Shown piece by piece: positions 1 through 64,000 of a stretch of 64,000 nucleotides of DNA (positions are counted from its first letter, which is position 1; each line of letters opens with the position of its first letter). The notes beneath the pieces are model-generated. The model did not search any database. It was not told the origin of the DNA and worked only from the letters and a program-made list of their open reading frames with translations. Source of the DNA: Chiloscyllium plagiosum (Eukaryota). The translations under genes were made by a program, and so were the position numbers. Location of the stretch: NCBI RefSeq assembly GCF_004010195.1, contig NC_057718.1, positions 53,751,615 to 53,815,614 on the forward strand. The letters run 5' to 3'.

Positions 1-999
1 TTGAGACTAAGTGTGGAGATGGGGCTTTAAGTGCGAGAGACATGTGCATTTTCTCGCAGGTTTGCATTCTTCTGAGCTCACTACAAGTTTTATGTGGGCA
101 CAAAGTTCTTGCCACTACCGGGATCTTCTCGATGCCAATTTCTGGGTGCCATGTTGAAATCGGACTCAAACAGCAACTTCATCCCCCCTCCGGATATGTT
201 GGTGACATGCCAGAAAACAACTCCATTCTTCCATGACATCTCCCTAAAGGTGCTCCGGTTGCATATGGCCAAGAAAAAGGAATGTGCTGTTTGTCAGGAT
301 TGAGAGGCCATCTTGAGTCACCACAACAGCCTAAACTGAGGAAAGTCAGAAGACAGTACTGCAAGGGGATGAGTGAGCTGCTGAGCACTGCCCCAATAAG
401 TGATATTTTCTATTCAGTGTAAGCTTGCTACTACACAGGGTTGTCATATGCAAGATTGAGTGCAAAGCATTGCCATCAGATGCTATATGTGTAATCACTG
501 TCTGCCACTTCACTGTGCCAACCAAGCTGTACTGCTTGCACCACAGTGCAACTGCCTCTCACACATCTGCCAAGGTTCATAGTTAATAGAGCTCTAACTC
601 TAACCACCTCAAACACCATCAGCTCATTGACATTTCATCCCAACTAGAAGTATCTACACAGCAAATCGATTCTCACCACGGGCTACAATGGGGCAAGGAT
701 GCAGCCACAAATCATGGCTTCAGAAGGTACACTTCACAAGGATATTCCGTGTACATATCAGGGAAAAGTAATCTTGTTCTGCATCAACTTAAGGTCCTTG
801 ACCACAATGAATAGACTTCATTCAGAGCCCATTGGCTCATAACTTCTCCCAAAACAGTGCTCCTTATAATCACTGTCACAACTGTGTTGCAAGGCAAATG
901 CTGATGACCTAGTCCCATTATTCCAATAGTCTACATCATTATTATGAATGTAAAGTGCCGATTAAATTGTCAAAATAATTTTTTGTACTAACAGGACTG

Positions 1000-1800
1000 A
1001 GTTGATGGAGCTGTACAGACAAGGAGATAATATCATATCAGCCACACACAGACTGGAGAGGAGGTAAAGGAAGCTGCCCAACCTCTGTCTAATGTTGTGG
1101 TACTGGCATATGAGATCATGGCTGCCTGCTTGGATCAGGTGGTAGTCACTGTGAAGGGCCACATCCTGCAGAATGTGCAGGATTTGCTAGATACATGAAA
1201 GGATTTCATTCCATTGCACAAGCCATGGATGCATTCATTCACTGATGAAGCAAGAGGGACCCAAAGGACCCTTAATCTTCCTCCAAGTGCTGTATTCCCT
1301 CAAACAGTGAAGGAGATGCCAGTATGTGATAACAAGAAGGAGGAATGATAGACAAGCACCCAGGAACTGTCATCTCATGGCATTCCAGATCTACTCCATC
1401 ACATCACCTCTCCTATCCCAGGAGCACCTCCACCATGTCCAGCTGAGGTGGTTGCATCTCTATAAGAGATGTCAACAGGCCAGAGTCTTCAAAACTGACA
1501 CCCAAGAGGAAATTCCTGCCGAAATTATCTGAGACATGATAGCAAAGCAGTCATAGGCTTCCTCAAGCTATCCACTGCTAGAGCTGTTGGGGACCTGGGG
1601 AGTATGGGATGCTGTGAGGGACCCTGGTCCAGTCCAGATAGAGTGTGCTGAATCATCCTGGCGTGCTGTACACTGCACAATTGGAGCAAACATGTAGGCA
1701 ATGTACTGGATTGTGAGAAACTGGTGGAATGGGAACAGTCTTCTGAGGAGAAGGTGGACATTGAGGAGGAAAGGCTGTAATGGCACGAAACTGGAACAGC
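1000..1800 (+). mobile_element. Degenerate PIF/Harbinger transposase (DDE_Tnp_4/HARBI1-like) fragment
   Basis: KGFHSI at ~1198 and SPDRVC*IILACCTLHNW from 1631 match the Harbinger NRKGFHSINVQ and ACCxLHN motifs. An acidic tail follows; stops and frameshifts are present. Confidence 0.7.
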
Positions 1801-2164
1801 ACAAACCTGCAGCGATAGGAAAATACAGATCTGACCAGATTTTAGGTGCATGGGAATTAATCTTCTATTCAGAACGTACAGCATACTATGCAATATTCCT
1901 GTGACCATTTTAAATCTGTTGAGACATTTGACTTTTCAGGTTGAATCTGTCATGTTTTTTAGATAACTGTGAGTGATGTTGAGTTTGTGACTGTACCATC
2001 TTTAAAGGCTCTCAATCCAGCCACATAAGCATTGACAATCTGGCATTGTCTCTCAAAAGCAACATAATGGGACAGCAGCTCCAGATTGCCTACGACACAT
2101 CAGTCAGCATGGCTTGGGACACCCTCACATGTACATCCCCATTCTCTCACCCAAGTTGCTGTTT

Positions 2165-2298
2165 TTTGGGTACTGATGAAGGGCTCCGGCCCGAAACGTC
2201 GATTCTCCTGCTCCTCGGATGCTGCCTAACCTGCTGTGCTTTTCCAGCAACACACTCTCAACCCTGATCTCCAGCATCTGCAGACCTCACTGTCTCCT
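2165..2298 (+). mobile_element. PLE terminal-repeat mini-insertion (family A) with hammerhead motif
   Basis: Same repeat as the PLE end at 46735-46830. Flanked by agttgctgttt at 2154-2164 and 2299-2309 (TSD-like). Confidence 0.75.
2173..2200 (+). ncRNA. Minimal hammerhead ribozyme motif
   Basis: CUGAUGA (2173-2179), A, stem II GGGC/GCCC with UCCG loop, GAAA, CGUC. Predicted cleavage is after 2200; stem I pairing is not evident in this copy. Confidence 0.65.
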
Positions 2299-2329
2299 AG
2301 TTGCTGTTTAACCTCCTACTTAACTACAT

Positions 2330-3100
2330 CCCATCTAAAAACTCAAATTATTCTGTTCATCTGCTATCATCTGCTCCAACACTGTCCTAGCCTAGGCCTG
2401 GGTGGCATTGGACCCACACTCCCCATCTGTCAGGGTGTTATCAAATGGTATAATGAGCCACGGTCACAGCGGGTATCTCTCAGTAACCAGGCTTGTAAAG
2501 GCACCAGGACCTTCAAATGCACTGAGCACATGGGACTGCTCCAGGATGTAGGTGTCTTGGCAGCTGCCAGAGTAGTGGGCACACACCTCCAGGAAGTGTA
2601 ATGGTGATCACAGAATAACTGGGCATTAATTGAATTAAAGCCCTTCCTCTTGATGAACTCCACATCATTGTGATATGGCCCTCTCAGTACCAAATCTGTG
2701 CAACACCTTAGCAGAGTGAACTGTTTCCAAATCCTACTGCCCAGGCTGCAGCCCTGGCCTTGATATAGGGAAACAAAATGAACCGCTGTGACCATACACA
2801 GATGTCATCAGTCACAGTCCAAATGTATTTGTGGGTGCACACTGAGAGGTTTCACATGGGTCATCTGTCATCCCCTGGAAGGAGCCAGTCACATTGATGT
2901 TCAAAGCGACAGTTGTATTCATAGCCAGAGGGAGAGGATGGTCTCCCACTCCTGCAACACCCACAACTCCCAGCCCTGCTCCAGTATCTGGCAAAGTCCT
3001 GTTACATTGCCCTGGGAAATATGGAGCCTCCATTGTCACTGCACCTCACTCATTCCCAGGAAATGGAGTCAGGGCCAAAATGCTCTGGTCCTTTTGGGGA
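2330..3100 (-). mobile_element. Degenerate PIF/Harbinger transposase
   Basis: ORF 2812..3039 has HPLPLAMNTTVALNINVTGSFQGMTDD; ORF 2430..2795 has FIKRKGFNSINAQLFCDH. Confidence 0.85.
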
Positions 3101-3930
3101 TCCCACACATCCTGAGGGAACCTGCAGCTGTGACATCTTCATCCTCTGCTACTGCTCCTGGCTTTCCATTAGCCCTGGTCCTCCTGTATATGAGGAAGGC
3201 AGCCACATAGTCACCAGCACCCAATGAGGGACAAAGTGCGGCACTCTCAGTAGAAACGATTGACCTTGGGAACAGAAGGAGTGAAAGAGGTTCTTGCTGT
3301 CAGAAAAGTTCTCGGTGACATACTGTGCAGTGGGATATGCAGCACCCCAATATTGAGGACTACGACTGTATTATTCACTCAGCTTCAACCTCAACATGTG
3401 CAACAGCTTGGTCAAGATGCTATACTGACTTAAAGACCGACGCATTGCATTAAAAGAGAGACTGATTGGAATCCCATCCTATCCCAGACCCATGTCAACA
3501 TTCAACCTCTCATTGCGTTCAATACAGACCATCAGGGCACCTACATGACCGATGATGGAGCAATGGTGTATGGCTCCTACAATATCCTTAGAATGTGCAC
3601 TAAAATTGGTCACCTTTGACCAGCATTGCTCTCTTTTTAAGACATTGCTGCTAACTTTGCCATCATTGAAATGCCAATGTTGAATTTACAAGCACCAATG
3701 GCATCATACCGCAGCTGATCCCTAAGTCCCTTTGCTCTACATACATAGCAAATGAAATGATTACAAGTTAAATACAGCTGGGGTTTGTAAAAGGCTGCTG
3801 CATATATTTATTCCTTCAATGTCCTAGTATCCAGCAAATGTAGATCATATACAATTGTCCATCAAACTGACACTGACTACACTCACCCTGGGCTGTGTCC
3901 CAGCTAATATTGAGCAGCACTTTGCTTCTC

Positions 3931-4128
3931 AAAAGTGGCACCTGATAGCAACGACCACAGCTCATGATGAACATTGTCAGTACCTCTGCCTGGTCGTCAG
4001 GTAAATACCGAACCCCTCTTTCCCCAGACCAAGAGTGGCAAGTGATAGAAAGAACAACAGCTCATAATGAACAGTCTGGGCCTCTGCCTGAACATCAGGT
4101 GAATACCAAACCCCCCCTCTCCCAGACT
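3931..4128 (+). repeat. Diverged 2 x 100-bp tandem duplication
   Basis: agtggca..gatag..acagctcat.atgaaca..cctctgcctg..tcaggt.aatacc.aacccc..cccagac repeats with period 100. Confidence 0.85.
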
Positions 4129-5189
4129 CGCTGACACTGTTCACAATGCATTACACCAACAGCCCATTCATATTAATTGTCTTAATATGAAGACCTACCA
4201 CATTGATCTTTGTCTGTAACTGTCCTCCACTTTGTTCCCTGTGCCCCATGCAAATACTGCATCTTTTTAGTTTTTTTTTATTTTTGATTGCAGGCTGAAA
4301 TGGGAAATTAATCGTTTTCGAAACTAAGGATTACTGACCTTTGCAAAAATAATAATTTGGGCACTCGTTGTAAACACTGTTTACACAGCTGCTTGTTCCA
4401 ATCGTTGTGAAAGCCTAAGTTGCTGATGAACTGGAGCCAAGGGGCATGAATAGAGTTTTGGATGACAAAACAATAGCTGATTGGTCTTTGGCCTAATAAT
4501 TGATGGCAAAGCCATCTGCCTGCCAAGGACTAGCTGCACTGCTTGGGATACGAATGTTTTGGCCAAACCATTGAGCTCTCTGGAGGAGAAGGCACTGTGT
4601 TTTTGCTCTGCAGTAAAAAACAACTCAATCCTAAAGATAAGCAGTTTGTTTCCTCTTTTCAGTTGTGTTAATCTCTGAGTTTTAATTGGCAAATCCAAAA
4701 CTTTTATAAGTGGGAGCCAGTCACCCTCTGTCTCCTGCAAACAGGTGAAATATCTAGGAAAGAAAGATCACGAAGCAATGTTCCAATCAATAAAACAATC
4801 ATTTCAGAAAATCTGATGGACGGAGACCTGAGCTGTCTTCCCTTTGCCACATAATACCCACACTTTTATCACTGTCTATGATTGACAGTATGTGCATATA
4901 GATAGGATGTTTATAAGGGGGGTCAGAGTTTTAATTAGTAGACTTATAGGGTTATAATCTTGTAGAGGTAGAGAGTTCATAATCATTTATCCGTAGTTAG
5001 AATCTGTTTACTTACAATAGTCATTCTTATTAAATAAGGAAGCCTGGTCCATGCTTTCTGTCAACCTGGGTCTGAAGGCCACTTAAATTGGGGAGTTCTG
5101 GGTACTCTTAAAAATATTTAACTTTTGTGATATCTCTGGGAATAGTGGGGCTTGATTTCCAGTGTGCTATCCCACTTGGCATCACACCT

Positions 5190-5700
5190 TAATAGTGCCC
5201 CTTTGGAAGCCATGATAGTATTCATTACCACAAACCCCCATTCCATAGCCTAGCATGCCTTGAGTTACCGATGCTATTCCACAAACTTCCATATACCTGG
5301 AGCACCCTTCATCACCATCCTTGTCTGGTCAATGATAGCCTTAATGAATGCAGATGCTGCAATGTAGCATTGTTCACATTGACTATCTGGGTCCATAGTG
5401 AACTGGGAAAACTGTACTGCTTCCCTGTAAAGGGCATCAGTAAATGTTTGCACACACTTGTGAGCTACAGACAGGGAGATGCTGCATGAATCCCCAGTTG
5501 AGGATTCAAAGGAGCCAATGGTGAAGAAGATTTCTAGTACCACTGGCATTGTGCTGCCTTCGAAGCCAACCAGCTGCAGACCTGCCTACAGAAGATAGCA
5601 GAGGTAGGTGATGACTTCTCCAGCCATAGGAAGATGTCTTCAACATTGTCATTCACCCATAACTGGTATGCCTTCTATGCTTTTTCTCTGTGATCTGGTC
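5190..5700 (-). mobile_element. Degenerate PIF/Harbinger transposase (third copy)
   Basis: ORF 5274..5549: FFTIGSFESSTGDSCSISLSVAHKCVQTFTDAL...AIIDQTRMVMKGAP (helix-turn-helix region plus IDxTH-like motif). Confidence 0.85.
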
Positions 5701-6971
5701 AACATCCCTGAAAATCCTGGTCCCCCTTTCCACAAACTGCTTGATCATCCATATCTGTAACTCCTTCAGCCACATGTCTCTGCTTCTGTTTGTCTTTGCT
5801 CTTCCCTTCCTACCTTTCTCCTTCTTAACAATGCTCAGTCAGTTGCTGGGTTCGGTAGATCAAACATGTGGCATGAAAAAACTGACCTCCGAAGGAGTAT
5901 CTGTTATGGGTTGGAAACTTTCCTTGTGAGATCTTGGTATAGTCAATGTACCCTTTGGGCCCTTTACACGCTACTGGTGTGTTGGGTAAGAGCCATCTCT
6001 ATACGGTAAGGTTCAAGCTCCATGATTCAAGACTGGAGTTCCCTTTCCTGATGCTAGCATAGGAATGCATTTGTGTTCTTCATATTCACATTGCTTTACA
6101 CGCATGTGGTGATAGGCAAACTCTCACTCTCGTTGCCCCAGATTGTCTTCTGTGAGGCAGCTTAACAACCTTGCAATGAGCAGCCCACATGATGGCTAAA
6201 CCACCTTATTCTCAATCTTCACATGCATGGGTTTCTAAGTTGTCCTGCATGTATCAACATACTAGACCTTAACTCGGCCCTCCCAGAGGACCATCAGAAC
6301 TATTGGTATTTGCTTGGTGCTCGCATTGAGAAAGGTTACAAGCCATAGTTGGGAGGTGGTTGTTTAATCTTGAAAACCTTTCACACCTCGACTGTGCAGT
6401 GGGCTTTTCCCTTCTGTGAAAATATTTGAAGTGAGTCTTAATGCTGTAGATATTTCCACTTGCTGTTCCAATTGCCTCAGTTGTGAGTTAACTAACATGT
6501 GGAAACAGATCTGTGGTCCCTTCCTTTTCTTCTGCACAATACCTGTGAGGCATTATTTTGGAAAACAGAGTGGCAAGAAATGATTGTTGTTAATGTTTCC
6601 TTCGAGTCTTTCACCCTCCACCCTCTACCACTTTAGAATCTACTTTCTACTCCTTAACCCTTGATAGTGTTTCATGTTCTTCTTCCATCCCCTCTGTCCA
6701 TTATCAATATCTCCCTGTAACAATCGGCCCTCTCATTATCCCTGGTTATCTCTACTGTTTGTCATGATCTCACTACTATCCAGATCTCCTTGTTCAGTCT
6801 TACCATGACACACTCTGTTAGTTAGATCCACTGTTTTTCCACCTTCCCCAACACATTTGATTTTCCCATTATGATCCCCTCCTTTAACACACAGTTCCCA
6901 GCTTTCACTGTCCCCATTCCTCCAACATGGTTATTCTCCCCTTTGTATTTAAGTTGCCTCTATTCCACAGG

Positions 6972-7255
6972 AGGGCAGCACGGTGGCTCAGTGATTGTAA
7001 TGTTGTCTCACAGCACCAGGGCCTAAAGTTTGAGTCCACCCTCAGGTGACTGTATGGAGTATGCACATTCTCCCCATGTCTGCGTGGATTTCCTCCAGAT
7101 GCTCCAGTTTCCAAAGGTATGCAGGTTAGGTGGATTGGCCATGGGAAATGCAGGATTACAGGCATAGAGGGGGCAGTCTGGGTAGGATGCTCTTGGCACG
7201 GTCAATGTGGACTCGATGGGCTAAATGGTCTGTTTCCACACTGTAGAGACTCTCT
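6972..7255 (+). mobile_element. HE1-like tRNA-derived SINE (V-domain core, CR1-derived tail)
   Basis: Head ggcagcacggtggctcagtg, core tgcacattctccccatgtctgcgtggatttcctcc, tail tgtttccacactgtag. Confidence 0.85.
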
Positions 7256-7539
7256 GACAGGATCCTTTAATGTCCCAATAATCACATCTTTTCAACTGAT
7301 TTTCATCCCATGCAGGCCACCTTTCTGTCCCTGTTTTGTATCAATCCTTTTTTATATTAATCCTTTTAAGTCATTTCCTCTTTCAGGTGGTCCCCCTCTT
7401 AAGTTGCTCACCCTTTTGAGTTGTTACCTGTGTGCCTGCCATGGTAGGATTTGCCTGAATCAGCCTGTGTGACTGCCCAGTTTTGTCAGGATAATGGGGC
7501 TGGTCTACCTTCACCTTTTATACCGTATACATTTAATGA

Positions 7540-8920
7540 TGACGTGGAGATGCTAAACTCATTGATCACAAGTTCCAATGTGCCATAGCGAGAAACTATA
7601 ATGACCTTCTCAGAAGACAGACACAGGACATGACTGATAGCGTACCCTGCATTGTCTAGTGCTTCCTGGGAGTGAAGAAACTACACCATTTTCTTCACAG
7701 CCTGCAACACATTATCGATGAGAATGAGCACCTCACCAAGATCTTCCATGCACCTCCAGTTCTTGCCTTTAAACAGCTGCCAAACCTTAATCAGACCATT
7801 GTTCGCAGCAAACTGCCCAGCCTTCAGTACAACATTGACCACAACACCATATTGTGGCAACCACTGCAAGACGGGTCAGAGAGTTGACACGGATACTACC
7901 AATACACATGGGAACACTATCCACTGTGTACACATATGACTTGGTCAACATTGTCTATCTTATATGCTGCAAGCAAGAATGCCCCGAGGCATGGTATGTT
8001 GGTGAGACCAAACAGACACTATGACAATAGATGAATGGACATCATACAACAATCACCAGACAGAGGTGTTTCCTCCCAGTTGGGGGACACTTCAGCAGTC
8101 AGGGACATTTGGCCTCAGATCTTCAAGTGACTGTCCTCCAAGGCAGACTTTGGGATATGCAGCAATGCAGAGTGGCAAAGCAGAGGTTGATAGCCAAGTT
8201 CCATACCTAAGAGGACGGCGTCATCTGGCATCTTGGGTTCATGTCACACTACAGGTTACCCCACTACACTATGCACACACACATACACACACGCACGCAC
8301 GCAGACACACACACACATTCTCTCTTTCTCACATACACACACACACACTATCTTTCTCTGTCTCTCTCCCTTCCCCACCACCCCCCGCCCCACCCCACCT
8401 CATATACACACACATGCGCGCACAAACACATATAAGTCTTTGGGGTTAATTTGCATTTGCAGATTTGTATTTGCAGACACATTCTATTTTGTTCAAAAAG
8501 CACACAATCTGTCGGCAGTCATTCTATAAATTCCTACTTTGGAAATAGAACCATTCTGACTCAAGATTGGGATGCAGACAGACTCTAATCTCACACCTTT
8601 AATGCATTGTCTGAGCTGAGATGTCATCTTTTTTATATAAAACTTTAAGTTATCTTGGGACTGTGACTTGAAAGAAGTTCTGAGGTTTATACATTAATCA
8701 CTCGAAATCTGCACCCTCATTCAAAGTGATTAAAGATTTAACAGCAATGTAGTCTTGTTCAATACTTCGCATCAGTTGTATGACACTATCATCTTTTACA
8801 CTAAATTCTGTGTCTTATGATCCTGCCCCACAAGCTACTCGATGGTGGAGCAGCACTCCAAAAGCTTGTACTTCCAAATAAACCTGTTGAACTAGAAGCT
8901 GGTGTTGTGTGATTTTTACC
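7540..8920 (+). mobile_element. Penelope-like element 3' part (GIY-YIG endonuclease) with family-B terminal repeat
   Basis: PPVLAFKQLPNLNQTIVRSKL (ORF 7672), then NIVYLICCKQECPEAWYVGETKQTL from ~7948. Ends with ggagcagcactccaaaagc...aataaacctgttg...ggtgttgtgtgatttt. Confidence 0.88.
8272..8430. repeat. (CA)n/(CT)n microsatellite inside the PLE
   Basis: Direct reading; explains the HT-rich ORFs. Confidence 0.9.
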
Positions 8921-10394
8921 GTTTATTGATAAGAAGGCAAAGTCTCTTAACTGGGACTTCTCACAAGTTGCTCATCAGGGGGAGCCTTCTTCCCTAACTC
9001 TGTAAGTGTTAAACTAAAATAACGCAGGCTGCATATGACAGAGACGTCTCATGAGCTGGTTGACTCAGGGAGGCTTCACCCTTTACAATTTAACCATTTG
9101 CACAATTTCACACTTTCTGGCAAAAGAGCAAGAAAAACTGCATTCAGTGAAACAGATAGAGAGGATTCTAAAACATAATGGAAAAAGAATGACCCCAGGT
9201 CTACCCAATCTGTCAGAGTGTCTCAATTACTTTGCACAACATCATGTCATCAATAAGAATCAAGAAAATAGCAAACAATTCTACCTGTGGGTCTGGACTG
9301 GCGTTTATTGCACTATGTTTTCTTGACTGTTTGTCATTTGTGTTATTCGTGAATGAGTATTTGTTTGGGGTAAAACAGTAGTAAGTTTAATAGTAATAAT
9401 TTAGTAATTAATCATTTACCTTCATTGTCATTTTGTTAATGTAAGTATAAGTTATCATAAGTAGTTACTTACCCCATTCATTTTGACACCCAGCATGAAT
9501 TGCCATGAATCAGGTCCAATAATTTTTGTGGTTGAATGAGATTCATACACATTTACCTTGGCTTGGGGATTAGCAGTGCTTGATTATCTGCACACTCTTC
9601 CAGATTGGATTCTGATGGCAAAGAAGCAGCTTGTTTATGAAAGGTTCAAGTTAATGAAGAAGGTTGTAGTCACCAGAGCTTGGAAGAACCAATTTACTCC
9701 AACAAGTACACACCTATGTATATAAATGTTTATAGTTCGGTTTGTGAACATGTGTGTGCCCTGTTTTCAGCTGTCAGGATTTTGCCTATGAATGCAATTG
9801 CAGCAGGCTAGGTTCTTATTGAATATCCATGATGGACAAATGAATAAAAAAAACAGGTTTCCACCAAATGGATCAGGAAACTGATACACCTCGAAGTTTC
9901 TGAGGATTTAACAGCAAAACTTTAACTTGATGTTAGAAAATCTACTTTTTACCTCATGCACAATTAAGTTCCCCGCCCGCCCTTCTAAAAGTATATGAGG
10001 TGGGCCCAAAGAAGTCCTACCCTTAGGATAAACCTAGTCAAAAATTGCAATAGTACATGTAAGTTCAATAAAGCACTGACAGTCAATACAGTGTACTCCT
10101 TTCTATTACAAAGGTCAAGATAATGAACAGTGTTCAATGCTACTTTTATTGAAGATGCAAATTGTCACTGTAGACTGACTCAGCAAATGTGAGATTTGAT
10201 TAGGGGTTATCAAGACTATTTGTTAATGATTATAATTTGCCTATTTTCTGCTGAAGTGAAAGGTTCACAAAAGGTTAATGGATCACTTGCTGTAGACATA
10301 TGACATGCTCTGTGGCTATGGAGCTTTATAGATTAGCTCTGGCTGGAAATGTAAAGTGCAAAGCCCAAATTGAGACAAAGTGATTGCTTTATTT

Positions 10395-12520
10395 GTTCTT
10401 AAGATGTGAGCATTGCTGGCTAAGCCAGCATTAATTGTCCATCCCTATTGGTGAATAGAAAGTGATGGCAAGTTGCCTTCTTGAACTTCAGCAAGCCTTA
10501 GACTGTCGAGGAACCAGCGGTGCTACTAGAATCCCTACAGAGTGGAAGGAGGGCCTCCAAAAAAACATTCCACCCAGACCCACCTTATTCCTATAACCTT
10601 GTAATCCCCATGGTTAACCCACCAAGCCTGCACATCCCTGGACACTACAGACAATTTAACGTTGCCAATCCACCTAACCTGCACAGCTTTGGACTTTGGG
10701 AGGAAACTGCAGCATCCAAAGGAAACTCATGCAGACAAGGGGAGAATGTGCAAACTTCACACAGACAGTCACCTGAGGTGGGAATCGAATCCAGGTCCCT
10801 GGCTCTATGAGGCAGCAGTGCCAAACACTGAGCCACTATGCTGCTCTAGGAAGGAAGTTGCAGAATTTTGATCCAGTGACAGTGGAGAAATGTTGATAGA
10901 GTTCCATGACATGATGATGGGTGAACTGAGGGGAACTTGCAGGTGGTGGTGTTCCCATGTATCTGCCGTCCTTTTCCTAGCTGATAGAGGTCATATGATC
11001 AGAAGTGCCTGTCGAAGGAGTCTTGTGTGTTTAATTCACTTTGTAAATGTGAGACATTGCTTCTACTGTTCAAGGGGCAAAGGGAGTGAATTTTATTGAT
11101 TGTGGAAGGGGTGCAAATCAAATCGCTACTTTTTTTCTGAATGATGTCCAGCGTCTTGAGTATTGCCAGAGCCACATTCATCCAAGCAAGTAGAGAGTAT
11201 TCCATCACACTCCTGGTTTATAACTTGCAGAAAGCGGGTAGACTCTGGGGAGACAGGAGGCTCTTAGTCTTTGTATTTAAATGGCTAGCCCATTTCAGGT
11301 TCATGACAACTTCCCGAATATTGATAGTAAGGGAATCAGTGATAGTAGTGCCATTAAACATCAAAGGACAATGGTTAGATTCTCTCTTATTAGAGAACGT
11401 CATTGCTCCTCACTTGTGTGGCATGAATTTGATCATTAGTTGTTGACCCAAACCTGGATATCAACCAGGTTTTGCTTCATATGGACATAGGCTACTTCAT
11501 TGTCTGCTAGTGATGTTGTGAATTGTGTAATTATTAATAAACATCCCCACTTCTGATCTTATGATGGTGGGACGGTATGATACAGCAGTTGAAAATGATT
11601 AGGTCTATGCCATGACCCTCAGGAACTACCGTAAGCCATGTCCTGGGCTGAGATGATGATCTGGAAAAACATTCATCTTCCTCTTTATCAGGTTATGAAT
11701 TCAAGTAACAGAGATCTTTACCCCTAAAGGTCTTGCTAAGGGTTGCTGATGCCATACTCTTGATGTCAAGGACAGTCACTCCCAACTAATCTCTGGAGTC
11801 TCACTGTTTTGTTCATATTTAAAACAAGGCTGTTTGAAGTCAGCAGCTGATTGGCCATCACAGAACCCAGACTGAGTGCCTGTGAGTAGACTAATAGAGC
11901 ATTAATCGATTGGGTTGGAGTTGTTTTGCTTTTTGTGAACAGGACACACTTGGGCAATTTTCCACCTTGTTGGATAGATGCCAGTGTTGTAGCTGTAATG
12001 GAACAGCTTGGCTAAGTCTGTTTTCAGTTCTGAAACACACAGTATTATTGTTGGAAATCTGTCAAAACCTTCAGCAGTTTCGTCACATCGTGTGGAGTGA
12101 ATCAAATTCGGTAAAGATCAACATTTGTGATGCCTGGGACATAAGGAGGAAGCCGAGATGGATCATTCACTTGGAACTTTTGGCTGATGATGGATATGAA
12201 AGTTTTAGCCTTGCCTTTTGTACTGCAAATATGTAAATATTTTGCAGTCTCCATTTTTGTTAATTGTTTAATTGCTCCCCACCATTCACATCTAATTTGG
12301 CCAGGCTGAACAGATTAGATCTGACCTGTTGGCCCAATCTATTACATGCTGTTTCCACAGTTTGGAATGCAAATAGTCTTGTGTTGTAGCTTCACCAGGC
12401 TGACACTTCATTTTCTCATAAATCCAGTACTGCTTATGATGTGATTTCCTTCAATCTTCATTGAACCAGGCTTGATCTCCTGTCCTGATGGTAACAGTAC
12501 ACTGGGCTATGAGGTTGTTT
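10395..12520 (-). mobile_element. Old non-LTR retrotransposon (CR1/L2/Jockey group), degenerate
   Basis: ORF 11902..12105 LAKLFHYSYNTGIYPTRWKIAQVCPVHKKQNNSNP is the pre-RT segment. Interrupted by a SINE. Confidence 0.8.
10528..10845 (-). mobile_element. HE1-like SINE
   Basis: Reverse complement of the 6972 family, with A/B-box head at the right end. Confidence 0.85.
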
Positions 12521-12555
12521 AGACTTTGTAGCAGTATGACAGTGGCCAGTTGTGA

Positions 12556-12815
12556 GCCAACCACACTTCTGTGAGTCTGGAGTCATACATAGACCAGGCC
12601 AGGCAAGGATGGCAGCTTTCCTCCACTAAAGACTATTAGTGAACCAGATGCGTCTTTATAACACTTGATGGTCACAATTAGATCAACATTTAAATTCCAG
12701 ATTACCGTTGTTGAATTTAAATTTCACCATCTGTCATGGTTGGATTTGAACTGATGTTCCCTGAACATTACCTCAGGGTGCTGAATTGCTAGTCCAGTGA
12801 CATTACCACACCACC
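12556..12815 (-). mobile_element. tRNA-derived SINE, second family
   Basis: Reverse-complement head (ggatttgaac...ctagtccagtgacattacc) and core ctggttcactaat. Homologous to 12948, 15686 and 56328. Confidence 0.7.
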
Positions 12816-12947
12816 TCTCTCCTGTTTGTGAGGAAACATGAATGGAAGAATCTAAGTTCACCAACTACCAGGAGAAGTGTGCAGCGTGGTAGTGAGATCC
12901 TGTATCCTCTGTGCACAATCAAATCATGACAACTGATTTTTTAAAAA

Positions 12948-13273
12948 ATGCATTCACGGGGTGAGGGAATCGCTGGCTAGGCCAGCATTTATTGCCTATC
13001 CCAAAGGGCAGTTAAGTGTCAACCATGTTGCTGTGGGTCCAGAATCACGTAGTCCAGACTACGTAAGGATGACTCTTTGCTTCATTGACCATTAGTGAAC
13101 AAATTTTTCTTTTTTCCTGACAATCAACAATGGATTCATGGTCATCATTAGACTCTTAACCCAGATTTTCTTTTCTTGAAATCAAATTCCACCATCTGCC
13201 ATGGTAGGATTCAACCCCTCGAACATTACCTGGGTCTAACGGTCCAGCAATAATGCCACTAGGCCATCGCCTC
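12948..13273 (-). mobile_element. tRNA-derived SINE, second family
   Basis: Near-complete copy. Its tail (gctggctaggccagcatttattgcc) is shared with the 3' end of the LINE at 10395. Confidence 0.75.
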
Positions 13274-13361
13274 ACTTTAACAACACATATTAACATGGAA
13301 GGGACATCTTCACTGCTGTAAATTATTGATTTTAAATAAATGGAGTCAAATTCTGATCTAG

Positions 13362-13481
13362 GAGAAAGTGAGGACTACAGATACTGGAAATCAGAGCCAT
13401 TCCTGATGAATGGCTTCTGCCCGAAACATCGATTCTCCTGTTTCTCGGATGCTGCCTGACCTGCTGTGCTGTGCCTGACTT
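13362..13481 (+). mobile_element. PLE family-A mini-element (inverted end plus hammerhead-bearing repeat)
   Basis: ctgatgaatggcttctgcccgaaacatc at 13403-13430. TSD aaattctga(t/c)ctag at 13348-13361 and 13482-13495. Confidence 0.8.
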
Positions 13482-15685
13482 AAATTCTGACCTAGTCTAA
13501 GTTCTTTAAGACTTAGGCCAAAATTTAATAAGTCCTTTGAGAAACAAATATTGAGACAGGTGGGGTTCATTAAATCAGACATGCCAACAGGATGGAAGTC
13601 CAGCATCTTCAAATCAAAGCTCCATTTCCCTGGTAATAGCTGAAATTGAGGGGAGACATTACACATGGGCATGATGGGAGGATGACTAAAGCAACTTACA
13701 AGTCAATTGACAGAAGTGTTATGACCTGTTTAAAATTTAATAATTTTTAAGAGAACAGAATGACTGCTTTCCAATACCTTCCCGACAAAAGGAAGAGGTG
13801 AGTGAGCCTAGCGCTGGGTTTCTTAAGTAACAACAGAAGAAGTCAACTTGGCACCCTGGCCAGGAAGGTTGGAGCAATGAGGGCATTATGGAATAAAGCC
13901 ATGGGGGCAATTGTGGTAAGAATCTGCCAACACTGCAATTGGGGGGTGGGGGGCGGGGGGAGAGATGCAAGAGACAACTCAGGGCTATACCACTTGAGGG
14001 CATGGGTAGTTATTTGCAACACACTGTGAAAGACCACCTGCCTTGGTTTCATTCTTAGGATTACATAGAGTCTACAGCACAGAAAAATATTGTTTTACTG
14101 TTGTCCCCTAGTCTCTCCAGCTGGCTGCTCTTCAACCCAACCCTGACTTACAAGAGAGAATAGAGAAAGAGTTAGAAGCTTTCCATTGCATCATACCAAC
14201 TGTCCTTGTGTTGATGCACCCCTTGTGCCCTGCACTCACCCATCCTCTTTGCTTGGTCAGGTGGGCTGGTCTCTTTTTTCTGCCTCCCAGAAGAACCTTC
14301 CATCTTACCAATGAAATCCTTCAAGGATGCATGGCTGAACTATGGGTTAGTCTAGCGCCTTCCTTCCATCAATATGGCTGTGGGTTTCCTTTAAATACTC
14401 AGCTTTCCCAGTAAGCTGGCAGTCACCATTAAATGCAGGGTTGGAAACTCTTTAAATATGGAGCCAGCACTCACCATACAGCATCTGTTATTTAGTACTG
14501 GGTCTCTGCACTCACATTGCAGGAATCTGCACTTCCTCAGTCTCAGTTGTCTAGTGGCTGCAAGATTGCATGTGGCTATCAAACCCTGCCCAAACACAAG
14601 TTGTTGCCACTCCCAGCCCCATGTCAGAAGCTGTTGCCGAGACATAAAATGTAGCTCTCACATTCTGATTAATTAGATTAACTTGACTTAGATGTCTACT
14701 GGAGCTGTCAGTTCACAGATTTTTAATCTAAGTATATTATTTTGTAAGAATTACATTTTTACTAATATTCCAGTCATATTAGCATATTTTTACACACATC
14801 AAGCCAGTGCATTTTTCATCAACACCAGTAATACAAAATGATTTTCTAGTGAGAAACTATTATTTTCAAATATCCCACACAAAATCTTTTTGCACTTAAT
14901 AGAATTTAAGCACAGTTAGAATTTACAAGTAGTAATCTTCCAAAATGATGAGGTGGACATCCATACAGCTTATAACATTATACTTAGTTATTGTTGTGCA
15001 GGTTATGGATGAAAATGTTACTTTAAATTATTATAATACTGAATACTCTAAAACTTGTTCCAACCTTGGGTAAATATTTATAGCCAATAAACTAGAAACA
15101 TCACTTTAATTGAATATCAGATGCAGATCCTATCATATTAGACAACGCTGTATATTTTAATACTTGAAACCACTTAAATTATAGAGCTTTAAATCATTGT
15201 TGTCAGATTAAGGGCTGTATGTTAAATGCTTTTTTTATGAGATCTGACATAAAATATTTCAATCTTATTGATACATTGTGATAATACCACAAAACAATAT
15301 GAGTTTTTTTTAAACATCTCTTAATCTCAAAGATATGCAATAAAATGATTGCATGGTGTCACAGCCGGGCCGTGAATAATATTAAGACTACAGTGAAAAA
15401 CAATAACTAAAGCAGACTTCCTTGTACTGCAGCGTATATTTGTGAGAGAAATCCATTAAATTGGAAAAGGTGCAAGAAAGAGGGCAACAGTTCTGAAGAT
15501 CTTAAATTGAAATAGATAATTACCTGGGAAGAGATAAGCAAATGGTGCCAAGCACAAAAGCAATGGAAATAAAAGGTCAAACTGGTTGAACTCCTGACCA
15601 ACATATTTCGTAAATGGGGAAACAGTAGCTTAATGATAATCCATGGGAGTTATATCCCAGGGGACCCAACCCTATATTCTTGAGC

Positions 15686-15965
15686 TATCGATTCAAATGC
15701 CACCATGGCAGTTGGTGGAACCTAAATTGAATAATAAAGTTGGTCGAGTAATGGTGACAATTATAACTGTTATTTGATTCACTAATATTCTTTAGGAATG
15801 GAAATCTGCCAACCCTACCCAGTCTGGGCTGCATGTTACTCCAAATGCACAACAATGTGGTTGACACGTTCCTGCCTTTAAAATGGCAGAGCAAGTGAAT
15901 TAGTTCCATACAATTAGGGATAGTCAACAAATGTTGGCCTTGCCTGTGGTATCTGCCTCTTGTGA
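15686..15965 (+). mobile_element. tRNA-derived SINE, second family
   Basis: gattcaaatgccaccatggcag B-box region; core ttcactaatattctttaggaatggaaatctgcc. Confidence 0.7.
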
Positions 15966-16962
15966 AATAAGTTTTTAAAATGCTTGTCTTGCTTGAGGTA
16001 TGTTCTTATGTGTGCTATTTTTATGCAAACATCGTCATGAATAGATTAATGCCAAATTAATAATTGTAAAACTTATAAACCACGAAGGAATTTCTCAGAT
16101 ACCAGAAGCAGAACAGATTGAGACTGCCATCTGTCAGTCTGCCCTGATCTTGACTATGTCTCCCAGGCCAGCTGTATAGAACTATGCATTCTCCCACTAT
16201 TTTATGTCTATGTTGAGTATTCACCCAAAAACATTAAATCTTTCTCAGCAAACCTTACCGTTACATTGTGTGGGGAAGGCTGAGGTAGACTGTTATTGAC
16301 AAAGAAATGTAGAAAGTTACAAACAGAAAGTATTCTGCTAAAGTTTCTGACTTCCTAATGGCAATCTATTACTAGAAGATGGAGTGTTTTGGGGTTCAAC
16401 AAACTTCATGCAGATATATTTGAAGTTAGTGGTTCAGGGGTTGGAAGAGGTTGGACATTTAGCAGGTGATCCACTGATGGTACAACTGGTTATAGAGCCT
16501 GGGGACCAAGGTAGGGAGATTGGGGCATGAGCGCAAGAAGTACTCTGCTACATTTCTAGCAAAACAATTATGGAAACCTAAAAAAACATGAGATCACATG
16601 GTAAATTATGGTCAATTAGCCACACACATGTACTGCTATTGTACATGATCAAACCTACTGAGCATACAGTAAATTGTAAAACAAAATAGTAATATACATT
16701 TCAAATCAAATAATCATTGCATTGTTCTATTAAAAACATACAAATCTATAAAGGGAGTAAAACATGAAATATATAATATGATAGCATCAAGGCCATTGAA
16801 TAAAAATGTAAAGTATAGTTGAAAATTCAAAAACAGGCATTCAGCTTTGCATTAGGCAAACATTGTGTTTTAACAGAAAATTTATTTTCAAAGTTAGCAT
16901 TTCACAAGAAGATCTGGGTTTGTAAAAGGCAAGAAATAAATAAAGGTACAGGTGAATCCTGT

Positions 16963-16998
16963 GGTTAGGGTTAGGGTTAGGATTAGAGTTGGGGTTAA
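16963..16998 (+). repeat. Short degenerate (TTAGGG)n tract
   Basis: ggttagggttagggttaggattagagttggggttaa. Confidence 0.7.
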
Positions 16999-18027
16999 GT
17001 TTATGTCAGAGATTGGGAAAAAGTATCATGAGAAATAAGGAAATGTCAGGACATTAAATTATTGTTTTGATCCTGCCTTCGACAGTAAAAGAAACAGAAG
17101 AGACATCAGAAGTTATTGACTATGCCTCCATAGGATGTTTTACCGGATGCTTATATTATCTCCAACAGAATAAGAAACTGGGTATAGATATTATGGTATT
17201 GAAGAATACAATCGACATTTCCCTTAAGCACTTCGTATCTGGTCCAATACTCAGCTATTAGATTAAAACAGAGGTGCATGTTCCAATAGAGTCTCATGCT
17301 TCAATTAATGCAGAGTTAGATGAAGTACTCTGCATGACTTCAGCTTTGGGTGATGTGCTTTGTAATAGTGATGGCATCACGAGCATGTTTGTTAAAGGGC
17401 TACTGGCTTACTGACACAACAAAAAAGATTGAGAACATGAGATAGAGAATCTTAAAAATGCGAAATTTGATAGGGTCTGAAGTGGGGCACTGAAACCATA
17501 ATGAGAGATTAACCCCGACCTGTTGTTTCTAATGCAAGCAGGGTGCCAACCTCAAGTTGCCTCCTAATGTACAATTTCAGTGTGAAGCCAGTATGAGCCA
17601 TGCTTTGAGTGATCACACAATGCTACAGAAGGCCCAAAACCATGAGTGGCGAGTAATAGCCAAATATAGTGTGCATTTTCTTAAAGGGGCATTGCATAAT
17701 GCTGGAAATTATTCTATAGTTGACTGACTTCAGAAAGACACAAGAATGATGTAATATTGGAAAGAGTGGCTTCCAAGAATCTCTAACGCAACACAGGAAG
17801 GTCTACTCAAGAAATATCAAGGGATGGGCTGCATTCACAGGAAGCCAGGAGGCACTACACACACATTTTGTAAAGGCAGTGGGTTCAGGTTGAGGTGATG
17901 GAAAATGCTAGGAGTCAAGCCCCAAGGACCAGGGACCTAGTCTGTAAAAGATTTACATGGCCTCATACAAATGGCCAAAGTCAATGAAAGCATCTTTAAC
18001 TAATACATTCCACAACTGTATTGACAA

Positions 18028-18165
18028 TCCAAAATGGAACAAAGAACTGTGGATGCTGGGAAATTCTGAAGAAGGGTCACTGGACACAAAACATTGACTC
18101 TGCTTTCTCTCCACGGTACAGATGCTGCCAGACCTGCTGAGTTTCTCTGGAAATTTCGGTTTATG
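18028..18165 (+). mobile_element. PLE-type mini-element with degenerate hammerhead motif
   Basis: Inverted end piece, then ctgaagaagggtcactggacacaaaacattgactctg...gatgctgccagacctgctgagttt. Confidence 0.65.
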
Positions 18166-18194
18166 TACCAATCAACAGGTTTAATGTTTCATAA

Positions 18195-18725
18195 CTCCAT
18201 CATTCTTCAACCAGCAGTGACTGTCAAACATCTGTCAAAGAGTTGATCACACAAGATACAGCAAAAAATACTGCGACAACATCCTGACAAGAATGCCAAT
18301 GACTTGTGCTTCAGAACTAACATGTCTCTAGGCAAGCCATTTCAATACGGCTACAACCCTGGCATTTACCCAACTGTATGGAAAATTGCCAAAGTATGTC
18401 TTGTCCACAGCAAGTTGGACAAATCTAATTCAAACAATTATTGCCCAACAGTCTAGTCTCAATTATCAGCAAAATGATTGAAAGTGTTGGTGACAGTGTA
18501 ACTGAGAGATACTTGCCAATAATCTGCTCAGCGATGCTCAATTGGTGTTCTGTTGGTCCCATTCTGATCTATATTTCATTATTGTCCTGTTTCAGAAAAT
18601 GGACAAAAGAGCTGATGTCACGAGGTGAGGTGAAAGTAACTGACCTTGTCCTCAAGGTAGTATTCAAACAATCTGCCAACAAGGAACATTGGGACAATCT
18701 TTTCTCCCACTGGATTCATACCTAG
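18195..18725 (+). mobile_element. Old LINE fragment, same family as 10395
   Basis: GIYPTVWKIAKVCLVHSKLDKSN encoded at 18361-18430. Confidence 0.75.
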
Positions 18726-19729
18726 TATGAGAGAACATAGAGTAATAGATTAGTTAAAGACTGGAGGCAATTCAGCCAGTCAAGTCTATGCTGATTCTCT
18801 GCAAAAGCAATTTAACCAATCTCAGTCTAGTATACTTTGCTTGCAATAATGCAAATTGTTTTCCTTGTCTAATTTCCTTTTAAAGGTAATAATCAAATCT
18901 TGCTCCATCATGTTTTCAGATCATGCTCTTGTGACCACAATAGATGTGTCTACAGAGGGATCTATGAACTGGAAATTCTCCAGCTTATTTAGTCCCTGTT
19001 CATTTTTTGTTGATAATTTAAACTTAAAAATAACTAGCAACAGTGACAGTTTTGAAAAAGGTCAAAAATTAATTTGTTACATTCCTGTTGATGCAAGTTA
19101 CTGAGTACAACTTTAAGATGGCTATTCGATAAACTACAGATTCAAAAATTCAATGTAAATATGGATAAAAATGCTTGTAAAAGTCAGATCAGCCCTTTTT
19201 GTTGCAGGTCTGTTATTTGCTTGTGCACTCTCTTATCGAAACTGAAAATTTGAAATCAGAATTCAGCAGAATGGTGGTATCTGTAATTGAATAGTGTTGT
19301 TTGTATAGGTGTGTTCAGTTGGTACAGCAAACTTTAATAAAATGTCTTGTTCCTCACAGTAGAATTGTAAAATTTGTGGATTGCCTGGACTCTTGCAGCA
19401 GAACTGTGAATAATGTCTGAAAGTGATTCCCTTTTGATGTGAGAACTCTATCTCAGGTGTTGAAGCAAAGCCCTTCCTGGAAAGCTCAATTTAAAATGGT
19501 GAGTCACAGTGTCTTGTAAAGATCACCTTTAGGATGACTTAACAGCGATGTTAACAGTTAATGAATCATTGCTCCATGAATCACCCTGGTCTAGCACAGT
19601 GCTGTAGATCAAGAAAACCAGTGGTCTTAGCCCTACTCCAAGGAACCACACTATATACTGCTCCAGTTCAAAATACAACTGTTCTGTATTACTTTTTGCT
19701 TCCTGCAATTCAGCCAACCTCATACTCAT

Positions 19730-20400
19730 GCTCTCAATTTTCCTTTTATTCCACAGCTTTCACTTTGTCAGCAAGTCCACTATGAGATAAATTACCAAGT
19801 ATCTTTTTGAAGTCTATTTACATTTTATCAGTTGTATAACTCTCAACAATCCTCACTATTACTTCATCTAAAACTCAAATTAGTTAATCCCAATTTGTCT
19901 TTGACAAATCCGTGCTTTCTTTCCTGAATTAATCCACAATAGTTTCATCCCAGATTATTGTTTCTAAATATTTTTCTTATCACTGTGATAAAACTGATAG
20001 CTTGTAGTTTTGTCCTTAATTTTGTGCACTTTGTTTCAAAATTCTTTGGTGATTGGAAACTGTCCCTGTATCTAAGGCTACTATGAGCAGAATTTCCAGC
20101 TTTATTTCCCTTAGAATCCTCAGATGAATCTCATCTGGTCCTGTTGACTTATCAACTTTACGTACAGCCAGTTTTTCTAATATGTCCTATATACCCATTC
20201 AGGCTGTCAACCATTTTGTAGTTCATGATGATGTTGGTCCTATTTCCTTACATGGTGAAGACGGATAAAAAAAAATGTGCTTTTAACCATGAAGTGGCCC
20301 ATACGGGATCCTTTGCTGTTCACTAATCAGCTTCCTTCCTCTTCCTGTCCTTTTTTCTGTTTTTATGCCTTCAGAAGACTTTTGGATTTTCTTATGCTAA
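19730..20400 (-). mobile_element. Degenerate CR1 LINE fragment
   Basis: Reverse-complement similarity to CR1 ORF2 (aagtcaacaggaccagatgagattcatctgagg, a KSPGPDGIHPR-like segment). Confidence 0.6.
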
Positions 20401-20404
20401 TGTA

Positions 20405-20652
20405 ATAACTCAGGAATCCTGACTGGAAAAGAATACCTTTTACTGTTGAACACTAAAATAGATTCACTATCATGGCATACATAGGCTAGCTCCAGCAAAG
20501 CACAGACAGTTCTGCAGGGCTATTCCTAGGTCTGCTTTATTTTATATTTTCTAATCAACCTGTTCAGAGATGTTAAAACATATCTCTGGAACAGGTGGGA
20601 CTTGAACCTACACTACTATAGTCCAGAGGTAGGGACATTACCACTGTACTAC
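20405..20652 (-). mobile_element. tRNA-headed SINE, third family
   Basis: Reverse-complement head gtgggacttgaacc...ggtagggacattaccactg. Related heads at ~44610-44706, 58263-58365 and 59655-59720. Confidence 0.6.
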
Positions 20653-21579
20653 AAAGAATCCAGGTCATTTGTTGTATCCAGAAACCCTCTGACACACAAT
20701 TGAGCTTTCCCACCACTGAATCACTGTGACTTTTTGTATTAACCATGAACTGCCACCAATAAATCACTTGTTTTGCCAATTAGAAATCTACATGCAAACC
20801 CCAAAATGGGTAATGCAAACTGTTAAAACTGAGAGATGGGTAGGGAGAGTGGGAAGGGGTCTGGGTCTGGTATACTTTTATTTTACTCTTTTATACCCAG
20901 AAACTGAGTCTGCTTTACAAATGACACAGGCGATCAGTTCCAGTTGGGCAGACCATTGCCTGTTACCAAGGGAACTCATGCTCAGTGAGCTCCATACAAG
21001 AAAGTTAATTAGTGATTCCCTGTGGGCTTTAAAGGGGTTATCACAGCAGGACAGCAGCCTCTTCTCATACTCACTTCATGTCTGTCTCTTTTTCTTTCTC
21101 ACTCCCTTCTAACATTTTCATATTCAGCCTGGTTCTCCACTTGCATTACCAAATTAACATCCTTCATGTGCCTCCCTTTGCTGCTTCATCCTGTTCTTCA
21201 TCTCATTCATCATCCAGCAAGGCCTTGCTTAAGTTAGCCTTCCTTTCCTCCTCATGGGAAATTACCTGAATGATATTCGTTTCCATAGGAACTATGAAAT
21301 CATGACCAAGTCCATCATTACTTACACACCACTGTCTCTGGACCTAGATAAGTTGAAAGAACTCTAGAATACTGACATCTTGATCTGCAATTCACATACT
21401 CCCCAAACACCTATGGCACGTCTGCTAAAGTTGTCATCAATTTAGTATCAAGCCTGACACATACCAGACTGAAAATCCATGCCAAGGATACCATTTTAGA
21501 CCACAGGAGTCATTTTTAGTCAGCAAGAAATAGGTGCTGAATTTTGTGTTGAAACTAATGTTTATAAAAGGAAAATATA

Positions 21580-22745
21580 AGACAGACGAATTGAAAATGG
21601 CCAACAAATCCCCTCAACCTGATGACCTCCCTTCTAGGGTATTAAGACAGGTAGATACAGATAAAATAGTTTTTGATCTTTAAGATTTACGTAGGTTCTA
21701 GACTCTTCCCTCTGAATCGGAAAATAGAAATTATAACCTCACTCCTTAAGGTTGGAGGGTGAGAAAGGACAGTTGTAGTTTGACATTAAGTAAAAACATT
21801 AAAATTTATTAAACAGGGTATCATAACATGGCACTTGAAAATAACAATATTATTAGGAAACTTTATTAGACCTTTTTGAAGATTCGAAAGGTAGTTAGGA
21901 GGTGCCAATGGCTGAAATTTGGGTATTCAAAAAGCATTGCATCACTTTCAGCCAGAAAAGCTAAGTGGATGATGTACATCTGGCTTCCTCCTGAGGTCCC
22001 CACATTATTAAAGTTTGCTTTCAGTCAATTCAATTCCGTTTCAATGTTCTGAAATCAACATTGTCACTGTCAATGGATGAACTCACTGGGTACACAAAAG
22101 GCTTGTGCTCAGAGCCTCTGATAACATTTTGGATGCACTGCTGAAGACTTGTGCTCTGAAATTAGTTGCATTTCAAGCCAAGTTGTTCCAGTACAGCTGC
22201 AACAAAATAGAAAATTGCTCAGGTATGCTCTACACACAGAAAACAGCACAAAGACAATTCAATTTATTTAAATTGCACTCCATTCGTCAGGAAAGTAATG
22301 GAAAGAGTTGTCAACAGTGCTATATAGTGTTACTTACTGATCAACAAGCACACACCGGTGCTCAATTTGGGATGTACTAGGGCCAACTGGTACAGCTTGG
22401 TCCAAATATGTATTAGGTTATTCAAGAAAGAGTGTAAGATCGTTCCACATAACTACAGGCCGATCAGTTTAATTTTAGCATTGGGTATACTTTTTGAAAC
22501 AACAGTAAGGGGAAAAATCAACAAGTACTGGATACATTTGAGTTAAAGAAAGGGAACCAAAATAGATTTGTAAAACGCAAATTATGCTTGACTGAAGACT
22601 TAATTTTCTGATGAAGTTTCAGAAAAGATTAATGAAGAGAATGTATTCAATTTTCTTTAGGTGGAGTTAAGGAAACTGTTGACAAGTATCGTATAAAAAA
22701 ATTGGTTGACAAAATGGAAGCTCATGGAATAAGTGTCTCAGTGTT
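21580..22745 (+). mobile_element. Mosaic of degenerate CR1 and other LINE fragments
   Basis: NYRPISLI (ORF 22358), LKTCALKLVAFQAKLFQYS (ORF 22105), KMEAHGI (ORF 22702). Confidence 0.65.
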
Positions 22746-23119
22746 AAGAAAAGACTTTTTTTCCAACCGGAATTTATGGGAGAGCCCTCTACTTGTTTGC
22801 CGAGTGTCGATCTGGAGAGGGATTATAGTTAATAAACATGAAATGAGAAGCATTTTATGCGCAGAGCTTGTGGGAGAGGCCACATGATTGTTCAATGGTT
22901 CCAGAGAGAGATTTCTTCTTTACTTGTCTGGAGATTTGAAAGCTGATTGATAAGGGACTTAAGGAGGAGGCTTTATTTTGGTTAATGACAATTTCAGCTA
23001 AGATTTTAAATGCTTAAATTTTTTAATCTTTAGCACGCTTAAGACTAAAATCTGGGAGTAAGAATGGGTATTTTTTTCATATATAAGATACTTTTAAGAG
23101 CTTATTTTTCAGCTTAAAG

Positions 23120-24910
23120 TCACTGAGGGCATTCAAGAGACATAGCGTGTGAAAGTAGATTTAGAGAGATGGTTACACAGCAGGGCCAGTCAGATAGATG
23201 AGTAACTGTCTGGAAAGGTAAGAAGGTAATGCTGAAGTTTCCTGTGACTATTCCTCTCTCAAACAGCTATCCCGTTTCGGGTACTGTTGAAGGGGATAGT
23301 TTCTCAGAGGAAAGTAGAAGTGTCAGTCAGATCCTGGGCACTACGAATGAATCTTATGTTCACTGGGTTTTGTCAAGATTTAAAAGGATAATTGTTATAG
23401 GGGACCCTCCTGTAAGGGGCATAGACAGGAGATTGTCTAACCTTGAATGTGAATCTAGGATAAAATATTGCCTTTCTAGTGATAGGCTTAAACACAGCTC
23501 AAAGGAGTTGAAACGTATTGTTAAAGGGGTGAGTGAGAAGCCAAAAGTTGTTACACATATTGGTAAGGACCACTTGTTTAGGGAAAGAGTTAAGGCTTTG
23601 CAGAGTGAATACAGGACGTTAGACAGAGGGTTGTAAAGCAGATCCTGAAAAGGTAGTAATCTCTGGTTTACCCCTGGTGTCATGTTCTAGCGAGTAATAA
23701 GATAGGGCAGATAAATCAATAGCTGAAGAGATGGTGTAATGTGCAAGTATTCAGATATTTGGATCATTGGAATCTCTTTTTGGGCAAAAAAGATCTATTC
23801 AAAGGGATTGGTTTCACCTGAACTGAAAAGGGACCAATATCCTGGTGGGGGGATCTGCTAGTTCTATTTTGGGAGTCTTTAAACTTGTAGAGAGTGGGGT
23901 GGGGAATTCCTAAGTAGCAGTAAATATAGAAAGACAGACAAGGATGATTCTGAATCAGAAAAAAAGCAAAGTAATTAGAAAAGGCAGATAAGAGCAAATC
24001 AGAGAAAGAAGTAACTGAAGAATTAATTTCAAAGTAAGGGGTCCTACCTGTAAGGTTGATGAACTCAGAGCATATATGGGAACATGGCACTGAGACATCA
24101 CTGCGATTACAGAAACGTGGTTGAGGTAAGGACGGGACTGGCAGCTCAATGTTCCAGGTTTTAGATGCCACAGGAAGGATAGAAAGGGAAGCAAAAGAGG
24201 CAGGTGAGTGGCATTTTTGATTGAGGAAGACAATACTACTGCAATTAGAGAAGTCGAGGGATCATTCAGTGAAACTATATGAGTAGAAATTATAAGTGGA
24301 TGATCATCTTGATGGGATTGTACTACAGCACCATCCCTCCCCCCATTCCAGTTGTCAGAGGGAAATTGAGGAGTAAATATGTAGAGAAAACATAGATCAT
24401 AGGATCCCTACAGTGTGGAAGCTGGTCTTTTGGCCCATCAAGTCCACACTGACCTTCCATAGAATATCTCACCCAGATTCATTCTCCAATCCTATCCCTA
24501 TAACTTTGCATCTACCATGCATATCCACCTAGCCTGCACATTCCTGGATATGATGGGTGATTTAGCATGGCCAAACCACCTGAGCTGCACATCTTTGGAC
24601 TGTGGGAGGAAACCAGAGTACCCAAAGGAAGTCCACGCAGACACAGGGAGAATGTGCAAACTCCACACAGACAGTTGCTTGAGGCTGGAATTGAACTCAC
24701 ATCTGTGGCACTGTGAGGCAGCAGTGGTAGCATCTGAGTCACCGTGCTCCCCAAAAACTCAGATAGATGTAAGAATAATTGGGTTTTAATAGTAAGTTTT
24801 TAACTTTCCAAACATTGAATGGAACTGATCAAGTCTATCCCAGGATATTGTAGGAAGTTTGGGAAGAAATTGCAAGGCCCCAAACAGGAATATTTGAATC
24901 ATCTATAACC
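23120..24910 (+). mobile_element. CR1 LINE: ORF1 SGNH-esterase region and ORF2 endonuclease, degenerate
   Basis: ORF 23229: IPLSNSY...IIVIGDPPVRGIDRR...KPKVVTHIG. ITETWL endonuclease motif at ~24106. Interrupted by a SINE. Confidence 0.85.
24393..24752 (-). mobile_element. HE1-like SINE inserted in CR1
   Basis: Full-length reverse complement of the family. Confidence 0.88.
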
Positions 24911-24917
24911 ATAAGGA

Positions 24918-25877
24918 TTGGTTCTGGGCCCACTGCTTTTCATCATTTATATAAATGATTTGGATGCAAGCATAAGAGGTATAGTTAGTAAATTTGCAGA
25001 TGACACAAAAATTGGAGGTGTAGTGGACAGCGAAGAGGGTTACCTCAGATTACAACGGGATCTTGATCAATGGGCTGAGGAGTGGCAGACAGTGTTTAAT
25101 TTAGATATATGTGAGGTGTTGCATTTTGGGAAAGCAAACCTTAGCAGGACCTATACACTTACTGGTAAGGTCCTAGGGAGTGTTGCAGAACAAAGACACC
25201 TTGGAGTGCAGGTTCATGGCTCCTGAAAGTGGAGTCACAGATAGATACGATAGTGAAGGTGTTTGGCATGTTTTCCTTTATTGGTCAGAGTATTGAGTAC
25301 AGGAGTTGGGAGGTCATGTTGTGACTGTACAGGGCATTGTTTTGGCCACTGTTGCAATATTGTGTGCAATTCTGGACTCCTTCCTATCGGAAGGATATTG
25401 TGAAATGTGAAAGGGTTCAGAAAAGATTTACAAGGTTGTTGCCGGGGTTGGAGGATTTGAGCTATAGGGAGAGGCTGAACAGGCTGGGACTGTTTTCCCT
25501 GGAGCATTGGAGGCTGAGGGGTGACCTTATAGAGGTTTACAAAATTATGAGGGGCATGGATAGGATAAATAGAGAAAATCTTTTCCCTGGGGTGGGGGAG
25601 TCCAGAACTAGAGGGCATAGGTTTAGGGTGAGAGGGGAAAGATATAAAAGAGACCTAAGGGTAAACTTTTTCACACAGAAGGTGATGCATGTATGGAATG
25701 AGCTGCCAGAGGAAGTAGTGGAGGCTGGTACAATTACAACATTCAAAAGGCATCTGGATGGGTATATGAATAGGAGGGATATGAGCCAGGTTCTGGCCGA
25801 TGGGACTAGATTGGGTTGGGATATCTGGTCAGCATGGATGGGTCTGTTTCCGTGTTGTACACCTCTATGACTCTATA
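24918..25877 (+). mobile_element. Relatively young 5'-truncated CR1 LINE (RT C-terminus and 3' tail)
   Basis: LGPLLFIIYINDL...KFADDTK; LQYCVQFWTPSYRKDI...RLRGDLIEVYKIM; tail ctctatgactctat. Confidence 0.93.
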
Positions 25878-25992
25878 TGCGCCTCAAACAAATTCCTCTC
25901 AATTCCCTTTGCAGCAAGGAGAATATCCCAACTTCTCCAACTTAACTTCAGAACTAAAACGCTTCATCCTAGCGAGTTTTGGGAATATTTGT

Positions 25993-26170
25993 AGCTCAGG
26001 TTGAGGTTCTGGGTTTAGGTTTGCTCACTGAGCTGTAAGGTTTATTTTCAGACGTTTTATCATCATACTAGATAACATCTTCAGTGAACCTCCGGAAGAA
26101 GATGTTACCTCGTGTGGTGATGAAACATCTGAAAATGAACCTTCCAGCTCAGCGAGCAAACATACATCCA
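25993..26170. mobile_element. Inverted-repeat mini-element, PLE-type family C, with hammerhead-like motif
   Basis: Arms ~26010-26082 and ~26098-26170. The minus strand of 26051-26084 reads ctgaagatgttatctagtatgatgataaaacgtc. Confidence 0.65.
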
Positions 26171-26219
26171 CCCTTCATCCTTGAAAGGATTCACTCCTCT
26201 GCACACTCTCATGTTTAAC

Positions 26220-26960
26220 CTATTGGCACAGGAAGAGACAATAGAACTTAATGACATGATTGTAAAGAGTTTGAAAGAATACAGGGACTGAGAGTTCATA
26301 TGCGTAAATATTTAAAGGTAGCAGGAAATAGAGTCATTAGAAAAACCCATGACATCCTGTATTCAATATCTTCAGCTGTGAAACACAAAAGCAGGGAGAT
26401 TACACTGAACCTTTATGAACCCTGATTTGACCATAACTGGAGCATTACACCCAGTTCTGGTCACTACAAGTAGGGAAAGGTATGAAGGACCTTCAGAGAT
26501 ACTGAGAAGATTGAATAGAATGGTTCAGGAATGAGGGATCTTAGCTCCCACTTAGACTGGAGAAGTTGGGTTTGCTCTCATTGGATCAAAGGGATTGACA
26601 GGAGATTTGACAAATCTGTACAGGATTATAAGCAATTTATACAATGTAGATAAAGAAAACCTGGCCTTATTTGTTGCTCGTAACACGACTGTGCTATACA
26701 GATTTAGGTATTGGGAAACAGGTGACGGACAATGTGAGAAATAACTTCTATCATGCAACAATTTGTAATGACCTGGGAATTGCTAACAAGGAGAGTACAA
26801 CTGAGGACAATCAATGATTCTAAAATAAAATTGTTTCGGTACTTGAGGGAAATGAACTCACAAATCCAGCAGTACAGAGCTGAGAATGGGACTGACTAGA
26901 TTAACTCCAAACTGACTTTCTGTAAAGCAATGTCCAAATGATGTCTTTTGTGTCATAATG
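26220..26960 (+). mobile_element. Old CR1 3' fragment
   Basis: ctggagcattacacccagttctggtca (LEYCxQFWS-like) and downstream CR1 3' sequence. Confidence 0.7.
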
Positions 26961-26961
26961 C

Positions 26962-27140
26962 TAAAAATCACACAACGCAAGTTATAGTCCAACAGAATTA
27001 TTTGGAAGTACATGCTTTCGGAGGTAGACTAAGGAGCACCACACCGAAAGCTAGTGCTTCCAAATAAACCTGTTGCACTATAACCTGGTGTTGTGTGATT
27101 TTTAACTTTGTCCAGTCCAGTCCAACACTGCCACCTCCAC
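26962..27140. mobile_element. PLE family-B inverted terminal-repeat mini-element
   Basis: Arms ~26962-27021 and ~27044-27104; same repeat as 8840-8920. Confidence 0.8.
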
Positions 27141-29139
27141 GTCATTGTATTATAATGACTCTGCAATTCAAAGATGCAATGGATTTGAAGTCTTGATTTC
27201 CTGAGGTGAAGTGAGAGTCTACTCAACTGATATCCATCCACCATACATAAACATGCATAAACCGTAAACATGCAGTGATCTCACCGACAGAGTGTGCACT
27301 ATCTACTTAAAAGTACATACGTTAAATCTTCATCACAGAAACACACCATTAAGTACAAACAGGGCTTGTCAGTATTTATGCTCCATTCCAATCTTTTCCA
27401 ATTTTATTTTTTTTTGTATAAACCTGTCATTGTAACAGTCTATTCATTTTTCCTTCAAATGTTTGTTTAGCTGCCACCTAAACACTATTGGTTTCAATCA
27501 TTCCCTATGATAACAAATTCCACATTTTCACCACTCTTTATGTAAGTATATTGCTTTTGAAATCCCTATTGGATTTCTTGGTGTCTATGTGATATTGATG
27601 ATCTCATCTCCACCAGAGGAAACATTCTCTCTACATCCACGCTACCATGATCTTTTCTAATTTTAAAGAGATCCATAAAATCACCGCTCAGCCTTTGAGA
27701 AAGTGCACTGCTAACTTCCATCCATAAAACCTTCCAAACTAACAACCTTCACCATTAAGAAGGATAAGAGCAAAAAAGAAAGGAAGTGCTACACTGCTGC
27801 AAGCTTCCTCCATGTCAGGCATCGTCTTGATTTGTAATTGTATTGCCATTCATAACTATTACTGCATTAGAAATTTCAAACTCCTTTCGTAACAACTTTA
27901 TGATGAGCCTATATCAGAGGCAGCATTTCAAAACACATCATCTTATCAAGCATACATTTGCATGAGCAATGTATGTTGGTCCTACCAGCAAATCCTACAT
28001 TTCTTAAATGAATAAAAATAAATGGAACACCCCAGCCACTCACAATATTATGTATAATAAAGTAACTGTATTTGTACCCCAATGTCTTTTGCGACTGTTG
28101 TTATCTATTCAGGTTATTTTTATGTCCATTGATATATTCCTTACTCAGGAGTATGTTTGTTTAAAAAGTAATAACGGTTGTCAGATTTGGTAAACTGAGG
28201 GGACGTTCGAGCTCCTTTTGGCTAAGCAATTCAATATTTTAAGTGATCCTTCTCCAAGCTATTTAAGAGACTTATTTAAGGCTGAAGAACTGTGTTTCTC
28301 CAATGCCATCCATTTAAAAATGCATTATCCATGTGGATTTAAAAATCTTTGATTTCTAGCATCTTGAGAAGGCTTAATTGTTTTAGCTGTGTTTGCCCAG
28401 GCAATATTATGTTTGTCAGTTATCTGCAACACTGTTGGGTTTTTGAGAAAAACATGTTTAAATTTCATGCATTGCTTCACTTATCTAATTCTGTTTTAAC
28501 AAGGTTTAGTCTCTATGGTATCATCTCTTTCGTTGTTATTTCCTTTGGCCCTTTATCTCTAGACTGCCCTAAGTCAGGCATATTTGCTGGAGAGCTGAGG
28601 TTCATTTCCATTTGTTCAAGTGATAAATTTGGATAATATCAACGGAAATGCAATTGGATGCCTTAAATTGCTGCTGGCAATAAGTTAAATAGCTGTGGAT
28701 TGGAATGATGCAGCAATAAACTTATACTGTGTACCTTTCTGAAGTGCCTTCACAGCTCACAGTTCAGATACCTTCTTTTGTTAATTTTGACAACTTTATG
28801 ACAGCATCATATCAGAGTTAAAAATACTATTTAGATATTCAAATTTAACACAGTTTAACAATAACATTCATGCCATTTTAATAATTCTAAATTAGTCTCA
28901 CTTCAAACTGAGGACTATCATTCTAATCTGTTCAAGTTCCAAACTGGGGTGTTATTTACTAAAAACAGAAGTGTCAACCATCTAATTCCAATCAATTCAA
29001 ATAAATTATCTTTCCTTTATAAGGCCCCTTCAAATAAAAAACATCAGACTAATTTTAACATTATTGCTTTGACAGAACTGTTTCAAAGTAATGTTGTTAC
29101 ATGTAATTGTACTTAATATCAGCCAATATTTCTACAATT

Positions 29140-30295
29140 AGAGACAAAAAACCTGCAGATGCTGTAATCCAAAGTAGACAGGCAGGATGCTGGAAGAACA
29201 CAGCAAGCCAAGCATCAAGAGGGGGAGAAGGCAATGTTTCAGATGTAACCCTTCGCAGGACTGGCAATGGGAGTAAGGGGAGCTGCAGATAAAAGGGGTG
29301 GCTGGGGTGGGGGGCAGGGTTTTGAGGTGGGGATAGGTGAGCACAGGTTGAGGGTTTGACCTGGTTGGTCGATGAAAGGAATGAATACGTTTGGTGGCTT
29401 GAAGGAAGGGGTCAATGAGAGGACTGGAAGGGAGGGGGAGGAGCTGGGAGGGGAGTTGGATGATAGAAATGGAGGTTATTTGAAACTGGAGAACTCAATG
29501 TTGAGTCCTCCAGGCTGTAGGCTGCCCAGGCGGAAGATGAGGTGGTGTTCCTCCAATTTGTGATCTGATTCATTGTAGCAATGAAGGAGGCCAAGGATGG
29601 TCATGTCAGAAAGGGAGTTGGAAAGGGGAATTAAAATGGGTGGTGACTGGCAGATCAGATTGGCCCGTGTGGGCTCAGCTGAGATTCTCTGTGAAATGTT
29701 CCCTAAGTTTACATTTAGACTCCATAATGTAGAGAAGATCACATTGGGAGCACTGGATACAGTAAACTAGGAGAGGCAGGTGAACCTCTGTCTCATCTGG
29801 AAGGACTGTCTGGGGCCCTGGATAGAGGTCTGTGGGGTGGGGTTGGGGGGGAGGGGGTGGTGTGTTGGAAGATTTTGCATCTTTTCTGGTTGCAGAGGGT
29901 TGGGAGGATTGGGGGTGTTGATGGGGAGAGTGGCACAAACCAAGGACTGTCAAAGGGAATGGTCCTTATGGAAGTTGGGGGGGGGTGCGAGATGTTCTTG
30001 GTGGAGGTGTCTAGTTGGAGTTGGCAGAAGTGTTTAAGGATGATGCATTGGATGTGAGGCTGATGGGGTAGTAGGTGAGGACAAGGGGAACCTGCATTTA
30101 TTGAATTAAACGGGAGGTTTAGAGCAGTGGAGCAGGGAATGGAAGTGGTGCGGTGGAAGGCTGTCTGGATGACAGAGGGAGGAAAAGCATGTTGTTCAAA
30201 ATAGGTGGACATCTTGGATGCTTGGGAGTGGAATGTCTCCTCATCCAAACAGATGTGGCGGAGGCAGGGGAATATTTCTGCCATGTTTTGTGACA
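29140..30295 (-). mobile_element. Penelope-like element (RT C-terminus, GIY-YIG, terminal repeat)
   Basis: LVYCIQCSQCDLLYIMESK (ORF 29675); KLEEHHLIFRLGSLQPGGLNIEF (ORF 29476); terminal repeat with cctgcgaagggttacatctgaaac on the minus strand. Confidence 0.9.
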
Positions 30296-30314
30296 CTGAC
30301 AGTAGGATAAAGAA

Positions 30315-30425
30315 TGACTCTGATGAAAGATTATTGACCTGAAACTGTTTCTCCGCACAGGTGCTGACTGACCAGTTGAGTATTTACAGATTCTCTGTTT
30401 GGATTTTAGATTGGCAGTATTTTTA
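30315..30425 (+). mobile_element. Degenerate PLE-type terminal repeat
   Basis: ctgatgaaagattattgacctgaaac at 30320-30345 followed by the family tail. Confidence 0.6.
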
Positions 30426-30436
30426 TTATGCTTTCA

Positions 30437-31737
30437 GGTAGGAAAGTAAGTTGTGTGGAAGACACAAAAAATCTGCGAAGGAATTGATAGGTTAAATGAG
30501 AGGGCAAAAAAATGACTAATGAAATATATATGAAAAAATGTGTGGTTATTCTCTTTGTCTGGGTGAACATAAAAGCAAAATATTATTTAAGCACAATGCT
30601 ACAATACAGCAGAAATGGGATATCCACCTACTTGAACACAAGAAATTAATATGTAGGTACAGCAAGCAATTAAGAAAGAAAATGGAATTTTGGCATTTAT
30701 TGCAATGGGGACAATGTATAAAAATAGAGAAGTCTTGCAATAATTGTGTGTGGAACTGGTGAAATTATTTTTGAAGAATATATACAGATTTGGTCTCCTT
30801 ATTTAAGAAAGGATGTACTTTCATTGGAGGATAGCTTCAAGGAAGTTGGGTCGGTTAATTCCTGGAATTCCCGTATGTGGGAAATTTCTTGAAAAAAATA
30901 TCTTGTTCATCGATTCATGGGGTATAGGTGTCACTATCTTGGCCAACATTTATTTCTGACCCCTAACTGCTTGGAGAACAAAAATAAAATCAACCATATT
31001 GCAAAGGTCAGATAAGATGGGTCGCATGGTGGCACAAGGGTTACCATTGATGCCTCTCAGCGCCAGGGACCCTGGTTTGATTCCAGCATTGAGTGGCTGG
31101 CTGTGTGGAATTTACCTTTTCTCCATGTTTCTGTGCAGGTTTCTGCCAAATGCTCCAGTTTCCTCTCACAATCCAAAGATGCATAGTTTACATGGATTGG
31201 CCATGATAAATTGCCCCATAGTGTACAGGGATGTGCAGGCTAGGTGGATTACTAAAGGTAAATGCGGGGTTACAGGGACAGGGGATCTGTTCCGGGGGTT
31301 GGTGCAAATGTGATGGGCTAAATGGCCTCTGCACTGTAGGGGTTATATGATTCTGAGAGATCTTATCGAAGGATATAAGATTGAGAGGGAGATTGATATG
31401 GCAGATGCTAAGACGACATTTTCTTTCACGGGGAATATAAATTCAGGAGCCATATTCTCAGTCTATGAGATCTTCATTTAAAATGGATTTGAGAAAGAAA
31501 TTCTTTCACAGAGAATCATGAATCTTTAGAATTCTCTATCCAAGATAGTGTGGAGGCTCAATTATTCAATATGCTCAAGGTTGAGATAAGCAATTTTGAA
31601 AAAAAGGGAGCAAAGGGTTAAAGGAAAAAGTAGAAACAGGGAGTTGAGGCCATGACTGTAACTATGACTTTATTGAATGACAGAAGAGGACTGAGAAGCC
31701 ATCTCCTGCATCAGTTCCTGTTTCTTATGCTCTGTGA
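30437..31737 (+). mobile_element. Old CR1 3' region interrupted by a SINE
   Basis: CR1 motifs (tttggtctccttatttaagaaaggat) and 3' tail. Confidence 0.75.
31019..31354 (+). mobile_element. HE1-like SINE
   Basis: Head gggtcgcatggtggcac, V-core, tail gcactgtagggg..atgattct. Confidence 0.82.
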
Positions 31738-31984
31738 TCAAGCCTCTATTTTTAAAATTTGCATTTGTATAATATCTGTCAATCCTCTGAATGCCAACAG
31801 CTTCGGAACCAAAATGTATTACAGTTCGAGGACAGTTTATATATGGTAAAATCCCAGAAACAAAATTAATAGCCAACCAATTTATTTTAGAAAATATAAA
31901 TTGTGACCTAAAGATACCAAAAGAGCATCTTACTCTTTTCCATAAAAATAAGTGTCATGATGTGAATGAACAAATTATAGGTTA

Positions 31985-32130
31985 TTAATGTCTCATCTGA
32001 ATGATAATGCAGTCCTTCATTAGTGCTGCATTGAAATGTCAGCCCTGATTCTGCATCCACATCCTAGAATAGGGCTTGAACCTGCAAGTTACTCATTCAG
32101 AAGATGGAGCACAAAGATTGGGCTAAGCTG
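31985..32130 (-). mobile_element. DeuSINE-like fragment
   Basis: Reverse complement reads ggttcaagccc...gggctgacatttcaatgcagcactaatgaaggactgcatt...cagatgagacattaa, resembling a tRNA head plus Deu domain. Confidence 0.55.
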
Positions 32131-32972
32131 GTCTTTCTGAATGGATCAATAACATTTTAACATTAAACATGGTTTTTCCTAAATATTAATGAGCTCCTCT
32201 CATTTTTCTATTCTAAAGAAATGGAATCTGTCAGTTGTGCTTGTCTGAGCACTAACCGTTGTTGATTCCCATAGCAAGTTGTTTTCTGGAAATAAAACAC
32301 TAAGTAAATATTGTGACATAATTCACTTATGGAAACCTAACCATGTCTGATACTTCAGTTAAAATATCAAACAATTGTTCTTAGCGGCTTCAGTCAGGAA
32401 CAATGCAACGTTAGGGAAATACGAAATAATTAATATTTAATACTTGCGTAAGATGTTTAGTATAAAATGTGTCCCTTTCATTTAAATATGGCATTTGATT
32501 GTTTGTTATACACTCAAAGAGCAACAAATATCTCTAATCACATTTATTTGAAAACACTCAGCAATGATTGCTCTTCATACTGTTTCTCCATTTTCAATAT
32601 TGTCTATTTACTCTCCAAAAGTCTTTAATAAAATCTGCTGGTGACCATCCTAAAAAGAGCAATATATCTGCTGAAATATTTCAATCCTTTGATGTGATGA
32701 TGCTGTCACTTTACAATGGTTATTTTGTCTTTTTTTTTTGAAGAGAGGTTGTAAAGGCAGAGGTGCAGAAGAGTTGAAACACAAACAAAAGAAGGAGGCA
32801 TTTAGAATAACTTAACTATTGGAAAACTTAATCGACCTGATACAATAGCTTAACTAATTCACTATTCCAATGTAATAACATCCTGCAAGCACAACCCTTG
32901 GCTAAAAGATAAATTCAAACACAAATTCTTATAGGCAGGAGGGAACAACATCCAGAGAGAGATTTCAAGGAA

Positions 32973-33136
32973 AGTGAGAGGAATCCTTTACTGAAGCTTG
33001 TAACTCAGCTGAACAATGGAAGGGGAGTGGCCAGTTCTCTCAGTTCAGGTTTTTTTCTAGTCTTTTTTAGCCGTAGCAGTCACAAGATGCATGGGTCCAG
33101 AAGAGTTACAAGCTTCAGTAAAGGATTCCTCTCACT
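32973..33136. repeat. Perfect 34-bp inverted repeat with 96-bp spacer
   Basis: agtgagaggaatcctttactgaagcttgtaactc (32973-33006) is the exact reverse complement of 33103-33136. Confidence 0.95.
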
Positions 33137-34299
33137 GAGAGGATCAGGACTGAGCGTGCTCTGATGGTGACACTGGAGTTTCACACAAATCCAGAGAAAA
33201 TGCCTCCAGTCTGCTGTTGACAGATGGACATACAGCACTAATGCCAAGAACATTGTTCAGAAAGGCAAGTGCATGGAACCATCAGATAAATCTATGTGTT
33301 GTCCACTCCATAATCATACAGCAAGAGGCAAAAAGAAACATAGAGAGTCTACCCCACCCTCAGGACAACCACTACCTCCTGCTCTACCCTATACACCATC
33401 TTGAGGATGATGGAGACTCCTCAGGGAAGCACCATCATGGAATCCACTCCCTCCAATGCCGAGCTCTTGACCTTCTCGATTCAGCTCAGCATCCCTCCCT
33501 GGTGAATATGGTCATAACAGGGGCCCCAGCTGATGCAGCTTGTCTTCACCAAAGTCCCAAGAAAAAGGAGGATGGTTGGCGACAGGATCTTGCTGAATCC
33601 CATGCAAATTTCCAGCCCCTGGATTTATCGGTAAGTGACCTGATGGTGATGTAGATATGGGCAGGGGAACATTTAGCAGAGATATCAGATCTAGACCAGA
33701 GTTAAGGATGAAGGTGTCCATCAGAATTAGAGCTACAGTATAGTTCCAGCACGTGTGCACTTATCTGGCTCCGTGGACACGGTAACGGCTTTGGTCCAGC
33801 AGAACCATTACTGCCTGCTGAAAATGTGCTTTAACATTTGTTCCACTGGGTACATGTCCACTGCTACAAAGCAAGAAGGGATGGCACTGCAGTATCCTGC
33901 AAATGCCTATCCCCCTCAAGAGGTCATGCAGATTTCATTTGCAGTGAACTGAAGAGGCACAACTCCAGTACCCCAGAGGGTTCATTGGAAATCACTGTAA
34001 GAGTGCCCTGCTGCTCCACCTCAGCTCTGCCTGTCAGCTCCAGCAGGTCAGGCCCTGAAGGATACATCTTCACCTGTGCAGGGGCACATCAGCAATCTGG
34101 AGGCTTCCAGGTCTCGGAGAACACAAGGAAAGAAGCCAAGATCATTGCAGACAATGGAATAAGGCAGTCAGCAGGATGTGTTCAATTCAGCCGGGGATAA
34201 TTGGGTTGTACCTGTGTGAAATAATAGGAAAAGGAAGGTTAAACAATCATACAGGCACATGATGGCAGAGGTGAACAGCCATCTCTTTGTTTTATTTAT

Positions 34300-35560
34300 C
34301 AGATGATGCGGCATCGCTGACTACACCAGTGTTTAATGTCAGTTCCTTTATCTCTCTGGAGAAGATGCTGCAGTGCTGCCTTTTTAAACAAGTGCAGTTC
34401 ATTTGTTGTAGGTACATCACAATACTGTTAGGTAATGTGTTCCAGGTTTTGGCTTTGTGATAGTAAAGGAACAGTGATATATTTCCAAGTCAGGATGGTG
34501 AGTGGCTTGCAGGTGCTGGTGTTCCCAAGTATCTGATGCCATTGTCCTTACTAGATGATAGTGTTTGTGCATTTCAAAAGTGCTATCTAAGAAGCCTTGG
34601 TGAGTTTCTGCAGTGCATCTTGTAGATGGTACACACTGCTGCTACTGAGTATTGGCAGTGGAGAAACTGGATGATTCTGGATACAGTACCAATCAACCAG
34701 GCTGCTTTATCCTGAAGATGTTAAGCTGCTTGAGTGTTTTTAGAGGTGCAATCATTCAAGTGAGTGGGGAGCATTCCATTACATTCCTGTACCTTTTAAA
34801 CGATGGACAAGCTTTAGGGAATCAGACGGTGAGTTATGCACTGTCGATTAGCCTCTGACTTGCTCTTTCAATCACAGTATTTATATGGCTAGTCTAGTTC
34901 AGTTTCTGGTCAGCAGTAACCCTCAGAATCTGTGACGTGAATGTTACTTATCATTTGTCTGCCTGAGCCTGGAAATTGACCAAGTTTTGCTGCTTTTGGA
35001 AATGGACTGCTTCAGTACCTACAGAGTCACGAGTGGTGTTGAATATTCTACAATCATCAGTGAACATCCCCTCTTTTGCCCTTATGATGGAGAGAAGGTA
35101 TTAATGAAGCAGCTGAAGATGGTTGGACCAAGGACTCTACCCTGAGGAACTCCTGCAGAGATGTCCCAAGGGTGTGATGACTGACCTCCAAACACCACAG
35201 TCATCTTCCCTTCTACCTGGTGTGGCTCCAAACAGTGGAGAGTTTTACACCTGATTTTCATTGACTCCAGTTTCGCTAGGACAACTCCTTCACATCACAG
35301 TCAGTCAAATGATGTCAAGGGCAGACAATCTCAATTAGATTAATCCATTTGTGAAGATGAATATATTTGTGGATCCTCCATCTGGTCATCCAAAGCCAAT
35401 CACAACTGGATGTGACAGGACTGCAGAACTTTGATCTGATCCATTGGCTGTGGAATAACTTAGCTCTATCTATCATTGATGCTCAGTTTTGAGTTGCTGG
35501 ATCTGTTTCACCTTTATCCCATTTAACACTGTGATAGCACCTGATGGAGAATACCTTCAA
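34300..35560 (-). mobile_element. Old LINE, same family as 10395
   Basis: Colinear similarity with 10395-11800 (aacatcccc..cttatgatgg..gcagctgaagatggttgg..ccctgaggaactcctgca). Confidence 0.8.
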
Positions 35561-35974
35561 TATGAAAACAGGAATTTGTCTCCATAAGGAATGTACGGAG
35601 CTCACTCAATATCACTTGTAAATACACATTAAATTGTACTTTCCTGATATATATTGTCTTTCCATTATACTGTTAGTTGCTTCAATGGTGGCATGCATTT
35701 CAAAGCATTATGTTTTCTTCACTCTCATTCTCAATGGGCATTGACCATGGATATTGACTATTTATTGTGTCACATCATCAGTGGAGATATTTCTAAGTAC
35801 AATGTCATGTTAGAATTGAATGTTGGGCATCATTTATGCATGTGAGGCCTGGAAATGCTTATGCCGAACTCTCAAGCAATGTTCACCCCATTACTACCCC
35901 TCTGCAGTGGCTGTCTCGTCATACTCTGCCTCTTGCTGTGCTCTGGCCTGAACCACCCTGTTCTGTGTTCACCT

Positions 35975-36330
35975 CAATGTGGAGATGCTGTGTTGAACTG
36001 AGGTGGATAAAGTCAAAAGTCAACAGGTTTATTTAAAATGACGAGCTTTTGGAGCGCTGCTCCATCATGAGGTGAAGTGGAGAGAGGCGCACAGACACGG
36101 AATATGTAGGTGGAGAGATAATGGCAAGATAATTCCAGGTAATTAAAAATATGAACAGATAAGTACAAATAGTGTGAGTAGAGTATCGACAGGTTGCGTA
36201 CCATGTCTTTGCAGGTAATCAAGAGTGTCAACAGATTCAGAGAAGCAATGTGAGTAAAGTTTCAATAGCTGAATAACAGTGAAGGGATAGTCTATGCACC
36301 GACTAATTGAGCAGAGAAATAATTACAAAT
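35975..36330 (-). mobile_element. PLE family-B-like terminal repeat
   Basis: Reverse complement cacctcatgatggagcagcgctccaaaagctcgtc...aataaacctgttgac. Confidence 0.7.
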
Positions 36331-37114
36331 CATAATGCTCTCCTCAGCTGCACAACAATCCAGGGTTGACTTGCCCGAGCATCATGTGTAACTGTCATCA
36401 GTGAACAATCTGCAGGAATTGATCTAGTCAACATGTTCTTTGCAGCTCTCTTTCTGAGGGCTCTGAGATTTTATGGCAATGAGAAGCCCTGTACCTAGAA
36501 TCAGTCAAATCCTTGTCTTTACTTACCTCACCATGATAAGGACCATCCTGAAAAGGCAGAGACAGGTTCTCCTCTCAGTTATACAGCAATGCATGAAAAC
36601 CTGACAGATGTGAGCTATACCTGAACACGCTCTTTTAGTCACATTTTAGCTTCCTTCCATCATACTGGAGACATATCTGACAGACTAGACTTGGCTTCAG
36701 AGACTTTCCACCCACTTTGCCTATCAGCCCCGAACAGCAACCCAACACTGTTAAAGTTACACCTCAGCAGAGTGGTGCTCCAAACCCCATCCCTGACCCC
36801 TCAACCAACCACCCATCATCCTCTGCACTCCATTTGTAGAGCTTGAGATTCCAACAATTCTCAGAACCTCAGGAAAATCCTGACCAGTATGATTCTTAAT
36901 TTCCCCGCCATCTTTCTGTACATATACCCTTCACACATAAACATTGTCTTCATGGTCCATTTCCTGCATCAGACAATACTCACCTCTCCCCCACACACCC
37001 ACATCCTGAGCCCATGGAACTGCTACCTTTATCACTCTGACTCTCTCCCTTGGATAGGAGGAGCTGTTCTTCAGTGCTTGGTTTACTCCAGTGTGTCAGT
37101 ACGCTTTTCATAAA

Positions 37115-38040
37115 TTATTTGGAAGAAGGGACTGAAGATACTGTAGTGAAATTTGCTGATGACACAAAGGTAGGAAGGAAAGTGAGTTGTGAAGAGAATG
37201 TTAGAAGCTTATAAAGGGTTATAGAAAGGTTAGGTGAATGGGCAAAGATCTGGCAAGTAAAGAATAATGTAGGAAAGTGTAGAACTTTCCATTTTGGTCA
37301 GAAATAATGAAAAATGAATTAAAATTGTGAGAGGTTGCAAACTCTTGGGATGCAGAGAAATCTGGATATCTTAGAGCAGGAATTGTAGGTGGTTAGTATG
37401 CAGGTATAGCAAGTAATCAGGAAAGTTAATAGAATGGTATTTTTTTCGTTGTGAGGGAAGAGTTGGGATTTTACACTTCAGTGATACATGGCATTGGTAA
37501 GATTACATCTGGAACTCAGTATACATACTGGTCACCGTACTTATTGAAGAAAATTAGTGCATTGAGAGTACTTCAGAGAAAATTTACAAGATTCATGTCT
37601 GGAATGAACAAATTGTCTCATGGGGAAAGGCTTAACAGGCTAGGCCTTTATCCTCTGGAGTTTCAAAGAATCTGAGATGATGTAACTGAAACCATATAAG
37701 ATCCTGAGGCAACTTGATTGTATAGATGTTGAAAGGATATTTCCTTTTGTAGAAGAATCTAGAACAAAGAATCACAGTCTAAAAATAAAGGGTTGTCCAT
37801 TTAAGATCAAATGAGGGTTTGTTTTCACTCTTAGAGGGTTGCAAGTCTTCAAAAGGCAGTCGATGCAGAATTGTTAACTATTTTTAAGGTGGAGGTAGAT
37901 AGATTCTTGCTTATCAAGGGGATGAAAGATTATCGAGAGGAGGCAGGAATGTGTTGTTAAGGTTAACATCAGCTCAGCCTTGATCTTATTGAACGACAGA
38001 GCAGGTTTGAATGGGCCAAGTGGCCTATTCTTGTTCCTTG
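37115..38040 (+). mobile_element. CR1 RT C-terminus and 3' tail
   Basis: KFADDTK at ~37149; YWSPYLLKKISALRVLQRKFTR...ERLNRLGLYPLEFQR. Confidence 0.88.
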
Positions 38041-38329
38041 TATCTCGTTGACACCAGCCCTGTAGAGAAGCCTCATCCCCTGTGCATCTGGAGGAGCAGC
38101 CATTTTCTCCAGACACCTTACTATATGCTCCTGGGACTGACCCCTACTCTCAGTCACAATCAATGCCTGTTTGGACAACAATCCCCAAAGGAAACAACAC
38201 AGTGGCTGCTCACATCATCTCTACTAAGTCCAATATCTTGCTCAATGTATGTCAATTATAGTCAGTTGGGAATCTGAAGGCACATATTGCTTGCACATGG
38301 TGATCTTACTTGAGAAGGGGAGCTTAATT

Positions 38330-40098
38330 TTTTTTAAATATATATTTTTGTTTTGAAAAACCCAAATAATAAAAAAAATCCCCAACCCACCCTCATGTCC
38401 ACATGTATAAACATATATAGAAAAAATACAGAATTTTTACAAAAACCAAACTGGCTTTTTAACTAAATAAATAAATAACCAACAACAAACTAATAAATAG
38501 TAATAACTCAGCCCAGCCAAACAAAATGCTCATATGTTCACAGTTCCTCCTCCCTGGATATTGGACCTGTGAAACACAATCGTTACGGCTATATGAAAGC
38601 CCTTGTTAATGTGACAGATAAATGTGTCTCCAGGTATTTCAAAAATGGTTGCCATGTCTTGTAAAAATTCTCAGTTTTGTGGTGTACCATATTTGTGAGA
38701 AACTCCAGGGGAATATGCTCCATAACAATCTTCTGCCACCCAACAGGTCCAGGGGGTTTTCAGATATCCAACCTAGCAAGATATTCTTTCTTGCACAGAA
38801 TGTGAGAATATTGAAAAGTTTTCCTATGCAGGAAATACAGTGGGTAGGCCCAAAAAGGAGAGAAATAGGGTCCTTCTCCACCCTTACACCCAAAATCCTC
38901 TCCATTGCACCTGCCATAGCAATCCAATATGTTTGAAGCCTATTGCAAGACAAAAAACAATGGGTAAGAGTGCCCATGCAGATCTTGCACTTGGGACATG
39001 CTGAAGATACCCCTGGTTTAAATTTTGACAACAGTCTGGACCCTCTGGAGAATCTTCAACTGTAAAGCATGGGTCCTACTGCAAATTGATATCTTCCTTG
39101 CATTCTCCCAAATATCCTCCCATGTCTCTGAGGAGACTTCAACACCCAACTCTCTTTCCCATATCTTGCAGAGTCGATCACACTCGTCTGAGGTGGCACC
39201 CCCCAATTGATGATATAAAGTACTGACAGATAGTGTACTCTTAGCCCTTAGCACCCTCCCTCTCTATGTCAGATTTGCAGGGATCAGTCAAAAGTGTGGT
39301 CTTCTTTTGAATAAAATCCATAACTTGAAAAAAATGAGAGGTCTCTATTAGATAACTTGTACTTCTATACTAACTGATTGAAGGACATCATTATGTCTCC
39401 CTCAAGTAAATCGCCCATGCAAGACACACCCCTAGCTGCCCAAGATTTAAATCCTGAATCCATCATCCTGGTTGAAAACCCGGCATTCCCACTAAAGGTG
39501 TAAAACAAAGATGTTATGCCAATATTGCCTCTGCCGAATTGCCCTCCATGCTTTAACAGTATTGATGACTATTGGGTTATGGCAATACTCCCTAACTGTC
39601 CTCATCTTGTCCAAAAACAGAAAACTGGTAAGGGGGCACCTTGATAGGGAGGCTTTGATATCTAGCCATATATAGCTAGCACAAGTAGGACGATCCTTCA
39701 ACCTGCCCAACCCAGGCCATCATGATACCTTGGGACTCCGGAAAGATCATGGAGTCCCAAGAAACCTCTAAAAATTAACTTATATCCAGAGATGCCTAAA
39801 AAGGTAGGAGGAGCAACTGAGGCCAGGTCTGCAGTTCAACCTGCAGCAGTCTCGGAGCCGATTACTTTTCAGGCCCTAGTGAACGAGCTTGTGAAATCTC
39901 GCGAGATGCTGGGGAAACAGATTGAAGAGAAGCTGGTTCCAATCTCTCACGTGCTGCAGAAGCATGAGCAGCAGCTGGGAGACCTGGAGAAAAGGATGGA
40001 TGAGCTGTAGCACAGGGTCACAGTGGTGGAAGCTGATGCCAGTTCATCCAAGGATAGGATCCAAGCCCTTCTCAGATCATCGCCATCTTGGATCCACC
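38330..40098 (-). mobile_element. L1-clade element, internally deleted and inverted, with 11-bp TSD
   Basis: ORF2 C-terminus CPKCKICMGTLTHCFLSC on minus; T-rich tail at 38330; coiled-coil ORF1-like segment on plus (39792-40070); TSD ggagcttaatt at 38319-38329 and 40099-40109. Confidence 0.85.
39792..40070 (+). pseudogene. L1 ORF1p-like N-terminal coiled-coil fragment
   Basis: MPKKVGG...KHEQQLGDLEKRMDEL*HRVTVVEADASSSKDRIQAL with an in-frame stop at 40008-40010. Confidence 0.7.
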
Positions 40099-41719
40099 GG
40101 AGCTTAATTCTGATGAGATGCTTTTTCAGTGAGTCAGTGTGATGTGGAAATGCATGGAGGAGGACTTTTCTGGAGCTTGCTCGCAAGAGGATCAATCTGC
40201 CTATAAAATTCAGAGAACCTACCTGCAGTCAGGGATCAGAGTTTTGGTCTTTCATAGAGTTTAATCTCCCTCAGCTCACTTACTTCCTACTCCAAGGAGC
40301 AGCACAAGATTCCACCTCTTCACCTCTTTTCATAACATGCTGCCAGACCGACTGAATATTTTCAGCATTTTCTAATTTTATCTCAGATTTCCAGGATTTT
40401 ACTTCTGATTCAGTGGGGCCCATTTTGAATTTGCCAGGTAGTGTAAAACAAGGCACATTGATTCATGTACCCATTGTACAAGACAGGATGTTGGGCATAG
40501 GAATAAAGAACTGCACCGTTCATTCAGTGATCCCAGCTAATATCCTGAGGCCGCAACCTACAATGCCACTCGCAATTGAGTGAATTCCAAAAATTAATCA
40601 ATTCAATTGATTTCTTCAGGGCTGGATTTTGCAAAGAAAATACAGAAATGGCAGTTTTGAAAGGCTTCATGTACAGTTTCTCTCGATGAGCTCGAGTGAG
40701 CTTTCTCATACAATTCTCCACCACTCACCTCATTGCATATGGACGCCACGTCACACAATACCACTCCAGCAATATCACACGCTCATGACTGACAGATGTA
40801 ATTCCGGCTGTCAGGCACTTCCAGGACTTTGTCGCAGGTACCATATTTGAATCCCAACTGTGTACCACATCAAGCCAGGAATAGCCATTCACAAGATGCT
40901 GATGCACAATTCCAAACGACGTGCCTGGGAAAGGCAATTCGACAACTTAATTCCCTTCACCCTCTCAAAACACCATCTCTTCCTCCTCCACCTCCGAGAA
41001 GATGGAGACTCCTCAGAGAAAGCATTGACAAGTCTGCCTCCAGCACTCTCCACCAGCCCAAATACTGACACGTCATTGGGTGCTATGTCTAATTTTGACA
41101 AAGCCTCAGTGGACCAGGAATGTTAACTCTGTCTTCATCTTTGCAGATTCTGCCAGATCTGTTGATTTTCTCCAGCACTTTTTGATTTTGTTGTTGTATC
41201 TAAATTAGAGATGGGAGCTCATTCTGGTGAGCATGTTGGTGCCATGTCTTTGTAGCTGGTCAAGAAGAACTGCCCCAGGTCATTGGCACTTAGAGAACAG
41301 GCACAGGCAAGAGAGTTCCCTGTGGCACTGGCCATTAATAACTTCATCCAAATGCACAGCCAGGTTCAAGATCAGCAAGCTGGCTTGTCCAAGGCTTTCA
41401 ATGAACTGGATCGATCTAAGAAGTATCCATGATATCATCTGTATGCTGCTGCCTCTGGCCATCTATATGTCCATGAACATGTTGTAAGTTGCCATGGAGA
41501 TCCAGGTTCAGAATACTTAGTGTCTGCTCGTTAGATGTACAGATCTGCACTCCACTGGTCTAGTGATTGCTGCTCAAAATTAATGGCAAGACAGAAGAGG
41601 GACAAAGGACCCTGACCTCATTCTAAATAATCCTCATAAGGTGACAGGATTGTGCCAGACAGTACCTGGCCAGAGAAGGGACCAGAGGCAGCCCACATGG
41701 AAGTCTCTTCTCAAGGAAA

Positions 41720-41942
41720 GGGAAAGTGAGGGCTGCAGATGCTGGAGATCAGAGCTGAAAATGTGTTGCTGGAAAAGCACAGCAGGTCAGGCAGCATCCA
41801 AGGAGCAGGAGAATCGACGTTTCAGGCATGAGCCCTTCTTCAGGAATTCCTGAAGAAGGGCTCATGCCTGAAACGTCGATTCTCCTGCTCCTTGGATGCT
41901 GCTTGAGCTGCTGCGCTTTTCCAGCAACACATTTTCAGCTCT
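41720..41942. mobile_element. Palindromic PLE family-A mini-element with two hammerhead motifs
   Basis: Palindrome 41751-41942 centred on 41846/41847; TSD ctcttctcaaggaaa at 41705-41719 and 41939-41953. Confidence 0.9.
41850..41877 (+). ncRNA. Minimal hammerhead ribozyme motif (mirror copy on minus, 41816-41843)
   Basis: CUGAAGA, A, GGGC-ucau-GCCU, GAAA, CGUC. Confidence 0.65.
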
Positions 41943-42586
41943 TCTCAAGGAAACCCGGGCCCTCCACTTTCAGCCTACCAGTAATCCCCAAACGTGTGGG
42001 AGTTTGAGCAGAACAGGGTGAATCTGCATCTAACCTGGACACCCTCAGCATTTCTGGGTTGCCAAGCCACAAATGCCTCGAATATCAATGTGACTGCCAT
42101 ATCTGAACAGTGTATGGCACAAGCAAGCTGTCCATTGGACCTAAGATTTACTGAAGGAGGAATTGAAGGGTCACTTCCTAAGGGAGTAGTAAAGGCTAAG
42201 ACATTGGTTATGTCCAAGGCTGCATGAGAAAGGTTTTTGATCTACAAGGGATTCAAGGCTCGAGTGGAGATGGGAAGAAGGAGGGTGCAGATAGCCGTTA
42301 GACCCACAGAGATATAACAGGACCCATGTTCTAGACAGATTATTCATGTTCATGTGCCCCAAGGTGAGCAGGTAAAACTGCTGCAATGTTCTCAAGCTGA
42401 GCAGCATCAACAGAAAAGAAACTTTACGAAATGAAAATAAAATGAGCTTCACTTTTAAAAACTGATGCTATATGAGTAACATCAGGCAAGTAAATCCAAC
42501 TGAATTGAAATCATTTCCAAAGATGTTCTCATTGCCAAAACGATTGATTCTACTCAACAAGAATGAGGCGGAGAAGACCCCTATAA

Positions 42587-42886
42587 GTCATAGAATCCCT
42601 ACAGTATGAAAGCAGACCATTTGACCATCGAGTCCACACCATCCCTCTGAAGATCAAGCCACCCAGGCCCAGCCTCTACCCGATAATCCTTCATTTCCCA
42701 TGATGAGCCCGCCTAACCTGCACATCTTTGGACTGTAGGAGAAAACTGGAGAGTCCAGAGGAAGCCCATGCAGACATGGGGAGAATGAACAAATTCCACA
42801 CAGACAGTCACTTGAGGATGGAATCAAACACGTGTCCTTGCCATTGTGAGGCAGCAGTGCTAACCACTGAGTCACCGTGCTACCCC
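42587..42886 (-). mobile_element. HE1-like SINE
   Basis: Full-length reverse complement of the family. Confidence 0.85.
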
Positions 42887-43069
42887 AAATCTCAGATATG
42901 TGTAACAATAATAGGGTTGTAATAGTAGGAGATTGCTTATAAGAAAGGAAACTGTTGGAATAGAAATACAAGATTGAACAATTGGTTAAAGTTAATCTGG
43001 TAGATGAGGAGGCTGCACGGCAGAATGATTTAAGAAATATATAAAAATGTTACTATGATTAAAGTTACA

Positions 43070-43620
43070 GAGGCTAGAGGTACCTCAGCTCTAACTCTTT
43101 GTGCTGGGATTTCATAGGCATATGGAGACAGATTTGAAGGTGATGATGCAAGGAGAGAGGATATGTGGGGAGGGTCTTGGCTGTGCTCCCTCGCACCATC
43201 CTCCCTCCAGGAGACGCTCGGTGTAGAATGTACACACAGTCATCTGCATGCTCCACAGCAGAGACAGTTCATTCAGGCAATTAAAGCCCCACTTACAGAT
43301 GACATTGGTACTTCCTGCTATCGCACTGACCCCTCCACCAAGCGTGGAGTCTGCCTGCACAGTCCAGCTCAAATAAACTGAGGTCACAGAGAAGAAAGAA
43401 CTCTGTCAAGTCTGGCAATAGTCCTGTGGAAGGGTTTCCCCTCCAGTTTGCCTGCCTTACCCATTACCCACTTGGGACACTTTATTTGATGACTTCGCTG
43501 CAGATAAAGGTTGCCTCCATATTGAGACACTCTCGCTGTCACTTATCTGCCTTGGCAGTGTCCACCTCCCCCGCTAACAGGGTGGCAAGCTCAATTAGGA
43601 AGCCCCTACAAAGATCATTG
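43070..43620 (-). mobile_element. Possible Harbinger Myb/SANT accessory-gene remnant
   Basis: VSAIAGSTNVICKWGFNCL weakly resembles the Myb/SANT V...R..QCRKKFNDL motif. Confidence 0.3.
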
Positions 43621-46604
43621 AGCTGGTGAGCATTGTGATGATATGGGTAGACTCAAAAACCACATACAGGCCCAAAGGCGGAGCGCTGACACCACCGTTT
43701 AGACTATGGCAGAGATGTGCAGTATATTTTGAAGAAAAGTTTACACAAATCATTCTTGAGTCTCATACTCATGATACTAACACAGTGCAAAAATAGAATA
43801 AACACAGTATAAAGGATTAAAGAGTATACACTGATGACTGACTGAGCAATCAGCGTGCAACACATTGGGGACAGAAGTTAGTAGGAATTGAAATAATGTT
43901 TGCCAGAAGAGTTCAATAACCCTGCTTCTGAAACCATTAAATAGCAATGAGGGACGAATAGAGCAGCTAATCATGGTCAAGAAGTGACCCCAGAGTCTTC
44001 CTACAAATGGTGTTTCAAGGATTTGTGTCTGTGGAAAAAGGCAGTTTTACAGTATAATAGAAGCACTAGACACAAGTTGGTCATTGAAGGAGTAGTGGTA
44101 AAACAGTGATCAAACAGTCTCAAAGAAAGTCAACACAATCTCAGGTTTAACAACTGGAGCACAGGTATAATTTGGAATGCAATATGTTGGCATCAGGGGT
44201 ACAAAAAAACCCAATGTAGCCGTGGGACTACATGCACCAAACCAGTAGATGAGTCAGTCCTGCAACTAAATTTGAGAAGATCAATTTATAGGTGTGGCCA
44301 TCAAACACTTGGTTTCATAAATTTGGTAAGGCTCTGTAAACTCTCAATTTCAGCAGGGCCACTATGGCTGTCACCTCCAGATGGATTCAATTGTAATTTT
44401 AGAAACTCCTTCTCCGATAGACTCCACATAATAGATCACTCCCATGATCAATCTGATCATTGACTGGTATTACCTGCCTCAGGAACAAATTAAATCATCT
44501 GTTTTAAAGTCAACTCAGCTGATATCCAGGGATTCCCTCCTTAATCTCTATAATCAGCAAAGTCTTAAACCACAGGAGAAGTCAATCAGCAGCATTAGTT
44601 CTTGTGATGCAGTCAGTAGTGTCCATATTTCTGAGCCAGCGAAGCGTGGGCTCGAATCCCATCTGCTCTAAAAATGTGTCATAAGATGTCTGAACAGGTT
44701 GATTTAAAATATCTGAGTGTGAGCACAAAAGCAAAAACAAATATTTTACATATTTAAATTGTGAACAAATTTCTCAGCAGATCAGGCAGTGTCCCTGGAT
44801 ACAGGGTCAGAGTTAATATTACAGGAGAGATCACAGACTAAAGGGTAGAGTCTTCTGCTTTCATTGATGGTTAGTTTGGGGGTGAATTGAGTGGGCTTAC
44901 AGTGTTTTGCTGCCTCCTGGCTTCTGCATTGCCATTTCTGTATAAGAAGAGCCATGGTTGACTTACCCATTACCACCAATCAAGGCCCTGAAGTGGCCAT
45001 TTGTTAACACTCACAGTCCCCATCTCACAGCCACTGGTGTAACCTCAGCTTCAGCTGGCCCAATGGAGTGCACTGTCCATATGGACAGCCTGTCACCTCC
45101 ATGGGTCAGTCTCCCTAAATCAAAGGCACTTAGTGCCTGACGAAGGGATTCAAAGTCGGGAAGGAAGTATAGCTGAGAACCAACTCTGTGCCTTTACAGC
45201 TGAACACCTAAGTCTCTCTCTGTCTGCAAACCCCACCCCACAAGCCTCCCACTGCTTCCAGCCCACATTACTTAATTGTGACCGAGGTCACTTTATAATC
45301 CTGGGTCTGGTTTGCCTAATCTTCTGGCAGCAGCCATGGTCTCCCCATTGGCACTGCTCAACAGAAGAGGTCTGATTGATTAGAGCTTTTGGTACACTTC
45401 AGCCCTGGGGTCTTGATTCCAAGAAAAGACCCACAGGCAGTCTTGTCATGCCTGATTGCCTTGGGGGTTCAGTGAGGCTTCCTAAAACAAAGCAGCACAC
45501 GTCTCCCTTTGGTTCTCCATCAGGCTGATAAGACCTCCAACACCTCAACTAGGTTCTGTCCAATAAAGGCCTCTCACTCTCAGCACAGATATTGGCAGTC
45601 CTGCTGAGTATTTCTTTTTTATTTTCAAGTGGGGATAGTTGCCTTGAGCCAAGAAACATATCTGAAACATAGAACTAAATGTTACGGAGGAGGTCATTTC
45701 GCCGATAATACCTGTGTCTGTTCTCTCTCAATGTTGGCCTTTCTAAACCTAATACCCTGCTTTCTCCACACTCTGCTAAAAATATCAATTCATTTTCTCC
45801 TTTCAAGATGCAATAATCTGTGACTGAACTGTTCTCATTGTAAAACAATTTATTTAAATCTTCCTTCTCACTTGCTTAGTCACATTTTTAAATTGATGAC
45901 TCCTCCACACTGAGTTTCCAACTAGGTGAATATTCTTTTTCTGAAGATTCATCTTACCCTCCCTGACCCAGTGGAATATTTGTAATTTTTCGTTACTACG
46001 ATAGCTTCCTATCTCTGATATCAATCTAATGAATGTATGATTCTCTGATGCTTATATGACAAATCTATAATGTGTCCAGCACTGCATGAATAGTTCCAAA
46101 AACCTGTAATTGCCACTCGCAAATTCATCATTAGCTCTGTTGGCTTGATGAATGATTTGTGGTGCAGAGTGACACTACAAGTCTGGGTTCAATTCCCATA
46201 GAACAGACTCACTTAACCCTACCAGGATGCTCACATCATGCCTGCCCTTCCATTTCCTTCCATTGCCTTATCGGAGAGAATATGATGGCACTTACATTAG
46301 CAAAGTGAAGAAGGTGTTGGGCTTTCCTCCTGATGGTTAAGACAGTTCTAACCTGAGTGGCAATGTCAGAGTGGGCTGGCATGACTTGGTGTCATGATTT
46401 CCATGCTGGTTCTGGGAAAAGAGGAAATCTTGTAGCTGCATCACCCCATCCAGCCTGAATACCAGGTTCCTGCCCACAAGATAGGGCACCAATATCCTCC
46501 TTTCTGCCATTTCTTGGGGAAAATGTGAGGACGGATGCAGGTTATGTGAGTATTTATCCCAATGTTTAATTTGATTTGAAAGATGGCACCAGTATCAGAT
46601 TTAT

Positions 46605-46732
46605 GATTAGATTAGATTCCCTACAGTGTGGAAACAGGCCCTTCGGTCCAATCAGTCCACACTGACCTGCCGAAGAGTAACCCACCCAGATCCATTTCCC
46701 TCTGATTAATACGCCTAACACTATGGGCAACT
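46605..46732 (-). mobile_element. HE1-like SINE 3' part
   Basis: attagattccctacagtgtggaaacaggcccttcgg...cctaacactatgggcaa. Confidence 0.8.
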
Positions 46733-47772
46733 TCTGGATTAGTGGTGCTGGAAGAGCACAGCAGTTCAGGCAGCATCCGAGGAGCTTCGAAATCAACGTT
46801 TCGAGCAAAAGTCCTTCATCAGGAATAAAGGCAGTGAGCCTGAAGCGTGGAGAGATAAGCTAGAGGAGGATGGGGGTGGGGAGAAAGTAGCATAGAGTAC
46901 AATGGGTGAGTGGGGGAGGGGATGAAGGTGANNNNNNNNNNNNNNNNNNNNNNNNNNNNNNNNNNNNNNNNNNNNNNNNNNNNNNNNNNNNNNNNNNNNN
47001 NNNNNNNNNNNNNNNNNNNNNNNNNNNNNNNNNNNNNNNNNNNNNNNNNNNNNNNNNNNNNNNNNNNNNNNNNNNNNNNNNNNNNNNNNNNNNNNNNNNN
47101 NNNNNNNNNNNNNNNNNNNNNNNNNNNNNNNNNNNNNNNNNNNNNNNNNNNNNNNNNNNNNNNNNNNNNNNNNNNNNNNNNNNNNNNNNNNNNNNNNNNN
47201 NNNNNNNNNNNNNNNNNNNNNNNNNNNNNNNNNNNNNNNNNNNNNNNNNNNNNNNNNNNNNNNNNNNNNNNNNNNNNNNNNNNNNNNNNNNNNNNNNNNN
47301 NNNNNNNNNNNNNNNNNNNNNNNNNNNNNNNNNNNNNNNNNNNNNNNNNNNNNNNNNNNNNNNNNNNNNNNNNNNNNNNNNNNNNNNNNNNNNNNNNNNN
47401 NNNNNNNNNNNNNNNNNNNNNNNNNNNNNNNNNNNNNNNNNNNNNNNNNNTTGGAGGGCATCTTTAACCACGTGGGAAGGGAAATTGCGGTCTCTAAAAA
47501 AGGAGGCCATCTGGTGTGTTCTGTGGTGGAACTGATCCTCCTGGGAGCAGATCCGGTGGAGGTGGAGGAATTGGGAATACGGGATGGCATTTTTGCAAGA
47601 GGTAGGGCGGGAAGAGGTCTAATCCAGGTACCTGTGGGAGTCGATGGGTTTGTAAAAAATGTCAGTGTCAAGTCGGTCGTCATTAATGGAGATGGAGAGG
47701 TCCAAGAAGGAGAGGGAGGTGTCAGAGATGGTCCAGGTAAATTTAAGGTCAGGGTGGAATGTGTTGGTGAAC
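46733..47772 (-). mobile_element. Penelope-like element spanning the gap (RT C-terminus plus family-A terminal repeat)
   Basis: Minus strand KNAIPYSQFLHLHRICSQEDQF...MASFFRDRNFPSHVV; hammerhead-like ctgatgaaggacttttgctcgaaacgtt at 46795-46822. Continuity across the gap is assumed. Confidence 0.85.
46932..47450. other. Assembly gap (519 N)
   Basis: Run of N. Confidence 1.
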
Positions 47773-49354
47773 ATTGCTCAGAACTTTTTTAAAACATGTA
47801 ATTTGTATAAAATTCTGCAGGGTGGTCAGTTTTGCTGCAATGTGTTGATGTATATGCGAGCTGGAAGTTGCAGTGTAAAGCATCTCTTAATTTTGTTGTT
47901 CTTTTTGTAACCCGGTGGTCAAGAATGGTCTAGAATTCTTGACCATTAAATAATATTAATGCAGTTAAAATAATTTGAACACATTTTACTCAGGTTTCTG
48001 TAACATTCTTAAACAAACTGCTCAGTGTACATCCACTACTTCATATCAACTAGTCAGGCTTTCAGTTGGACATCTTCTGATACTCTATTCAGGTGCTCTG
48101 CAATGGGTATTGCACTAACTCCATTACACATTTCCCGTATATCTTATGTTGCAAAATATCTTTTAAGCAAAATGATTAGGCATTGTTCTGTCCCAGTAAA
48201 TTTTAATTCACGATTTCTACTGTCAGTTACGATTTTGTGCGAAGCTGTGATAATTTAATAGTGGGCTATGAAACATCCCACGATTCACGAAGAAGATTGA
48301 CCTGACAGTTGACATGAACGTGATAGTCACAAAATGCTAATTCCCAAAAATAATTACAGAACGTACAAGTGTTTAGCAATTATTAGCTGTTAGTTATTTT
48401 TAAAGCATGACACCAGTAGCATGATGACTGGTGACTCAGAAGCTGACACAAATGAAGTAAAGTCAAAGAAACTGGTTAAAACAGTGACCTTCATCTTAAA
48501 GAAAACTCTAAAACTTTGGAAAATGTAAAATGAAGGATAAACACCTATGTTTATCTGTGTTGTAAGAAGAAATCCACCCCACTTCAAGAACAGAATTTCT
48601 TTTGTCTACTACTTCTGCTGATGCCAAAGCAAGCTATCCTCAATTTTTCCCTTAAGGAAGATGAGCTACTGTAGAGTTGAAATGGACTCTGGAACCTATT
48701 CAGAATAACTAGGTGAGGTCCCAGAACTTTATTTTATGGGCCAGATTTGGACCTTTCTATTCAGGCTCACTCAGCTACCCCCAACAAGTTTCACTCAACT
48801 GCTGTCTAGAAATCTCAGGCATTCCAAGCATAATGCTATATTTTGATGAAAACATTTTATGTGAGGAATACAGTGCAGAAATTCTAGGAATGTGTTCACA
48901 TACTGCAGAATTCATAATAATGTATTCCTTGAAATAATAATCTGCCTGCACATGGGTCTGCAACAAAGAATAGACGATTCCCATCAAAAGAATGAACAGA
49001 TAGTGCAGAGAGTACAGAAGCTAGCTAAATGACTTGAGGAGAGTGGGGTGGGGCAAATGGAATTACAACATGTTGTTGTAATCGGAAGGCTTCAGGCCCC
49101 CAAACATTTTGAATCCACATGGCCCTATTTGATCCAAACAAATTTCATCATTGCTTAGCTGCACAAATCAGTCAAAAAAGTGATAGGCTGAACCTCACAA
49201 CAGGAGTCATAGTTTGAAGTTATGATAATTTGATGTTTTATCTTGAAGGCAAAGGTGACAGTAACCCATGAGTATCGTTTGCTGCTGAATATCATTCATG
49301 ACATAGCAATGTTTTTGTCTTTTACAGCCATGTAGATGTGACATAACAATGTTA

Positions 49355-49484
49355 GTATGTCTGCTCCGATATGTATGTCTGCCCTAATATGTACATTTGC
49401 TCTAATATGTATGCCTGCTCTAATATGTACGTCTGCTCTAATATGTACGTCTGCTCTAATATGTATGTCTGCTCTAATATGTAT
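49355..49484. repeat. Minisatellite, 7 x 18 bp (gtatgtctgctctaatat)
   Basis: Direct reading; explains the repetitive ORFs 49296 and 49357. Confidence 0.95.
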
Positions 49485-51039
49485 ACCAATTACATTTACT
49501 GCAGCATTCGGTAAATGCTCAGCTTTGAAGTATCCTGTCTTCAATGCTTCAAGTAAAAGTAAGTTTGAAATTAGTTACTGTAATGTGAAGCATTCAAATA
49601 AAATTTCCTCTATAACTGTAGTAATAAATTTAAATAATTGAAGTAAAAATTGTGACAAACTAATTTAATATGAAATTGCTGATGGGTCTGTTGTAAGCAC
49701 CCCAAGAATAATTAAAAGCCTTATATAATTAATTGACTGTGTTACAGTGTAGCTATCTCACAGCTTTGTGCAGTCTTAAAACTCAGTTCTGAAAACTCTC
49801 TTGTGGGTCTGTCCTGAATTTTTTTTTGTGATTCTTCAGATCTTCCGGAGAACTAAACAAAAGGGTCGATAGAATTAACAACTGTCATGAATGAAATTGC
49901 ACTTCAGGACTAATAGTGAATAGGGCGACTGGTGTGAATTTTGTATGAGGAGATAATTCAAATTTTTAAAATATATTTCTATGCATTCTTCCTCTGAATG
50001 ACTTTCGTAAGTATGATAAATAGAGAGATAAAATGACAAAGGACCATTAATTCAGTGAATGAATAAAACAATGACAAATGTGACTGCAAATTTCTGTTGT
50101 ATTGAAGGCATGGGCAATGATGTGAAAGTTGGGAGACAATGGAAAAATCAGTTTCCTGATGTCAGGAAGATATGTCAGAATTTTAACCAAAGGTTTAAAT
50201 GGTGCTGTTGAGCAGTGACTACCTTACTTCCATTCAATGGTTTCTCATTCTTAGTTAACTTTATTTCTGTGCAGCTCCCAATTCTACCCACCTTCCCTGA
50301 GAACCACATTCTTGATATAAAGGTCAGAATTGTTACATGGCAGGAGCAGCTTGCTGTAGGTTTTTTAGACCTTCATCTAGCTCCACCTTCGCCATCAATT
50401 CCCCGCATACACATTGGCCACTGTCCTCTGCCACCCTTTATCCACATGAGTGAGCATCACCAAACCACCAGCCTCACCGCATCATCTTGGCTGCTTTTGG
50501 ACCAGCTTGTACACCACTTGTCTAAAAACTTATTCAAGACAAGGAGATGTTAGCACTGGCATTAATGGGAGAGTAATTACAGTGCAATGCTACCCACTCA
50601 GTTGTTTCCCTGTCTGCATCTCCGCATCCCCCCCATGAATAGTCACCCTCTTCTCCACGCAACTGGAGTCTTTTTTCACTCATACAGGGTGAGGAAACTA
50701 TTATTTATTATCTAATGGCAGTTTTGAGCCATTTATTTCCAAAGGGAGGGATTGAATATGATGGGATGGTTGGGAGATGCATTAGTAGAGCAGGAGAGGT
50801 AGTGAGGCATCCCCAATGAAGGAGTAGGAAATGCAGAAAATAGGATGTGTATGTAATCTGGAAGGATAAGGTGGGTGGGATCCCTTGAGTGGATATATCC
50901 CACACAATCGTGAAAGCTCTAGTCCATGACCCTTGGTGAGAGATGTGCACTGTCACAGATAGAATGAATAGGAATGGCCCAGTGAGTGAGGTAGAGTGAG
51001 AAAAAAAATGGTGGTGTTTATTCTTGCAGAGTGCAGAAG

Positions 51040-51762
51040 TATGGTGCATCAGTGCAGTAGGATCTCGTTGTCATTGTTCATGAGTCACAGAAAACTAGCA
51101 TGTAGGTACATCAGATAATAAAGAAAGTGAAAGGAATGTTGGTTTTTATACCTAAAGGAATAGAATATAAAGGTAAGAAAGTATTGTTGCAATTATTCAG
51201 GGCATTGGTAAGCCCACACTTGGAGTATTGTACACAGTTTTGGTCCCCTTATTTGAGGAAAGATACAGTGGCATTGGAAGCAGTTCAGAAGAGGTTCACT
51301 AGATTGATCCATGAGATGAGGGGTTTGTCGTATGAAGAGAGATTGAATAGTTTCGGCCTACACTCTGTGGAATTTAGAAGAATGAGGGGTGATGAATTTG
51401 AGGTATTCAAATTGAGAAAAGGTATGAATAAAACAGATGTGCTTCCTCTTGTAGAGCATTTTAGGGTGAGAGGTCATAATCTTAGGATAAGGTGTAGCAA
51501 ATTTAAAACAGAGTTGAGGAGCAACTACTTCTCCCAAAGCGTTATGAATCTGTGGAATTCACTACCCAAAAGTGGTGGATGCTGGGACAGTGAGTGAATT
51601 TAAGGAGAAGTTAAACAGATTTTTAGTTGATAATGGGTTGAAGGGTTATGGGGAGAAGGAAGAAAAGTAGAGGTGAGGAGCATATCAGCCAAGATTGAAT
51701 GTCAGAGCAGATTCGATGGGTTGAATGGCCTAACTCAGCTCCTATATCTGATGAACCTATGA
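51040..51762 (+). mobile_element. CR1 3' fragment
   Basis: ORF 51127: LVSPHLEYCTQFWSPYLRKD...RRMRGD...LWNSLP. Confidence 0.92.
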
Positions 51763-52319
51763 AGTTCATTAACATTCTTTGTGCACTGTTCGGCATTTCT
51801 TTTAAGCCAGGGCACCATGCTGACCTGGGCCACTATCTCTGTCCATACAGGTTGTGTCTGGTGACATAGCCTCCTTTGGTGTTATGGGGGGAGGGAGGAC
51901 TAGGGAAAGAAAGCTCTTTGCTTCTTTCAACCATCCCATCTGTGAGCACCTCCAGGTCCTTGCCAGCAAATCTATGCTGTGTTTCTGGGCCGTGTCGATC
52001 AGGAGGAGAGTGCAGGGTCCAGAATGTGAATAGTCATTCCTGGTTCACAGCACCTGAAGTGCTGTTGGAGCTAAGGTTTGAGTACGGCACCAGCGAAAAT
52101 CACATCCGTGGTGAGTATTTCTGGCTGCACAATTGTATAAACTGGGTGCATAGATGCCAATTACAGTAATTAGTTAATGCACTTAAGAGCAGACAACTTT
52201 GCAAGAAAAGTAAAATGGGCCATGATGGACCACCACCATGAACCCCTCCTAACTATTCACCTTGTCAAAAAATGGGCAAATTCAGCTCTCTATTTCAATG
52301 TTGTCAAACATTTTGGACT

Positions 52320-52630
52320 AAAGGTATAAAACAGGGCCCTTTCTAAGTAATGAAATTAGAAACAAGGTAAATCCAAAAAGACTTGGGGGTCTAGGTACAA
52401 TGATCATGAAATGTCATGAACGGAAAGTAATCAAAAGGGCTAATAGAAAGCTAATCTGATATCTAGCAGAATAGATTACAAAATGGTCAAAGCTGTGCTT
52501 TATCTATACAAAGCTCTGGTTAGACCGCATCTCTTGTTCTGTTTGCTGTTCAGGGCACCACACCTTAGAAAAGATTTATTGATATGGATAGAATGCTGCA
52601 TTGATTAACCAGAACAATAACTGGACTCCA
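52320..52630 (+). mobile_element. Old CR1 fragment
   Basis: LYKALVRPHL encoded at ~52504; gcaccacaccttagaaaagat. Confidence 0.65.
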
Positions 52631-52631
52631 T

Positions 52632-52679
52632 GGGGCGGCATGGTGGCTCAGTGGTTAGCACTGCTGCCTCACAGCACCA
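52632..52679 (+). mobile_element. HE1-like SINE head only
   Basis: ggggcggcatggtggctcagtggttagcactgctgcctcacagcacca. Confidence 0.75.
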
Positions 52680-53439
52680 AAGTTAGACTGTATTTAATAG
52701 CATTTCCAGAGTTATAATTTTGCCTAATTTTATCAAAACCATCCCTAGTCTCCAACTTAAATTGAGAATTTCAGAAGGTATCAACTGTAAGGGAATTGCA
52801 CAGTGAAATATTAAATTCCTGGAAAATTCCTTTGGTGGCTGCCATGAAGGAGGATTCCAGCAGATTTCCATGTGCAGTTCTCACCTTCACTCGAGTAAAC
52901 ACTGTCTGATCATCAGAAAATTCAAGTCATACTTTCTATTTATTACACTGTGACACTGTGTCATGTAAAATTCCTACACCACAAGGGAATGTTCTACTCA
53001 AATGATGCTGGATAATATTCAGTATCAAGATGTTAGTAGACTGAGCGTTCTCAGTTTTCTAACCTATATATTTATATAAAGAAAGCAAATCGATTCAGGT
53101 GGTGAACCATGTTTGAAATATTTTGTCACATTTAAATAACTACAGTTCCCAAAAACAACAAATCATATATCTCCACGCAGCACAGGTTTAAACTAAAACA
53201 CAAAAATTGTCAACTTTCCAGGAAAATCAATAGTTTTAATCATTTGCTTGTATCATGCAGGCAATGTTCACAGAGCAAATACTTATTGTCCACTTCAGAT
53301 TGTTGTTAGTGAGTATTCTGTTTCATCTGGCGCACTCTCCATCCAATTGAAATGGTAGTGGAGGCCCAAATCCAGATTTCCTGCTCCCGGCCCACACTAT
53401 TTTCATAGAGTGTCGAATGACGTTGCGGTGTGATTTGCA

Positions 53440-56325
53440 CATCCATGATTCATGGAGTAAGCTGCACATGTTAAAATGCAACTGTCTTCAGTCAGATTTG
53501 GGAATAACGGTTCAAGTGTTCTCACATACCTGTTGTTGTTGTCCTTATAGGTACACAAATCATATGTTTGGAAGATGCTTTTCGAGGAGCTTGGCAAGAT
53601 GCAACAATGTATCTTGTAGATGGCACACAATACAATCCTAAAGTATTGGCAGACGACATAAACCAATGTTTTAGGTGACTGATGCATGCAAATCAGGTGG
53701 ACTTTGTCGTAGGTTGTGTTGAGCTTCTTATTAGAATTTCATTCATCCAGTGGAGATTATTCCACTCAAGTCCAGAATTTTGACTTATAAATGATGGACA
53801 GACTTTGGAATGTCAGGAGATGTAAAACTCTTCCTAAAATGAGCAAACTATATTCTATTCTTGTGGCCATAACATTTATAACTGTTTCAATTACTTTTCT
53901 GGTCTATGGTCATCCACAGGATGCCGTTGGCAAAATATTTGGTGATAGAAATGCCATTAAGTGGCATGGGGATGGTTCGAGTCTTTCTTGTTTAGATGGT
54001 ACTTTTGTGGTAAGCATGTTCACTTGACACATATATCAGCCCAAGCCTGAATATTATCCAAGTCTTGCTATATGTGGTCCTGGGTTATCTCATTACCAGT
54101 TGAGGTGCAAATAAAACTGCACTGTGCAATTATCAGTGAAACCTCCACCTCAGGCATTGTAATGGAGGGAAAGCCTTTGATGTAACACATGGAATTTATT
54201 GGGCTGAGGATATTACTCTAAGGATTTCCTGTAGCAATATCCTAGAACTGTGGTAACTGGACAACAGCAACCACAACCATATTCTGTGGTGCCCACAGTG
54301 GCTCCAACCAGTAGAGAATTTTCCCTGAATTTCCACTGACTTAAATTTTGCTCTAAATCCTTGGTGTCACACTTGCTCAAATGATATTTTAACAGCAATT
54401 AACATCATCCTCATCTCACTTTGTGAATTCTGCTCTTTTGTCATATTTGGACCTAGTCCATCATTTATGATGTCAGGAGTGAAGCGGTCCTACTGAAACC
54501 CAAACTGGATACCAATTAGCAGATTATTGCTAAGTGCTATTGAATAGCGCTGTCAAAACCATCCTTCATTATATTGTCAATGATTTAAAATATTGTGATA
54601 GGGCAGTAATTAGCCAGATTGATGTACATTTTTATAATCAAGAGTGTGCCTGGCAGTTTTCCACACTGGCCCGTACGTGCCAGTGTTACAACTGTACTGA
54701 CACAGCTAGGTTGGGAGTATGGCGAGTTCTGAGTACATATTCATTACTGCAGCCACAATGTTGTCGGGTCCAATGCCTTTGCTGTATCCAGGGCATTCAA
54801 TTATTCTTTAACATCAGATGGAATTAAAGAAAATTGGCTATAGATTGGTATCTATGCTTCCATTTGGCACTTCTAACTAAAGGTGATTGGAAACACTTGA
54901 CGCTTCTTTCCTAACATTGTGGATCTCTCATTCTTCAGAATGAGGATGTTAATTGAGTTTCCTTCTCCCACTAATTGTTTAATTATCCATCATCATTCAC
55001 AGTTCGATGTGGCAGAATTGCAGAGTATTGATCTAATTTATCGATCGGGGAGAAATTGGCTGTGTCTCAGTTAGTGTTTCACAAACATTTTCTCACTGTG
55101 ACTCCAACAATTGAAAATTGCTGTGACCTTAGAATTCTGATGGGAGTGCTAAGAAGATCGGTCAGGGAGGGGAGTTGGTGGGAATGTTGGTGAGGGTGCT
55201 GGGCGGCATTCAAAAGTGATGGTGTTTTCAATTTTCATTATGTAAGCTCTGGTGAGCCTCAGAAGAAAAATCTCTTGGGTCATGTAGTTCAAATTACAAG
55301 TAAAAACAAAAAGCTGTGTGCACAAATCAAAGGGTCATAGAACTAATCCCACCATCCATGGTCAGCAGTGCAGCCTCAGAACTCACAACCCTGCAGTGTG
55401 GAGAGACTTACAAACTCCTGGTCTATAACATCCTGCATCCATTGTTTAGTTGTACATGACTAGATTTGTTGTTACTAAATATCATGCTGATCCTGTCATG
55501 TTCTCTTACACCCCATACTGAACCAGGATTGGACAATTGTCTTTATGATAGTGTTAACTTGAGGGATATACCAGGCCTTAATGTTATAGTTTGGGGTCTA
55601 ATATGATTCTTCTGTGTTGATTGCCTACAGATCTTCATGATGTCTGATTCTAAGCTGTTGGATTTAATCTGAAAATGTCCCATTTAGCACAGTGTCCTCA
55701 GTATGAAGTATCCACAAATCGCTTATATTGGTCATATCTAAGTTGGTTCCCTGACCAAATGCCAAGAGTCTGGTCTTACAGACACGTCACTCAGGATTTG
55801 GTCAGCTTTGTGATTTGCTGATGGATGTTGAAGCCTTCCACCCAGATGACATCCCATTCTTTTGATATGCCTGGTGCTTCATCCAAGTGTTTTTTTTGTC
55901 CTAGAGGAGAACTGATTAGTCAGCTGAGGAAAAGCATTAGGGGAAAATCAGCAAGAGCTTTCTTTGCTGGAATTTGATCTGAAGCCATGAGACTACATGG
56001 GGTCTGGAGACAATTTTGTGTATTTCCAGAGCCACCTCCTCCAGAATGTGTCAAACTGTGTCACCACCTCTGCTGGGTCTGTGTTGCTAGTGAAGCAGAT
56101 AGTGAGGAAAGAATCTGGAATATTGGAATATCATTTGATAGATATGTTTCAGGAAATAGGACTATGTTAGACTTGTCTGTGGTACAGCTCGACCAATTTT
56201 GTTACAAATACCCAGCTGTGAGCAAATCTGTGTTCACTGCATAGGTTGATGCCAGGGGTTCTTGCTAGTTTTAATTTTCTTGTATATTTTCATAATGTTT
56301 TGATGCAGTTGTGTTGCTAGACAAT
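53440..56325 (-). mobile_element. Long degenerate LINE, same family as 10395/34300
   Basis: Colinear similarity (ggcagttttccacactggccc..gccagtgttacaactgtactg at ~54650). Confidence 0.7.
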
Positions 56326-56327
56326 TT

Positions 56328-56585
56328 CAAAGGGCAGTTAGGAGTCAATCACATTGTTGTATGTCTGGAGTCATATACAGGGCAGACCTGATAGATGCAA
56401 AATTCCTTCCTTGAAGGACATCAGTGAAAGAGATGAGTTTTATTTTTCATGAACCTCTGGTAGCTGCACAATCACAATTACTAAAAATAGTTTTTTTTAA
56501 TCTCATCAACTGAATTTGACTCTATCGGATCTCACATCCCCAGTGCAGGCCTTTGGATTGCCAGCCCAGTAACATAACTACTATG
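56328..56585 (-). mobile_element. tRNA-derived SINE, second family
   Basis: agggcagttaggagtcaatcacattg..tctggagtcatat..ttccttccttgaaggacatcagtgaa. Confidence 0.7.
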
Positions 56586-57859
56586 TTAACATTCTATTCC
56601 ATTTGATAATTTTTCACAAATCATTTCCTTGTGCTGTTCGGAATGATACTGTTTACATTTACAACATCTTCTCCCAAAATTTGCATGGAATGTTGCCCAT
56701 GCAAAATCTGCTGAAACACAGTTAGTTAAGAATCAGTGTTGACAGGTGCTGTAAAGTATGTGTAAAGAATTATACAAGCATCTGACAGTGACAAACTCAT
56801 TAATGTGCAAATGAAGCATTTGTAACTGCGAGCGATAAGGTCAGGAGCATGGAGGAAGATATATATGAATTATATTTTTGGAAGGGTGAATATTTACATC
56901 ACAAATTTACAATTAAAAGACTTGACATCTGCTTAACGAGAATGATTTTACATTCCAATTATGTGGAGTTTGTTAAAGAGCTTGCTTTCTGGGGAATAAC
57001 TGAAACTAAAGAGGCTGAGCATGATCCAGGAAGGGACGGAATGGAGATATCATTTAACAATCAATGAAAATAAAATGGATGCAGAAATGTGTGAGTTCAG
57101 AGTGTGAAGAATGACACACTATATCACAAATCAATGCACTCAAAGATAAAATATGAAATACTTCTGTAAGCAAATAAAAAGCAGATATGAGACAATATAT
57201 CCTTGTTGATCTCTGGGTTCCAAAAATCTCAATAGCCAGTCAAGTACTTTTGAAATATTGACCTAAATTTCAGAGTTAGAGCACTTCTGAGCTCCATGAG
57301 CCAGACCCTTGAAAAAGTGACCCAAATTGTCAGATTTTTATTTTGTAGGGGAGCAACGTGAAATAGGAATCAGGCCCACAGAGTTTGAAATGTGTTGTAA
57401 GACAGCCACAGGGCTACGTGGGGATAGAGAAGATTTCAAGGTATATATTGTATACAGAGGATGGTAAAAAAGGATATCTCTAGTCCCTTACAGAGTCTAT
57501 GATTCTATAATTTACAATAGAGATCATGCCTTGTGACATAATGATGACATAGTTCCTTTCACATTTGCACAGTATTTATTCTTATAGTAAAAATATAAAG
57601 TGAAGCATAATTGAAGCTGAAGATTAAATTCCATTCTTCCTGATACTGTTGAGAAAAGGGGGTGCATATTCTCACACTAGAGACTGCCTTGCTTTCGGCC
57701 ATGATGTTTCCACAATTATCAATTTGCTGAACAACTTCTGGATCTAGAACATCTAGAACATTGGGTCAATTCTCAAGTGAGTGATGATTGATAATTTTAT
57801 TGAGTATAGTTGTATACAGGGGATGGTAAAAGAGGGCATCTCTAGTACCTTACAAACTC

Positions 57860-57962
57860 CTTCTCATGAAGGGTAATTGGACTCAAAACATTCACTCTGT
57901 TTTCTCTCCACAGATGTTGACAGACCTGCTGAGTTTCTCCAACAATTTCTATTTTTGCTTCC
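57860..57962 (+). mobile_element. Degenerate PLE-type terminal repeat
   Basis: ctcatgaagggtaattggactcaaaacattcactctg...acctgctgagtttctcc. Confidence 0.6.
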
Positions 57963-58689
57963 TTTATTCACCTTATCTTCTGTTATTATTGGTCAAGTCA
58001 TTTTAAAGATGCAAGGTGATGTATGTAGACCAGAAAATAATTTACCTTTCAGACAAAGGCAGGAACATTTTCAGAAATCAGATTTTAGGGTAGCCTTGCT
58101 GCTTGCTTGGAGATAGTCCCTATCCTGGAAAGTGAAATCAGATTGATTCAAGATTTTGAATGTTGTATAATTAAACCATTCAAAATGCATAGCAATTTTA
58201 GTCCTGCAATGTTGCCCATTGTTGAGTCATTTAGGTTAACAAGTGAGTTACTTAATTGCACACAAGCGGCCCTTATGGCTCAGTGTTGGCGTCTCTAGCA
58301 GGGCCAAGTTCAGATCCCACATGCCTGGGAAGTGTCTCATAATATAGCTTAACAGGCTGATTAAAAATTATTTTCCCTCTGGTCAAAATTCGCCAAACCC
58401 TTGAGGAGGTAAAGGTGGCTTTCTTTGCAAGCAGACTGAATTTTGATGAGTCTATTTCAGTTACCAGTGCAAGCTGGAGGTGGAATGTTCCATGCTCTCA
58501 TTGTCTTACTGTGATTACAGTTCTATACGATTTACTGGTGAGACATTCCTCCACACTTTCTTAATTTTTGTCTACATAATTATGTTGCTGTAAGTTTCTG
58601 GAACTGCTGCTAACATGTGAATCATGTGACCTAAAGCTGCCATTATAAAATTCCAACAAAGTCCATTTTCTAAAACAAAAAATAATTTG

Positions 58690-59265
58690 AGGTTGTACAG
58701 GATGTTGGTGAGGCAACGTTTGGAGTACTGTATACAGTTCACTATAGGAAAGTTATTATTAAACTGGAGAGAGTTCAGAAAAGATTGACCAGGATGTCGC
58801 TGGGACTATAAGGTTTCAGTTATAAGGAGAGGCTGGATAGGCTGGGTCTTTTTTCAATCGACTGCAGGAGGTTAAGAGGTGACCTCATAGAGGTCTATAA
58901 AATCATGAGGGGCATGGATTAAGTGAATTGCAAAGGTCTTTTCCCTAGGGTAGGGGAATTCAAAATTACAGGGGATATTTGTAAGGTAAAAGGAGAAAGA
59001 TTTAAAAGGGACCCAAGGGACAACATTTTCACACAACAGGTGGTTGAGATGTGAAATGAACTGCCAGAGGAAGTGGTAGATGCAGGTACAGTTACAACAT
59101 TTAAAAGACAGTTGGACAGCTACAAGAATCAGAAAGGCTTAGAGGAATCTGGACCAAACACAGGCAAGTGGAACTGGTTTTGTTTGGGAAACTTGCTTGG
59201 TATGAACAAATTGGACAGAAGTGTCTTTTTTCTGTGCTTTATGATTCTATGACACAATGATTCTA
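58690..59265 (+). mobile_element. CR1 3' fragment
   Basis: Closely similar to 25320-25877; atgattctat tail. Confidence 0.88.
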
Positions 59266-59349
59266 TAATTTACAATCTAGATCATGCCTTGTGACATAAC
59301 AATGACATATGTCCTTTTATATTGCACGGTATCTATTCTTATAGTAAAG

Positions 59350-59457
59350 TTAAAAACCACACCAGGTTATAGTCCCACAGGTTCATAACCTGGACTATAA
59401 ACTGGTGTTGTGTGAATTTTAACTTTGTCCATCCCAGTCCAACACCGGCTCCACCAA
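59350..59457. mobile_element. PLE family-B inverted mini-element
   Basis: Inverted arms (acaccaggttatagtcc / ggactataaactggtgt); TSD ctt(a/g)tagtaaag at 59338-59349 and 59458-59469. Confidence 0.8.
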
Positions 59458-59828
59458 CTTGTAGTAAAGGTATAGTTAAACTTTTCCTCAACAAATGTTC
59501 ATGATCTTGTTACCAGATAAAGCTTCTCTCTTTCCATTCCTTTCCTCTCCCCATACAGCCTTTGTTTTGCTTCAAGTCCAAAGGGAACAAATGGTCATGT
59601 AGCAGGCATCCCTGAACAAGTTCATTGGATCACTGAATTCCCCCTAGCTCTCAAAACAGGGCTGGGCTCAACTCCCACCTATGCCAGAGGTGTTTAATGA
59701 CATCTCTGAACAGGTGATTAGATTTTGTTTCTTCTAATGTAAGAAAGCAAATATTTTTACGTCCTTTTCCTCATTTACCCCTTTCTTTTTAAACTTCTCC
59801 TTTACCTATCCTGACTGTATAATAGATT

Positions 59829-60056
59829 GGGCATCGGTTTAGCTTAGTTGGCTGGACAGCTGGTTTGCAAAGCAGAGTGATGCTAACAATGTGGATTGAA
59901 TTCCCATCACCTGCTTGAGTTTCCATGACGTACTCTCCTTCTCAACCTTTCCCCTTGCCTGAGGTTTGGTGATGCTCAGCTTAAATCACCACAAGTCCTC
60001 CCTCCCTAATGAGAGAGCAACCCCATGGTCTGATAAGACTGTGGTGACTTGACTTA
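59829..60056 (+). mobile_element. tRNA-derived SINE, fourth family
   Basis: A box tagcttagttgg, B-box-like ggattgaattccc. A related head fragment lies at ~46130-46200. Confidence 0.65.
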
Positions 60057-60224
60057 ATTATGGCATCATTTTTAACAATGATTAGAAAGGAACAATTGCT
60101 CCATTATGGAAATGGGAATGCAACATCCACATTATTATGATGGATCACATTTTGTGAGGAGGGTATAAGGCTACAGTTTCAAAGTAGGAAATAGGTAAAC
60201 TCAGGAAAATTGTCTTTGTTGGCA

Positions 60225-61030
60225 ATCACTTGCTAATGAGAATGGTTATCCACGGAGGAAATTCTGTGTCACTGGTCATGGGATCTGTGGGTCCTTGTGT
60301 GGCTGAAGAGTCCTAGAGCCACTTTTCTGACCACCTGTTTGACAGGTGTTTCTGGAAAATGGGCTTGGTTCTTGGCTTTGTATCACTGGCATTGCTTTAT
60401 CGTGTTCTTTTTCTGTCCTTCCTCTTGCTGACAGGTGTTTCTAAAATGTTGTGTTCCTTCATTCAAACTCTCCCACTACATTGGTGTTCCCTGAAACAGG
60501 GTGTCACAGGCATTGTTGCCTGTGTTGCATGCCTTCAGAAAGTCGTTGAAGCATTTCCTTGTTTGAGTGCCTTCCTTGGACATAGCAAGGTTGATTTCCT
60601 TTGGTAGTTGAAACGCAGGCAACCTAACCATATGGCTAGCCCAGCGGTGTTGGTTTTGGATGACCATGGCCTCAAGGCTGGTGCCATTGGCTGCTTCAAA
60701 AGCACTGATGTCAGCGTGCCTATTCTCCAAATTAATGAGGAGAATATGCCTCATGCAATGTTAAAGGTACTTCTCCATGGCCATGAGGTGGTACGTATAC
60801 ACAGTCCAAGATTTGGAACCATATAGAAATGTTGGAAAATTGACTGCCTACCACACAGGGATCTTGGCATTGGTATGGATATTGTAGTCATTGAAGACTC
60901 TCATGCTTAGGCATCCAAAGGCGATGCTTATGGATTGGATGCAGTGTTAGATTTTGCATTAATGTCAACATTAGATGAGACATGACTCCCCAGCCAGAGG
61001 AAAATCTCCACATTTGAGAGGATCTTTTCC
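60225..61030 (-). mobile_element. RTE-clade LINE 3' fragment
   Basis: ORF 60476..60754 SLEAMVIQNQHRWASHMVRLPAFQLPKEI matches the RTE LRWAGHVxRM...LPK motif. Confidence 0.8.
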
Positions 61031-62149
61031 ATTCCTTAATGTAGGGATCGACCAGAACCTGCCCTGGGACCAACAATCAGGAACAGAGTGCCTTTAAATG
61101 AGAGATTGCTCTCGGAGAACACCAGCAAGAGCAAGAGGGTTTCTTTGTTATGTTTCCCACAAGGAAAGTCCCTGCCTCCTACTAACATAGTACCACTGTC
61201 AATGGGGTGCTGTCCTTAATGAGCATTAGTTTCCCACCTGGGGTCTCACTGCCATCATGGTGGGTAGACTATCCATGTGCCAACCTAACATGAATTTAAT
61301 CAGGATGGAGCCAGTAACATGATGGGGTCCCCACTCACAGCCTCCAGTTGGATGAGATACTGTCCACAACTAAGCATGCAATGGAGGAGTGCACTAAATT
61401 CCATCTCTGATGCCTGTCTCCATTAGCCTTGCATTAAACAGTAATGGCTTGATTTTACAGTGTTCATCATTTGCATTCTGGCTGGTACTCCTTATACTTA
61501 GCCCAAAGATATCACAATTAGTCAGATCAGAGTACTAGCTAGACTGCTGCCTAGGAAACATGTTGTCAAGCCGTTGATATAGTTCAGATCAGTCCAAAAA
61601 TGCTCAGCTCCACTAAGACTCAGTCCTCCAATTAATTGCATGTTGTGCAGGGAACAGAAGCTTCATTTATTTCTGTGAGCTAAAACAGAGATTTTGTGCA
61701 TTCCCAAACATTAATTTGAAAAGCAATATGGAATACTACAAGCAAATCAGCCATTATTTATTGCACAATTGTTGTCGTGCTAAATTGCAAGAACAAAGGT
61801 CAGGCAATGCCAATTGGAGGAAATGGTTCAGAAAATTGGATGAAGCAACCTGTATATAACACTGATAGACAAGCTGAACTTGGGGAGGAGGACCGCAAAT
61901 GGGATGAATAGCAATGCACAGTTGCTGATCAGTCACAATGCATGTCGATGTTAGCTGCTGCAATAATGAAGGTTTCGGGCACCCTGCTTGATATATTGTG
62001 CATTTAAAAAACCTGCATTATTTTTCACTATTGTTTTGTCATAACCGAAAACAAATACTTGGGAAATTTTAAACCCCACCTCCCCCATTGGGATGGGCAT
62101 GACAATGGCCCCAGTTCTAATTTAATTTCATAAATTCTCTCATTCAGTA

Positions 62150-62605
62150 ATGCATGGGAAATGGAAGTAATCATGCTTGCATATTATGTTAAAGCTTGCC
62201 TTCATTTTTTCTCTTGGAAGGTGGCCAATATTTGTTACCCATTCTAATAGCTGTTCAGAAGGTGCTAGTGAGCCACTTTCATGACCACTATACTGCATTT
62301 GGTATAGGTACAAGCAGAGTGCTATTAGATTGTTCTCAGTCAGCATAATGTGTGACTTGAATGGGAATGTCAAAATTGTAGTGGTCCCACACATCTGTTG
62401 CCCCTGTCCTTCTAGATGGTAGAAATCATGAATTTGGATGGAGCTGTTAAAGGAGATTAGTGAGCTGCTGCAGTAAATCTTTCACTTGGCCTCTGCTGCA
62501 GGTCTTGTGGAGCAGGTGAATGTATGGGTTGATGGGTGGATGGATTGATTTGTGCTGGTTGGTGCCAAACCTTTTGCACATTGTTGGAGCTCCAATCATT
62601 AAGGG
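62150..62605 (-). mobile_element. LINE 3' end, 10395-like family
   Basis: gtggtcccacacatctgttgcccctgtccttctagatggtag matches ~10945-10990. Confidence 0.6.
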
Positions 62606-62619
62606 AGGGGAGGAAACCG

Positions 62620-63283
62620 TGAATTAGCAAGTCGTGTTTTAATTGTAAATAAAGGCAATTACAAAGGCATGAAGACAGGGTTGGCTAAAATAGATGGGAA
62701 AAATTTATAAGACAGTAAATAGGCACTGGTTGACATTTGAGAACTTGTTTAATAAATCTGAAAAAATATATATTCCATTAAGCAAGAACGTTTCTGCAAG
62801 AATTTATCTACGATGAACAAAGGAAGGTAAATATGGTAGCAAACTGAAGGAAACTGTATGAAATGTTGTGAAGATTAGTGATAGGTAAGAAGATTGGGAG
62901 AATTTTCCAAAACACCACAAGATAACCAAAAAAGGTGAGGTTAGACTATGAGAATAAGTCATCAAGAAATAAGGTAGCTCAAATAAACATTAGTCCTTTA
63001 GAGGATAATACTGGGGAAATAGTTCTGGGAAACAAGAAAATGGCAAATAGTCTGAAAAAGAATTTTATAGCTGTTTTCTGAGAAGAGCACACTAAGATCA
63101 TTGCAATAATAATCAGATATCATTGACAAAAAGGGAGGGAGGAACTTAAAACTATCAATATTAGCTGGAGGAAAAGTACTAGGAAAATAAATGTGACAAA
63201 AAATTGGCAAGTCTTCTGGACAGAAAGCTCTGTCCTCTTGGTCTTTAAAGAATTGATTGCCAAATACTGTATACAATGGTTGC
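62620..63283 (+). mobile_element. Degenerate CR1 ORF2 fragment, resuming after 63973
   Basis: ggaaacaagaaaatggcaaatagtctgaaaaagaatttt (GNKEMAxxLNxYF-like). Confidence 0.65.
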
Positions 63284-63973
63284 CATAGTGAATGCTAAAC
63301 TCATAGAATATGAGCTCCCTGATTTGTGCTATTAATCTGGTCCAATCAGGGAGCACTGGCTCACAGATATGAACAGACGTGTTCCCCCTCCAACTCTATT
63401 TTGATTTAGTCCCTACCCTCCCCTTCACTGTTTTGATCACACTTGTGTCTCTCACTGTGTCTCACACCTACACACACACACCATGGGTGCTGGGGAAAAA
63501 TAAGTACTACCGCAGTTAGGCGGTAGTGTGGGGGTTTAATATATAGAATAAATAAATAAACGGAGAGAAGGGCATTGCTTAAAAAAAATGAACAGGCGTG
63601 TTTTTGATTTAGTCCCTGCCCTCCCCTTCACTGGTTGACCACACAGCATTGCCCTTTGTGAAGGGCACTGCTTGTCACTGGCCACTCGGGTGTTTCCTTT
63701 CTTCCTGGTGGTGGAAATTGAATAAAGATTCGTACACCTTATGTCTGTCACTGTGTCTCACACCTACACACACACACCATGGATGCTGGGGAAAAATAAG
63801 CACTACCGCAGTTAGGCGGTAGGGTGGGGGGTTAATAAAAAAAACAAAAAAAGAAATGAACAGACGTGTTAGAGATTCTGTTCACTCTGAGAGCTGGATC
63901 AGTGTCAAGGACTCTCCACACGTAAATAAAGGGTGACTTGGTAATGAGATACCGTCTTTGTAGAGTTGTTTCA
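63284..63973 (+). mobile_element. Probable solo LTR carrying nested insertions
   Basis: 5-bp TSD gttgc at 63279-63283 and 63974-63978; ends in CA; CCAAT box ~63342 and aataaa ~63925. The 5' end reads CA rather than TG. Confidence 0.6.
63384..63855 (+). mobile_element. Two tandem A-tailed retroposon 3' ends (possibly L1/Tx1-type)
   Basis: Copies at 63384-63587 and 63603-63855, each with an A-rich tail, delimited by three copies of atgaacag(a/g)cgtgtt. Confidence 0.75.
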
Positions 63974-64000
63974 GTTGCATGTTCCAAAGTTCCCTAGGTC

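What the first reader, a model, noticed from the sequence alone, without database searches (positions are those of the whole stretch)
2173..2200. Intact-core minimal hammerhead ribozyme motif in a Penelope-type repeat
Seen: CUGAUGA, A, a perfect 4-bp stem II (GGGC/GCCC), GAAA, CGUC. Established: PLE terminal repeats carry minimal hammerheads in which helix III is replaced by a palindromic tetramer (here ACGU) and which cleave as dimers. Related copies lie at 13403-13430, 41850-41877, 41816-41843(-) and 46795-46822(-), with more decayed ones at 18066, ~29236-29260(-), 30320 and 57863. Inference: this genome is seeded with many potential self-cleaving motifs that could cut host transcripts. Stem I support is weak in this copy.
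Basis: partly seen in the sequence, partly recalled or inferred. Interest (0 to 1): 0.72.

Follow-up and report, generated by a model that had tools for sequence, protein, structure and literature searches.

The report
Penelope hammerhead stub, missing one arm
This is the core of an already described tiny self-cutting RNA motif, carried in a 126-base leftover end of a very common shark jumping gene; this copy has lost one arm of the motif and has no usable partner nearby, so it likely does not cut anything.

Summary
The motif is real and read correctly: CUGAUGA-A-GGGC/GCCC-GAA-ACGU-C at 2173-2200, predicted cut after 2200. A strict descriptor gives 3 hits in the window and none in 200 shuffles. 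It begins a 126-bp insertion (2173-2298) with an 11-bp target-site duplication and a tail. Such motifs lie on the same strand 3' of all three Penelope-like RT/GIY-YIG remnants in the window. The family is huge (76,592 contigs laid in one DNA run). Its listed common variants fall at N7, loop II and a CpG, and helices I-III covary across four families in the window. This is the published minimal type-I hammerhead of Penelope pseudo-LTRs. The inference about host transcripts is not supported. This copy starts exactly at C3, so the native 5' strand of helix I is gone (A.G at pair 2.1/1.1). The only other intact same-strand core lies 39.7 kb away and is locked in a hairpin. In one RNA run (2% read, a weak test) family reads cross the cut site in both orientations, no ends pile up, and the flanks have no reads. 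The scan noted this family many times elsewhere in this genome; its U6-fusion lead could not be tested here.

The parts
2173..2200 (+). Minimal type-I hammerhead core (C3-A9, extra A, 4-bp helix II, GAA, palindrome ACGU, C17); predicted cut 2200/2201
   Evidence: helix II pair probability 0.98-1.0
2173..2298 (+). 126-bp 5'-truncated end of a Penelope-like pseudo-LTR (family A), with a tail of about 34 bp (about 2265-2298)
   Evidence: 90% identity over 122 bp to 41843-41722; read depth confined to bins 2164-2331, loose ends at 2173 and 2298/2299; tail placed by the short arm of the 41.8-kb insertion
2154..2164 (+). Left target-site duplication AGTTGCTGTTT
2299..2309 (+). Right target-site duplication AGTTGCTGTTT
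2165..2172 (+). 8-nt non-family junction TTTGGGTA in place of the native 5' strand of helix I; gives A.G at 2.1/1.1, then U-A, G-U, G-U, G-C
2201..2205 (+). 3' strand of helix I (GAUUC), intact
41720..41938 (.). Head-to-head family-A insertion with cores at 41850+ and 41843-, tail on one arm, 15-bp TSD (41705-41719 / 41939-41953); both cores fully paired in a long hairpin
   Evidence: (core unpaired probability 0.0 with 60-nt flanks)
13362..13481 (.). Family-A insertion: inverted tail arm plus a mutated core at 13403+, 14-bp TSD with one mismatch
46795..46822 (-). Family-A subfamily core with three departures from its family majority, in a pLTR with native upstream sequence
47451..47777 (-). 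PLE reverse-transcriptase C-terminal remnant (one stop), 5' of the 46822 motif across an assembly gap (N at 46932-47450)
   Evidence: 89-90% identity to Chiloscyllium punctatum RT proteins P0002-P0004
29479..30272 (-). Decayed PLE thumb, linker and GIY-YIG ORF remnant, followed without a gap by a decayed motif at about 29236-29260 (family E)
   Evidence: tblastn E 8.5e-30 with P0006
7681..8288 (+). Decayed PLE GIY-YIG remnant, followed without a gap by a decayed family-B motif at 8839
   Evidence: tblastn E 1e-8
36043..36071 (-).
26051..26129 (.).
18066..18095 (+). Family-C decayed motif (5-bp helix II); relatives at 57863+, 30320+ and 41144+

Best explanation
2173-2298 is a 5'-truncated end-piece of an endonuclease-bearing Penelope-like retrotransposon, and the hammerhead core at its front is a passenger that likely does not cut in this place. 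Shown: insertion boundaries, target-site duplication, tail, membership of a very large family, and such motifs lying 3' of PLE RT/GIY-YIG remnants. Inferred from the Anolis mechanism (PMC11167929): the element's protein nicked the target and began reverse transcription at the end of the tail, about 98 nt downstream of the cut. The copy ran through the uncut site and stopped at C3, perhaps near the RNA's 5' end. Inferred from cross-family covariation: in the parent element the motif is under selection and would work as a dimer. There the ACGU palindromes of two copies pair as helix III, each core cuts the other strand after C17, and the element's protein probably assists. In this stub the substrate half is intact, but the catalytic half has lost its native helix I strand and no free partner lies near.
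For: TSD and boundaries. PLE linkage at 3 of 3 ORF remnants, two without a gap. The nearest named proteins are Chiloscyllium punctatum RTs at 89-90%; P0004 has a CxxxxCxxC linker and a GIY-YIG stretch. Family variation is listed at N7 (52% and 42% of summed depth in X1 and X10), loop II (up to 97%) and the 16.2 CpG (16% and 19%), and not in the boxes or helix II. Across 9 motifs of 4 families: helix II pair 4 is 9 of 9 paired in 4 pair types; helix I pair 2 is 9 of 9 in 3 types; 15.1:16.1 is 9 of 9; 15.2:16.2 is 6 of 9 with C-G and G-C, the 3 misses all CpG-type CA. For this copy: P(helix I 2.1-1.1) = 0; the dimer-active fold is -17.7 kcal/mol against -30.7 for the best cofold; the nearest strict same-strand core is 39,677 nt away and hairpin-locked. 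A left-junction contig in organism B shows that the insertion predates the A/B split (record 9).
Against: Nearest-neighbour energies omit the tertiary core and any protein. The chance junction gives a 4-bp helix one step from the cut, more stable by this model than the family's own helix I (-1.7 against +1.0 kcal/mol). How much an A.G at 2.1/1.1 slows cleavage is recalled, not found in print. A partner could lie outside the window, since 2173 is near its edge. Of the differences found, 85 and 51 were not shown, so core conservation is seen only among the best-supported rows. The motifs were picked by their cores, which biases the pair counts, and n is small. No compensatory change in helix II was seen within family A. 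Earlier unchecked notes report U6 joined at the predicted cut elsewhere in this genome, which would mean that family members do cut in vivo.
Confidence: 0.85

Rival explanations
1. The stub is a substrate in trans. Its intact ACGUC/GAUU half is cut when an element RNA or another stub, held by PLE protein, supplies the catalytic half, so host pre-mRNAs carrying such stubs are nicked where the element is active.
For: The substrate half is intact. In a dimer each core cuts the other strand (PMC4209133, Fig. 1 legend and text, plus geometry built). Family reads occur in polyA RNA in both orientations (3,511 laid of 12.96 million records). The Anolis ribozyme is protein-assisted (PMC11167929). U6-at-cut notes (unchecked).
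Against: The intermolecular junction gains -1.7 to +1.2 kcal/mol with intact or near-intact partners. No step in coverage across the cut in either orientation (711 to 826 and 1100 to 1315 reads from 2198 to 2205; ratio 1.55 to 1.59) and no end pile-up. No reads in the unique flanks in run X21. No Pfam hit at a curated cut-off in 129 ORFs of the first 22 kb.
Confidence: 0.08
2. This copy cuts as a homodimer or monomer using the junction letters GGGUA as a replacement helix I strand.
For: Core and helix II are perfect, and helix II is stably formed (P 0.98-1.0). Four pairs (U-A, G-U, G-U, G-C) are possible from 2.2 outward.
Against: A.G at 2.1/1.1. P(replacement helix) is 0.07 with 15-nt flanks and 0.001 with 60-nt flanks. 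The predicted fold pairs the core with itself. Published monomers are inactive (PMC4209133). No sign of transcription here (weak).
Confidence: 0.04
3. The stub is a member of a separately mobile non-autonomous family (SINE- or retrozyme-like) that uses the hammerhead in its own cycle.
For: Very high copy number of short pieces. Animal retrozymes are described as PLE derivatives, including in one chondrichthyan (bioRxiv 10.64898/2026.07.22.740005).
Against: No tandem array of the unit here (self-comparison). The three family-A stubs differ in build (direct only; inverted tail plus direct; head-to-head), as insertion products of one PLE would (PMC3846280). The same sequence continues upstream into pLTR and ORF.
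Confidence: 0.03

Closest known systems
Minimal hammerheads (min-HHR) in pLTRs of metazoan Penelope-like elements (Cervera and de la Pena 2014, PMC4209133; abstract, Results, Discussion and start of Methods read; one of two supplements searched)
   Same: Type-I core without a helix III loop, palindromic 15.2-16.2, extra base between 9 and 10.1, G10.1-C11.1, location in the pLTR, mostly single dispersed motifs from truncated elements, several families per genome; reported in Neptune, Poseidon and Xena PLEs of fishes
   Different: Helix II is 4 bp (7-8 in S. mansoni); family helix I is C-G, U-A, U.U, A-U; this copy lacks the 5' helix I strand; no shark term found in the searched supplement
PAc Poseidon element of Anolis carolinensis (Frangieh et al. 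2024, PMC11167929; main text and start of Methods read)
   Same: Hammerhead near the end of the pLTR, a tail of 30-40 nt, copies made through the uncut site, no RNA-seq ends at the cut
   Different: Here the nearest ORFs have the Zn-finger linker of Neptune/Nematis; the AUG inside the core opens only 17 codons
Insertion units of EN+ PLEs with inverted pLTR, tail and TSD (Arkhipova et al. 2013, PMC3846280; Craig et al. 2021, PMC8557442; passages read)
   Same: TSD of about 10 bp, tail on one end, head-to-head palindromes
   Different: Units here are only 120-220 bp and have no ORF
Non-LTR retrozymes of animals (bioRxiv 10.64898/2026.07.22.740005; abstract, introduction, part of Methods and passages read)
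   Same: Short non-coding PLE-derived sequence with a type-I hammerhead
   Different: Retrozymes are tandem arrays with a ribozyme in each unit; this is a solo truncated insertion

Membership tests
min-HHR of PLE pLTRs | Conserved core CUGANGA ... GAA | tested here: met
   N7 is the variable position in the family
min-HHR of PLE pLTRs | Helix II with G10.1-C11.1 and one unpaired base between 9 and 10.1 | tested here: met
   A2180, G2181-C2192, 4 of 4 pairs
min-HHR of PLE pLTRs | Palindromic 15.1-16.1 tetramer and H17 | tested here: met
   ACGU, C17; AGCU in family B
min-HHR of PLE pLTRs | Helix I flanking the cut, at family level | tested here: met
   C-G, U-A, U.U, A-U in the other four family-A motifs; pair 2 is 9 of 9 paired across families. 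Short and weak.
min-HHR of PLE pLTRs | Helix I flanking the cut, in this copy | tested here: not met
   Native strand absent, A.G at 2.1/1.1; this copy is a truncated member, not a complete ribozyme
min-HHR of PLE pLTRs | Covariation | tested here: inconclusive
   Present across four families (9 motifs); none seen within family A (searches give per-position counts only)
min-HHR of PLE pLTRs | Self-cleavage as dimer or with protein | not testable with these tools
   needs bench work; RNA reads show no ends at the cut (weak)
EN+ Penelope-like element | Motif lies 3' of a PLE RT / GIY-YIG ORF on the same strand | tested here: met
   3 of 3 remnants; for family A itself only across a 519-N gap
EN+ Penelope-like element | TSD, 30-40-bp tail, inverted pLTR arrangement | tested here: met
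   TSDs of 11, 14 and 15 bp at three family-A insertions; tail; head-to-head pair
Neptune clade | CX2-5CxxC linker between RT and EN, and RT phylogeny | tested here: inconclusive
   Linker present in P0004, the 90%-identical relative; shared with Nematis (PMC8557442); no tree with reference clades was built
Non-LTR retrozyme | Tandem units each with a complete hammerhead | tested here: not met
   no tandem copy at this locus

The most novel reading that the evidence does not exclude
Tens of thousands of Penelope stubs in shark introns and UTRs keep an intact substrate half and form a genome-wide set of latent cut sites. When the element is active in the germ line, its RNP supplies the catalytic half and nicks host RNAs at these sites, a retrotransposon-directed, ribozyme-based cleavage of the host transcriptome in trans.
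Probability: 0.06. Interest if true: 0.7.

Novelty: new member of a known kind. Interest (0 to 1): 0.14.

Why it matters
As found it is ordinary: one broken copy of a motif published in 2014 for Penelope-like elements of many animals, fishes included. Its modest value is as material. What these hammerheads do in vivo is still open (PMC8557442 calls their function unclear; PMC11167929 found cleavage not needed for insertion in vitro). A shark genome with several young, very abundant families offers natural variants for that test. Searches for a report on this shark family found none, but the library lacks most subscription papers, and Lunse et al. 2016 was not available.

Tried and rejected
Rfam at E up to 10: 11 matches, all miRNA hairpin models, no hammerhead and no U6 in the window. 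No whole genome is held, so copy number, 5'-end statistics and U6 fusions could not be computed. Pattern scans for family copies: 0 in viral contigs; 10 of 10 metagenome hits matched only the 22-base pattern and were dropped as chance. No RNA holder was listed for 500-6500; this is no evidence on expression. Run X22 laid 0 reads (no test). The depth drop and loose ends at 46826 looked like a 5'-end hot spot, but the loose letters match the other subfamily's upstream sequence, so I do not count them as a start site; only the opposite-strand joints there (46785 to 46826: 10, 8 and 5 contigs in three organisms) point to a fold-back point 4 nt before C3. MAFFT misaligned family D, so pairs were counted on hand-set coordinates; the 26097 row was out of register, and drops it and counts the 41.8-kb insertion once (9 of 11 rows kept). 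Pfam on 129 of 377 ORFs of 55 aa or more (only those starting in the first 22 kb): two weak hits below cut-off, no host exon (short exons would be missed). Pfam did not recognise the RT fragment itself. No predicted protein bridged the RT to the family-A pLTR. Folding z-scores of the stub are unremarkable (-1.1 to -1.2). An 'extra G before the first base', noted by earlier agents, is not seen at this copy: the base before C3 is A. No paper on mismatches at pair 2.1/1.1 was identified from the listing. Supplement file 1 of PMC4209133 (figures with alignments) could not be searched and may hold shark motifs; bioRxiv supplements were not seen.

Full report
Observation. In standard numbering (recalled) this is C3-A9, one extra A, a 4-bp helix II opened by G10.1-C11.1, G12-A14, the palindrome ACGU and C17 at 2200. 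A strict descriptor finds 3 such motifs in the window (2173+, 41850+, 41843-) and none in 200 dinucleotide shuffles. A decay-tolerant one finds 10 against 0.15 per shuffle. Rfam's models do not detect it.

The unit that carries it. Similarity to the other copies starts exactly at 2173 and runs to about 2298. Laying public runs on 1900-2600 gave 76,592 contigs in a DNA run of organism A and 68,301 in organism B, almost all on this stretch. These counts are not copy numbers, but they mark a very large family. An 11-bp duplication, AGTTGCTGTTT, flanks it at 2154-2164 and 2299-2309, with 8 non-family letters (TTTGGGTA) between the left copy and C3. A contig of organism B crosses the left junction with 8 differences in 318 letters, so the insertion is older than the split of A and B. 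Two sister insertions show the layouts described for Penelope-like elements (PMC3846280, PMC8557442, passages): a head-to-head pair with a tail on one arm and a 15-bp duplication at 41720-41938, and an inverted tail plus a direct arm with a 14-bp duplication at 13362-13481.

It is a Penelope-like element. The window holds three PLE ORF remnants, and each is followed on the same strand by such a motif. 47451-47777(-) is 89-90% identical to RT proteins of Chiloscyllium punctatum and leads, across a 519-N gap, to the family-A motif at 46822. 29479-30272(-) (thumb, linker, GIY-YIG) leads without a gap to the decayed motif near 29260. 7681-8288(+) leads without a gap to a family-B motif at 8839. 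The closest relative with an endonuclease, P0004, has a CxxxxCxxC linker and LYIGET, which points to Neptune or Nematis (PMC8557442); no tree was built. The host is therefore likely a carpet shark.

Conservation and covariation. Among the 40 best-supported differences (85 more not shown), those inside 2173-2200 fall at N7 (52% and 42% of summed depth), in loop II (up to 97%) and at the CpG of 16.2 (16% and 19%). In the second subfamily the majority restores GGGC/GCCC where the 46822 copy departs, and position 17 is C or U (51 rows not shown). Across 9 motifs of four families: helix II pair 4 is paired 9 of 9 as C-G, U-A, G-C or A-U; helix I pair 2 is paired 9 of 9 as U-A, A-U or C-G; the palindrome is ACGU or AGCU, with 15.2:16.2 intact in 6 of 9 and CpG-type decay in 3. 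Helix I pair 3 is paired in only 3 of 9. The set is small and was picked by its cores, but it fits selection on the fold in the parent elements.

This copy. The family continues upstream with letters ending in CATTC, giving helix I pairs C-G, U-A, U.U, A-U. At 2173 that strand is gone. The junction letters give A.G at the pair next to the cut, then U-A, G-U, G-U, G-C. Helix II forms with probability 0.98-1.0; the replacement helix I forms at 0.07 with 15-nt flanks and 0.001 with 60-nt flanks. The dimer-active fold scores -17.7 kcal/mol against -30.7 for the best cofold. These energies omit tertiary contacts and protein. In a dimer each core cuts the other strand, so the loss weakens this copy as an enzyme but leaves it a possible substrate. 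Pairing with a partner gains only -1.7 to +1.2 kcal/mol. The only other strict same-strand core in the window is 39,677 nt away and fully paired with its own inverse; 13403 is broken in helix II and in the palindrome. Partners left of the window's start cannot be seen.

RNA. In one polyA single-cell run (about 2% read), 3,511 reads lay on the repeat and none on the unique flanks; 97% ran on into other sequence, so they come from other loci. Coverage shows no step across the cut in either orientation (711 to 826 and 1100 to 1315 reads between 2198 and 2205), and no place with many starts or ends was listed. A fragmented polyA library is a weak test, but bulk cleavage of host transcripts is not visible. 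No host exon was found by Pfam in 129 ORFs of the first 22 kb (also weak).

Mechanism. Most likely (0.85) the stub was made by the element's own machinery. The steps would be nicking of the target, reverse transcription from the internal start that defines the tail (shown for the Anolis element in PMC11167929; inferred here), copying through the uncut ribozyme, and a stop at C3. The family-A stubs of this window all begin 0-5 nt before C3 and none at the cut, and opposite-strand joints cluster 4 nt before C3 in three organisms. This fits earlier, unchecked notes that stubs are copies of the uncut front of the RNA, though the extra G they report is absent here. The ribozyme's job, if any, lies in the parent RNA: dimer cleavage of tandem transcripts, weak in vitro (PMC4209133; review PMC6765202, passages) and protein-assisted in Anolis.

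What is known and what is new. Minimal hammerheads in PLE pseudo-LTRs, their spread as single motifs, several families per genome, and their presence in fish Neptune and Poseidon elements are all in PMC4209133. Retrozymes in one chondrichthyan are in a 2026 preprint. Searches for this shark family gave nothing relevant in the listings. This scan has noted the same families many times in this genome, including U6 copies joined at the predicted cut; that is the more interesting lead, and I could not test it without the genome. Verdict: observation confirmed, interpretation partly supported, a truncated new member of a known kind, interest 0.14.

Noticed in passing
window 36043-36071(-), 8839-8867(+), 26962-27104, 59356-59456: A further pLTR family (B) with a 5-bp helix II and the palindrome AGCU; it ends the PLE remnant at 7681-8288, and there are head-to-head stubs at 27.0 and 59.4 kb.
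   Followed up: partly
window 25960-26170: Head-to-head pair of family D motifs with a 6-bp helix II and a perfect 4-bp helix I; the two arms differ by a compensatory U-A / C-G change in helix II. No ORF or TSD was found for it.
   Followed up: partly
window 2219-2245, 46750-46776(-), 18122, 57914, 41147: A box starting ATG-CTG-CC and reading like M-L-P-D/E-L-L lies 18-26 nt after the cut in families A and C. In family C it follows a pyrimidine run and CAG, like a splice acceptor. It may be the ORF start or a protein-binding site; no fetched protein carried it.
   Followed up: partly
window 2264-2300: The family-A tail has CTGAT about 30 nt before a pyrimidine run ending in AG, like a branch point and acceptor; the AG overlaps the TSD here and at 13358.
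   Followed up: no
window 2168-2171 and 2261-2264: GGGT in the 5' junction is the reverse complement of ACCC at the point where the short arm of sister insertions ends, and it matches a variant held by only 3-4% of family depth; possibly a 4-nt inverted arm, possibly chance.
   Followed up: no
window 2020-2067, 2116-2163, 2524-2600: The flanks are parts of an older, lower-copy repeat (raised contig depth); not identified.
   Followed up: no
window 23202-23636, 25325-25870, 51106-51597, 58742-59129: ORF fragments that look like CR1-type LINE remnants (label recalled, not tested).
   Followed up: no
window 46799 in run X21: An A15.1 change in 75 of 280 reads of one orientation and almost absent in DNA runs; probably one expressed locus with a broken core.
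   Followed up: no
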